Shown here piece by piece: positions 1 to 64,000 of a stretch of DNA of 64,000 nt. Made by a program: the position numbers and the translations under genes. The notes under the pieces are model-generated. The model ran no database searches, was not told the DNA's origin, and saw nothing but the letters and a program-made list of their open reading frames with translations. Each line of letters starts with the position of its first letter. Within the stretch, counting starts at the first letter, position 1. The DNA is taken from positions 15,748,001-15,812,000 of the forward strand of contig NC_135830.1 in the NCBI RefSeq assembly GCF_964213995.1, in the 5' to 3' direction. The DNA comes from Mustelus asterias (taxonomy: Eukaryota).

Positions 1-157
1 ACTGTGTGTGTGACAAGAGATTCATTGACTCATCCAGCCTCGCAATACACCAGCGAATTCACAAAGGGGAGAGGCCATTCACTTGCTCCCGGTGTGGGAA
101 GGGATATGTTACCTCATCCACTCTTCTGAGACACCAGTGAATTCACAAGGAACTATT
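1..157 (+). pseudogene. 3' end of a C2H2 zinc-finger gene (last two fingers), premature stop
   Basis: Reads [43 protein letters not shown], with TGA at 138-140 where paralogues have CGA. Closely resembles the end of the 13975-14934 ZNF. Confidence 0.8.
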
Positions 158-477
158 GTGATTGTATTTTCCTGTTGAGCATATTCAGACTAAACCATGT
201 TCCTTTGGGTCTGTTTCTGCTGAATTGAAAAATAACTTCAGCTCTGTTTAGGTGTGAATATAGTTGGTCTGAGAAGAGGAGGATTTGGGGTCAGGAAACT
301 TGTACAAAGCATCAGATTATCTGAACAGCAGAGAATTTTGTACATGGAAGGAAACAACTCCATTCTCAATCACATTAGGGAGAAACCGTGCAAATGTGGA
401 GACTGAAGTGATTGGCGGACCATTTTTTATGGTTTTCTAATTCAGCACATTTCTATTTTTATTAGTTTATTATCATA

Positions 478-767
478 TTATGGTGAGCACTGCTGCCTCA
501 CAGTGCCAGGGACTCGGGTTTGATTCCTGGCTTGGGTCACTGTCTGTGTGGAGTTTGCACATTCTCCCCGTGTCTGCATGGGTTTCCTCCGGGTGCTCCA
601 GTTTCCTCCCAGTCGGAAAGACATGCTGGTCCGGTGCATCGGCCATGCTAAATTCTCCCTCCTGTGTATCCGAATAGGTGCCGGAGTGTGGCAACTTGGG
701 GATTTTCAGTAACTTCATTGCTGTGTTAATGTAAGCCTACTTGTGACACTAATCAATAAACTTAAAC
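478..767 (+). mobile_element. HE1-like V-SINE with alternative (type B) 3' tail
   Basis: tRNA-derived head tggtgagcactgctgcctcacag, V-domain gtgtggagtttgcacattctccccgtgtctgc, tail cagtaacttcattg...aataaac. Confidence 0.85.
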
Positions 768-879
768 TATTTTACATGTAGCTCCGCTGTATCTTTCCAG
801 TCAGAGTCATTCCAGCTCAGAAGGAATCCATTGGGTTTCTCAAACCTATTTGACTCTTTGTAGACGAGTTACACAGCCT

Positions 880-1310
880 GAAAAAAACATCACAACATGC
901 AACGTGGGGAGAAACCGTTAACATGTTCTGTGTGTGGACGAAGCTTCAACCTGGAGAGACACAAGGACTCTGGCACCATGGAGAAACAGTGGAAATGGGA
1001 GGATTGTGGGAAGGGATTCAATTACCCATCTGCACTGAAAACTCATCAATGCAGTCACACTGGGGTAGAGGCTGTTCAGTAGTGCTGGCTGTGGGAAGGG
1101 ATTCACTCAGTCATCTGCTCTGCAGAAACAGCAAGTTCACACTGGAGAGAGACCATTCACCTGCTCTGAGTTTGGGAAAGGATTCACTGAGGCATCATCT
1201 GTGGAGACACCAGAGAGTTCATCTTGGTGGGAGGCCATTTACTTGCACTAAGTGTGGGAGCAAAAGAATGATTCAACCCCTGTTGAGACATTATGGCAAT
1301 CACTCAGATT
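880..1310 (+). pseudogene. Degenerate C2H2 ZNF remnant
   Basis: [14 protein letters not shown]...[18 protein letters not shown]...HTG with frameshifts and lost Cys residues. Confidence 0.8.
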
Positions 1311-1599
1311 AGACCCATTATCTGCTCCAACTCTGGGTGTTAACTAAATTATTTGAGATTAAATATATACAAATGGAGGGCATTGATTGGACGAGTGCAA
1401 ATAAAGAGACACTGTCACAGAGTGGAGTTAGGAGGTATCTAATTGTCATGCTTTACTCTGCAAATAAATCTATTCCAAATAAAGGTTAGCTTCAGTTTCT
1501 TCCTTCACCATAACGCTGTCAGGATTATAACATGTTAACAGGGAATGTTTGTCTCATGGTGAATTTTAAAAACTAAAGGAAAGTATATTTCAGGCAGGA

Positions 1600-3770
1600 G
1601 CTTACAATCCCAGTAGCTTTTGTGAGAAATGGTTGAAAGCCAGTGGGAATTGTCAGGGTCTGATTCCCCACTGATGTTCTTGAAGTCTGAACCACACGAT
1701 CAATGTAAGAATGAAGTGGAGATGTGGACACGGGTTACAGCCCGACCAAGGAGGAAACAAGGTCTGGCCTTGGCACTGTCACTTCTTGACAAAAAGATCA
1801 GAAGCAAAGTATTTTGTGAGCTGGATGTCCATCAGTTGGATACTGATGAAGGTTTGAATCTTTTATAAAGATTCATTGAGATTTACAAGATAGATGATGT
1901 ATTGGATGCCTATGAAGCATGATTGGATTTTGACAGGTTTTGTGTGAGGGTGAAAGCATCTTTAGTGCGTCTGGATATCGCAACAAAAGACAGGATTGGA
2001 ACAGCGCTAATCGGTGATTGAACCCCAGCAATGACTGGGGAACTATTAATAGGTGTTTCAGGTCTGAATGAAAACATCATCGTGTGATAAACTTTCGCAG
2101 TGAGACACAACACAGAGAATTCTGAGGCTGAACACAATGATGATGGTTATCACTCTGAAGGAATTGGAATATCATAAGGAATTTGGTCCAGTGATGAGTG
2201 TGTTAGTCACAGACTCAGTCACCTGTTCTGTGTTTGATGCATACAAGCATATGAGTTAGGAGCAAGCACTGGCCACTCAGCCCCTCGAGTCTGCTCTGTC
2301 GTTCAGTAAGATAATGGCTGATCGGATTGTAACCTCAACCCCACATTCCCACTTACCCCGTTAATCTTTCACCCCCTTGATAATCAAGAATCTATCTCGC
2401 TCTGCCTTCAAAATATTCAAAGGGATTATTACAGCAACTTTTGAGGAAGAGTTCCAGGAACTCTCAACCCTGTGGAAAAAAAACTTTCCTCATCTCTGCT
2501 TTAAATGAACTTATTTTAAACAGTAAGCCCTCATTCTCGATTCTCCCACTACAGGAAACATGCCCTCCACATCCACCCTGTCAAAATGCCTCAGGATCTT
2601 ATATGTTTCAGTCAAGTTGCCTCTTACTGTTCTAAACTCCAGGGGACAAAACACTCACCTGTCTAACCTTGCCTCATAATCCCATTCCACAGTGGCTGCA
2701 CCTCGACAGTGTGTGGATCAGATTGAAGATGTTATCCATATTCACCTCATGGTGAAGAGTGACACAAGGTTAAGGAGTATGAAAGGTTTCCAGTTGGTGA
2801 TATCAATAGATTGAAGCCACTAAAGAGAGTGTTGATTCCATGTAAAGTAGCTGGAGTCAGCACTCCAGGACTGGTGTAGTCTGGTGTGTCTGACAGTGAA
2901 CCTGCTCAGTTTAATGTTGAGTGAACCTTCCATGAAAAAGGCACAAATGCAACTGGACATGGAACAAGGTATGATTGTTCACTCAAATCAGGACATTATT
3001 GTGTCCTCTTAACAAAACCTGATGTTTCTAATCCTCGGGTTCGAGAAGGATTCATGGCATCAGGTGAAGAGAAACAGAAAAAAATTACAAATTGTCTTAA
3101 AGCTGCACAAACAATTTGCTCGTCCTATCGAACAAAGATTAAAAACCCTGCTAAAAGATGCAGGGCTGGTTGGTGAAGAGGATACGAGACTCAGAACAGA
3201 TTAGTACAAAGTATCGGACAAAGCCATTACATCCTTCCCTTGGCTCATGAAGAAGTTGCTGTGCATCTAAAGGTATGAGACAAAGACAGAAATATTTTCA
3301 TTCTACACTTTATCGATATGGTAACCCAACTTAGTCTTTCTCCAATAATACATGGTAAGGACAAAAGGGTGATTCTAGAACAAGTCATTGAGAAGTGGAC
3401 AGGGACTGGACCTGGGGCACCAGCTAAGTTTCTGACTGATAATGGAGGGGAATTTGTTAATGATGAGTTTTGAGACGTGTGTAAAAACATGAACATTCTG
3501 GTCAGGAACACGGCAGCTGAAAGTCCTTTCAGTGATGGACTCTGTGAATGGAATCACTCGGTGATCGATGAAATGCTGCAGAAAATCTCAGCTGATCAGC
3601 CAAACTGCAAGTTGATAACTGCACCGGCCTGGACGGTTCATGTAAATAATTCACTTCAGGTGGTTGGAGAGTATAATCCTTGTCAATTGGTTTGGGAGAA
3701 ATCCCAAATTACCCTCTGTGCCAGGTGATAAACCTGCTTTCGAAGGGATGACAATTAGCACAATTTTTAT
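1600..3770 (+). mobile_element. Degenerate Ty1/Copia LTR retrotransposon (GalEa-like): gag-protease-integrase
   Basis: Gag-like KNEVEMWTRVT..KQGLALALSL, protease VFD|SGCTSTVCG, integrase KLHKQF..P, KFLTDNGGEF and TAAESPFSDGLCE. Protease directly before integrase is the Copia domain order. Many stops. Confidence 0.7.
2239..2690 (-). mobile_element. CR1-type LINE 3' fragment inserted in the Copia protease
   Basis: Reverse-strand CR1 3' end (ggccactcagcccctcgag...), similar to 29855-30300. It separates the codons gat and agt ggc. Confidence 0.75.
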
Positions 3771-3924
3771 TCATTTATTATCGAATTGTTTCACTAAAAT
3801 AATTGCTCGAGCTAAGAAATTGTGGATCCTAGAAGAGCGGTGTCTTATAATGTAATACTTTGTACAAAATAAAGAACATCATATTTTTCTTCTACGATTT
3901 GTTTTGAAATATTGTTGTGTGAGT

Positions 3925-4975
3925 TGTTACAATTCGGGTTGGAAACATCGTTTCAAGAGAAATTTAAACACCCAGCGATTAACTGAAAAGATTACATCAG
4001 AAGATTGCAGGTTTTTAAACAAAAACAAACTTTATATATAAAACAAAAGAAATATTAAAAATCAGCATGATCAATTATATTTTATGAAGATTTATGCTGT
4101 AAACTCAGTTCTACTTTTCGACCCCTCTTTAGTTCTGAAGAGTCACGTGGACTCAAAACATGAACTCTATTTTCACTCACCACAGATGCTGTCAGTCCTG
4201 AGTGTTTGCAGTATTTTTCAGCTTTTGTTTGTACTTTTTACACCCCCCCCCCACCCCACCCCACCCCAACAAAAGAGTTCCCTTATATTTAACAATATAG
4301 AAACATCGAAACGAGAGGCAGGAATAGGTCATTTGGCCCTTTGAACCTGCTCCACCATTTATTGTGACCATGGCTGATCATCAACTTCAATATCCTGATC
4401 CCTCCCTGCCTCCCTATCCCTTGACCCTTTTAGACCCAAGAGCTAGATCTAATTTCTTCTTGAAGGTTCATTCACTTCTGTTCCAGGAACCATCCCAAAG
4501 GAATGTCAAAGCTCTCCAAGATTCACTTCAATTCTCCTCACTTTTCCAGCTATTCTCCAAGCTCCAAGATTTTATGGGGGTCCGACCATTAGCTTTTGAT
4601 GAAACAACTCTCCAACTTTCCATTAAGACCTCAAAACTGTGGCCTTCTAAGTTCAAGCATGGGCTTCACTGTGTTCTTCCTGAGGGATTTAAACATTGGG
4701 AACACCTCTGATTCCTAATGACCTTCTCGGCTCCATGTCCCATAGCTGGTTCACAGCTCCTGGTCCCAAAGCTGACGGTTTCCAAGCTAACTGCAGACTG
4801 CCTGCTTTCTGTGAGAAACACCCAAAATTCCAACCAAGCTCCACCCTGAATCACTTATCCCCATGGTAACAGAGACCAATTGGGATGTCCAATAGATGTT
4901 TAAATTAATTAACTTGTAATTTCAAAACCAAACATGTGACCCTGAGGTCTGCCTGATGAGTTCCCCTCTGTAACA
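3925..4975. mobile_element. Possible solo LTR containing a small CR1 tail fragment (about 4297-4465)
   Basis: Termini tgttaca...tgtaaca. No TSD found. Confidence 0.35.
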
Positions 4976-5004
4976 AAGGCAGGACGATAAGTGTCAGACC
5001 CAAT

Positions 5005-5116
5005 GGCCCTCATTTTACCGGCACGCTCGCCGAGGCTCACAGAACGGCATTCTCCGTTGCCCTCGGGCACGATCTTACGAACCTCGGGCAGGCGGGCGTG
5101 CCGGTAAAATTCCGGC
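5005..5116. mobile_element. Short palindromic MITE (Harbinger-like)
   Basis: Arms attttaccggcacgctcgcc and ggcgggcgtgccggtaaaat, flanked by aat on both sides. Confidence 0.6.
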
Positions 5117-5792
5117 AATGTCTCCAGGTCTCCTGCTAAAAGAGGCTGAGCCCAGCCCCCTTTTTACAGCATTAGCTGCTGTACTCTGCTCAATAAGAGT
5201 TTAAATGTCCCAAATCTTGCGTTAATTATGCTACTTCCAGCTGATTTGAAAATGTGATTTTCAGTCTCTACAATAATCAAATATCCCGTGGTTGTTTTTT
5301 TCTGAATCAAATTACTGGCAATCTTCTTGAATGAACATGTCAAAACTGAGGGAATTCCCTCTGTGTATTTAATTAGAAATGTCTCACTGTGACTCAAAGA
5401 GGAAGAGTCCAGCTGTCCTTTTACAGTTCTTATCCTTCCAGCTTTGACTCCTTAAATCAACATGGGCCACATCTTGTGATTGCAAAGTCCCTTAGGGTGT
5501 TTTTACCAGATTCTCAACCCAGATTTTTCATTTTTTAAAAACTAATTCTCAAGCTCAAAGTTAATTTGTAAAACAGGAATGATTAGACAGACACAAACCT
5601 CTTCCTCAGGAAGAAATGAAAATGTATCACCATCTAAATATCCTATTTAGAATATTACAATTTTCTGTACATATTAATAACAGCCATGATCATATTGAAT
5701 GGCCGAGCAGCTCAAAGAGCATCAGCCCACTGGAAGCAAAGTCATGAGATTGGTCAGTCCAGCAGAAAGAAACCCTCCGACCGTCCCACTTT

Positions 5793-6125
5793 GGGGAGGC
5801 GATGGCCTAGTGGTATTATCGCTGGACTATTAATCCAGAAACGCAGCTAATGTTCTGGAGACATGGGTTTGAATCCCACCACGGCAGATGGTGGAATTTG
5901 ACTAAAAAATATCTGGAATTAAGAATCTACTGATGACCATGAAACCGTTGTCGATGGTCAGCGTTCTTTAGGGAAGGAAATTTGTCGTCCTTACCTGGTC
6001 TGGCCGACATGTGATTCCAGAGCCACAGCAATGTGACTGACACTCAACTGCCCTCTCGAGAGAAACTAGGGATGGGCAATAAATGCTGACCAGCGACACC
6101 CATGTCCCACGAATGAATAATAAAA
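5793..6125 (+). mobile_element. tRNA-derived SINE (second family)
   Basis: A-box tggcctagtgg, B-box-like gtttgaatcc, tail gggcaataaatgctg...gaatgaataa. A paralogous copy lies at 45761-46157. Confidence 0.8.
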
Positions 6126-6338
6126 CTGTCAGAGTGAACATGGTTCAGTTCTGGATGTGAACAACAGCAGCAATAACAGCAGAATCCAGTCCCTGTAATC
6201 ACTTGTGAACTCGCTGGTATCTGAACAGATTGGATAACTGAGTGAATGCCATCCTGCACAGACCCAGTGAATGGTCTCTCCCCAGCATAAGACACTGGTG
6301 TGTCATAAGGTTGGATGAATCAATGATTGCTTTCTCAC

Positions 6339-6947
6339 TCAGCTGAACAGCCTCTCTCTACTGTGAACTCGCTGGTGTGTCTGCAAGTGAGATAATCGAT
6401 TAAATCTCATCTCACACTCTGGACAGCTGAATGGCCTCTCCCCTGTGTGAACTCGCTCGTGTCTCAGCAGGTCAGATGAAGTAGTGAATGCTTTCCCACA
6501 CTCAGAGCAGGTGAACGGTCTCTCCCTGGTGTGAACTCGCTGGTGTATCTGTAGGTTGTAGGAGAGAGAGAATCCCTTTCCACATTCAGAGCAGGTGAAT
6601 GGCCTCTCCCCAGTGTGAACTCGCTGGTGTGTCTGCAACTGAGATAACCGACTGAAACTCATCACACACTTGGAGCAGGTAAATGGCCTCTCCCCACTGT
6701 GAATTCGCTGGTGTATCCGGAGGTTGGAAGAGCGAGAGAATCCCTTTCCACACTGCGAACAGATGAACGGCCTCTCCCCTGTGTGAACCCGCTGGTGTGT
6801 CATTAAGTCGGATGAAGTAGTAAATCCCTTTGCACACTTAGTGCAGGTGAATGGTCTCTCCCCAGTGTGACTGCGCCGATGAATTTCCAGCTCCGAGGGG
6901 AATCTGAATCCCTTCCCACAATGTCCACATTTCCACAGTTTCTCCAT
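6339..6947 (-). CDS. C2H2 zinc-finger protein, 7 intact fingers, no KRAB/SCAN/BTB
   Basis: 202-aa ORF with TGERP linkers, Kozak gcaccATGg and acceptor ctccttttacag near 7177. Degenerate fingers continue to about 6200. Confidence 0.85.
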
Positions 6948-7752
6948 GGTGCCAGTGTCCTTGTATCTCTCCAGGTTTGCTGATTAGTTGCGGTTGGTGT
7001 GTGTGTATGTGTTACACCAATGTTTAAAATCTTTTGAAGCAGATAAAAGAGAGAAATATTTCTCCTGGACTCAAATGCCGATAATATTCTGGTACCAATA
7101 ATCGAACAATTCTGTTAATTCTTCACTTGATGTTTCCTTTGAGATTTCAATCTGTAAATCCTTCCCTCCATTATCCTGTAAAAGGAGTTGACAAAAGTCA
7201 TCACCGTCAGTACTGGATAGAAATTCAGAACAGATAATTCTGAATATAACTGGACTAAAAACATGTGGTATACAATGCTGCATTTCTTAATTAGATAGGT
7301 GATGGGAAGGAGATTTGAGAAAACTATATTTACTCCAGATTTTAAAAGCAATCTTTCTGAATTGTAATGTCTCTTTGACTGGAATTATATAACATAACTA
7401 CATGCTATAATTACAAGAATAAAACAATGAATCTTATTACCGAAACATAAATATACCAAATATATGAACACAAGTTATATCTCTGTTGTGACTAATCTAA
7501 AAAGTAAACAAATTTCCAGAAAGTTCCAATGGAATACTGAAGGACAAGGTTTCACATTTTAAAAAATACTTTACAAATCAATCTAAAACCAGCATCACTA
7601 AATCATGCAAAGAGAGAAACACTATTTGAATGCACAAGATAAATTACACTTTAAAAAGCTCAGACAATAAAAACAGGTTTCACAAAATCACAAACATTTC
7701 CCCCTCAGTATATTTGGCTCTAATTCCAGTTACAGAGTCCCACAACTCTCTG

Positions 7753-9650
7753 TAAGAGAGAAATAAGGAAGGAGAGGATCAAATATGAAGGTAGGCTAGC
7801 CAGTAACATTAGGAATGATAGTAAAAGTTTCTTTAAATACATTAAAAACAAACGGGAGGCAAAAGTAGACATTGGGCCGCTCCAAAATGACGCTGGTAAT
7901 CTAGTGATGGGAGACAAGGAAATAGCTGAGGAACTTAATAAGTACTTTGCGTCAGTCTTCACAGTAGAAGACATGAGTAATATCCCAACAATTCAGGAAA
8001 GTCAGGGGGCAGAGTTGAATATGGTTGCCATCACAAAGGAGAAAGTGCTAGAGAAACTAAAAGGTCTGAAAATTGATAAATCTCCGGGCCCAGATGGGCT
8101 ACATCCTAGAGTTCTAAAGGAGATAGCTGAAGAAATAGTGGAGGCGTTAGTTATGATCTTTCAAAAGTCACTGGAGTCAGGGAAAGTCCCAGAGGATTGG
8201 AAAATCGCTGTTGTAACCCCACTGTTCAAGAAGGGAACAAGAAAAAAGATGGAAAATTATAGGCCAATTAGCCTAACCTCAGTTGTTGGCAAAATTCTAG
8301 AATCCATCGTTAAGGATGAGATTTCTAAATTCTTGGAAGTGCAGGGTCGGATTAAGACAAGTCAGCATGGATTTAGTAAGGGGAGGTCGTGCCTGACAAA
8401 CCTGTTAGAGTTCTTTGAAGAGATAACAAATAGGTTAGACCAAGGAGAGCCAATGGATGTTATCTATCTTGACTTCCAAAAGGCCTTTGACAAGGTGCCT
8501 CACGGGAGACTGCTGAGTAAAATAAGGGCCCATGGTATTCGAGGCAAGGTACTAACATGGATTGACGATTGGCTGTCAGACAGAAGGCAGAGAGTTGGGA
8601 TAAAAGGTTCTTTCTCAGAATGGCAACCGGTGACAAGTGGTGTCCCGCAGGGTTCAGTGTTGGGGCCACAGCTGTTCTCTTTATATATTAACGATCTAGA
8701 TGACGGGACTGGGAGCATTCTGGCCAAGTTTGCCGATGATACAAAGATAGGTGGAGGGGCAGGTAGTATTGAGGAGGTGGGGAGGCTGCAGAAAGATTTA
8801 GACAGTTTAGGAGAGTGGTCCAAGAAGTGGCTGATGAAATTCAACGTGGGCAAGTGCGAGGTCGTACACTTTGGAAAAAAGAATAGAGGCATGGACTATT
8901 TTCTAAACGGTGACAAAATTCATAATGCTAAAGTGCAAAGGGACTTGGGAGTCCTAGTCCAGGATTCTCTAAAGGTAAACTTGCAGGTTGAGTCCGTAAT
9001 TAAGAAAGCAAATGTAATGTTGTCATTTATCTCAAGAGGCTTGGAATACAAAAGCAGGGATGTACTTCTGAGGCTTTATAAAGCACTGGTTAGGCCCCAT
9101 TTGGAGTACTGTGAGCAATTTTGGGCCCCACACCTCAGGAAGGACATACTGGCACTGGAGCGGGTCCAGCGGAGATTCACACGGATGATCCCAGGAATGG
9201 TAGGCCTGACATACGATGAACGTCTGAGGATCGTGGGATTATATTCATTGGAGTTTAGGAGGTTGAGGGGAGATCTGATAGAAACTTACAAGATAATGAA
9301 CGGCTTAGATAGGATGGACGTAGGGAAGTTGTTTCCATTAACAGGGGAGACTAGGACGCGGGGGCACAGCCTTAGAATAAAAGGGAGTCACTTTAGAACA
9401 GAGATGAGGAGAAATTTCTTCAGCCAGAGAGTGGTGGGTCTGTGGAATTCATTGCCACAGAGGGCTGTGGAGGCCGAGACGTTGAGCGTCTTCAAGACAG
9501 AAATTGATAAATTCTTGATTTCTCGAGGAATTAAGGGCTATGGGGAGAGAGCGGGTAAATGGAGTTGAAATCAACCATGATTGAATGGTGGAGTGGACTC
9601 GATGGGCCGAATGGCCTTACTTCCGCTCCTATGTCTTATGGTCTTATGGT
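7753..9650 (+). mobile_element. 5'-truncated young CR1 LINE with uninterrupted RT ORF (7904-9568)
   Basis: 554-aa ORF with KSPGPDG, YRPISLTS, LDFQKAFDKV, GVPQGSVLGP and FADD. 3' tail repeat tcttatgg. Confidence 0.95.
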
Positions 9651-9685
9651 AATTCCCAGGGGGAGAAAGAAAGTGTTTTACTCAC

Positions 9686-10500
9686 AGCTGTTGTCCAGAG
9701 GATGAAGTTTGAGTCTGTGTGTGAAGTTTGAGTCTGTGGTGAAGTTTGAGTCTGTGGTGAAGCTACAAACAGAAGCTGTTCTGTTTCAAATCAAACTGCG
9801 GGACTTGGAAGAAAATGATGGGAAGAGATTTTGCAAAGTCCCCTCCCCCACTCCCTCAGCTGGCAGCCCAGCACGCAGGCGCAGAGAGCGCTGCTGAGCC
9901 GAGCTGTCCGGAACAGGCGCAGAGAGCGCTGCTGAGCCGAGCTGTCCGGAGCAGGCGCAGAGAGCGCTGCTCAGCCGAGCTGTCCGGAGCAGGCGCAGTG
10001 CGGCTGCCGCCAGCGGTCGCTCTCGATCTCTTTTTGGAGCAGCAGCCGCCGTAGAGAGATGGGGGAGGGGGCGATCACCGAGCGGCTTCTCGCTCTGGCC
10101 GGAGCCGCCAGCCGGTTGCCCGGAAACCTTGGCTCGACGAGGTGCAGAGGGAGGGGAACAATGGGTGGGGGCGGGGCTCCCGTGTCCGCTCGCCCGGGCC
10201 TGCGCACTGGAACCCGAGGATGTCACTGCGGTGCAGACTGATTCCTATTGGCTGATATAGGCAGGCCTCCATTGACATCACAATGCGGAAGTTGTCCAAT
10301 GAGCTTCAGAGTGAAACTTCCTCCTCTGGACAACATCAGGGAGGAAATCAATGTTTCCCCCTTTCCATTTCTTTTCTCATTCTGGGGGAAATTGGGGACT
10401 CGCAGCAACTGAAGGGAGAGGAAGTGAATTCAGGGAGGCTGCAGACTGGAACTATTACAGACGAACATCGGAATTAGGAGCAAGACGAGACCCAGGTATC
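9686..10500. promoter_or_regulatory. CpG island, likely bidirectional ZNF promoter with non-coding first exons
   Basis: CpG-rich, GC box gggcgggg, CCAAT boxes (attgg about 10247, ccaat about 10296), minus-strand donor (actcac 9680-9685) and plus-strand donor cag|gtatc near 10495. Confidence 0.6.
9876..10000. repeat. 38-bp GC-rich tandem repeat, about 3.3 copies
   Basis: Unit caggcgcagagagcgctgctgagccgagctgtccggag starts at 9876, 9914, 9952 and 9990. Confidence 0.9.
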
Positions 10501-11049
10501 TTTTTCTTTCTCTCTCTCAAAGATATTGACATCTTTTGGCTCCCTCAGGTTGTCACATTTATTTGTCTGACAAGATAACCTCTTACCTAATGTTCACAAT
10601 TAAAGGGGGAGTTTTCCCAGGAGAAGACTGTTTAAATGAACAGTAAATTCGCTTGGGACAGAGATATGTTTAATGTAGTTATATGGTACGTGCTATGTTA
10701 TTTATGATTCCCTATTTCTTGTCTTGACATATAAAAGGCACTGTGTCAACATTACCTATTTCCACTGATGGAGACATTCCAACATAGAAGGAATCCATTT
10801 GGCAATTCAAATCCATGCCAACCCTCTGTGGAGCAATTCAGTCAGTCCCATTCCCTCTCTGTACTCCCATTCCCCTGAGTTTCACATCACAATGGAATGG
10901 ATGAGAATTCCAGATGAGCTGAGACTGGGGTGGAGTCGGGTGATGTTACTGAGGTGGAAATAGTGATAATGATGTGGATGTGTGGCTGGAAGCTCATCTT
11001 GGGGTGAAATATTTCACCAGGGTTGTGAACAGCCTGTTTCAGGTCAGAC

Positions 11050-12336
11050 ATGTTTGTGATTTATATAAACGATCTGGAAGAAGGTGTAACTGGGGTGATC
11101 AGTAAGTTTGCGGACGACACAAAATTGGCAGGACTTGCAGATAGTGAGGAATCATAGAAACCCTACAGTGCAGAAGGAGGCCATTCGGCCCATCAAGTCT
11201 GCACCGACCACAATCCCACCCAGGCCCTACCCCCACATATTTACCCGCTAACCTACGCATCTCAGGACTCTAAGGGGCAATTTTTAACCTGGCCAATCAA
11301 CCTAACCCGCACACCGTTGGACTGTGGGAGGAAACCGGAGCTCCCGGAGGAAACCCACGCAGACACGAGGAGAATGTGCAAACTCCACACAGACAGTGAC
11401 CCGAGCCACGAATCGAACCCAGGACCCTGGAGCTGTGAAGCAGCAGTGCTAACCACTGTGCTACCATGCCGCTCCTTAGAGGAGCATTGTCAGAAGCTAC
11501 AGAAGGATATAGATAGGCTGGAAATTTGGGCAAAGAAATGGCAGATGGAGTTCAATCCTGATAAATGCGAAGTGATGCATTTTGGTAGAAATAATGTAGG
11601 GAGAAGCTATACGATAAATGGCAGAACCATAAAGGGTGTAGATACGCAGAGGGACCTGGGTGTGCAAGTCCACGGATCCTTGAAGGTGACGTCACAGGTG
11701 GAGAAGGTGGTGAAGAAGGCATATGGCATGCTTGCCTTTATAGGACGGGGCATAGAGTATAAAAGTTGGGGTCTGATGTTGCAGATGTATAGAACGTTGC
11801 TTCGGCCACATTTGGAATACTGCATCTAGTTCTGGTCGCCACACTATCAGAAGGATGTGGAGGCTTTGGAGAGAGTACAGAGGAGGTTTACCAGGATGTT
11901 GCCTGGTATGGAGGGGCTTAGTTATGTGGAGAGATTGGGTAAACTGGGGTTGTTCTCACTGGAAAGACGGAGGATGAGGGGAGACTTAATAGAGGTGTAT
12001 AAAATTATGAAAGGCATAGATAGGGTGAACGGTGAGAAGCTTTTCCCCAGGTCGGTGGTGACGTTCACGAGGGGTCATAGGTTCAAGGTGAAGGGGGGGT
12101 GGTTCAACACAGATATCAGAAGGACATATTTTACACAGAGGGTGGTGGGGGCCTGGAATACGCTGCCAGGCAAGGTGGTGGAGGCAGACACACTGGGAAC
12201 GTTTAAGACTTATCTAGATAGCCATATGAACGGAGTGGGAATGGAGGGATACAAAAGAATGGTCTAGTTTGGACCAGGGAGCGGCACGGGCTTGGAGGGC
12301 CGAAGGGCCTGTTCCTGTGCTGTATTGTTCTTTGTT
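11050..12336 (+). mobile_element. CR1 LINE 3' portion, interrupted by an HE1 SINE
   Basis: RT C-terminus FADDTKLAG...WQMEFNPDKCEV...LERVQRRFTRM. Candidate TSD gacatgtt at about 11047 and 13318. Confidence 0.9.
11151..11472 (-). mobile_element. HE1 SINE (CR1-type tail) nested in CR1
   Basis: Full reverse HE1 copy flanked by gagga. Confidence 0.9.
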
Positions 12337-13309
12337 AGAACCATAGAAAATTACAGCTCAGAAACATGCCTTTTGGCTCTTCTTGTCTGTGCCGAACCAT
12401 TTTTTGCCTCGTCCCACTGACCTGCACTTGGACCATATCCCTCCACACCCTTCTCATCCATGAACCCGTCCAAGTTTTTCTTAAATGTTAAAAGTGACCC
12501 CGCATTTACCACTTTATCCGGCAGCTCATTCCACACTCCCACCACTCTCTGCATGAAGAAGCCCCCCCTAATATTCCCTTTAAACTTTTCTCCTTTCATC
12601 CTTAACCCATGCCCTCTGGTTTTTTTCTCCCCTAGCCTCAGTGGAAAAAGCCTGCTTGCGTTCACTCTATCTATACCCATCAAAATCTTATACACCTCTA
12701 TCAAATCTCCCCTCAATCTTCTACGCTCCAGGGAATAAAGTCCCAACCTATTCAATCTCTCTCTGTAACTCAGCTTCTCAAGTCCCGGCAACATCCTTGT
12801 GAACCTTCTCTGCACTCTTTCAACCTTATTTATATCCTTCCTGTAACTCGGTGACCAAAACTGTACACAATACTCCAAATTTGGCCTCACCAATGCCTTA
12901 TATAACCTTACCATAACACTCCAACTTTTATACTCGATACTCCGATTTATAAAGGCCAATGTACCAAAGGCACTCTTTACGACCCTATCCACCTGTGATG
13001 TCACTTTTAGGGAATTCTGTACCTGTCTTCCCAGATCCCTCTATTCAACTGCACTCTTCAGAGTCCTACCATTTACCCTGTACGTTCTACTTTGGTTTGT
13101 CCTTCCAAAATGCAATATCTCACACTTGTCTGCGTTAAATTCCATTTGCCATTTTTCAGCCCATTTTTCTAGTTGGTCCAAATCCCTCTGCAAGCTTTGA
13201 AAACCTTCCTCACTGTCCACGACACCTCCAATCTTTGTATCATCAGCAAACTTGCTGATCTAATTTACCACATTATCATCCAGATCATTGATATAGATGA
13301 CAAACAACA
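12337..13309 (-). mobile_element. CR1 LINE 3' portion inserted in the tail of the preceding CR1
   Basis: ORF 12351-13004 is the RT C-terminus. The gttctttg tail of the host element resumes at 13311. Confidence 0.9.
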
Positions 13310-13974
13310 TGTTCTTTGACATGTTGCCAGGAAGAGAGATAGAGTTGTTGGCAAGCGAGTGGAGTTTGGAGAGGGGACTGAAGACAGTGGGTTCAGTCTT
13401 CCCAGTATTTATACGAAAGAAATTTCTGTTTGTTTAGTACTGGAAGTCAGATAAGTCAGGATGGTGTGTGAGTTGGGGGAACTCGGAGGTGATGGTGTTT
13501 ATACCCATCTGCTATCTCGGTCCTTCTTGTTGGTGAAGTTGAGGGTTTGTGAGATTCTGTCAAAGTTCTTGTCAAGTTGTAGATGTATAAAATCCCTTGC
13601 CTTCACCTCAGCCACTCCTACTTCTCTCTATCTCCTCCCAAAGTGCCAAAAGAGTCTTATGTAGACCCAGGCTGTGTGGCAGGTTTCATTCCCTGAAGGA
13701 TATCAGTGAACCAGTTGGGTTTGTATGACAATCCAGCAGCTTTCTTGGTTACCCTTTCCTCACGGCAGCTCCACAAATGAGCAGATTCATTCAGCTCAAT
13801 TTCACAACCCACCGTTGTGTTTTTGTGGGTTCTTTCTCACTCACTTTTTTCTGTTTTAAATCAATTTCACAGGGGTTTACAAGAAGAAGATTTGCAGTTG
13901 AGAAACTGAAACAAAATATGATATCAGAATCTGATGAGTCGGCCAATTTATTGTAACCTGAATATCATTGTATT

Positions 13975-14934
13975 TTGAAATTGGAAGAAAAAAGCACCGT
14001 TCACAGTGGAGAGAAACTGTACATGTGTTCTGTTTGTGGACAAGACTTCAACCAATCATCTGGCCTTTGGGAACATAATTGCAGTCACAACAGGGAAATG
14101 GCATGGAAGTGTGAGGATTGTGGGAAGGAATTCAATTACCCATCCCTGCTGGAAACTCATCGACGCAGTCACACTGGGGAGAGGCCATTCATCTGCTCTC
14201 AGTGTGGGAAGAGATTCACTCAGTTATCCAGCTTAAATATACATCAGAGGACTCATGCTGAGGAGAGGCCGTTTACCTGCTCCCAATGTGGGAAGGGATT
14301 CAATCAGTCATCCAACCTAGCAATACACCAGTGTGTTCACACTGGGGAGAAACCGTTCACCTGCTCTGAATGTGGGAAGGGATTTTCTCACTCATCCACT
14401 CTGCTGATACACCAGCGAACTCACACTCAGGAGAGGCCATTCACTTGCTCCCAGTGTGGGAAGGGATTTGCTGACTCATCTACTTTGTTGAAATACCAGC
14501 GAGTTCACACTGGGGAGAGGCCATTCACCTGTTCCCAGTGTGGAAAGGGATTTGCTCAGTCAGCCACCTTGTTCACACACCAGCGAATTCACACTGGGGA
14601 GAGGCCATTCACCTGCTCTGTGTGGGGGAAAGGATTCAGTCGGTCATCAACTCTGCTGACACACCAGCGAGTTCACACTGGGGAGAAACCATTCATCTGC
14701 TCTGTGTGTGGGAAAGGATTCAATCACTCATCCAACCTAGCAATACACCAGCGAATCCACACAGAGGAGAGGCCATTCACCTGCTCTGTGTGTGAGAAGG
14801 GATTCAATCAGTCATCTAAACTAGCAATACATCAGCGGGTTCACACTGGGGAGAGGCCGTTCACCTGCTTGCAGTGTGGGAAGGGATACGTTACCTCGTC
14901 GAATCTTCTGACGCACCAGCGAATTCACAACTAA
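13975..14934 (+). CDS. C2H2 zinc-finger protein, 11 fingers (2 degenerate)
   Basis: Open frame of 319 codons with acceptor aatttcacag at about 13871. The paralogous ATG (aacATGgaa) reads aaattggaa here, so the start is uncertain. Confidence 0.75.
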   Translation: MKLEEKSTVHSGEKLYMCSVCGQDFNQSSGLWEHNCSHNREMAWKCEDCGKEFNYPSLLETHRRSHTGERPFICSQCGKRFTQLSSLNIHQRTHAEERPFTCSQCGKGFNQSSNLAIHQCVHTGEKPFTCSECGKGFSHSSTLLIHQRTHTQERPFTCSQCGKGFADSSTLLKYQRVHTGERPFTCSQCGKGFAQSATLFTHQRIHTGERPFTCSVWGKGFSRSSTLLTHQRVHTGEKPFICSVCGKGFNHSSNLAIHQRIHTEERPFTCSVCEKGFNQSSKLAIHQRVHTGERPFTCLQCGKGYVTSSNLLTHQRIHN

Positions 14935-14955
14935 CTATTGTAATTGGATTTAAAA

Positions 14956-15730
14956 TTAGGGAGAAACCATGAAAATGTGCAGACCGTGAGGAGAGTTTCA
15001 GTTACCTGTCAGAGCTGGAAGCACCGGGGACTGTTTGAAGATGGAGGGTTTCTACAAGCTGCTCTAAGACTTGTCTTCTCTCTGAAAGCTTCAGGACAGT
15101 CTATACTCATTATAGCAAGTATATTTATGGTTTCTAACTGTAATTGAAGTGGCATCTACATCTTTGAGGAATGTTGCATATTTGGAACTGAAATTGTGCT
15201 AAATTAGAAATTAAAGTTGTTTCCTTTCACTTTTAAATATTGTTCAACTGTTAATAGTTAAGCTGCTTCATTTTATGGAATTATATTTAAGCTGTTATTA
15301 AATAAAGTTTGTTTTACCATGAAAGATTCCTAATTTGTCAGTGGAATTACTCCTGGAGTGAAGCATCCTATCCTCACATTTATGCCAAAATAGAAAACTT
15401 TGTTTGGATCTAATCTGGCTTCCGAACATAATTTATGGGTTCTGGTCCAGGACACTTTTGGAAGGGATTCACTCAATAATCTACCCTCCAACCACCCCCG
15501 CTTCACACTGAGGAGAGACCTTTTAAATGCCCAGACTGTGAGAACTGCTATAAAAGCTGTGGAAAAGTGATGTCTCATCAATGTGTTCACGCTGATGAGA
15601 GACCATTCAGCTGCTTTTACTGTGAGACAGGGTTCAGGGAATCATTCCAACTCACTGTCCACCAGCGAGTTCACACTGGGGAGAGGCTATTCACCTGCTC
15701 TGAGTTTGGGAAGAGATTCACTCAGTTTTG
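14956..15730 (+). pseudogene. Degenerate ZNF remnant interrupted by an LTR-like fragment (about 15025-15455)
   Basis: GEKP/HTGER codon remnants flank an AT-rich insert containing aataaagtttgtttt. Confidence 0.6.
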
Positions 15731-17007
15731 AGGTTCGATTTCCAGTATCGACATTACCTTATTTTGATCTGATTTTTTGTTTGATTTATTATTGTTGCAT
15801 GTATTGGGATCCAGTGAACAGTATTGTTTCTTGCGCGCCATACAGACAAAGCCTACCGTTCCAGCATTTTCTGTTTTAGTTCCTTTTGAAGGGTTCTCCC
15901 TCTCTCCTCCATCCTCACCGACAACAAGAAGTCTGAGGAGCTCATGGAGCTCCTTTGTCACTAAAATGGAGACAACCTGATCAGCTGCCTCTGTTGTTTC
16001 CCTCCCTTCCACTGGGTCAAACTGTGTCTAACAATTTTCCCAAGCTTAAACTCATCTTTCTTTAGTTTCTCTCTGTCAAGCAGTAGATTTAGTAATCTAT
16101 ATTTGTATTATTGGATATTAGAAATAAGGTATAGATTTAAGTGAGTTTAATTCGGTGTTTCTGTGTACAGAAGGGTTAAAACTTTCATAGATTAATGTTA
16201 AATAAAGGTGTTTGCATGTATGAGGTTTTGGTTTCATTTCAAACTGTGCCCGTATTCTGTTTAGAGAATTTACAATGTGAAAACACACAAGTGTAAAAAA
16301 AGATTAGGTTGTTACTTGGCAACCAGTGGCCATTTTGGGTTCGAAAGAATTTCTGAGTTAGCTGAAGAGGAAACTGCCAGAAACATGAGGCACAACAATG
16401 GAGTAAGGGCAAGAAAGAAAGTCCCAGAAGTTTAAGAACAGATAGTTCTAGAAATCAGGGCATGAAAAAAGTCTGAGGAAAACTGAAGTCAAAGGGAATC
16501 TGAACAAGATTCTGTTCCCTGAAGTTAAAGGGGCAAAGAGTGGTTTCCAGTTAAAGGCAACACACATGGTGATGTTGGCTGGTGAAAAGCCAGACTCTGA
16601 AGTAATCCTAAGCTTGGGGACTTTGGTACCACCTGTGAAACAGTAGTGTTCTGTTGACATGGCTGGGTACCTGAGAGATTGCGTGGAAGCTTGAATGCAT
16701 GTGATAATCTAAGGCAGAAGAATAGTGAAAGGAGAGATTGAAATCCTGGAAGTGGATCCTTGCTGAAAAGATCTGAGAGAGCGCATTTTTTGGGAGAACA
16801 TTTTCGAAAGTGGATCTGGTTGATGAAAATTTCTGCGCACCAATTTCAATGACCATGTTACAATTCATGACGTTACACATGGCAGAATCTCAGCGTGATT
16901 ACTCAGCATCAGGTTATACTCTGAACCGGTGCAGTGCAAATGGTGGAACTTACTGATCAAGAACTGGTCAGAGATTACATTGAATCACAGACAATTCTCT
17001 CATTCTT

Positions 17008-17298
17008 GGGCGACACAGTGATTAGCACTGCTGACTCACGGGTTCGAATCCCGGCTTGGGTCACTGTCTGTGTGGAGTTTGCACATTCTCCCCGTGTCTG
17101 CATGGGTTTGCTCCGGTTTCCTTCCACAGTCCAAAGATGTGTGGGTTAAGTGGATTGGCCATGCTAAATTGCCCTGAGTGTCAGGGGGGCTAGCTAGGAT
17201 AAATGCACGAGGTTATGGGGAGAGGGCCTGGGTGGGATTGTGGTGGGTGCAGACTCAATGGGCCGAATGGCCTCCTTCTACACTGTAGGGATTCTATG
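17008..17298 (+). mobile_element. HE1 SINE
   Basis: V-domain and tail gggccgaatggcctccttctacactgtagggattctatg. Confidence 0.85.
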
Positions 17299-18813
17299 AA
17301 TATCCAGACCAGAAAGACATTGTTCGGTTTAACTAGTCTGTGCTGGGGTTTATATTTCATACAAGACACCTCCCATTCCATCTCCCTCATTTCAGCCTTT
17401 CAGCTCATCTTTCTAATCTCCTTTCCCTCATGTACTCATCACATTTCCTTTTTAAACGATGAGTTGTCCAGCTAGTTCCTGTGGCAGTGAATTTCACATT
17501 GTAATCAATCTCTGAGTATAGATGGTGAGTGACTTGGAGAGGAACGTGCAGGTGATGATGTTCCCATGCATTTGCTGCCCTTCTCCAAGGTGCTGGAGGT
17601 TGCGGGTTTGCAAGATGCTGTCAAAGAAGCCTTGGTGAGTGCTTGCAGTGAATCTTGTAGGTGGTACACACAGCTGCCACGTGAGTCAGTGTTGGAGGGA
17701 GTAGATGTTTGTAGAAGGATTGCCAATCAAGCTGCTTTGTCTTGGATGGTGTTGAGCTTCCTGAGTTGTTGGAGCTGCACTAATTCAGAAAATTGGAGCT
17801 TATTCAATTAGACAGAAGAGTTGTGCCTTGTAGATGCTGGACTTTGGGGAGAAAGATTAAACAGACCTTTTAATGGAAAATTTACCTGATCTGGCCCAGA
17901 CACCACGAGGAGATGGAAATGGGATGTGTTCTGATTCTCAATTGAAACCCGACCCAACTGAAAAGGTGAACATTGAAGACTCGAACACGGAGGGAGGTAT
18001 GTCTGTTAGTGTTCTTCAGCAGTGGAAGTGGGGATCAGGATTGTGCTGGAAGAACAGGAGTGATGGTGAAATGAGTCAGCAAATAGGGAATGGTTATTTA
18101 ACCACCAGCTCGGGTTACTGAAGCCTGAATATTGTGGGAGAGAAAAGGCGAGAGTGTTGCAGAGTTTAAAGTGGAACAAGAGAGTCTTAAGCTGGTGAAG
18201 TCAGTGAAATCTGAGTCTCGTCTTTGTCTGCTGTCATTTTACAGAGGCCCCGTTTTGCTGAAACCAATCGAGAAAACGCTGGAAAATCTCAGCAGGTTTA
18301 GCAGCATCTGTCAAGAGAGAAAAGAGCTGATGTTTCGAGTCTGGATGACCCTTTGACAAAGTTTTTTCTCTTTTGGTTTCAGATTCAGCATCCGCAGTAA
18401 TTTGCTTTTATCCCATTTTGCTCAAACTCTTTATTTCCACAGTTACAGAATCAGTGAAAAGACATGACACATTCTTCACAGCAGCATCAAACTCACACTG
18501 ACTGTTTCCTCACTCACCTCGAGGTTATCGATTCGCCTCCGGCCTCTTCCGTTCACTCCTGCTTCGGGTGTAGTCTCAGAATGGGGAGGGGGAGGATTAG
18601 TGACCACCTCCCCGCACCCCCCTCCCCCCACAAACACACACAGAGGAACGACTCAAACACAATCATTAAATAAAGCGAAAGCAGACATACATGTTTTGTG
18701 TGTGTGTGTGTGTATGTGCTTGCACACAGGTACACACACACACATGAACTGAAATGCGTGTACACCCACACAGACACACACTCAGACACAAGCGTGCATG
18801 CTCACAGACAAAA

Positions 18814-19457
18814 TCGTAGGATTGCTACAGTGCAGAAGAGACCATTCAGCCCTTTGAGTCTGCACTGACTCTCTGACAGAGCATCTTACCCAGGCCCTAT
18901 TCCCGTTACCCCATATATTTACCCCACTAATCACCCTGATCCACATATTTTGTTACATAAAGCAGCAATTTAGCATTAGCATGGTCAATCCACCTAACCA
19001 GCACATATTGAAGTTTGGGAGGAAACCAGAGCCCCCGGAGGAAACCCATGCAGACACGGGGAGAACGTGCCAACTCCACACAGACACGGGCGACACAATG
19101 GGGAGCACTGCTGCCTCACAGCACCAGGGACCTGGGTTCAAATCAAGCCTCAGGTTGTGTGAAGTTTGTGCATTCTCCCCGTGTTTGTGAGAGTTTCCTC
19201 CAGTTTCCACCCACACTCCAAAGACGTGTGATTGAGGTGGATTGGCCGTGCTAAATTGCCCCTTAGTGTCGGGGATATGATCAGTGTCAATACGTGGGGT
19301 TATGGGGATAGGGCCTGGGTGGGATTGTTGTTGGTGCAGGCTCGGTGGGCCGATTGGTCTCTTCCTGCATTGTAGGGATTCTATGATTTATCCGAGGCTG
19401 GAATCGAACCCAGGGCCCTGGCGCTGTGAGGGTAACCACCGTGCCACCATGCTGCCC
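18814..19457. mobile_element. Minus-strand HE1 with a plus-strand HE1 (about 19088-19386) inserted
   Basis: The minus copy breaks at cacacagacac and resumes at ccgaggctggaatcgaacc. Confidence 0.8.
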
Positions 19458-19469
19458 AGGTGGGCACAC

Positions 19470-19760
19470 AGACAGCTGCACACACCACACTGTCAATCAC
19501 CTGCCTCCAGCTGTCAGTGCTGGGGAAGTGAAACCAAGCTCCCCCCTATCTCACTCACTGCTGTGTCAGGTGGATAGTAAAATCCCCCGGCCACTACTGG
19601 ATGGAGCGAAGGAGAGCTCCCGCTGGTTTCAGAGGGCCGATCTTTATCCTTCAAACAGCCTAACATTTGGTGGTTATCCGACAGTTTGTGGGATCTGCTG
19701 TGTGCAGTGCCTGCCGGGTTTCCCAGGTGAACAGCAGTGACTGTGTTTTGGAAACAGGAA
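19470..19760 (+). mobile_element. Ancient DeuSINE (SacSINE1/AmnSINE1-like) remnant
   Basis: caggtggat..aaaatccc..ggccact..tttatccttcaa..gtttgtgggatctgctgtgtgca..cagtgact resembles the Deu domain as recalled. A second fragment lies at about 47085-47160. Confidence 0.55.
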
Positions 19761-20378
19761 GCTGCTGTGTTGATTCAGAGCAGACTGGGACAACCCAGAA
19801 CAAGCACAGGAGCTAAATCATTCCCTCCTTTCGATGTTCCCGCCTGCCGTTCTGTGGGAAGAGATGGTGACTGCACAGCAAGATCCCACAAGGCACGATG
19901 CAACACACAGCCAGGGAACTTAATTTCAGAGACGGTTTGAGGGACCCCTGGGAGAACCTGTTACAGCAGCTTGAATCTCAGGAACAGGTTACACAAATCT
20001 GTGACCTTCTGACCTGGGTGAGAGAGAGAATGAGAGGCACCAGGATAAGCCTGGAATGACTGATCAAGGAACCTCCAGTCCCATCGTCAACTCCAACAGG
20101 TCCCTTATCCGAGGCTCAGCAAAGGGGGTCAACATGATAAACAACTGAATACCCAGTGAAAAAATACACAGTCCCTGCTGTCAATATCTCCGGCCATTCC
20201 ACATCGGTCACAGGTACACGGGCCAATGTCTATCTCTGTGTGCGTGGGGGACAGTGATGGGAGGGCATGTTACCTACAGAAAGCCTGGTCCCAGGTTAGC
20301 CAGACGGCAGCAGGTTGTGTCCGGTGTCGATCGTCCTCGGGCCGTGTCTCAGCGAGCGATAGGAGGAGAGTGGGACCA

Positions 20379-20414
20379 TCACAGGACCAGGCCCCCGCCT
20401 GTGTTCTCCACTCT
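20379..20414 (-). CDS. EMC4: EMC4 exon 5 coding part (RVENTGGGLVL*)
   Basis: Acceptor ctcctttcacacag. Matches the vertebrate C-terminus (human RMEFSGGGLLL as recalled). Confidence 0.9.
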   Translation of the reverse strand, partial: RVENTGGGLVL

Positions 20415-20496
20415 CTGTGTGAAAGGAGAAGGTGGTAAGAATCGGAGTGGGAATGGCTTCTGTCGAGCCTGCTCCACTATTCATCATCAACCTCAT

Positions 20497-20850
20497 CTCC
20501 ACTTTCCCTGCCCTCCTCCCCATCCTTCAATTTCCAAAGATAACTCCACTTTCCCCGCACTCCTCCCCATCCCTCAATTCCCAAAGATATCCCCACTTTC
20601 CCCGCACTCAATTCCCAAAGATATCTCCACTTTCCCCGCACTCCTCCCCATCCCTCAATTCCCAAAGATATCCCCACTTTCCCCGCACTCCTCCCCATTC
20701 TTCAATTCCCAAAGATATCTCCACTTTACCCACAGTCTTCCCCCATCCCTCAATTCCCAAAGATATCCCCACTTTCCCCACACTCTTCCTCCTATCTCTC
20801 AATTCCCAAAGATATCCCCACTTTCCCTGCACTCCTCCCCATCCCTCATT
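20497..20850. repeat. About 47-bp C-rich minisatellite, about 7.5 copies, in EMC4 intron 4
   Basis: Unit tccccactttccccgcactcctccccatccctcaattcccaaagata. Confidence 0.9.
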
Positions 20851-21197
20851 TGTTTTTGTTCAATTGTGGGATATGGACATCTCTGACTGGCCAGCATTTA
20901 TTGCCCATCCCTAGTTGCTCGAGGGCTGTTGAGAGTCAACTACGTTGCTGTGGCTCTGGAGTCACATGCAGGCCAGACCAGGTAAGGGCGGCAGATTTCC
21001 TGTGGTTGACTCTCAACTGCCCTCCAAGAGCAACTAGGGATGGACAATAAATGCTGACCAGCCAGTGATGCCCATGTCCCACAAATGAATAAAAAGAATT
21101 GGGCCCAATCTATTCAACCTCTCAGGCTCCACAGCCCTGAATGGTTTCCTCTTCCTATTTTCCTGGCTCCCCCTCACATACAGAGTGCGGATCTCAC

Positions 21198-21358
21198 CTG
21201 GGGCGGCTGGATGAATGCCAGCCAGTCAGAGGCATGTGTGGGCAGCAGCCCCATTGCCTGGCACTTGTAGATGGCCAGGGCCAACCCCAGCAGGTTGCCG
21301 ATGAAGTAGATGAGACACTGCAGCCAGTGATGATTCGAATTCCCCAGGACCCTAAAGA
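21198..21358 (-). CDS. EMC4: EMC4 exon 4
   Basis: [53 protein letters not shown], flanked by ctctcag| and |gtgag. Confidence 0.95.
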
Positions 21359-21399
21359 CTGAGAGCGAGAATGGAAAAGCAGGAAGTTCAGGAACAGGT

Positions 21400-22800
21400 G
21401 AGAACCTTTCCTCATAACACAGCCCATCCATTTTAGGTATCAGTGTCTGGTAAACCGTCTCTGAACTGTCTCCAGCATACTTGCACACTTCCTTAAATAA
21501 GGTGACCAATACTGCACACAGTACTCCAGATGTGGTCTCACTAGTGACCTGTACAACTGAAGCATAACCTCCCTAGTTCTGTATTTAATTCCCATCACAA
21601 TGAATGATAACATTCTATTAGTTTTCCTAATTACTTGCTGTACCTGCATATTAGCCTTTTGTGATTTATGCACTCAGACACCCAGATCTTGATCAATTGG
21701 GCCAGTGGGCTGACGAATGGCAGATGGAGTTTAATTTAGACAAATGCGAGGTGATGCATTTTGGTAGATTGAACCAGGGCAGGACTTACTCAGTTAATGG
21801 TAGGGCGTTGGGGAGAGTTACAGAACAAAGAGATCTAGGGGCACATGTTCATAGCTCCTTGAAAGTGGAGTCACAGGTGGACAGAGTGGTGAAGAAGGCA
21901 TTCAGCATGCTTGGTTTCATTGGTCAGAACATTGAATACAGGAGTTGGAATGTCTTGTTGAAGTTTTACAAGACATTGGTAAGGCCGCACTTGCAATACT
22001 GTGTGCAGTTCCTATTATAGAAAGGATATTATTAAACTAGAAAGAGTGCAGAAAAGATTTACCAGGATGCTACCGGGACTTGATGGATTGAGTTATAAGG
22101 AGAGGCTGGATAGACTGGGACGTTTTTCTCTGGAGCGTAGGAGGCTGAGGTATGATCTTCTAGAGGTCTATAAAATAATGAGGGGGCACAGATCAACTAG
22201 ATAGTCAATATCTTTTCCCAAAGGTAGGGGAGTCTAAAACTGGAGGGCATAGGTTTAAGGTGAGAGGGGAGAGATACAAAAGTGTCCAGAGGGGCAGTTT
22301 TTTCACACAGAGGGTGGTGAGTGTCTGGAACAAGCTGCCAGAGGTAGTAGCAGAGGCAGGTACAATTTTGTCTTTTAAAAAGCATTTAGATAGTTACATG
22401 GGTACGATGGGTTTAGAGGGATATGGGCCAAATGCGGGCAATTGGGATTAGGTTCGGGGTTTTAAAAAAGAAAGGGCGGCATGGACAAGTTGGGCCGAAG
22501 GGCCTGTTTTCATGCTGTAAACCTCTATGACTCTCTGACTCAATCCCTCTGAATCTCTGAGCTCTGCAATCTCTCAAAATTTAGACAAAATGCTTATTTT
22601 TCATTCTTCCTGCCGAAATGGACAATCTCACATTTGCCCACATTCTACTCCATTTGCCAGATATTTCCCCACTCACTTAACCTTTCTATCTTTCTGTACT
22701 CTCTGTATGTCCTCTTCACAACTTACTTTCCCATATATCTGTGTGTCATCGGCAAATTTGCCAAACATCCCTTCATCCAGTCATTCATATAAATTTCATT
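21400..22800. mobile_element. Old minus-strand CR1 with a plus-strand CR1 (about 21688-22540) inserted
   Basis: RT C-terminal motifs on both strands (ORFs 21440-21673 minus, 21661-22451 plus). Tail ctctatgact. Confidence 0.85.
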
Positions 22801-22989
22801 CCTTGCCTCAAATTTGATTCCTTTTCCACTATTTAGTTTGAAACCGTCTCTATTTTCCTCATCATGGGGTTCACAAGAACACCGGCCCCAGCACAGTTCA
22901 GATGTAGACTGTCCCAATGGTACAGATCCACTTTACCCAGTACTGCTGTCAGTGTCCCATGAACCAGAACCCACCTCCCACACCAGTTA

Positions 22990-23593
22990 GGGCAGCACAG
23001 TGGCACGTACTGCTGCCTCACAACACCAGGGACTCGGTTCTATACTGGCTTAGAATCCCTACAATTCAGAAGGAGGCCATTCAGCCCATCGCTTCTGCAC
23101 CGACCATAATCCCACCCAGGCCCTATCCCTGTAACACAACGTATTTACTCTGTTAGTCCCCCTGACACTATGGGAGAACTTACCATAGCCAATCAATTTA
23201 ACCCGCACATCTTTGAACTGTGGGAGGAAACCGGAGGACCCGGAGATAGACAGAGAACATGAAAACTCCACACACACAGTCACTCGACGCCGGAATTGAA
23301 CCTGGGTCCCTGGCGCTGTGAGGCAGCAGTGCTAACCACTGTGCCACCGTACCGCCCCTTGGGTCACTATCTGTGCAGAGTTTGCACGTTCACCCCGTAT
23401 CTGTGTGGGTTTTCTCCGGGTGCTCCGGTTTTCTCCCAGTCTGAAAGATGTGCTGGTTAGGTGCACTGGCCATGCTAAATTCTCCCTCAGTGTAACCCGA
23501 ACACGTACTGGAGTGTGGCGACTCGGGGATTCTCACAGTAACTTCATTGCAGTGTTAACGTGAGCCTACTTGTGACACTAATAAATAAACTTT
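22990..23593. mobile_element. Type-B HE1-like SINE (+) interrupted by HE1 (-, about 23051-23357)
   Basis: The head ends ggctt and resumes cttgggtcact. Confidence 0.8.
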
Positions 23594-23608
23594 AATGCAG
23601 CCTTTCAG

Positions 23609-24360
23609 TCACGCATTCATCCCTCTGATCTGGTCTGTCCTATACCTATTAGCATGTGGCTCAGGTAATAATTCAGAGATTATAACCATTGAGGTTCTGC
23701 TTCTTAATTTAGTGCTTAGGTCCTCATATCGACACTGAAAACCTCCTTCTTTATCTCTGTTGTTCATACCTACATTGACGAGGACAACTGGAAGCTTCCC
23801 CTCTCCACTGAAAGTTCTTCTCCAGCCCTGATCAGATGTCCTGAGCCCCGGCCCCAGACAGGCACCACAGCTGCCTTGATTCACATTCTTTGCTGCAGAG
23901 AATGTGTCAATCCCTCTGACTATACTGTCCCCCATTATCACTGCATTCCTTTTTGCTCTCCTCACTAGAATGGTTTCCTGTACCACAGTGCCATGGGTAA
24001 TTGGTTCATCCACCCTGCAGCTCCCACTCATCCAAACAAGCTGAAAATACCTCAAACTGGCTGGACAATGGTAAAGGCTCCTGTCTGTGAGTTCCCTAAT
24101 CTGTCTCACTCTCCTGTTCCTGACCACTGACCAAATCAGCAGACCCTGGGCCAAGAGGTGTGACTGCTCCCTGATACAAAGAATCCAGGTAACCTTCCCC
24201 CTCCCTGATGCATTGCAGTGTCTGTAGTTCAGCCTCCAGCTCATAAACTCTGAACCAGAGCTGCTTGAACTTCACTTACTGCAGACATGGTTGCCCTGGA
24301 TCAAACTGACAGCCAGGAGCTCCCACACGCTGCAGCTGTGACACATCACCTGTCCTCCCA
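23609..24360 (-). mobile_element. CR1 ORF1 remnant (SGNH esterase domain)
   Basis: AVIMGDSIVRGID...CLGPG...VVLVNVGMN...VIISELLP. Confidence 0.75.
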
Positions 24361-24727
24361 TCTTTAATGTGTGCGAATAAACTGTTCAATTATTTTACCC
24401 AATTACATATTTTATTTTTGTTTTCAAGTATTTTAGTTTTTAAGTATTTTATTAACCTTACCACCAGTTGCTGTATTATTTTAATCCTTAAGAATAGAAT
24501 AAACCTTCGTCACTTAGCAGATCCTCACCAAAAATCTAGCTTCTTCTCCTGTAGAAGAGTAAGATCACTTCCTGACGGCTGAGAAAGTTAGAAAGCAAAA
24601 CAGCACCTCTTTCCCTTCCTTCTCTAACTCCCTTAATTACCCAACTCCCAGAACTCTATTCTAAGCTGCATTCAAGTGATGCCGGTTCAGAGCTGTTTCT
24701 GAGCTGCAGATTCAATATAGTACTCAC

Positions 24728-24881
24728 TTGCAGACATGGACATCAAGGCCTGTATGGGTCTCCAGGCCATCATGCACACCATCATGATAGGGAGGATGGA
24801 GATGGTGTTGCCAGCCATGTACATGGTGAACAGATTCATGGGCAGCTGTTTCAATGGGCCCAAGGCAATGTCCCAGCAGCG
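24728..24881 (-). CDS. EMC4: EMC4 exon 3
   Basis: [51 protein letters not shown], flanked by ttttcag| and |gtgagt. Confidence 0.95.
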
Positions 24882-25095
24882 CTGAAAACAGAAAGTGAGC
24901 AGGGTATCAGTAAAGAGAGACGGTTTGGGGAGGTCATATGCTGATCTTATACCCGGGCCTGGAAGTTAGGATGATGATTAACACAACAAGTCCCTTTATC
25001 ACACAGGCTGCTGTGGTTCACCAAGGTACTTCACCATCATGGACAAACCAGACGTTGTCAGCCACACACTAAAGACACATTCAAATCCAACTTAC

Positions 25096-25207
25096 TTTCT
25101 CAACCAGGATCCGGTCTGTTACTTGGACGCAGATGTCCGGTAGCTGTTTGTCCGAATATGTGACTGGACACATGGAGTCTCTGTGGCCACAATGTTGATC
25201 ACAGCTC
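25096..25207 (-). CDS. EMC4: EMC4 exon 2
   Basis: [37 protein letters not shown], flanked by ctcacag| and |gtaag. Confidence 0.9.
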
Positions 25208-25699
25208 CTGTGAGAAACAGAAAACACAAATTGGTCACCCTTTCAAGACCTTCTTTCAAGAGGGAGTCTCTCTGTTGAGGACCCCAATGTGGTGGCAACA
25301 GTGTCAGCATGAACTAAAGCTTGGGCAAACCTCAGACACACACTGCCATTGCGTGTACCAAACTGCCAGGGGAATGGAGGGATGCAGAAGTGGATTAGTG
25401 TCAATTGATAATCAGGGTGCCAATCCGCTTGCCCTCCATTGAGGGACAAAGCGACAAATCACCAGATGTACCAAATTGTATCTCGAAAACAAACACTGCG
25501 GGATATTGAGAGAGATCCAGTTCAGCACCCGGCCCTGGAAACGAGCAATCGTTCCTCCAACCACCACCGCAGTTGGCACCTGATCAGGTGGAGGGGCTGA
25601 AACCAAAAGGGCATCTCAGGGTCATGACCTGGGGAAAAGATGCCAAGTGGGGTCTGAGTGGTTTCTGGGGGATTTGAGGGGCTGCTTTGTGCTGAGATG

Positions 25700-26200
25700 C
25701 TCGGTGAGGGGTAAAAGAGGCGCGAAAAACCCGGGTTGGGAAGTTTTGGGTTGGTTCCACATCCCCGGGTCATTGTGCGGTGGCCTCCCCTCGGGAGAGG
25801 CGGGCTGACCCGGCTTGCCTCCTACTCGAGCCCCCGGCTCCCCGCGCGGCCTCCGCACCTGCTGCTGCCGCTCAGGCTGAGAGCGAGGGTTCACTTGTGC
25901 CAGCGCGCGCGGTTGACAAGCCCCGCCCCTGCAGCCATGACAACGCCGCCGACCGTTAACCGTCCCCCCTTTTCAAATCTGATTCCGATCCGAGGAAGAA
26001 CCCGCGCGCTTCCGTCAACAAACCATTCCCGCTGCAATGCGCATGTGCGGTCCCAACCTCCTCAGCTCTGTTTACGCCGCCCATTGCCCCGCCCCCACAA
26101 CTCCGCCATGTTTATTAGGGGCACATCGGTTCCGACTCGATCCACTCTCCGGCCAAATGGAGCGTCTCTGACCCGCACAAAGATGGACACCACTCAATAT
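25700..26200. promoter_or_regulatory. CpG-island promoter of the EMC4 copy
   Basis: CpG-rich, NRF1-like tgcgcatgtgcg at about 26038, GC boxes, ETS-like cttccg, YY1-like cgccatgtt. Confidence 0.7.
25859..25938 (-). CDS. EMC4: EMC4 exon 1 (MAAGAGLVNRARWHK*TLALSLSGSS)
   Basis: gtcATGg start, TGA at 25893-25891 aligned to the conserved Trp of K-W, donor AG|gtgcgg. Confidence 0.8.
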
Positions 26201-26523
26201 CAGAGATTTATAATATTGCTTCCTTAATTCCCTCACGAAAATGTCTTACACCGTATAAAACATCAATAAAACCTAAAGGACCAGATTATCCTTCTCATTC
26301 TGCAACCAAAACCAATTCAATGTTACTGGGTTTCTCCACAGATACTGCCAGACCTGCTGATGTTATCCATCATTTTCTGTTTTTATTTCACATTTCTGCA
26401 GTATTTTACATTCTGCCTCGAAGGGCTGATCCTTCCAACCAAGTTACAACGGACAGAACAATATAACATTGTGGCTTCCTCCAAGTATGAGAACTGAAGG
26501 GTGGACAATTTGCATGTATTAGT

Positions 26524-26820
26524 TAAAGTAAAGTTTATATTAGTCACAAATCGGCTTAGATTAACACTGCAATGAAGTTACTGTGAAAATCCCCCAGTAC
26601 TCACAGTCCGGCACCTGTTCGGGTGCACTGAGGGAGAATTTAGCATAGCCAATGCACCTAACCAGCACATCTATCGGACTGTGGGAGGAAACCGGCGCAC
26701 TCGGAGGAAACCCACGCAGACACGGGGAGAACGTGCAGACTGCGCACAGACAGTGACCCAAGCTGGGTATCAAACCCAGGTCCCTGGCGCTGTGAGGCAG
26801 TAACGCTAACCACTGTGCCA
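26524..26820 (-). mobile_element. Type-B HE1-like SINE
   Basis: Reverse complement of head, V-domain and type-B tail. Confidence 0.85.
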
Positions 26821-27067
26821 AGGTTGATTAGAATCACAATATCACTGATGTAACCTAGTGATGCCAATGAAATAATGACAGTCATCTCATTGATGAGAGA
26901 CAGTTTGATGTTCAATTAATTTGAAATAAGTTGTCATATGGAAAGAATACAGGTGTTGAATATAAATGAAGAGTTCAGTTTATTTTGCTCACTCTGACGA
27001 ATCAGGCTGAACCTTCTACTGAGGACATACAAGGAGAAGATTTTGTCTTGTCATCCTGTTACTGACA

Positions 27068-27960
27068 AAGAACAAAGAGAACAAAGAACAGTACAGCACA
27101 GGAAACAGGCCCTTCGGCCCTCCAAGCCTGTGCCGCTCCTTGGTCCAACTAGACCAATCGTTTGTATCCCTCCATTCCCAGGCTGCTCATGTGACTATCC
27201 AGGTAAGTCTTAAACGATGTCAGCATGCCTGCCTCCACCACCCTACTTGGCAGCGCATTCCAGGCCCCCACCACCCTCTGTGTAAAAAACATCCCTCTAA
27301 TATCTGAGTTATACTTCGCCCCTCTCAGCTTGAGCCCGTGACCCCTCGTGAACGTCACTTCTGATCTGGGAAAAAGCTTCCCACCGTTCACCCTATCTAT
27401 CCCCTTCATAATCTTGTACACCTCTATTAGATCTCCCCTCATTCTCCGTCTTTCCAGGGAGAACAACCCCAGTTTACCCAATCTCTCCTCATAGCTAAGA
27501 CCCTCCATACCAGGCAACATCCTGGTAAACCTTCTCTGCACTCTCTCTAACGCCTCCACGTCCTTCTGGTAGTGCGGCGACCAGAACTGGATGCAGTACT
27601 CCAAATGTGGCCTAACCAGCGTTCTATACAGCTGCATCATCAGACTCCAGCTTTTATACTCTATACCCCGTCCTATAAAGGCAAGTATACCATATGCCTT
27701 CTTCACCACCTTCTCCACCTGTGTTGCCACCTTCAAGGATTTGTGGACTTGCACACCTAGGTCCCTCTGTGTTTCTATACTCCTGATGACTCTGCCATTT
27801 ATTGTATAACTCCTCCCTACATTATTTCTTCCAAAATGCATCACTTCGCATTTATCCGGATTAAACTCCATCTGCCACCTCTCCGCCCAATTTTCCACCT
27901 ATCTATATCCTGCTGTATTGCCCGACAATGCTCTTCGCTATCCGCAAGTCCAGCCATCTT
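27068..27960 (-). mobile_element. Young CR1 3' fragment
   Basis: Open RT C-terminus at 27149-27898, aaagaac tail repeats, candidate TSD tgaca. Confidence 0.9.
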
Positions 27961-28449
27961 GACATATTAAATAGAGCAGGAAAATACATGGGCATTGAAT
28001 GGAATCTGACTTCTCCAACTGGAGTCAATGGGAGCTGTCTTGAGAACACATTGTCTGGACACTATTTTCAATAAAATACTGGAACTCTGCATATCTCCCT
28101 GCACAGCACATTTCTCCATTCAGCTTGTTCCATTTTTGTACATGGTTCCCTCTGATTCCTGTCTCTGTGTCTCTCAGCCCGCAGTAATTTACCGTGCTGT
28201 CAGACAGCAGCTCGTGGATGGTTCCTCACTTTTCAAACTGTCGAATGATGCAGAAAATTAAGTCCCCATACCCTCTGCTCTAAAAACACTTCCGTAATTA
28301 GGGATGTGGATGAAGAAGTTAGGAGCTTTATCCTGGACTTGATGGTACAGCCGTAAGGAATATGAATGAGCTGTGCTCGAAAAACTCTAATTAATTGTAA
28401 CTGATTCTCCCTCAAACTGTGTCATTGTAACTGGCTCCTGTGAGACACG

Positions 28450-28710
28450 GACACTAAAACTGATTTATTTTACATATTCTGATATATCCTGACCATTGAT
28501 TAACTGTAAATAGCTCCTGAACCTTGGGGAGGAAAGTGTGCAGGTGACTTTCTCCCTCTCTGATGCCCCACCATGACAGCAGCTCAGACTCCAGCTCAAT
28601 AACCCTGAGCACAGATTCCGCCAGCTGCAGACACTCGCCACAGATATGATTGTCCAGGTTTGCACAAACTCTCACATGCTGCAGTTCTGGCACACCACCT
28701 GCCCTGTGAA
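28450..28710 (-). mobile_element. CR1 ORF1 N-terminal remnant
   Basis: HICGECLQL..LRVIELESEL..IREGESHL. Confidence 0.55.
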
Positions 28711-28779
28711 GAGCATCAAACTCCCGTCCAGTTACAGGAGAAATAAAAAAGGATTAACAACAGAATTCAACCCCTGCAG

Positions 28780-29286
28780 TTACACATGAACTCGCTGGTG
28801 TCTCAGCAGGTTGGATGACCGATTGAATCCCTTCCCACACTCTGAGCAGGTGAACGGCCTCTCCCCACTATGAGTGTGTTGGTGTGTCTGGAGATTGGAT
28901 GATTGAGTGAACTGCTTCCCACACACAGAGCACCTGAACATTCTTTCCCCAGTGTGAACTCGCTGGTGTTGAATAAGATGAGATGATTGTCTGAATCTCT
29001 TTTCACAGTGAGGACAGCTGAATGGTCTCTTGTCAGTGTGAACAAGCTGGTGTTTGATTAGATCTGGAGAGGTTTTAAAGCAATCCCCACAGTAAAAGCA
29101 TGTATATGGTCTCTTGTCACTGTGAACTCTCTGGTGTGACCCGAGGCTGGATGACTTTGTGAATCCCTTCCCACATGTGGAGCAGATGAACGGTCTCTCT
29201 CCAGTGTGAGCACGTCGATGGGTTTCCAGCTGGGATGGGTAACTGAATCCCTTCCCACAGTCCCCACATTTCCATGGTTTATCCAT
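28780..29286 (-). CDS. C2H2 zinc-finger protein, 6 intact fingers
   Basis: 168-aa ORF, Kozak gcaccATGg, acceptor ttttacag near 29648. Confidence 0.85.
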   Translation of the reverse strand: MDKPWKCGDCGKGFSYPSQLETHRRAHTGERPFICSTCGKGFTKSSSLGSHQRVHSDKRPYTCFYCGDCFKTSPDLIKHQLVHTDKRPFSCPHCEKRFRQSSHLIQHQRVHTGERMFRCSVCGKQFTQSSNLQTHQHTHSGERPFTCSECGKGFNRSSNLLRHQRVHV

Positions 29287-29854
29287 GGTGCCGGTATCCT
29301 TGTGTCTCTCCAGATTGGATGATCAGTTGAAGCCTCGTCCAAACATGGAATACGTGTATGCTTTCTCCCCGCTGGAAATGGTGTGATTTTCTTTCAGGCT
29401 GTGTTACTGGTTAAAGCTCTTTCCACACTCAGTTCACTGGAACAGTCATTCGGGTGTATGTGTGTGTGTGTCTTGGTGCTTTCCCAGTCACATCGATGCT
29501 TGAAATCTTTCCCCACAGGCAGAACAGAGAAACATTTCTCCTTCCACAGTGAAAGGTCGATGATATTTAGCTCTTGATTAATTCAGTGACTCTGACTGAT
29601 CGCAAAGAAATGTTTTTCTGTCTTCAGATCATCTCCTACTGACCCCCTGTAAAAAGAATTGATGGTGTCAGTATCACTCAGTCCAGGATCGAAATTCAGA
29701 ACAGAAATATCTAGTTTCTGTGCAACATTCCCACCCTCTGTTCTTCCAAATATGTGATCCAATCAAACTAAAATACGCTAAAATCAGCAACAAAGTCCTC
29801 ACAAAAGGAAAGGGAATGTTCTTAACTAAACCAGAATGTTTTTTACAAACACAT

Positions 29855-31055
29855 GAACAAGGAGCTGAGGTAGGCCATTCAGCCCCTCCACCATTTATTA
29901 AGACTGTGGCTGATTTTATAGTAACCTCAAATCTGCAAGATGCTTACCTCTGATAATCTATCGCCCCCTTGCTTACCAAGAATCTAACCACCTCTGCCTT
30001 AAAAATATTCAAAGATTCTGCTTCCACTACTTTTTCAGAAAGAGAGTTTCAAAGACTCACAACCCTCTGAGTGAAAGAATTTCTCCTGACCTCTGTTTTA
30101 AACGGGCGACCCCTTATTTTAAACAGTGACCCCTAGTTCTAAGTTCTCTCGCAGAAGGAAACAGCCTCTTCACAACCACCTTGACAAGACATCTCAGGAT
30201 CTTATAATGGTTTAGTCAAGTCTCCTCTTGGTATTCTAAACTCCAGTGGATACAAGCCAAGTCTGTTCAAACTTTCCTTACAAGACAATACACCCATTGC
30301 TGCTATTAGTCTGTTAAACCTTCTCTGAACTGCTTCCAACATATTGACATCCTTCCTTTAATAAGGTAACCAATACTGTACACAATACTCTAAATGTGGT
30401 CTCACCAATGCCCTGCACAACTGAAGCACAACCTTGCTACTTTTGCAATCAACTCCCTCACAATAAATGGTAACATGCTATTAGCTTTCCTAATTACTTG
30501 CCCTGCCTGTATAAGAGCCTTCTGTGATTCATGCACTGGGACACAAAGGTCTCTCTGCACCTCAGAGCTCTGCAATCTCTCACCATTTAGATAAGTTTAT
30601 CTTTTATTCTTCCTGCCAAAGTGGACATTTCACAGTTGCCCAATTCTACTCCATTTACCAGTTTTTTGCCCACTCACTTATCCTATGTGTATATTTTTGT
30701 AGTCTCCTTATGTCATCTTTACGACTTATTTTCCTGCTTATAGTACATTGGCCATGCTTAGTGTCCAAAGATGTGTAGGTTAGATAGTCTAACCATGATG
30801 AAATGTGTGGCATTATAGGGATAGGGCTGGTGGTGGGCCCGGGTAAGATGCTCTTTTGGAGAGTCAGGGCAGACCTTATGGGCCAAATGGACTCCTTCTC
30901 CACTGTACGTATTCTATGGTTTATGCTTCTATGGTTTATCTTGTGTGATTATCAAATTTGGCAATCATTGCTGCAATCCCTTCATCAAAGTCATTTCTAT
31001 ATATTGTAAACAGTTCAGTTCCCAGCAGTGATTCCTATGGCACACCACTTGCCAA
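29855..31055 (-). mobile_element. Degenerate CR1 with an HE1 3' piece (about 30745-30935)
   Basis: Reverse RT C-terminal and 3' UTR sequence. Confidence 0.75.
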
Positions 31056-31069
31056 AAGGGCCACCCAGA

Positions 31070-31502
31070 TTTCCCTCAGTGTACCTGAACAGGCGCCGGT
31101 GTGTGGCGACTGGGGGATTTTACAGTAACTTCATTGCAGTGTTAATTTACCCTACTTGCGGCACTAATAAATAAACTTTAAACGTTAATGATCCACAAAC
31201 TCCTCTGGGCAGCACAGTGGTTAGCACTGTTGCCTCACAGCGCCAGGGACCCTGGGTGCTTTCCCAGCTTGGGTCACTGTCTGTGTGGAGTTTGCACGTT
31301 CTCCCCGTGTCTGCATGGGTTTCCTCCGGGTGCTTCTGTTTCCTCCCACAGTCTGAAAGACGTGCTGGTTAGGTGTATTGGCCATGCTAAATTCTCCCTC
31401 AGTGTACCCGAACAAGCGCCGGAGTGTGGCGACTAGGGGATTTTCACAGTAACTTCATTGCAGTGTTAATGTAAGCCTACTTGCGACACTAATAAATAAA
31501 CG
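31070..31502 (+). mobile_element. Type-B SINE tail (31070-31182) followed by a full type-B SINE (31207-31502)
   Basis: Two tandem copies of gtgtggcgact..cagtaacttcattgcagtgttaat..aataaataaac. Confidence 0.85.
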
Positions 31503-31509
31503 TTGAAAC

Positions 31510-31930
31510 TTTCTATTGGTTCCTGTGACTCTGCGGGAACTGGGACCTCATTGGAAACAGACACTAAAGCCCCGCCCTCTATTGCGTCACCAAGGAGGGC
31601 ACGCATGCGCGCCATTCCCCGTTGGAACAAGATGGCGGCCGTTAACTACGGCTTTGTCCCGGGAAACAGACACGGAGCTACAGACACGGGACCTTCAGGT
31701 CAGTATTTGGGGTTTGAGGCTTTCACCACGTGTTTCGAAACATTCCCCGTTCCACGGTTGGCAATATCACTCCCTCTCGGTCACCATATTCTTACCCGTT
31801 TGGAGATACGACGAACAACAAACACTCCGTTGGCCATTGCTGCGCACGCTCCGAATACAGAGCGCTATTGCGTTTGCGCACTGCCCTGGATAGGGGACAT
31901 CCACCGCCGCGGAGAACTCTGGGTAAAGTA
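31510..31930. promoter_or_regulatory. CpG-island bidirectional promoter between divergent ZNFs
   Basis: CCAAT (attgg) twice, GC box, NRF1-like cgcatgcgc at about 31602, YY1 aagatggcggc at about 31629, donor cag|gtcagt at about 31698. Confidence 0.7.
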
Positions 31931-32619
31931 CCCACCATCTACTGTCCAAATTAATTTTTCTGCTATGATGTGGGGATTAGGGCGGCGAGGCAAATAAATG
32001 AAGTTAGGAACCAAATAAAATGAAAATCCAAGTGCACAGATCCTCCATAGAAAGAAGGAAAGTGCGAATTGGTGGAGAATCAAGAGTTCACAAAGCAGTG
32101 GCAAGAACTGCAGAAACCAACCCCTGCAATCACATAGGAACTGACCAAGTGAATCCTATCAGTGAGTAATTGTATGACCTCGTGTATGACTTAGATCATA
32201 TATTTTAGTCATGTTAGCACACTAATAAAACTGAATTACTGGAAACAGGCTGCAGCTCTTTTCATTTTCATTTACTACAGTATGCAGGTGTCACTGGCAT
32301 CTATTATCATTGCTGAATACTTTTGAGAAGGTGATGATAATCTGTCTTCCCTAACCACAGCAGCCCATGGAGGTTTCGGATGGTTTCTGGGTCCCCAGAA
32401 TATTAGCCTGGGCCTTTGGATTACTAGTCCTGTGATATTACCACTGTGTCACCATCTTCCATCACAAAAAATACTCATTTTAGCATTTCCTGCTATTGAG
32501 GCAATTTTGTATCCAAAATGTAACTTGCTCATGGATCTCTTGAGATTTGATGTTTCTGCCCAGTCTGCCATGTGGGAACACTGTAGATGTGGATAGAATG
32601 TTTCCTTGTGTGGGAGAAT

Positions 32620-32886
32620 GGGTGGCACAGTGGTTAGCACTGCTGCCTGACAGCGTCGGAGACCTGGGTTCAATTCCCAGCTTGGGGCACTGCCTGTTCG
32701 GAGTCTGCACATTCTCCGTGGGTTTCCTCCCACAGTCCAAAAGACGTGCTGGTTAGGTGCATTGGCCATGCTAACTTCTCCCTCAGTGTATCCGAACCGT
32801 GGTTAGAGTGTGGCGAGGCGGGGATTTTCACAGTAACTTAATTGCAGTGTTAATGTAAGCCTACTTGTGACACTAGTAAATAAATA
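32620..32886 (+). mobile_element. Type-B HE1-like SINE
   Basis: Head ggtggcacagtggttagcac and type-B tail. Confidence 0.85.
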
Positions 32887-33554
32887 AGTAGAATCATCCA
32901 AAATGAGGGGCCAGAAATGTAAGATAGTCACAGACAAATCCAATAGGGGAAATAAGGAGAAATGTGTTGATCAGAGCAGCTACAATGTGGAACTCGCTAC
33001 TACAGGAAATAGTTGTGGCAAAAAACCTTTCAAAATGAAACAAAATGAGTGGATAAGAGGGAAAAGAATAGAATGAGAAAGTGAAAGACTGAGCTGAGGG
33101 AGGTGGAATGGAAGGAGATGCTTGTGGAGTATCAACAACAGCAGAGACTGACTGGGCCAAATGGCCAGTTTCTGTTATGTATATTCTGTGTAATTCCATA
33201 TAAACTGTTTCCACAGGATGTTCGAAGAGGAGGATTTACAGATAGGAAAAAAAATAATTTTTAAGATCTTCAGAGTGACACAATTCATCAGGACCTGAAT
33301 ATCATTGGCTGTTCAATGTGGAAGGAAAAATGCTTTTCTGTTCAAACATCAGTGTGACTGGAAAAGCACCGAGACACACACACACCCGAGTGAGAGTGTT
33401 CCAGTGAACTGACTGTGGAAAGAGCTTTAACCAGTTACACAGCCTGAAAAAACATCACACCATTCGCAGCGAGGAGAAACTGTACACGTGGTTTATGTGT
33501 GGTTGAGGCTTCAACTGATCATCCAACCTGGAGAGAGACAATGACACTGGCACC

Positions 33555-34061
33555 ATGGAGAAACCATGGAAATGTGGGGACTGTGGGAAGGGATTCAAAT
33601 ACCAATCTCGGCTGGAATATCATCGACACACTCACACTGGGGAGAGACCGTTCCTCTGCTCCATGTGCGGGAAGGGATTCACTCGGTCATCCGACCTTCT
33701 GAGACACCAAACCACTCACAATGAGGAAAGACCATTCACCTGCTCCACGTGTGAGAAGGCATTCATTCAATCATCCGATCTCAGGATACACCAGCGAGTT
33801 CACACTGGAGAGAGGCCATTCACCTGCTCTGACTGTGGGAAGAGATTCAGTCAGTCAGCCCACCTGCTGGCACGCCAGCGAGTTCACACGGGGGAAAAGC
33901 CGTTCACCTGCTCTGAGTGTGGGAAAGCATTCATCCATTCATCCCACCTGGTGAGACACCAGCGAGTTCACACTGGGGAGAAGTTGTTTAACTGCTCCAT
34001 GTGTGGGAAGGGATTCACTCAGTCACCCCATCTGGTGAGACACCAGCGGCTTCACAAATGA
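33555..34061 (+). CDS. C2H2 zinc-finger protein, 6 fingers (one H>R)
   Basis: 168-aa ORF, Kozak gcaccATGg, acceptor tttccacag at about 33215, polyA signal aataaa at about 34183. Confidence 0.85.
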
Positions 34062-34925
34062 CTGCAGGGATTAGATTCTGCTGTTAATCACATCCAGAAC
34101 TGAACCATGTTCATTCTGACAGTTAGTGTTTCCTTCTGCTGAAAATAATTTAACTGAAGTTTTATATTCTGGTTATATGTCCAATAAACCAGCTTTGTTT
34201 TGAACCTATTGTTTTAGATTTTTATCTTTCCCACCCAAGTGTTTAACATCACCTGTCTGGGGCTCAAAAAGGACAATCTGGGGGAGGATCGTACGGCAGG
34301 AACGGAACTTCAGGCTGGACACAGTCCAGGAACACGGTGACCATCCACATTTTGTCCCTGTTGAATAAAATCAAACACAGCGTTTATTCTCCATCCAGTT
34401 ATCTGACCTTTTCTATTTGTACAGCTTACACTGATCTCCCTGGTAACAGTTATTGTGCTTCCTTCCCTCATTTCCAATTAGTTATTATAAAATCTGTTTC
34501 TTCCAATCTATCTGGAACATCAGGTGGACCTTCCCAAGTGGAATTGAGACAGAGGTGAGATCAGCCATGATCAGATTGAATGGTGGAGCAGGCTTGAGGG
34601 GCTGAATTGCCGACTCCTGTTCCTAGTTCTTACGTTTTTCAGTTAACTATCATCACTGTCCCTGTGAGGGAATGTTTCTATCCTGGACTCGCTGTGATGG
34701 ATTTTGGAAACTCCTTTCAAATGGACTTAGAGGGGGAGGATTTACACATCGTAAACCTAAACTAAGAAAAATATTTGTCTTTGATCAATCTTTAACTTTG
34801 GACATTTTTTTCACAGGACTTCAGAAGCTCAGTGGTGGAAGGCAAAAAACTCAAACAAAACATCGCAGCAGCATCTGACGCTATCACCTAAATAATTGTA
34901 ATCCGAATATTATTGTAAGTTGAAC

Positions 34926-35558
34926 ATGGAAGGGGAAAGCACGGTTAACAGTGGTGAGAAACCGTACACGTGTTCTGTGAGTGGACAAGGATCCAGCCCA
35001 TCACCTGGCCTGTCAAGACACCAGCACAGTCAAGCTGGGGGAAACCATGGAAATGTGGGGACTGTGGGAAGGGATTCATTTGTTCATTCCCCCCCGAAAC
35101 ACCTGCTGAAACACAAGTGGGCTCACACTGGGGAGAGGCCTTCTTCCTGCCGTAAGTGTGCGAAGGGATTTACTACCTCATCCATCTTGTTGACACACCA
35201 GTGTGTTCACACAGGGGAGAGGTCATTCACATGCCCTGAGTGTGGGAAGGAATTCACTCCTTCATCTATCCTGCTGAATCACCAGCGAGTTCACACTGGG
35301 GAGAGAGCTTTTACCTACCTGCTCTGAGTGTAGAAAAAGATTCACTGATTCATCCAACCTGCTGAAACACCAGCGAATTCACAATGGGGAGAGGCTGTTT
35401 ATCTGTTCTGAGTGTGGGAAGGGATTCACTCAGTCATCTATCCTGCTGAAACACCCAGCGAGGTTCACACTGGGGAGAGACCGTTAACCTGCTCTGTGTG
35501 TGGGAAGGAATTTACTCCATTATCTCAGCTGCTGAAACACCAGCAAGTTCATGAGTGA
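34926..35558 (+). pseudogene. Frameshifted C2H2 ZNF
   Basis: [18 protein letters not shown] start, frameshifts near 35040, 35315 and 35455. Confidence 0.8.
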
Positions 35559-36854
35559 CTGGATTTGCTGTTAATCACACGCAGGACTGAACCGTTCTCA
35601 TTGGCACCTGTTTCTGCTGATGTTAATCAGCCCCAGCCCAGTTGTAGAGCTTATGTTGTGGGTTAAAAGTCAAATAAACCGGCGATGTGTGAAATACGGT
35701 TTGATGAATGTTTATAATTTCTCTGACACAGGTTAGTTCCTTTTGAAGAGCTCCCCTCCTCCACTGTCTCCTCCATCGTCACCTCAACAGCAAGTATGAG
35801 GACTCATGGAGCTTCTTTGTCACTTAGTCAGGGATTCTGCTGTAATTGCTGCTGTTAATCACATCCAGGACTGAGCCATGTTCATTCTGACAGTCCCTAT
35901 AACTGGAATGGAGACTGTCAAGTAACTGAGCTTTGTTTAAACCTATTGTATATTTTTGTCTTTCCCACCTGAGTGTTTAACATCACTTGATTGGAACTCA
36001 GAAAGGGTAATCTAGGGGAGGATCATATGGCAGGAAGAGAACTTCAACCTGGACACAGTCCTTCAGGGTCACACTGAGAGGGACAAACAGCACTTTGGTC
36101 TTTCTAGAAAACCATAAGACATCGGAGCATTAGGCCACTCAGCCCATCGATTCTGCTCTGCCATTCAATCATGGTTGAAACTTTTCTCATCCTCATTCGC
36201 CTGCCTTTTCCCCATAACCCCTGATCCCCTAATTAATCAAGAACCTATCTATCTCTGTTCTAAAGACACTCAATGACCCGGCCTCCACAGCCTTCTGCGC
36301 TAAAGAGTTCCACAGATTCACCACTCTCTGGCTGAAGAAAGAAGGGCATGGACAGGGTGCACTGGGAGCAGCTGTTCCTCTTAGTTGAAGAGTCAGTTAT
36401 GAGGGGACACAAGATAAAAGCACAGTCAAGCTGGGGGGAAACCATGGAAATGTGGGGACTGTGGGAAGTGATTCATTTGTTCATTCCACCCCCCCTCCCC
36501 CTCCCCCCCCCCCCACCCCCCCGGCTGAAGCACAAGTGGGCTCACCCCCCACTTTATCTTTATCTCACCTCTCTTCACTGACAGCAAAATCTCCATGTGG
36601 GTTAATCCTGAGGTGCGTGAGAAATGTGTCCAGCCGCTCTCTTCCATGACTCTGAGCTCCTGGACACGGAACAGAAACTCCTTTACAATGTGTTTTAGAG
36701 TCAGGAAGAACAACAGTGAATAATGGAAACGGGCTGTCAAATCAGAGATTGGTGTAAAATTGGGATCTGTTCCTGACTGAGTAAAATGGCAGGTTTAAGT
36801 TTCAAAATGTTAGTGTAACATTTGTGAATCTACCAATGTAAGGTCATGGTAACA

Positions 36855-37225
36855 GAATCACAGATTACTACAGTGCAGAAGATGCCCTTTGGCCCATCGA
36901 GTCTGCACTGATGCATGAAAGGCCCTGACCTGCCCACCTAATCCCACTTGCCAGCACTTGGCCCATGTTATGAATGTTATGGCGTGCCAGGTACTCATGC
37001 AGGTACTTTTTGAAGGATGTGAGGCATCCCGCCTCCACCCCCTCTCAGGCAGTGCATTCCAGACTGTCACCACCCTCTGGGTAAAGTTTTTCCTCAAATC
37101 CCCCCTAAACCTCCAACCCCCCCACTTTTATCTTGTGTCCCCTTGTAACTGACTGTTCAACTAAGGGGAACAGTTGCTCCCTCTGCACCCTGTCCATGCC
37201 CCTCATAATCTTCAACACATCAAGT
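36855..37225 (-). mobile_element. CR1 3' fragment
   Basis: FTQRVVTVWNALP in reverse, with the 3' UTR. Confidence 0.75.
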
Positions 37226-37439
37226 TACATTTCTATATGGAACCTTTAACCATTTCTCCCCTTCCATTGACTTCAATGTGATGGAAGCTGACTGTTAGAA
37301 TGTCAACATATAAAATATATTTACAAATGATTGGACAGTTTCTTACATTTGGGATCTTTCTCTGTTTTGTGCACTTGAGGTGATAGATAACAGACTTTCT
37401 CATGTGACTATCTAGCAGGAATATTAGTTTTAAAGTTCT

Positions 37440-37720
37440 TTTTTATTAGTGTCACAAGTAGGCTTACATTAACACTGCAATGAAGTTACAGTGAAAATTC
37501 CCCAGTCGCCACACTCCAGCACCGATTCGGGTACACTGAAGGAGAATTTAGCATAGCCAATGCCCTAACCAGCACAAGAAAACCAGAACATCCAGAGAAA
37601 ACCCACACAGGCACAGGGAGAATGTGCAGACTCCACATAGATAGTGACCCAAGTCAAGAATTGAACCCATGTCCCTGGTGCTGTGAGGCAGCAGTGCTAA
37701 CTACTGTGCCACCGTGCCGT
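37440..37720 (-). mobile_element. Type-B HE1-like SINE
   Basis: Reverse type-B tail and head. Confidence 0.8.
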
Positions 37721-38114
37721 CCAAAATCAGTTGTGAAACACAAATAATCTGATTTTAAGGCTTCCTGGTGCAATAAACTGATCATGCTCTTCCCAGCTCA
37801 CACCATTTCACACCCGCATCTGTTGGATTTTAATGTGATTGTCCAATGTAGAAACCTTGCATCTTTTAGCCACTTTGAATTCATACACGCCCTTCTCCCT
37901 CCACCCCCTTCTCCCTCCCCCCCCCTTCTCGCTCCCCCCCCACCCCCCCCCACCCCACCTAAAGAGATTGTCTTTGAAATCAGTCGTTCCTGAATGATAT
38001 AAAATTGTGTATAAAATTATGAAGGGCATAGATAGAGTGAACAGTGGGAAGCTTTTTCCCAGGTCGGAGGTGACGAACACAAGGGGTCACGGGTTCAAGG
38101 TGAGGGGGGCAAGG

Positions 38115-39515
38115 TCCAACCAGACCATTCTTTTGTATCCCTCCATTCCCACTCCGTTCATATGGCTCTCTAGATAAGTCTTAAATGTTCCCAGTGTGCC
38201 CGCCTCCACCACCTTGCCTGGCAGCGCATTCCAGGCCCCCACCACCCTCTGTGTAAAATATATCCTTCTGATATCTGTGTTAAACCTCCCCCCCTTCACC
38301 TTGAACCTATGACCCCTCGTGAACGTCACCACCGACCTGGGGAAAAGCTTCCCACCGTTCACCCTATCTATGCCTTTCATAATTTTATACACCTCTATTA
38401 AGTCTCCCCTCATCCTCCGTCTTTCCAGGGAGAACAACCCCAGTTTACCCAATCTCTCCTCATAACTAAGCCCCTCCATACCAGGCAACATCCTGGTAAA
38501 CCTCCTCTGTACTCTCTCCAAAGCCTCCACGTCCTTCTGGTAGTGTGGCGACCAGAACTGGACGCAGTACTCCAAATGCGGCCGAAACAACGTTCTAAAC
38601 ATCTGCAACATCAGACCCCAACTTTTATACTCTATGCCCCGTCCTATAAAGGCAAGCATGCCATATGCCTTCTTCACCACCTTTTCCACCTGTGACGTCA
38701 CCTTCAAGGATCTGTGGACTTGCACACCCAGGTCCCTCTGCGTATCTACACCCTTTATGGTTCTGCCATTTATCGTATAGCTCCTCCCTACATTATTTCT
38801 ACCAAAATGCATCACTTCGCATTTATCAGGATTGAACGCCATCTGCCATTTCTTTGCCCAAATTTGCAGCCTATCTATATCCTTCTGTAGCTTCTGACAA
38901 TGCTCCTCACTATCTGCAAGTCCTGCCAATTTTGTGTCGTCCGCAAACTTACTGATCACCCCAGTTACACCTTCTTCCAGATCGTTTATATAAATCACAA
39001 ACAGCAGAGGTCCCAATACAGAGCCCTGCGGAACACCACTAGTCACAGGCCTCCAGCCGGAAAAAGACCCTTCCACTACCACCCTCTGTCTTCTGTGACC
39101 AAGCCAGTTCTCCACCCATCTAGCCACCTCCCTCTTTATCCCATGAGATCCAACCTTTTTCACCAGCCTACCATGAGGGACTTTGTCAAACGCTTTACTA
39201 AAGTCCATATAGATGACATCCACGGCCCTTCCCTCGTCAACCATTCTGGTCACTTCTTCAAATAACTCCACCAGGCTAGTGAGGCATGACCTCCCTCTCA
39301 CAAAATCATGCTGACTGTCGGTAATGAGTTTATTCCTTTCTAAATGCGCATACATCCTATCTCTAAGAATCTTCTCCAACAACTTCCCCACCACGGACGT
39401 TAAGCTCACCGGTCTATAATTACCCGGGTTATCCTTCCTACCCTTCTTAAATAACGGGACCACATTAGCTATCCTCCAATCCTCTGGGACCTCACATGCG
39501 TCCAGTGACGAGACA
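38115..39515 (-). mobile_element. Young CR1 RT fragment, same subfamily as 11050-12336
   Basis: Open RT frame at 38087-39577, near-identical to the 11.1-12.3 kb copy. Confidence 0.93.
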
Positions 39516-39579
39516 CTGTTTGTGAATTGTTTGATGTTCCCATATCTCAGTGACAAATATTGAGCTGTTTGCTCCACGC

Positions 39580-39992
39580 AGTAAGAAGTCTCACAACCCC
39601 AGGTTAAAGTCCAACAGGTTTATTTGGTCGCACAAGCCACTAGCTTTCGGAGCACTGCTCTTTCATCAGGTCAGTGGGAGTTCTGTTCACAAACAGGGCA
39701 TATAAAGACACAAAATCAATTTACAAAATTTACAGCCTGCATACAATACGCATCTCTTTAACCTGTGCTTGACCACCTCTCCACTCACATTGTCTGTACC
39801 TTTAAGACTTGATTACCTTAAAGACTCGTATTCCAACCATTATTTTGTAAATTGAGTTTGTGTCTGTAAATGCCCTGTTTGTGAACAGAACTCCCACTCA
39901 CCTGATGAAGGAGCAGCGCTCCGAAAGCTTGTGGCTTGTGCTACCAAATAAACCTGTTGGACTTTAACCTGGTGTTGTGAGACTTCTTACTG
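39580..39992. mobile_element. Non-autonomous Penelope-like element with inverted pseudo-LTRs
   Basis: Arms of about 150 bp (39580-39730 and 39842-39991) are inverted repeats matching the ends of the GIY-YIG element at 55.7-56.9 kb. Confidence 0.85.
39894..39934 (+). ncRNA. Minimal hammerhead ribozyme motif (Penelope-associated)
   Basis: cac-c-CUGAUGA-aggagc-agc-gcucc-GAAA-gc-UU-gug. Confidence 0.65.
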
Positions 39993-40151
39993 TACTAATA
40001 CATGTGACAATAATAAATCAAATTGTACGTTCAAATTGAAATTCTGTTCTCCAAGGGATGAGTTCAAAGATAAATAATTACTGCGCTTAATTCTTGAATT
40101 AATCCCTGCTGTCTGTGCTGAATGAACCCATCTCAGTGGTAAATGTTGATG

Positions 40152-40446
40152 TGTTTGCTCCGCACCCACAGGGCTCCATCTGTTTGCTCCACACCCACAG
40201 GGCTCCATCTGTTTGCTCCGCACCCACAGGGCTCCATCTGTTTGCTCCGCACCCACAGGGCTCCATCTGTTTGCTCCGCACCCACAGGGCTCCATCTGTT
40301 TGCTCCGCACCCACAGGGCTCCATCTGTTTGCTCCGCACCCACAGGGCTCCATCTGTTTGCTCCGCACCCACAGGGCTCCATCTGTTTGCTCCGCACCCA
40401 CAGGGCTCCATCTGTTTGCTCCGCACCCACAGGGCTCCATCTGTTT
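40152..40446. repeat. 29-bp minisatellite, 10 near-perfect copies
   Basis: Unit tgtttgctccgcacccacagggctccatc, with one substitution in unit 2. Confidence 0.95.
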
Positions 40447-40519
40447 GAAGCCACAAACAGAAAGGTCCAGTTTTCTCCTGGAGTTTGACACAAAGCAGCT
40501 TTCACAATGATGCAGAGTT

Positions 40520-40930
40520 TCAGCCAATGAGAGCGATCCGGAGTCAGCCCCGCCCCTCATTCACTCCGATTGGTTGGAGGACCAGCCGCTCCCGCTCAGT
40601 CCTCCAGCCCCGCCCCCTCTTCCTATTGGTCCGGAGCCGCCGTCAATCACAGTATGGAGTACATGCGCAGTGTGGATTAGCTTTGACCGATTCACAGACG
40701 GTGAGTTTGCGGCGTGGCCGGAGAGATAGAGCTGGTGGGTGGATGGAGAAGCTTCATAAGCACTTGTAATGGACCTGAAAGCAGCATAAGGTGCTAACGG
40801 TCCCGAATTTGTATCTCTGGGGCAACAGCTGCTCCGCGCCGCTTCGCTCGGTAACAAACCCGGGTTAACGGCCACCATCTTTGGGGCGATGTGCAGGAGT
40901 GCGCATGCTCGCTGCTTCCTGTCAGCAGGA
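40520..40930 (+). promoter_or_regulatory. CpG-island promoter and first exon of the 42.2-kb ZNF
   Basis: Three CCAAT boxes (about 40524, 40570, 40625), two GC boxes, NRF1-like catgcgca and tgcgcatgc, donor acg|gtgagt at 40700. Confidence 0.7.
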
Positions 40931-41399
40931 GGAGAGAATGTTGTGAATTTCTCTCCGGGACTGACAGGGATGGACTTTGGAAACTCCTTTTACAGGGAGT
41001 TAGAAGGGGAGGATTTACACACAGAAAACTCAACCCAAGAGAAATATTTATCTCTTCTAAATTTCTGTCCTGGATTAACAGTGATTTTTGTTTTGTAATC
41101 TTGATTTACAGAATACGACAATTGGAAAATTCAAACCGAAGATCACATCACATCTGGCAGCCATCCCGTTCTTTAGAATCTGAATATCATCAGCTTTTGA
41201 ATGTGAAAGGTCAAAGGTTTGTCTGCTCTGTCTGTTGGGAACGATTTCAGATTTCTGGGGTGGCACAGTGGTTAAGCATTACTGCAACACAACGCCAGAG
41301 ACCCAGGTTCGATTCCAGCCTCGGGTGATTGTGTGGAGTTTGCATGTCCTCCCCCCTATTTCCTCCCACAGTCTAAAGATGTGCAGATTAGGTGGGTGG

Positions 41400-41870
41400 C
41401 CAATAACTGGTGTGAAGATAATCCCAGAAACTATAGTCAGTTTAGTCTTGGCGATAGGGAAAATTCCTGAAACAATAATTGAGGACAAATTTAATAGTCA
41501 CCTGAGTAAATGTGGGTTAATAAGGAAAGCCAGCATGGATTTGTGAAGGGAACTAACCTGCTTAACCTGTTTTTTGATGAGGTTACAGACACCAGTGTTG
41601 AGGATAATGCTACTAATATGGTGAACATGGACTTCCAAAAGGCATTAGATAAATTGCTGCACAACAGACTTAGGAACAAAGTTATGACTCGTGGAATGAA
41701 AGGGACAGTAACAACATTGACACAAAATTGTCCACGGGACAGGAAACTAATGAAATATTGGTTAATGGATGTTTGGGAGTTCTCAGGAGCTGGTGTTAAC
41801 ACCCTGCTCTTCCTAATGTTCACAAATGACCCAGACCTTGGTGTTCAGGAACAGTTTTGAAATTAGTGGG
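41400..41870 (+). mobile_element. Degenerate CR1 RT fragment
   Basis: ESQHGFVKG..MDFQKALDK. Confidence 0.7.
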
Positions 41871-42201
41871 GACAGTCTTCTGTAGACCCAGACCGTGTGG
41901 CAGGTTCCCTTCTCCGAAGGATATCAGTGAATAAGTTGCATTTTTACAACAATCCAGCAGTTTTCATTGTCACTTTTTCCCAGTGACAGACGTACAAATG
42001 ACCAGATTAATTCAGTTCAATTTCACAAACTGCCTGTGTTTTTATGAGTTCTCTCTCACTCCCTTTTTTTCTGTTTTGAAACAGTTATACAGGGTTTTAG
42101 AAGAGCAGGATTTGCAGTCGGGAAATTGAAACGAAACATCACATCACAACCTGGTGGAGTTTTCCAATGTATCGTAACCTGAATATCATTTGATTTTGAA
42201 C

Positions 42202-43248
42202 ATGGAAGGAACAAGCACCGTTCACAGTGGGGAAAATCCATACACGTGTTCTGTGTGTGGACGAGGCTTCAGCCAATCATCTGACCTGTTGAAACACAAA
42301 TGCAGTCAATCCAGGAAGAAACCGTGGAAATGCAGGGATTGTGGGAAGGGATTCAAATCCCCGTCTGGCCTGGAAAGTCATTGGCTCAGTCACACTGGGG
42401 AGAAACCGTTCACGTGCTTCAAATGTGGGAAGGGATTCACTCGTCAATCCTACCTTCTGACACATCAGCGACTTCACACTGGGGAAAGGCCGTTCACCTG
42501 TTTTGTGTATGGGAAGGGATTCATTCAGTCATCTACCCTGTTGAATCACCAGCGAGTTCACACTGAGGAGAGACCAATTAAATGCTCAGACTGTGGGAAG
42601 TGTTACAAATGTTCTGGGGAACAGGTGCGCCATCAACGTGTTCACAGCAATGAGAGGCCATTCACCTGTTCCTTGTGTGGGAAAGGATTTACTCAGCAAT
42701 ACAAACTGCTGACACACCAGCGAGTTCACACTGATGAGAGACCTTTTACATGTCCAGACTGTGGAAAACACTTTAAAAGTTCCCAGGACTTGATGCAGCA
42801 TCAACTTGTTCACACTGATGAGAGACCGTTCAGATGCTCTCACTGTGGGTCTGCATTCAAGCGATCGTCTCACCTCACTGTACACCAGCAAATTCACACT
42901 GGGGAGAGGCTGTCCACCTGCCCTGAGTGTAGCAAAGGGTTTACTCAGTCATCCATCCTTCTGACACACCAGTGTGTTCAAACTGGGGGGAGGCCATTCA
43001 TCTGCTCTGAGTGTGGGAAGGGTTTCCCTTCCTCATCCAAACTTCTGATGCACCAGCACGTTCACACTGGGGAGAGACCGTTCACCTGCTCTGTGTGTGG
43101 GAAGGGTTTCACTCAGTCATCGAACCTGCTGACACACCAGCGAGTTCACACTGGGGAGAGGCCGTTCACATGTGCTGAATGTGGGAAGGGATTTGCTTAT
43201 TTTTCTGTACTGATGAGACACCAACAAGCTCACAAACAACGACAATGA
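42202..43248 (+). CDS. C2H2 zinc-finger protein, 12 fingers (3 degenerate)
   Basis: aacATGg start [14 protein letters not shown], open to TGA at 43248, acceptor tatacag at about 42091, aataaa at about 43356. Confidence 0.85.
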
Positions 43249-43433
43249 TTGAATTTTGCTGTCAATGACATCCAGGATTATGTTCGTTGGGGTCTATCGG
43301 ATGATGTCAATACATTCCAGCCAGTTGTTTGGGCTAATATTGTGGATAAAGGTCAAATAAATCAGTTTCATATTACTATTTTTATATTGAACACACTGTG
43401 TTGCATCTATTTAATGTCTCTAACTCACTTAAG

Positions 43434-44990
43434 TTAGATAAATCGCCGGGACCGGATGGGATGTACCCCAGGTTACTGTGGGAGGTGAGGAAGAGATTGC
43501 TGATCCTCTGGCGATGATCTTTGCGTCATCAATGGAGACGGGAGAGGTTCCGGTGGATTGGAGGATGGCGGATGTGGTTCCGTTATTCAAGAAAGGGAGA
43601 AGAAATTGCCCAGGAAATTATAGACCGGTGAGTCTAACCTCAGTGGTAGGTAAGTTGATGGAGAAGATCCTGAGAGGCAGGATTTATGAACATTTGGAAA
43701 GGAATAGTATGATCAGAAGTAGCCAGCACGGCTTTGTCCGAGGCAGATCATCCCTTACGAGTCTGATTGAGTTTTTTTAAGATGTGACTAGACACTTAGA
43801 CGGCGGAAGAGCGGTAAATGTGGTTTATATGGATTTCAGTAAGGTGTTTGATAAGGTGCCCCATGCAAGGCTTATGGAGAAAGTGAAGGGGCAAGGGATA
43901 CAAGGGGATGTTGCTTTGTGTATTCAGAACTGGCTTGCTCACAGAAGGCAAAGGGTGGTTCTAGATGGGTCTTTTTCAGAGTGGAGGTCGGTCACCAGTG
44001 GGGTGCCCCAGGGATCTGTTCTGGGACCCTTGCTCTTTGTGATTTTTATAAATGACCTGGATGAGGAAGTGGAAGAATGGGTTGGCAAGTTTGCTGATGA
44101 CACAAAAGTTGGAGGTGTTGTGGATAGTGTAGAGGGATGTCAACAGTTGCAACGAGACATAGATAAGATGCAAGACTGGGCAGAGAAATGGCAGATGGAC
44201 TTCAACCCAGATAAGTGAGTGGTGGGTCATTTTGGTCGGTCGAATAGGATGGAAGAATATAATATTAAGGGTAAGACGCTTGGCAGTGTAGAAGAACAGA
44301 GGGATCTTGGGGTCCGGGTTCATAGGACGCTCAAAGCAGCGTCACAGGTAGAGGCTGTGGTTAAGAAGGCGTATGGAATACTGGCCTTCATCAATAGAGG
44401 AATTGAGTTTAGAAATCGGGAGATAATGCTGCAGCTGTATAGGATCCTGGTCAGACCCCAACTGGAGTACTGTGCCCAGTTCTGGTCGCCTCATTACAGA
44501 AAGGATGTGGAAGCCGTAGAACGGGTGCAGAGGAGATTTACGAGGATGTTGCCAGGATTAAGTGGTATGCCTTTTGAGGATAGGTTGAGAGAGCTAGGTC
44601 TTTTCTCCTTGGAGAGGCGAAGGATGAGAGGTGACCTGATAGAGGTGTATAAGATGTTGAGGGGTATTGATAGAATGGATTCTCAGATGCTTTTACCCAG
44701 GGCTGAAATGGTTGTCACGAGAGGCCACAGGTTTAGGGTGCTGGGGAGTAGGTACAGAGGAGATGTTCGGGGTAAGTGTTTCACTCAGAGGGTGGTGGGT
44801 GCGTGGAATCGGCTGCCGGTGGTGATGGTGGAGGCGGATTCGATTGAGTCTTTTAAGAAACTTTTGGATAGGTTCATGGAGGTTAGTAAGAAAGAGGGTT
44901 ATAGATGAGCCTAGAAGGTAAGGAAATTGTTCGGCACAACTTGTGGGCCGAAGGGCCTGTTTGTGCTGTAGCTTTTCTATGTTCTATGTT
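43434..44990 (+). mobile_element. CR1 RT fragment with stops
   Basis: ORFs 43478-44908 carry RT motifs. Tail ttctatg repeats. Confidence 0.9.
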
Positions 44991-45087
44991 CACTTTGGAT
45001 CCTTTTGAAGGGCTCTCCCTCTCCTTTGTCTTCTCCATCCTTACCTCCAACAACAAGTGTGAGGAGCGCATGGAGCTTCTTTGTCAC

Positions 45088-45747
45088 TGTTGTAGGTAAA
45101 AAACCTCTGACACTATTTGTGGTTCAAAATGCAGTGTTTATTTTCACAATTGTGGGAGAAGTGAGGTTCCTAACAGTGGACCCCCAGCCTTCTCATCGAA
45201 CACAAGTAAGAACAGAATTTATATATGTCCCGGGCCCCGCCCTCATTACATTGCAATTCTCTAAGATGTCTGTCATTGTTCATGGTGAGATTCTTGTTGT
45301 ATTAGCAGTATCTTCCTCTGCGTAGTTTGTTCGATCTCCAAGGCCACGATTGTTCGTCATTTATATCCTTGAAACAACATCACAGGTTTTGCACAAATAA
45401 GTTAACTAATCTACATACAAGTTTGTATAATACTTTATATCAGGATAAGATGAATAACGTATGATGAATATATATATGAATCTATGGTGATTCAAAGACA
45501 GACGGCATACATGTCAACTCCATCGTGTTAAACAAAGGTACATAAAAATGGAGACTGTTTAGCTTATTTCGAGCTGGGCTAATCACATTTCTTAATAACA
45601 AGAATAGCTGTTCCTCTTATCTGGTACAGACATGAAAAACACCGAACTCTGACGAAAACATGAACTCTGCAGTCTTCTCACAAAATCACAGAGTTTGGGT
45701 CTTAATGCTTAAGTGTGACAAAGTTCATTAACCCATTCCTGACTTCA
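45088..45747 (-). mobile_element. Solo LTR (660 bp) with 5-bp TSD
   Basis: TG...CA termini, gtcac at 45083-45087 and 45748-45752, minus-strand TATA-like (about 45218) and AATAAA (about 45137). It splits a motif that is intact in paralogous ZNF flanks. Confidence 0.85.
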
Positions 45748-45760
45748 GTCACTAAGATTG

Positions 45761-46157
45761 AGGGGAGGTGATGGCCTAGTGGTATTAACACTAGACGGTT
45801 AATCCAGAAACTCAGCTAATGTTCTGGGTACCAGGTTTCAATCCCACCAGGGCAGATGGTGAAATCTGAATTCAATAAAAAAATATCTGGAATTAAGAAT
45901 TTACTGATGACCGTGAAACAATTGTCGCAAAAACCCATCTGGTTTAATGATGTCCTTTAGGGAAGGAAATCTGCCGTCCTTGCCTGGTCTGGCCTACATG
46001 GGACTGCAGAGCCACAGCAATGTGGTTGACTCTAAAATGTCCGAGCAAGCCACTCAGTTGTTCAAGAAGGCAGCTCATCACCACCTTCTCAAGGGCAACT
46101 TGCAATAAATGCTGGCCATGCAACAACATCCATGCCCCATAGATGAAATAAAAAAAG
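45761..46157 (+). mobile_element. tRNA-derived SINE (second family)
   Basis: Homologous to 5793-6125. Confidence 0.8.
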
Positions 46158-48288
46158 CTGCCTCTGTTGCTTCCCTTCCTCCCACGAGCCCATCCTTGAC
46201 CCCAGTGTCTTTGTTCCCCTCCTGCCCATCTCTCATTACAACTTCCAAAATCCCTGTCGTCTCCCAAATCTCTGCCCATATGTCCTGAAATTCCCTGTGT
46301 GAATCCCTCTGATTACATTTGTCTTTCGCACAGTATTAAACCAGCTCTTACCAAAGTCTCAAATTACTGCGTGAATATGACTGAGGTAAGCTATCTGTCA
46401 CTGTCCTTCTCAGCCAGTCTGCAGTTATTGACACCATTGACCAAACCATCTTCCTCCAGTGCCTCTCCATTGTTGTCCAGCTGGGTGGGACTGCACACTT
46501 CGGATTAATTTCTTATCTGATTATAGCCAGAGAATCACCGGCAGCCACTGTGATTATTACAGACAGAGAGCAAGTGAATAGAGGGAGCAAAGTAAATGGG
46601 GAAAAGAGACAGTGAGAGTGAATGGGATGGAAGTTCGTAAACTGAGACAAAGAGAAACAGATTGAGACAGAAAATGGGGTCAACATTGTTCCTAAGAGAT
46701 GAGATTAATGCTTTTCAAACCTTCCTGATCATTATAACTTATCAATTTCTGTAAAATATTTTGAGTGAATGTAACAAGGCCTGGATATGAGATTCTGAAA
46801 CTCCCTCCCTAACTGTCCAGATTAAAGGTGTTTGTTAAGGTCTGTCTCTCCAAACAAGGTTTTGACCATCCATCCTAATATTGTGCTCTGTGACCCAGTA
46901 ATTCTAGTTGCTGATCTATCAGGAATGGACTTGCTGCCGTCTGGAACAAAACTGTTTTCACCACTAAGGCTCCGCTGTGATGTAATAGTCTCTATGACAT
47001 CATCGCAGCAGGACTGGATGACATCATCAGTGTCCATTGTTTCTGAATGATCCACATCAATAACAACAGGAAATACTCATCAAGCTGAGCACATTATCTA
47101 GGCTGACACTGCAGTCTGACACTGAGGGACTGCTGCACTCTGACACACACTGTCCTTCACATGGAGCTTGTGGAGGCTCTGACCACAATCTTCCAATCCT
47201 CCTTATCGAGTAGTGGTGCCAAAAGGCTGAGAGATTGTAAATGTTACATCCCTGTTCAAAAAATTACAGAACAATCATCTTAACATCAGCGGTGGAGAAA
47301 AATGAAACCAATAATCTGGGGCGCAATCAACTGGTACTTGGAAAAGTGTGGATTCTTATTGTCAGCATTTTCTGTTTTAATATTGAAAACTTCCCTGGAT
47401 CTCAAGGCTGGGAAAGACATTCTGGAAGGTCATCCCCCCAACCCTCTCTCTATCCCTCCTCACATCCCTCCCTACAACAAGAACCATTCACTCTGCACAG
47501 CAGTTTCACCCTCATTCCCCCAGTTTGTATTCCAGCCTTTACCACATCCACTCTGCTCCCAGATACTTCACACCATTAGATATTACAATTCAAACTTTAT
47601 AATCTCTCCAATGTAATATTTGTTCATACAGCAGACAAATCATCAATTCCACTCCCACCCTGAGCTATGGGGATATATTTATACATTATCTCATTTCACA
47701 ATAAAACTCACACACTGAATTTCAGATTTGCTGCAGTTATTTTAATTTGCCCAGCAGATTATTTAGAGTGAGATTGACATCAACCCTTCATGGTCTCAGT
47801 CTGTCTCTGTGTTTGTGAGAGTGTCTGAGATAGTGTGTGTGTCTGAGCGTGTGTATGCATGAGTGTGTATCTGTGCGTACGTGTGTGTGTGTTTGTGTGA
47901 GATTATAGAAAGATAGAAACTAGAAGCAGGAGTAGGCCATTCGGCTCTTCGAGCCTGCTCCGCCATTCATTTTGATCATGGCTGATCATCGAATTCAACA
48001 TTCTGATCCCCCTTCTTCCCATACCTTTAGCCCCAAGAGCTATATCTAATTTATTCTTGGAATCATATGTATGTGTCTGCATTTTTCTGAGTATTTGTGT
48101 GTCTATGAGTTTGTCTGTATTTGTTTCCGAGATTGATATCAGTTATGAGAATAGATTCGTCTGCATTAAAATATATTCAAATAAAAATAATAGGAATAAG
48201 AAAAATACAGCAGCACAATCCTCCAACAAGATCCTTCAGTAATCTGAGACTTCAGTGATTTCCCAGGCAGAGGCCATTTACCTCACAT

Positions 48289-48304
48289 CGCCACAAGAGG
48301 GAGC
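48289..48304 (+). promoter_or_regulatory. CTCF-like motif
   Basis: cgccacaagagggagc compared with consensus CCASYAGRKGGCRS. Confidence 0.5.
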
Positions 48305-48352
48305 TCCCTCGCTGTGTTTGTGTGTTCACTGCAGCAGGAGCGGGTTCCATGA

Positions 48353-49908
48353 CACAGTGAAATGTAACAGAGCAGAAATCCAGGGGAACTGGATTAATTG
48401 TTGGATTACACAGTGATATGTCACAGAGCAGGAATCCAGGAGAACTGGATTAATTGTTAGATTACACAGTGATATGTTACAGAGCAGTAATCCAGGGGAA
48501 CTGGATTAATTGTTGGATTACACAGTGACATATTACAGAGCAGTAATCCAGGAGAACTGGATTAATTGTTAGATTACACAGTGATATTTTACAGAGCAGA
48601 AATCCAGGGGAACTGGATTAATTGTTAGATTACACAGTGATATGTTACAGAGCAGTAATCCAGGAGAACTGGATTAATTGTTGGATTACACAGTGATATG
48701 TTACAGAGCAGTAATCCAGGGAACTGGATTAATTGTTAGATTACACAGTGATATGTTACAGAGCAGAAATCCAGGGGAACTGGATTAATTGTTGGATTAC
48801 ACAGTGATATATTACAGAGCAGAAATTCAGGAGAACTGGATTAATTGTTGGATTACACAGTGATATGAAACAGAGCAGAAATCCAGGGGAACTGGATTAA
48901 TTGTTAGATTACACAGTGATATGTTACAGAGCAGTAAGCCAGGAGAACTGGATTAATTGTTAGATTACACAGTGATATGTTACAGAGCAGTAATCCAGGA
49001 GAACTGGATTAATTGTTGGATTACACAGTGATATGTAACAGAGCAGAAATCCAGGAGAACTGGATTAATTGTTAGATTACACAGTGATATGTTACAGAGC
49101 AGAAATCCAGGAGAACTTGATTCATTGTTGGATTACACAGTGATATGTAACAGAGCAGAAATCCAGGAGAACTGGATTAATTGTTAGATTACACAGTGAT
49201 ATGTTACAGAGCAGAAATCCAGGAGAACTTGATTCATTGTTGGATTACACAGTGATATGTAACAGAGCAGAAATCCAGGAGAACTGGATTAATTGTTAGA
49301 TTACACAGTGATATGTTACAGAGCAGAAATCCAGGAGAACTTGATTCATTGTTGGATTACACAGTGATATGTAACAGAGCAGAAATCCAGGAGAACTGGA
49401 TTAATTGTTGGATTACACAGTGATATGTTACAGAGCAGAAATCCAGGAGAACTTGATTCATTGTTGGATTACACAGTGATATGTAACAGAGCAGAAATCC
49501 AGGGAACTGGATTAATTGTTAGATTACACAGTGATATGTTACAGAGCAGCAATCCAGGAGAACTGGATTAATTGTTAGATTACACAGTGACATATTACAG
49601 AGCAGTAATCCAGGGGAACTGGATTAATTGTTAGATTACACAGTGATATGTTACAGAGCAGTAATCCAGGGAACTGGATTAATTGTTAGATTACACAGTG
49701 ATATGTTACAGAGCAGAAATCCAGGGGAACTGGATTAATTGTTAGATTACACAGTGATATGTTACAGAGCAGTAATCCAGGGAACTGGATTAATTGTTAG
49801 ATTACACAGTGATATGTTACAGAGCAGAAATCCAGGAGAACTGGATTAATTGTTGGATTACACAGTGATATGTTACAGAGCAGAAATCCAGGAGAACTGG
49901 ATTAATTG
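48353..49908 (+). repeat. 56-bp tandem array, 28 copies, each with CACAGTG-12nt-GCAG(A/T)AATC and a hairpin
   Basis: Heptamers run from 48353 to 49861 at 56-bp spacing (four at 55 bp). Stem aatccag/ctggatt. Confidence 0.95.
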
Positions 49909-52149
49909 TGTGTGTGTGTGTGTCCCTGGGCACAGTTCCCAGAGAGTTTAAAATCTTCTTACAGCTAGCCAATTCCTGATCCAAACCGCTAAATCACCCT
50001 CAATCCCATGCCTCCGTATATTCTGCAATAGCTTAACCGTGAGGTTAGAGTGTTAAAATCTGAAATAAAACAGTCAACGCCACAAAGAGTCAACAGGCCC
50101 GGCAGTTTGTGTGGAGGCAGAAACAGAGTGAAACACACAGTTAAACATCCATATGAATCAAGAGCAGCAGTAGACCTTTGGGCTGCTCTGCTCCAGATAA
50201 GATCCCAGCTGATCTGACTGTGACCAAAACTCCACTTTCCTCTCAAGAATTCAATGAATCAGCCTTAAAAATATTCAATGACTCTCTCTCCACTGCTCTC
50301 TGGGGAAGAGAATTCCACAGACCAAAGACCCTCTGAGAGAAAAAAAAATCTCATTCTCTCTCTTTCAGACGTCTTAAATCCGCTCGTTCTCCGGAGCCAC
50401 ACAGGGAAAGCCAGACCCGTGAAGAAGGGAGAGAGGGAGGTGGAGAAGAACAAAATGAAAAATCTGCAAACTGATAACATGATTCACAGCCCAAGACCAA
50501 AACGAGTGTTAATGGGACAAGTAAAGACACAAAAGATTATCTGGATGAGGTGTAAATAGCCGGTTAGCAATAGTCCGAATGCAAAGTAAAGAAAACAAGA
50601 GGGAAATGAGGTGAAAAAAGCAACAACGAAACACAGAACACACTGGGGGCAGAGATTGTGGTGTAAAATTGTTGAGCTCAGTTTTGTTCTGAAGGCTGTA
50701 AAGTGTCTCTTTTAGTTGCGGGAAATAATATATTTCCCAGTTCCGATGACAGGTCACATTCAGTCTGTTTCTCTCTCCACAGAGGCTGCCTGACTTGTTG
50801 AGTATTTCCAGCGTTTCCTGCTTTATGTCACAGAGAATGTCGAAGAATTGTTACACCCGGAACAGATGTCTCTTCCTCGGGACACTCCAGCTCGGGTCAG
50901 GGTGGGGGGATAATGTTCACTGTTTTATATTTGTGTCTGGTGCGAATAATACCTTAAATTAAATGGAGAAGTTTTTTTAAACTGAAGAGAGTAACTGAAA
51001 CTGACTTTAAACAACGTTAACAAGCCAGGGCTGCTGGAGAAACATTTTGGGATTTGTGAGCAGTCAGTTCCGGCTGGTTTGAAGTGAAATTCTGTCGGTG
51101 CTGCGGCAAATCTGAACTCAAACCAGATAAACTGGAACCGCTGGGTTAGAGATTCCGGGTGTTGGGATGTGGAGGCTGGGGGAGGGGGAGATGGCGGTAA
51201 GACTCTGAGCCTGAGTTTAGACAGGGTGAGCGGGGTAAAGGGGAGGAATGACAGAGTTAATGTGGGAGTCAGGGACAATAGCAGAAGGTGGGAAGCTCTG
51301 GAAAGGAGCAACCAGGGTAAAGGCCATCAAAGAATGCTTGTTTAAATGAAGATAAAAGCAAAATACTGCGGGTGCTGGAATCTGAAACAGAAAATGCTGG
51401 AAATCTCAGCGGATCTGACTGCATCTGTGGTGAGCGAATAGAGTTAATGCTTCCAGTCTGGATGATCATAGGTGCTGCCAGAAATGCTGAGGTTCTCCAG
51501 CATTTTCTGTTTGTGTTTAACTGAAGGTTCAGCAGGGAAACAAGCAGCGATTTCACACACACTAAACCCAGGGAGAGGGGGTGACCCAGGATAAGGGACA
51601 GGCGCAGCTCAGTGAGGCTCAGCAAAGTCCAGCAATCTGTCCACATTGAGAGCTTAGAGCGCCAAGGGGGAGGGGAAGGACAAACTATTTGGGACACAGC
51701 AGGAGGTCACCCCTCCCCCCATTCTGTGGTTCCACAGACCCTCCCACACCTGGGCAAGGTTGGCTCGAGGTGCAGGAAGCTGCAAGCTGAGAGGCTGAGC
51801 TGTGAACTGGGCCGGGTTGGGGGTTTGAGTGACAGTCCTGGGGTTATATCAGGACAGGAACTGCCACAGGTTCCCCCTTTTTCCTGGGACGTTTCAGTGG
51901 AGCTGTGTTGGTGAGTGTTTGTAATCTCTGTCTCACTGTCTCGGTAATGGGGGTGGGTTGTAGATTGCTGTGAGTGTTAGACTAAATAACCTCTCCTCAT
52001 GCTGCCAGTTCCAGTCTGCAGACTCCATTTCTCAGTCCAGTTTGCTGCTCTGTCTCTGTCTCTCTGTACTTTGCTGCAGTGCTCCACATTCTGAGCAACA
52101 TCCAGCCCATTGTTATCACCCGAAATTTGCTGCAAACTCCCTTCACTGT

Positions 52150-52950
52150 GACACAGTGGTTAGCACTGCTGCCTCACAACGCCAGGGTTCGACTCCAGCC
52201 GTGGGTGTGTGACTGTCTGTGTGGAGTTTACACAGTAAGAAGTCTCACAATATCAGGTTAAATTCCAATAAATTCATTTGGAATCAATGCAAATTACTGC
52301 GGATTCTGGAATCTGAAACCAAAAGAGAAAATGCTGGAAAATCTCAGCAGGTCTGGCAGCATCTGTAAAGAGAGAAAAGAACTGACATTTTGAGTCCAGA
52401 TGACCGTTTGTCAAAGTTGCTCCTTCATCAGCACTCCAAAAGCTCGTGGTTCCAGATAACCTGGTGTTGTGAGACTTCTTACTGTGCCCACCCCAGTCCA
52501 ACATCTCCACCTCAGGTGTGGAGTTTGCACAATCTCCCCCTGTCTGTGTGCATTTCCTCTGGGTGCTCTGGTTTCCTCTCACTGCCCAAAGATGTGCAGG
52601 TTCGGTGAATTGACCATGTTAAATTTGTCCCTTAGTGTCCCAAGATGTGTAGGGTCTAATTTGATTTGTTATTGTTGCGCGTTCTGGGATACAGTGAAAA
52701 TTATTTCTTGCGTGTTATACAGAAAAAAGTCATAACTTGGTAAAGTACACAGGGGGAAAGGAACAGAGTCGGGTACAGAATATATTGTTGCGGTTGCAGG
52801 CAGGGTGAAGAAAAAGGTCAGGATGGGGAATAGCAGAGTAAGTGCGTGGGGTTACTGGGATAGGGGGTGAGCCTGGGAAAGATGCTCTCAGAGTCAGTAC
52901 AGACTCGATGGGTAAAATGGCCTCTTTCTGCACTGGAAGGATTCTATGAT
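52150..52950 (+). mobile_element. HE1 SINE disrupted by Penelope-derived fragments (about 52234-52512)
   Basis: The HE1 head gtgtggagttt resumes after agtaagaagtctcac...gtgagacttcttact inverted ends. Confidence 0.7.
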
Positions 52951-52999
52951 TAGTGATTTACGGTGAGCAACTTTTGAATAGAGGGGTTTCTGGGGCGCA

Positions 53000-53020
53000 G
53001 AGCATTGTGGGAAATGCGAC
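53000..53020 (-). promoter_or_regulatory. ZNF143/SBS-like motif upstream of ZNF
   Basis: Reverse complement reads catttcccacaatgc, within a small CpG patch. Confidence 0.45.
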
Positions 53021-53371
53021 CGCCATTAGTCAGTGCGTGACTCTAGATGTTTCATTATAGACTGAGGGCAAGTCAGCAACCGGAGCCCTCAATTCTGTTT
53101 GTAACTCTCACAGGCTGCCTAGTCTGCTGAATATCTCGACGATACTCAGTTCCTGGCCTCCTGCGTGTTTTATTTATTGTTGCTTCGGTCTGGATTCTAT
53201 TCATCACCTGTCTCTATGGGTTCACTCTCAATCCCCTTTTTTCTGTTTTAAATCAGTTTCACAGGGACTAGAAGGGGACGATTTGCAGTCAGGAAACTGA
53301 AAGTAAATATCATATCAGGAACTGCCAGAGTCGTCTAATTTATCATAACTGAATATCAGTGGATTTTGAAC

Positions 53372-54237
53372 ATGGAAGGAAAAAGCACTATTCCCAGTGG
53401 GGAGAAACCGTACACAGGTTCTGTGTGTGGACGAGGCTTCAGCCGATCCTCTGGCCTGTCAAAACGTAAGTGCAATCACTCCTTGGAAAAACTGTGGAAA
53501 TGTGTGAACTGTGGGAAGGAATTTAATTACCCATCCCAGCTGGAAATTCATCGGCGCAGTCACACTGGGGAGAGGCCATTCACCTGCTCTGAGTGTGGGA
53601 AGGGATTCACTCAGTCATCCAATCTACTTGCTCATCAACGAGTTCACACTGGGGAGAGACCTTTTAAATGCTCAGACTGTGGGAAGTGCTTCAAAAGTTA
53701 TTGGGAACTGATGTCCCACCAACGTGTTCACACTGATGAGAGACTGTTCAGGTGCTCTCACTGTGGGATTGGGTTCAAGCATTCACATAACCTCACTGTA
53801 CACCAGCGAATTCACACTGGGGAGAGGCCATTCACCTGCTTCGAGTGTGGAAAGGGATTCACTCGGTCATCCCAACTAATGACACACCAGCGTATTCACA
53901 CTGGGGAGAGACCTATTAAATGCTCTGACTGAGAAGTGCTCTAAAAGTTCTGATGAACTGACTTCCCATCAACGTGTTCACACTGATGAGAGACCATTCA
54001 GGTGCTCTCACTGTGGGACTGGGTTCAGGCGATCATATGACCTCATTCTACACCAGCGCACCCACACTGGGGAAAGGCCATTCACCTGCTCTGAATGTGG
54101 GAAGGGATTCATTCAGTCCTCCAGCCTGCTGAGACACAAGCGAGCTCACACTGGGGAAACGCCATTCACCTGCTCTGAGAGTGGGAAGAGATTCACTCAG
54201 TCATCCTACCTGCTGAGACACGAAAGAATTCACTAGT
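53372..54237 (+). pseudogene. C2H2 ZNF truncated by a frameshift/stop at about 53930
   Basis: 5 intact fingers, then tctgacTGAgaagtgc. About 4 more fingers lie out of frame downstream. Confidence 0.75.
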
Positions 54238-55303
54238 AACCATGGTGATTGGAATCTGCTGTTAATCCTATCCAGGACTGTAATATGTTCATTGCGTTTG
54301 TTTTTGTTGATGTTAATAAACTCCAGCCAGTTATACTGTTTAATATTCTGAATAAAAGTCAAATAAATTATCTTTGTGTTCAGTGCTGTGAATCTTTTTA
54401 ATATCATCAGCACAACTGAATTCCTTTTGAGTTGCTCTCCCTTTGTCCCTCTTCCATCTTCACCTCCCCACAAGTGCTCATTGGGAATAAAACTCACAAT
54501 CTTCTTTGTCACTAAGTTTGAGACAATCCAATCAGCTGTCTCTACTGCTTCCCTCCTTCCCCTAACCCACTGGAACAAACCTCCTCTAACGCTGCCCTTT
54601 GTCTGAGCTCTGAACTCTCATCTTTCTGCAGTTTCTCTCCTGCCTCCCCTCATCTCCTCTTAGAGCTCATCTTGTCCATGAGACCCATCTCCTGATCCCT
54701 CAATCCTATTCCCACTGAGCTACTGACAGCACAACTTCTCTACATCAGCTGATATTGTCAATATCTTCCTCTCCTTCAAATCCGATATCATCACCCACTT
54801 CTCAATAAAATATCTTTGACACATGCCCTTGTAAACTACCATCCCATCTCCCTTTCCTCTCTAAAGTCCTTGAATGTTTTACCTTCCACATATTGTAACT
54901 TGTTTTCCCTTTATCATTGTGTATAGTAAAGTTTATTTTGTTTGTGCAGAATCTGTGGAATCTTTTGCCTTTATTCACTTGTTAAGTGTCTTGAATCTCC
55001 ACCGTTGTCAATTTTATACAAACTCACCCAAATCTAAAAACTATTTTGTGGGAATTGGGGGAATAGAACAGAAGATGGGTTTCTGCTGCTAAGTTACAAT
55101 CCCAGCTGATGTTACTTCTGGGCAGGAAGGTCCCAGAATAAAACCCCGGCTCAATTGACCGTAACCTTTACCTTTTTGTTTTAGAAATGTGGATGAACAG
55201 AGTCACTGGACGGACAATGAGCTTTTAACAAAAACATCTTTTAAACATGAAAATATTGACAATAACACAAGACTCCTTCATTCCACACAATCACAGTGAG
55301 GGA

Positions 55304-55319
55304 GCTCCCTCTAGTGGCG
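55304..55319 (-). promoter_or_regulatory. CTCF-like motif
   Basis: Reverse complement cgccactagagggagc. Confidence 0.6.
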
Positions 55320-55679
55320 AAGTGAGGTAAATGGCTTCTACCTGGGAGATCACTGAACCCTCAGGCTACTGAAGGATCATTTTCAAACATAGAAACGTAG
55401 GAGGATTGTGCTGCTATATTTTTCTTGTTCCTATTTTTTTATATTAACGCAGACGAATTTATTTAGAGAGTTGAAACTAACCTCAGAAATAGCAACAGGC
55501 GAGTTCGAAGACAAACACATTCACAGACATACACTCTCAGACAGACACAGGCAAACTCGCACACACAGACATGCAGACAAAAAAACACTCTGACTTCCAC
55601 AAATACACACACACTCACAACACAGAGACACACTGAGACCAATTTCAGTCCAAATAATCTGCTGGGCATTAAAATAATG

Positions 55680-56930
55680 TGAGAAGTCTCACAACACCAG
55701 GTTAAAGTCCAACAGGTTTATTTAGTAGCACAAACTACTAGCTTTCGGAGCGCTGCCCCTTCATCAGGAAAGTGGGAGTTCTGTTCACAAACAGGGCTTA
55801 TAAAGACACAAACTCAATTTACAAAATAATTTACATAATCCTGTTCATAAGAACAGGATATGGCGCTCGACTCAATGATCGACAGTTCTGACGCGCCACA
55901 GCGAAAAACCGCACCGACCTCCTCAGAAGACAAACACGGGACACGGTGGACAGAGTACCCTTCGTCGTCCAGTACTTCCCCGGAGCGGAGAAGCTACGAC
56001 ATCGTCTCCGGAGCCTTCAACATGTCATTGATGAAGACGAACATCTCACCTAGGCCGTCCCCACACCCCCACTTCTTGCCTTCAAACAACCGCACAATCT
56101 CAAACAGACGATTGTCTGCAGCAAACTACCCAGCCTTCAGGAGAACACTGACCACGACACCAAACAACCCTGCCACAGCAACTTCTGCACGACATGCCAG
56201 ATCATCGACACGGATGCCATCATCTCACGTGAGAACACCATCCACCAGGTGCACAGTACATACACTTGCAACTCGGCCAATGTTGTCTACCTGATACGCT
56301 GCAGGAAAGGATGTCCCGAGGCATGGTACATCAGGGAAACCATGCAGACACTGTGACAACGGATGAATGAACACCGCTCGACAATCACCAGGCAAGAGTG
56401 TTCTCTTCCTGTTGGGGAACACTTCAGCGGTCACGGGCATTCGGCCTCTGATGTTCGGGTAAGCGTTCTCCAAGGCGGCCTTCAAGACACACGATAGTGC
56501 AGCGTCGCTGAGCAGAGACTGATAGCCAAGTTCCGCACACATGAGGACGGCCTCAACCGGCATCTTGGGTTCATGTCACACTCTCTGTAACCCCCACAAC
56601 TTGCCTGGGCTTGCAAAATCTCACAAACTGTCCTGGCTGGAGACAATACACATCTCTTTAACCTGTGCTTAACCCTCTCTCCACTCATATTGTCTGTACC
56701 TTTAAGACTTGATTAGTTGTAAAGACTCGCATTCCAACCATTATTCTGTAAATTGAGTTGTGTCTTTATATGCTCTGTTTGTGAACAGAACTCCCACTTA
56801 CCTGACGAAGGAGCAGCGCTCCGAAAGCTAGTGGCTTTTGCTACCAAATAATCCTGTTGGACTTTAACCTGGTGTTGTTAGACTTCTTACTGTGTTCACC
56901 CCAGTCCAACGCCGGCATCTCCACATCATC
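55680..56930 (+). mobile_element. Penelope-like element: inverted 5' pLTR, GIY-YIG endonuclease remnant, 3' pLTR
   Basis: CNSANVVYLIRCRKGCPEAWYIRET...RMNEHRS...VGEHF...EQRLIAKF...GLN. Flanked by taaaataatg on both sides. Confidence 0.9.
56794..56834 (+). ncRNA. Minimal hammerhead ribozyme motif
   Basis: CUGACGA-aggagc-agc-gcucc-GAAA-gc-UA-gugg. Confidence 0.65.
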
Positions 56931-57439
56931 ACTAAAATAATGACAGAAGCAAATTTGAAACTCAGTGCGTGGGTTTTATTGTGAAATGAGAAAATGTATT
57001 AATATATCCTCCAGCTCGGGTTGCTTTGGAATTGATGATTTCTCTGCTGTCTATAAGGTTACCAAACAAATATTAAATTGTAGAGATTGTGAAGTTTGAG
57101 TTGTAATATCTATTGGTCTAAAATATCTGGGAGCAGAGTGGATGTGATGAAGGCTGGAATACAGACTGGAGGAATGAGGATGAAACTGCTGTGCAGAGTG
57201 AATGGTTCTTGTTATCAGGAAGGATGGATGGAGAGAGGGAGGGATGGTGAGATGGATGGAAGGAGGGGTGGATGGAGGGAGAGGGATGGATGGAGGGAGG
57301 GCGAGATGGATGGAGGAAGGGATGGATAGGTGAATGTGAGAAGCTGAAGTTTACATTTGAAGAGGTTCTCAGAGTCTTTGAGCAGCTGAACAGCGAAAGC
57401 CTTTGGGCAGAGACTGTGCTACTGCTGTTTCCCCTCCAG

Positions 57440-57605
57440 TCCATCAGGGTTCGCTGTAACCCTCTCGGCTGCTGCTCCCCCTGGGTGTCACCTCTTGCCC
57501 GCTCTGCCCGGCTGCTGTTCCTTGGCGGATGGGGGATCGGAGAGGAATTGGAGAAAGAGGTGGAACAGTAGGGCGCATGCGTAGCCGCCATGTTTGTTAG
57601 GGGCA
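57440..57605. promoter_or_regulatory. Small CpG promoter upstream of the 58.4-kb ZNF
   Basis: NRF1 gcgcatgcg at about 57572 adjacent to YY1 gccgccatgtt at about 57584. Confidence 0.55.
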
Positions 57606-57802
57606 ATGTTTTGAAATTCTTCCCAGTGACAGAATTTGAACAACTTGTCCATCAAAGTGCTTCACTCTTTCACTTCCAATTTCTTACTGATGAGCAGAAC
57701 AACAAAATCAGGGCAGCGAAGATAATTTGTATTCATACTGTGTCTTTAACAAAATAAAATAGTCCCAGACATTTCACAAAATTGTTCCAGTTCTTTGAAA
57801 AA

Positions 57803-58050
57803 GGGTAGCACAGTGGTTAGCACTGCTGCCTCACAGCTCCAGTGACCCAGGTTCAACTCCAGCCTCGGGTGACTGTGTCTCCCCGTGTCTGCGTGGGTTT
57901 TCATCTGGGTGCTCCTGTTTCCTCTCACAGTCCAATGACGTGCAGGCTAGGTGGATTGGCCATGCTAAATTGCCCCTTAGTGCCCCAAGATGTGTAGGTT
58001 CGGGGAAGTAACAGGATATGTGGGGCTACGGGGATAGGACCTGGGTGCAG
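57803..58050 (+). mobile_element. HE1 SINE (3' truncated)
   Basis: Head and V-domain present. Confidence 0.8.
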
Positions 58051-58356
58051 AGTCCAGACAAGTTGGCAGGTTTCTTTCCCTGAAGGACATGAGTGAATCA
58101 ATTGAATCCAGCAGTTTTCATGGTCACTTTTTCCCAGTGCCGGCCCCACAAGTGACCAGATTCATTCAGCTCAATTTCACAACCTGTCTTTGTGCTTTTG
58201 TGGGTTCTCTCTCACTCCCTTTTTTCTGTTTTAAATCAATTTCACAGGGTTTTAGAAGGGGACGATTTGCAGTTGGGAAACTGAAACCAAACATCACATT
58301 AGGGAATGATACTGTCGGCTAATTTATCGTAACCTGAATATTGTCATATTTTAAAC

Positions 58357-59224
58357 ATGGAAGAAAAAAGCACCGTTCACAGCGGAGAGAAACCCTACTC
58401 GTGTTCTGTGTGTGGACAGGGATTCAATCGATCATCTGCCCTGTCAAAACATAAATGCAGTTATGATGGGGACAAGCTGTGGAAATGTGAGGACTGTGGG
58501 AAGGGATTCAATTATCCATCCCAGCTGGAAACTCATCGGCGTGGTCACACCGGGGAGAGGCCGTTCACCTGCTCGGACTGCGGGAAAGGATTCACTAAGT
58601 CATCCACCCTGCTGACACACCAGCACACACACTGGGCAGAGGCCATTCACTTGCTGTGTGTGTGGGATGGGATTCACTCAGTCACCCACGCTGTTAACAC
58701 ACCAGCGAATTCACACTAGGCAGAGACCATTCACCTGCTCCGAGTGTGGGAAAGGATTCATTAATTTATCCAACCTGACAACACATCAAAGAAGTCACAC
58801 TGACGAGAGACCGTTTAAATGTCTGGACTGTGGGAAGAGTTATAAAACCTCTCAGGAACTTATGTACCATCAACAAGTTCACACTGACGAGAGACCGTTC
58901 AGGTGCTCTCACTGCGGAACTGGGTTCAGGCGATGATCTCATCTCACCGTTCACCAGCGCACTCACACGGGAGATAGACCATTCACCTGCTCTCGGTGTG
59001 GGAAGAGATTCACTCAATCATCAGCACTGCTCAGACACCAGCGAGTTCACACTGGGGAGAGGCTGTTCACCTGCAATGATTGTGGGAAGAGATTCACTCG
59101 GTCATCCAACCTGCTGACACACCAGTGAGTTCACACTGGGAAGAGACCATTTACGTGTTCTGTGTGTGCGATGGGATTTACTCAGTCATCCAATCTGCTG
59201 AGACACCAGCAAATTCACAGTTAA
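58357..59224 (+). pseudogene. Frameshifted C2H2 ZNF (about 10 fingers)
   Basis: [14 protein letters not shown] start, frameshift at about 58630, stops at 58934 and about 59126. Confidence 0.85.
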
Positions 59225-59689
59225 CTCCAGAGATTGGATTGTGTTGTCAATCAGATTGAGAACTGAGCTATGTCCATTAGGGTCTGTTTCTGCTGATGTT
59301 AATAAACTTCAGTTCAGTTATAGAGACTAATATTCTGGACAAAAATCAAATATGTTGTCTTTGATTTAAACATGCTGTGTCGAGCCTTTCTAATATCTCT
59401 AACACAAGTTAGTTCCTTTTGAAGGACTCTCCCTTTCTCTTGTCTCCTCCAACCTCACCTCCAACAACAAAGTGTGAGGAGCTGATGAGTTTCTGTCACT
59501 AAGATTGAGACAATCTGATCAGCTGCTTCCTTCCCTTCCACTCACCCACTGGGCCAGACTGTCTGGAAAGCTCCTCTGTGTCCAAGCTCTGAACTCACAT
59601 CTTTCTCCAGTCTCTCTCCTATTTCCCATCAAACCCTCTGATTGTTCATCTTGTCCATGGGACCTGCTTTCAACTCCCTTTTCTCTGAA

Positions 59690-60065
59690 ATCTTTAACTC
59701 TGAACCCCAGAGTCCAGTGAATTTTGGTAAATTACCACTGGTGCATTTGCTATTTCTCCCACCAGCTCTTTTAGTACCCTGGGATGCATTCCACCAGGAC
59801 CAGGAGACTTGTCTACCTTTCGCCCCATTAAACTGCCCACCACTACCCCTTTCGTGAGATTGATAGTTTCTAGGTTCTCACCTTCCATAGCCTTCCTGTC
59901 ATCGATTTTTGGCATGTTATTTGTGTCTTCCACTGTGAAGACCGACACAAAATACCTGTTCAATGCCACAGACATTTTCTCATTTCCAGTTATTACATCC
60001 CCCTTCTCGTCCTCTAAAGGACAAATGTTTACTTCAGCCACACTTTTTCATTTTATATCTTTGTA
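59690..60065 (-). mobile_element. CR1 ORF2 fragment
   Basis: LNRYFVSVFTVED...DKSPGPGGMHPRVLKEL. Confidence 0.8.
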
Positions 60066-60066
60066 G

Positions 60067-60599
60067 ATTGGGGCGGTGGGGAGCGGGACTCCCTGATGGA
60101 ACATCACCCAGCGATCTGTGAGGAAATGGAAGCCCCCCCCCCCCACGCCTCCCACAGATGTCACTCGTCAATGGGCCAAAACCTAAAGGCAGCAGGAGGA
60201 AGGCCACCAGACATCTCCAGGGCGTGCCTGCAACCCCCCTCGTGCCCTGTTAGCAGCACTTACCTCCTCACGCCAGTTCAAGGCTGCCACGCCAGGTTGC
60301 AACTTTTAAATACCTATTCTGATTCGTGCCAAAATTACATCATGCCAAAGAATTGGGAGACGCAGACGTGTGCGGAGATTGCCATGTGGACTCCGATAAT
60401 AGCATGCAGAAGTATATAAACTCATGCTAAACAACGGCCCGCCGATTTTCAGCGGGTTCCCGGCGGCGCCATTTTTCTCTGGCTTGGAGATGCGCGCGGG
60501 TCGAAAAGAACTGCTGGGGAACCCACTAAATGGCCGACACGCGCATCTCCCAGCCCGACCCGCCAGAAAAGTGGCGGGCCGCAATGAAGAATCGCGGCC
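60067..60599. mobile_element. GC-rich insertion, possibly a truncated non-autonomous DNA transposon
   Basis: Abrupt GC shift. Ends in agaatcgcggcc, resembling the MITE end at about 5110. Left TIR not seen. Confidence 0.4.
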
Positions 60600-63439
60600 A
60601 TAATGTCGAATATTTGTAACATCAATCGCAACATTAACCACGCACAAGAATACATTACGTTAAATATAAACATCCTATTTCTGTCAATAATAGTGTGTTT
60701 CCACAGCTGCTCGTTTCATTTGTTTTAATATAACAAAGAACTGAACACTGTTGTGAGTCTGAAACTCGTCCCAACATTAAACCCAAGCAACCTCTCACTA
60801 CTCTCTGGTGGCCGCAGCATTTACAAAAAAAAAACAGATTTGTTCACCTCCCGGAATCAAGATTGCTTTCAACACTTACTGATTCTCCACCGTACAACAG
60901 TTTACATTGTTTTCTCTTTGTATTTTAGACGGCACCTTGGGGTGATGGTTCTGTTTTTCATAAGTAAAACGCTGCCACAATTACTAATTGTTTGTCCACC
61001 TGTCCCAGTACCACATCTTCCCCTTGGGCCATCATCGGCTTCATCATTTAGGGCTACCTGTCTTCCACTGAATTACTGACCTGCCCCTTTTTCATTCTGC
61101 CCTCTCGTCTTTAGCTGCCACTCCAAATGCTTAAAACCTGTTGCATCAACAACATTTTCCCCAGTTCTGATAAGCATAATCGTTTAAAATGTTCGCTCTA
61201 TTTCTGTCTTCAAAGCTGCAGCCAGTCCATTTGAACAATTCCAGAATTGTGCTTTGACGTTTTAGACACTATTTAGCCTCTCCTGCTGTATTCCGGTTCA
61301 TGTGACCACTGGGAATGAGGGAGGTCATGCGACAAATTTTGTATGAATAATCCGGAAATGTAGTAACTTCCTTTCCCAACGTTCCTCCAGACACCTCCTT
61401 AAACTATCTCAATGTCTACTCCTCTTCCATTCCAACAGGAAACTTATTTCACACATTTCACACTTTCCAGGATATATAAGATGGATGTCTCGATATTATC
61501 CGATAATTATTTTTCATACTTTAAACCCATCTCTCGGTGTAAGTCTCAACAATTCAATTTGGATTAAAATTGCAGGATATGATTTAAGACTGCAGCATCT
61601 GATATTGTTGTAGGCGCCATTCGGTGAGTTGGATCGGGTTGTGATTGAAGGAAATGTGTAATTTCTGTAGCGGGTCACAGTGGCTGGAATTTGTCTTGTT
61701 GAGGAATTTATTTCACAGAAAGAATGAAGGGATCACAGAGCTAGAAAGTGAGAGAAGTGTAATAATTTATCACAGACTGACACTGTGTTGGACAAGAGCG
61801 CTAGTTATCGAGTCTCACACAGTTTCCCTTTGACCCGCCTGCCCTGATCTCTGCTCGTGGAGACCTTGTTGTTCCGCTTCCATCATTGCCAACGGTTGGG
61901 TCAGCAGTGCTGTGGGTGGGGATCTGTATTTGCTGTGACAGAGGAGTTCATGGTCTGCAGTTACAGACAAGGGCGGAGACATTTGTGACCACTTCTTGCT
62001 TTTCCTATGACATCTCAGTGAGTACTTTCTCCCGGCTAAAAATCTATTCTCCCCCTTGGTTGCACTAAGCGGCACACTATTGTTTGTAGAATGGAAATAA
62101 TGACGGTATTTGCGGGGTAAAGATGTTGCTAATATTTCCAGTAAGTAGTCTCACAACATCAGGGTAAAGTCCAGATATATCCCAGTACAACGCCGGCAAC
62201 TCCACATCATGGCTAATATTTCCAACGTGTTTTGAATCTGAGTTTTAAACTCCCGCTTGTTTTATCTTTCACCATGGTGACATGTCCTTTAGATCTAATT
62301 CGTGGAGGTTGCCACCAGCTGCTACCCTCAGCAGTTAAGACGGAAGGAGACGCGGTTACTTTAAAATGAATCTCTAACAATACAAGGAGCGACTGTTAAG
62401 CATTAGACTGCTATTGGCAAGACTCTGAAATACAGCCAGAGTTTATTCTGATAAAACACCCGAGCGGTTCAGCATTCAAGCCAAAGACCATTTTTGGAAC
62501 AACTCAACATCTTGACAAGAAATTTCACTTGAACAATCTCTGAGCTGTTACTGCTCCGTGAGACTTATAGTGATAAAAACAGTTAAATCTCGGAAAGAAA
62601 ATCTCGCCTCTTTGTGCAATAGAAACTCTTGCAGCTGACGTCTGTTGTAGAACAGATCAATTGTGAATAACATTGATTCGTACAATCTGTTATTTGTTTG
62701 TGTTAGTTCACGATTTTAGCTTCCTTTGTCTTTGCTTGGTGAAAATTAGCCCGAGTCATCCACCTATTCTGAATTAGTTTCAGAAACTTTACAAGCATTC
62801 GCCACCAGGCGGCAGGAGGAGATTTGTTCAGTTGTTGGTTTGATGCTCGGGATTGGTTACAGATTGAGTGTTTTTAAAACATTTAATAAAAGTGAACGTT
62901 GCTATCAAGACCAGTATTTATTACCTACCACTAATTGTCCATGGAAAGATCTTGGTGAGCTGCCTTTCGCATTCCACGTAATGTGGCGACACTCGCAGTA
63001 CTGTCAGGGAGGGGTTTCCATGATTTTGAGCTTCAGTGAAATGAACACAATATGTTAGGATATCGCATTGCTTGAAGGGGAACATATCGGTGCTGATGTT
63101 CCCATGCATCATCTGGTGGAAGTGATTGCGGGTTTGGGAGGTGCTGTCAATAAAGGTTCAACCTGTTTATTTAATGATATTAAATTCGGAAATCGGTGAC
63201 GATGGACGCCTGTGTTTCTGACGGTTAAGCAATAAATTACAGGGAAAACGTTATTTTTATTGTATGTGTGTTGCGAATATTTCTGATGATCAACTAATCC
63301 AAGATCACTGAGTCAATGCGTGTCTCCTCACTCCCATTCAGCTCAAATCCATTAAACAGTCGCCTCCACATACAACCCCCTGCTATATAATTCATTAAAA
63401 ACATTTGGTGCTTCTATTCCATTCATTGATGTAAGTTTT

Positions 63440-63695
63440 TTTAAAAGTCACAAGTAAGGCTTATGAAGTAACTGCGAAATTACCCTAATCGCCGCAGTCC
63501 GGTGCCTGTTCGGGTCAATGCCGCTAACAGCACGTCTTTCAGAATGTGGGAGGAAAAGGGAGCACTGGAGAAAATCCACCCAGACACATGGAGAATGTGC
63601 AAACTCCACACACTCAGTGACCGCAGCTGAGAATCGATCTCGGTTCCGGCTGCTGTGTAGCAGCGCTGCTAATCACTGTGCTACCGTGCCGCCCG
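63440..63695 (-). mobile_element. Degenerate type-B HE1-like SINE
   Basis: Reverse head, V-domain and tail gtcacaagta..tgaagtaactg. Confidence 0.7.
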
Positions 63696-64000
63696 GAACC
63701 GAAAGCGGAATGTAATGTAGTCAGAGAGCAGCTCCTCCAATTGGGGAATCCGGCTTTTGGACCAGAACAACCTTCACTGTTTTCTTTCTCTGTCTCCCCC
63801 TGACAGATTGAACCTGTGAAAGGACCGATCTTGGAGTATTTCCTCAGAAAATACTCAGCTTAGATTTGAACAGAAACCCTTTGTTCTTTTCGCCCCATTC
63901 CGATGGTAGGAATTAAATATCCAAGGAATTTGATATATTTGATTGAAGAGAAGACGCTTTAAGATGATTGAATGTCAACTGATGACTCAGCCGGCAATGA

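Follow-up and report, generated by a model that had tools for sequence, protein, structure and literature searches.

What accounts for a tandem run of sequences resembling V(D)J recombination signals (RSS) in the genome of the shark Mustelus asterias? The window analysed, a stretch of 64,000 nucleotides, contains C2H2 zinc-finger exons and LINE fragments, and between 48353 and 49909 all 28 of 28 units open with the heptamer CACAGTG (table 1). Units are spaced by 56 nt in 24 cases and by 55 nt in four, and after an interval of 12 nt the heptamer is followed by the 9-mer GCAGAAATC in 16 of the 28, by GCAGTAATC in eight and by a single variant in each of the remaining four; nonamer position 5 is A in 17. 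TRF reports period 56, 27.9 copies and 93% matches, and the head-to-tail units fall within the 10-100 bp size range of VNTRs. At a 23-nt spacing only two to three of the nine nonamer letters match, so the unit lacks a 23-RSS. The initial annotation, which had counted 28 units with a perfect CACAGTG, a 12-nt spacing and about 16 copies of the main nonamer, is accurate as a description. Its further remark that indels occur only outside the RSS holds for the window array, where the four deletions, all in the G-run behind the nonamer, produce the four 55-nt units, but not for the other 56-bp arrays, in which spacer and heptamer length vary: L129 has a 2-nt loss, one of 1420 units has lost 8 nt of the nonamer, and L139-L145 show 9-11-nt spacers together with heptamer deletions. 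In the window itself the position of the indels says little, because the same G-run deletion occurs four times and the non-RSS part makes up half of the unit. Unrelated minisatellites are present at 40152-40447 (29-bp x10 at 99%) and at 9875-9998 and 20495-20848 (38-bp x3 and ~47-bp), and young tandem repeats are thus common in the window.

Table 1. Features of the array and its surroundings, in window coordinates.
Feature	Positions	Strand	Basis
C2H2 zinc-finger exon upstream of the array	42178..43248	+	context
Upstream duplicated block common to type-A arrays, ~2.6 kb, 96-97% identical; start approximate	45750..48348	+	
CTCF-like motif, 12 of 14 letters of the consensus; 59-60 nt before the array start at type-A and type-B loci	48291..48304	+	putative site
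56-bp minisatellite (VNTR), 28 heptamer-bearing units, the last partial (49 nt)	48349..49909	+	repeat analysis
4-nt lead equal to the last 4 nt of the unit; ATGA here, ATTA in most paralogues	48349..48352	+	putative microhomology of the first duplication junction
First cryptic 12-RSS: heptamer 48353-48359, spacer 48360-48371, nonamer-like 48372-48380	48353..48380	+	scored against authentic shark 12-RSS
Recurrence of the cryptic 12-RSS every 55-56 nt, final heptamer at 49861		+	
(GT)n microsatellite closing the array on its native 3' side; follows the single unit of the one-unit allele as well	49908..49923	+	
Downstream duplicated block common to type-A arrays, 2.0-3.3 kb, 96-98% identical; end approximate	49924..52200	+	
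C2H2 zinc-finger exon downstream of the array	53339..54233	+	context

Thirty-four further arrays were retrieved beside the window array, from loci chosen by the presence of an array, which makes it one of at least 35 arrays of a single minisatellite family genome-wide. A genome search with the unit gave at least 318 matches (38 of 262 candidates scored), and the strict unit pattern is found in at least 3157 units and 0 times in the control, a total inflated by haplotype duplicates, with L021 equalling the window at 99.3-99.9%. The upstream flank of the window is common to nine retrieved arrays, seven of them over 1.6-2.6 kb at 96-97%; others have a paralogous flank, and the duplicated block has been multiplied across many contigs. 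The unit is also present, with signs of tandem copies, in contigs from runs labelled as five different organisms. Elsewhere in the genome, a two-unit orphan copy without the usual flanks lies beside a LINE on a 160-Mb contig (L157; G000:C3, ~28.66 Mb), and two opposed arrays of the family lie 2.5 kb apart at L029 (G000:C513, 255.3-259.6 kb).

The flanks provide the clearest clue to how the array arose. A flank-only search recovered 1, 2, 3, 4, 6 and up to 19 units between identical flanks. Fully contained arrays of 1-19 units occur at 20 loci (two of which are the same place) and the longest retrieved array has ~131 units, a range of 1 to ~131 that applies among paralogous copies within one assembly and not between individuals. 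One-unit alleles are found at L113/L146, with the same flanks as the window array, and at L140; the one-unit form displays the ancestor, 49 nt between flank and (GT)n run. Because the same flanks enclose 1 to ~131 units, the 28 signals represent a single ancestral sequence that was amplified. Two copies of TGGATTA are present in the unit, and its closing ATTA recurs in the native flank immediately ahead of the first heptamer. We infer from this arrangement that the founding event was a template switch at short repeats; the chance that a blunt cut at the heptamer edge would yield those four nucleotides is about 1/256. Non-native array ends are scattered along the unit (positions 4, 8, 9, 20, 21, 23, 24, 29, 33, 35, 39 and 47 among others), some with microhomology.

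We propose that a single sequence, pre-existing in a duplicated immunoglobulin/T-cell-receptor/zinc-finger block, would have given rise to the array, with the first repeat formed through template switching at the short internal TGGATTA repeats and the ATTA shared with the native flank, and later expansion and homogenisation brought about by slippage, unequal exchange or conversion. Homogenisation would keep young copies alike, and old short arrays would decay evenly. Among the options raised in the initial annotation, the last, a chance motif amplified once, fits best. The array is thus probably, in our judgement, a passenger VNTR of a dispersed 56-bp family, bearing weak cryptic 12-RSS without a selected role. 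The facts that count against this reading are that such likeness to an RSS is uncommon for one 56-mer, that young arrays keep the heptamer and the 12-nt spacing, and that the location is one where RAG works.

The same flanks bear on the suggestion that the unit is the amplified terminal inverted repeat of a RAG/Transib-type transposon. The ends of RAG-family transposons start with an RSS-like heptamer, and the unit does begin with CACAGTG. However, no inverted partner is found in 46-52 kb, the heptamer lies inside a continuous duplicated block with no insertion boundary marked by a 5-bp target duplication, and the one-unit alleles, in which the native flank is continuous, contradict such an origin. 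A genome search with PF12940, a strict first pass that can miss weak copies, gave one RAG1-family match, on another contig. A transposon end, as the initial annotation had considered, is therefore scarcely credible.

To what extent the unit resembles a working signal was assessed with a weight matrix derived from this genome's own J signals, used in place of RIC12 (threshold -38.81). J segments were gathered by coding features and heptamer only, yielding 73 distinct segments in 22 families, of which 17 were used and five left out (nonamers of 3/9 or less, mostly heptamer mis-calls). Leave-one-out scores of authentic J 12-RSS range from 10.8 to 28.6 bits in 16 of the 17 families; the remaining family, an outlier, falls to -12.1. 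With 10.0-13.5 bits the ten most frequent array units sit at the bottom edge of the authentic range, above one to four of the 17 leave-one-out scores. The scores of the four most frequent units are equalled or exceeded at 3-11 of the 2561 CAC sites that serve as background elsewhere in the window, a density of about one per 6-20 kb. Scoring against authentic shark signals, which the initial annotation had advocated with RIC-12, thus places the units above most of the background and at the low end of the real ones. An earlier matrix built from 11 V families, mostly 23-RSS, had given 14 and 36 of 16,496, values that are lower bounds (canonical nonamers were masked in the background and 4 V sites skipped) and are superseded by those of the J matrix. 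On sequence grounds the unit would be a borderline but credible cryptic 12-RSS. In human DNA, RIC-passing 12-RSS occur about once per kb (PMC2896083). One perfect 12-RSS, at C71 18.37 Mb, was considered as a chance match and rejected as such, since it belongs to a J.

The rarity of this likeness can be gauged in two ways. Among 62,239 overlapping, tandemised 56-mers of the window, 2053 contain CACAGTG, 59 add a nonamer of at least 5/9 at 12 nt and 16 one of at least 6/9; among 20,000 dinucleotide shuffles of the unit, 17 reach at least 5/9 and 3 at least 6/9 behind a perfect heptamer. The RSS likeness is in the upper tail for a single 56-mer, roughly 1 in 300 to 1 in 5000 by criterion, and despite the 28 copies it amounts to one draw that was spotted in hindsight.

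The initial annotation had taken A5-A7 as the critical part of the nonamer. This is no strict rule in this shark, because authentic nonamers include G4, T5 and G5 forms, e.g., ACAGAAACC, TCAGAAACC and ACAGTAACT. All IgM VH signals displayed (L081-L106) have G5, and G5 or T5 is found in 4 of the 17 J families (J signals L163-L221). A non-A base at nonamer position 5 was for a time held to be a decisive argument against function; given the authentic T5 and G5 forms and the near-equal scores of the variants this was dropped, and the position is now read as giving no sign of selection for A5.

These comparisons raise the possibility that the arrays, although incidental, are a real RAG substrate, joined in lymphocytes to neighbouring V or D 23-RSS with wasted rearrangements, V deletion or a bias in V usage as the outcome. 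The unit scores within the low end of the authentic J 12-RSS, and authentic nonamers are as tolerant as just described. In a list of the top 1000 nonamers predicted to be functional from a mouse-cell screen (PMC12711392, Table S2), two one-mismatch neighbours of the A-form nonamer are present, and the A and T variants fit the purine-A/T-purine rule of the same paper; the three array nonamers are absent from that list, but so is the authentic shark VH nonamer. A further point against is spacer position 5, which matters most in mouse screens (PMC212687) and is G in 1325 of 1419 array units, whereas the kappa signal and the two IgH D 5' signals have A there.

We next consider whether the signals are preserved as such. 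In young arrays (1420 units in 34 arrays) the heptamer is perfect in 1381 of 1420 units and the 12-nt spacing is nearly always kept, and most other columns of the unit are equally uniform. The number of different substitution alleles per position, which cannot exceed 3, is 1.86 in the heptamer, 2.33 in the spacer, 1.89 in the nonamer and 2.11 outside. The most variable column of the whole unit is nonamer position 5 (T 817, A 317, G 271, C 14), which drifts between arrays, A being present in 266 of 620 type-A units and in 51 of 799 elsewhere. Four older arrays with 19 full units show substitutions at 23/128 heptamer positions (18%), 23/177 in the spacer (13%), 21/149 in the nonamer (14%) and 59/494 outside (12%), and keep a perfect heptamer in 4 of 22 units, with deletions present in both heptamer and spacer. 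Fisher tests against the outside positions give p values of 0.08 (heptamer more, not less, diverged) and 0.48, in a comparison of modest power, these four arrays being interrelated and so not four independent trials. With modest weight, then, there is no RSS-specific protection: older arrays lose the heptamer and the spacer length as freely as other bases. A focused comparison of contigs from the five-organism runs found differences only at two spacer positions and none at the heptamer or nonamer, in material that, owing to an 80% cut-off and to short contigs, misses divergent copies and so leans towards conservation.

Such even decay bears directly on the idea of a RAG decoy or landing pad, selected in the receptor complex or the germline and perhaps anchored by the adjacent CTCF-like motif. 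Thousands of units do lie near real segments, the motif precedes the array at type-A and type-B loci alike, and the unit is present in several related organisms. Yet 1 to 131 copies are found within the same flanks, the old arrays decay evenly, many arrays have lost the CTCF-like flank, the base at nonamer position 5 (A, T or G) drifts from array to array, and arrays face either way with respect to V. A maintained landing pad or decoy, one of the roles envisaged in the initial annotation, is highly improbable in a family with no RSS-specific conservation. A CTCF-like motif was also observed ~25-30 nt behind the nonamer of the 23-RSS of one TCR V family (L140, L147, L149).

The genomic neighbourhood is nevertheless one in which a 12-RSS could find a partner. 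The window array is located in the IgH/TCR-alpha-delta complex. Its contig holds 11 of 48 IgM VH pattern matches and a TCR J cluster 2.6 Mb away, and TCR-type V segments lie just past the right end of the window, two of which retain an intact 23-RSS (~67.8 and ~72.9 kb when the window numbering is continued), 18 and 23 kb from the array. This combination of IgM VH clusters, TCR V genes and TCR J cluster matches the description of elasmobranchs as having IgH and TCR-alpha-delta linked in one complex (Flajnik et al. 2025; PMC12227049), a report whose main text contains no "ZNF" by word search and in which no mention of the 56-bp repeat was met. Among array-bearing contigs, 18 of 29 carry V or J genes, and a complete V end lies 1.3-4.3 kb from the array in 6 of the 35 ten-kb array loci, in both orientations. 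Since a 12/23 partner is within reach, the RAG idea of the initial annotation is more reasonable than the window alone suggested, and the further copies and nearby 23-RSS that it had proposed to look for do exist, as at least 35 arrays and the two V signals. A weak, broken V-like remnant (E 2.8e-4, internal stops) is found among the zinc-finger genes at 28219-28440 of the window, on the minus strand.

Germline joining in sharks has been attributed to RAG and is infrequent (PMC2193156); a word search of that paper for signal joints found none. In agreement with the germline RAG activity invoked by the initial annotation, footprints are present in this assembly at authentic signals, and these serve as positive controls. 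A precise signal joint, in which the 23-RSS of a kappa J is fused heptamer to heptamer with the 12-RSS of a kappa V, follows an intact V after 628 nt and precedes an intact J by 1.4 kb (L154; G000:C8, ~50,402,778, minus strand), which suggests an inherited inversional or inter-cluster RAG event. Of 16 VH loci, three carry a join, D to D in one and D to J in two, and joined V-J or V-D-J genes number five among 30 V-set loci. At one of the 16 VH loci (L081; G000:C138, ~217.4-218.4 kb, minus strand) an IgM-type VH with its 23-RSS is followed by the core of the IgM D1, fused directly to a different D with another 23-RSS, and then by a J with FGNGT, of TCR type; this looks like a fixed IgH-to-TCR-delta trans-rearrangement. 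Two others (L086 and L087; G000:C143 and C971) are IgM clusters with D2 pre-joined to JH, possibly haplotype copies of one.

The arrays are devoid of comparable traces. Genome-wide, two signal-joint patterns with an array unit gave 0 and 0 matches, and a V-coding-joint pattern gave 9, of which the 7 loci inspected are all array-internal variants and the other 2 overlap inspected loci, leaving no array joint. All 3010 heptamer occurrences in the examined loci (overlapping and redundant) are preceded by the unit tail or the native flank and none by foreign DNA; an assembly-based search of this kind shows inherited joints only, somatic cutting being invisible in an assembly. Two candidate junctions were rejected on inspection: at SINE-bounded arrays the heptamer-like letters are the SINE's own tail, and the phase-1 junction of L048 is native flank with a substitution. 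The RAG fragile site proposed in the initial annotation is therefore not borne out at any examined locus, and RAG cutting is not an explanation for the existence of the array.

Whether lymphocyte RAG nonetheless uses the arrays is a distinct matter. Besides the scores and nonamers given above, 23-RSS partners are within kilobases, the IgH/TCR-alpha-delta complex commonly undergoes long-range trans-rearrangement (PMC12227049), and cryptic signals of the mouse gamma-satellite are cut in RAG-expressing cells (PMC2193808); set against these, none of at least 3157 units shows a germline joint. We regard an incidental RAG substrate with such consequences for V genes as unlikely. In a stronger version, thousands of RAG-cleavable array 12-RSS would pair with V or D 23-RSS in lymphocytes, and array length would tune V usage or drive turnover of V and zinc-finger clusters, which we find very doubtful. 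If the arrays served in this way, the length of a repeat would act as an inherited control on the immune repertoire, a notion of which we found no description in the literature searched.

In an alternative scenario, the proto-unit was an authentic 12-RSS of a lost J or D, which decayed and was later amplified; the likeness would then be by descent and the array still a passenger. The location in the receptor complex agrees with this, as do the first 10 nt of the unit, identical to an authentic kappa V signal, the lead unit of nine type-B arrays, which has a one-mismatch heptamer, a kappa-like spacer start and an 8/9 nonamer at 10 nt, and the native flank, which resembles a J tail on the minus strand. 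However, when the flank was compared with the coding sequence of the 17 J families, scores as good as the best were obtained in 50 and 48 of 300 shuffled sequences, and in 62 and 83 of 300 40-mers drawn at random from the genome, so that the flank is no closer to J coding sequence than the controls. The spacer agrees with any J spacer at 5/12 positions at most, no V end or V coding sequence adjoins an array, and by eye no second opposed RSS, as expected for a D, is seen in the flank. The 8/9 nonamer form looks derived, because older lead units carry weaker nonamers and spacers of 9-12 nt. Descent from a decayed signal is, all in all, improbable.

Minisatellite or VNTR families spread by segmental duplication are founded on short direct repeats, have an extreme range of copy number and interspersed variant units, and travel with their flanks; the 56-bp family shares all these features and differs only in its RSS-like content and its location. 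Authentic 12-RSS of this genome (TCR J, IgH D, kappa V) resemble the array units in having a heptamer, a 12-nt spacing and a nonamer that falls within tolerated limits, but the units have no adjoining coding segment, a low score, a tandem arrangement, no conservation above their surroundings and no germline joints. A repeat with RSS-like content has a parallel in the mouse gamma-satellite, a tandem unit with a near-threshold cryptic RSS that works, for which a link to a RAG transposon, a remodelling site and a harmless sink have been put forward as ideas (Cowell et al. 2003; PMC2193808). That unit is 234 bp long, with 23-type signals at which cutting was shown; the shark repeat is a dispersed 56-bp minisatellite with putative 12-type signals and a perfect heptamer, set among real V genes. 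By analogy, purified RAG would probably nick some of the shark units. The 56-bp family joins a known kind, that of gamma-satellite-like cryptic-RSS repeats; what is new is the 12-type signal, the perfect heptamer and the position among real V genes. Titles and abstract openings yielded no literature on a 56-bp shark repeat.

The perfect heptamer in every copy reflects recent amplification, and not 28 independent signals. The repeat family is worth annotating in the shark receptor complex, where several thousand borderline 12-RSS, kilobases from real 23-RSS, constitute a natural test of the stringency with which shark RAG tells real signals from cryptic ones where an open locus holds many clusters.
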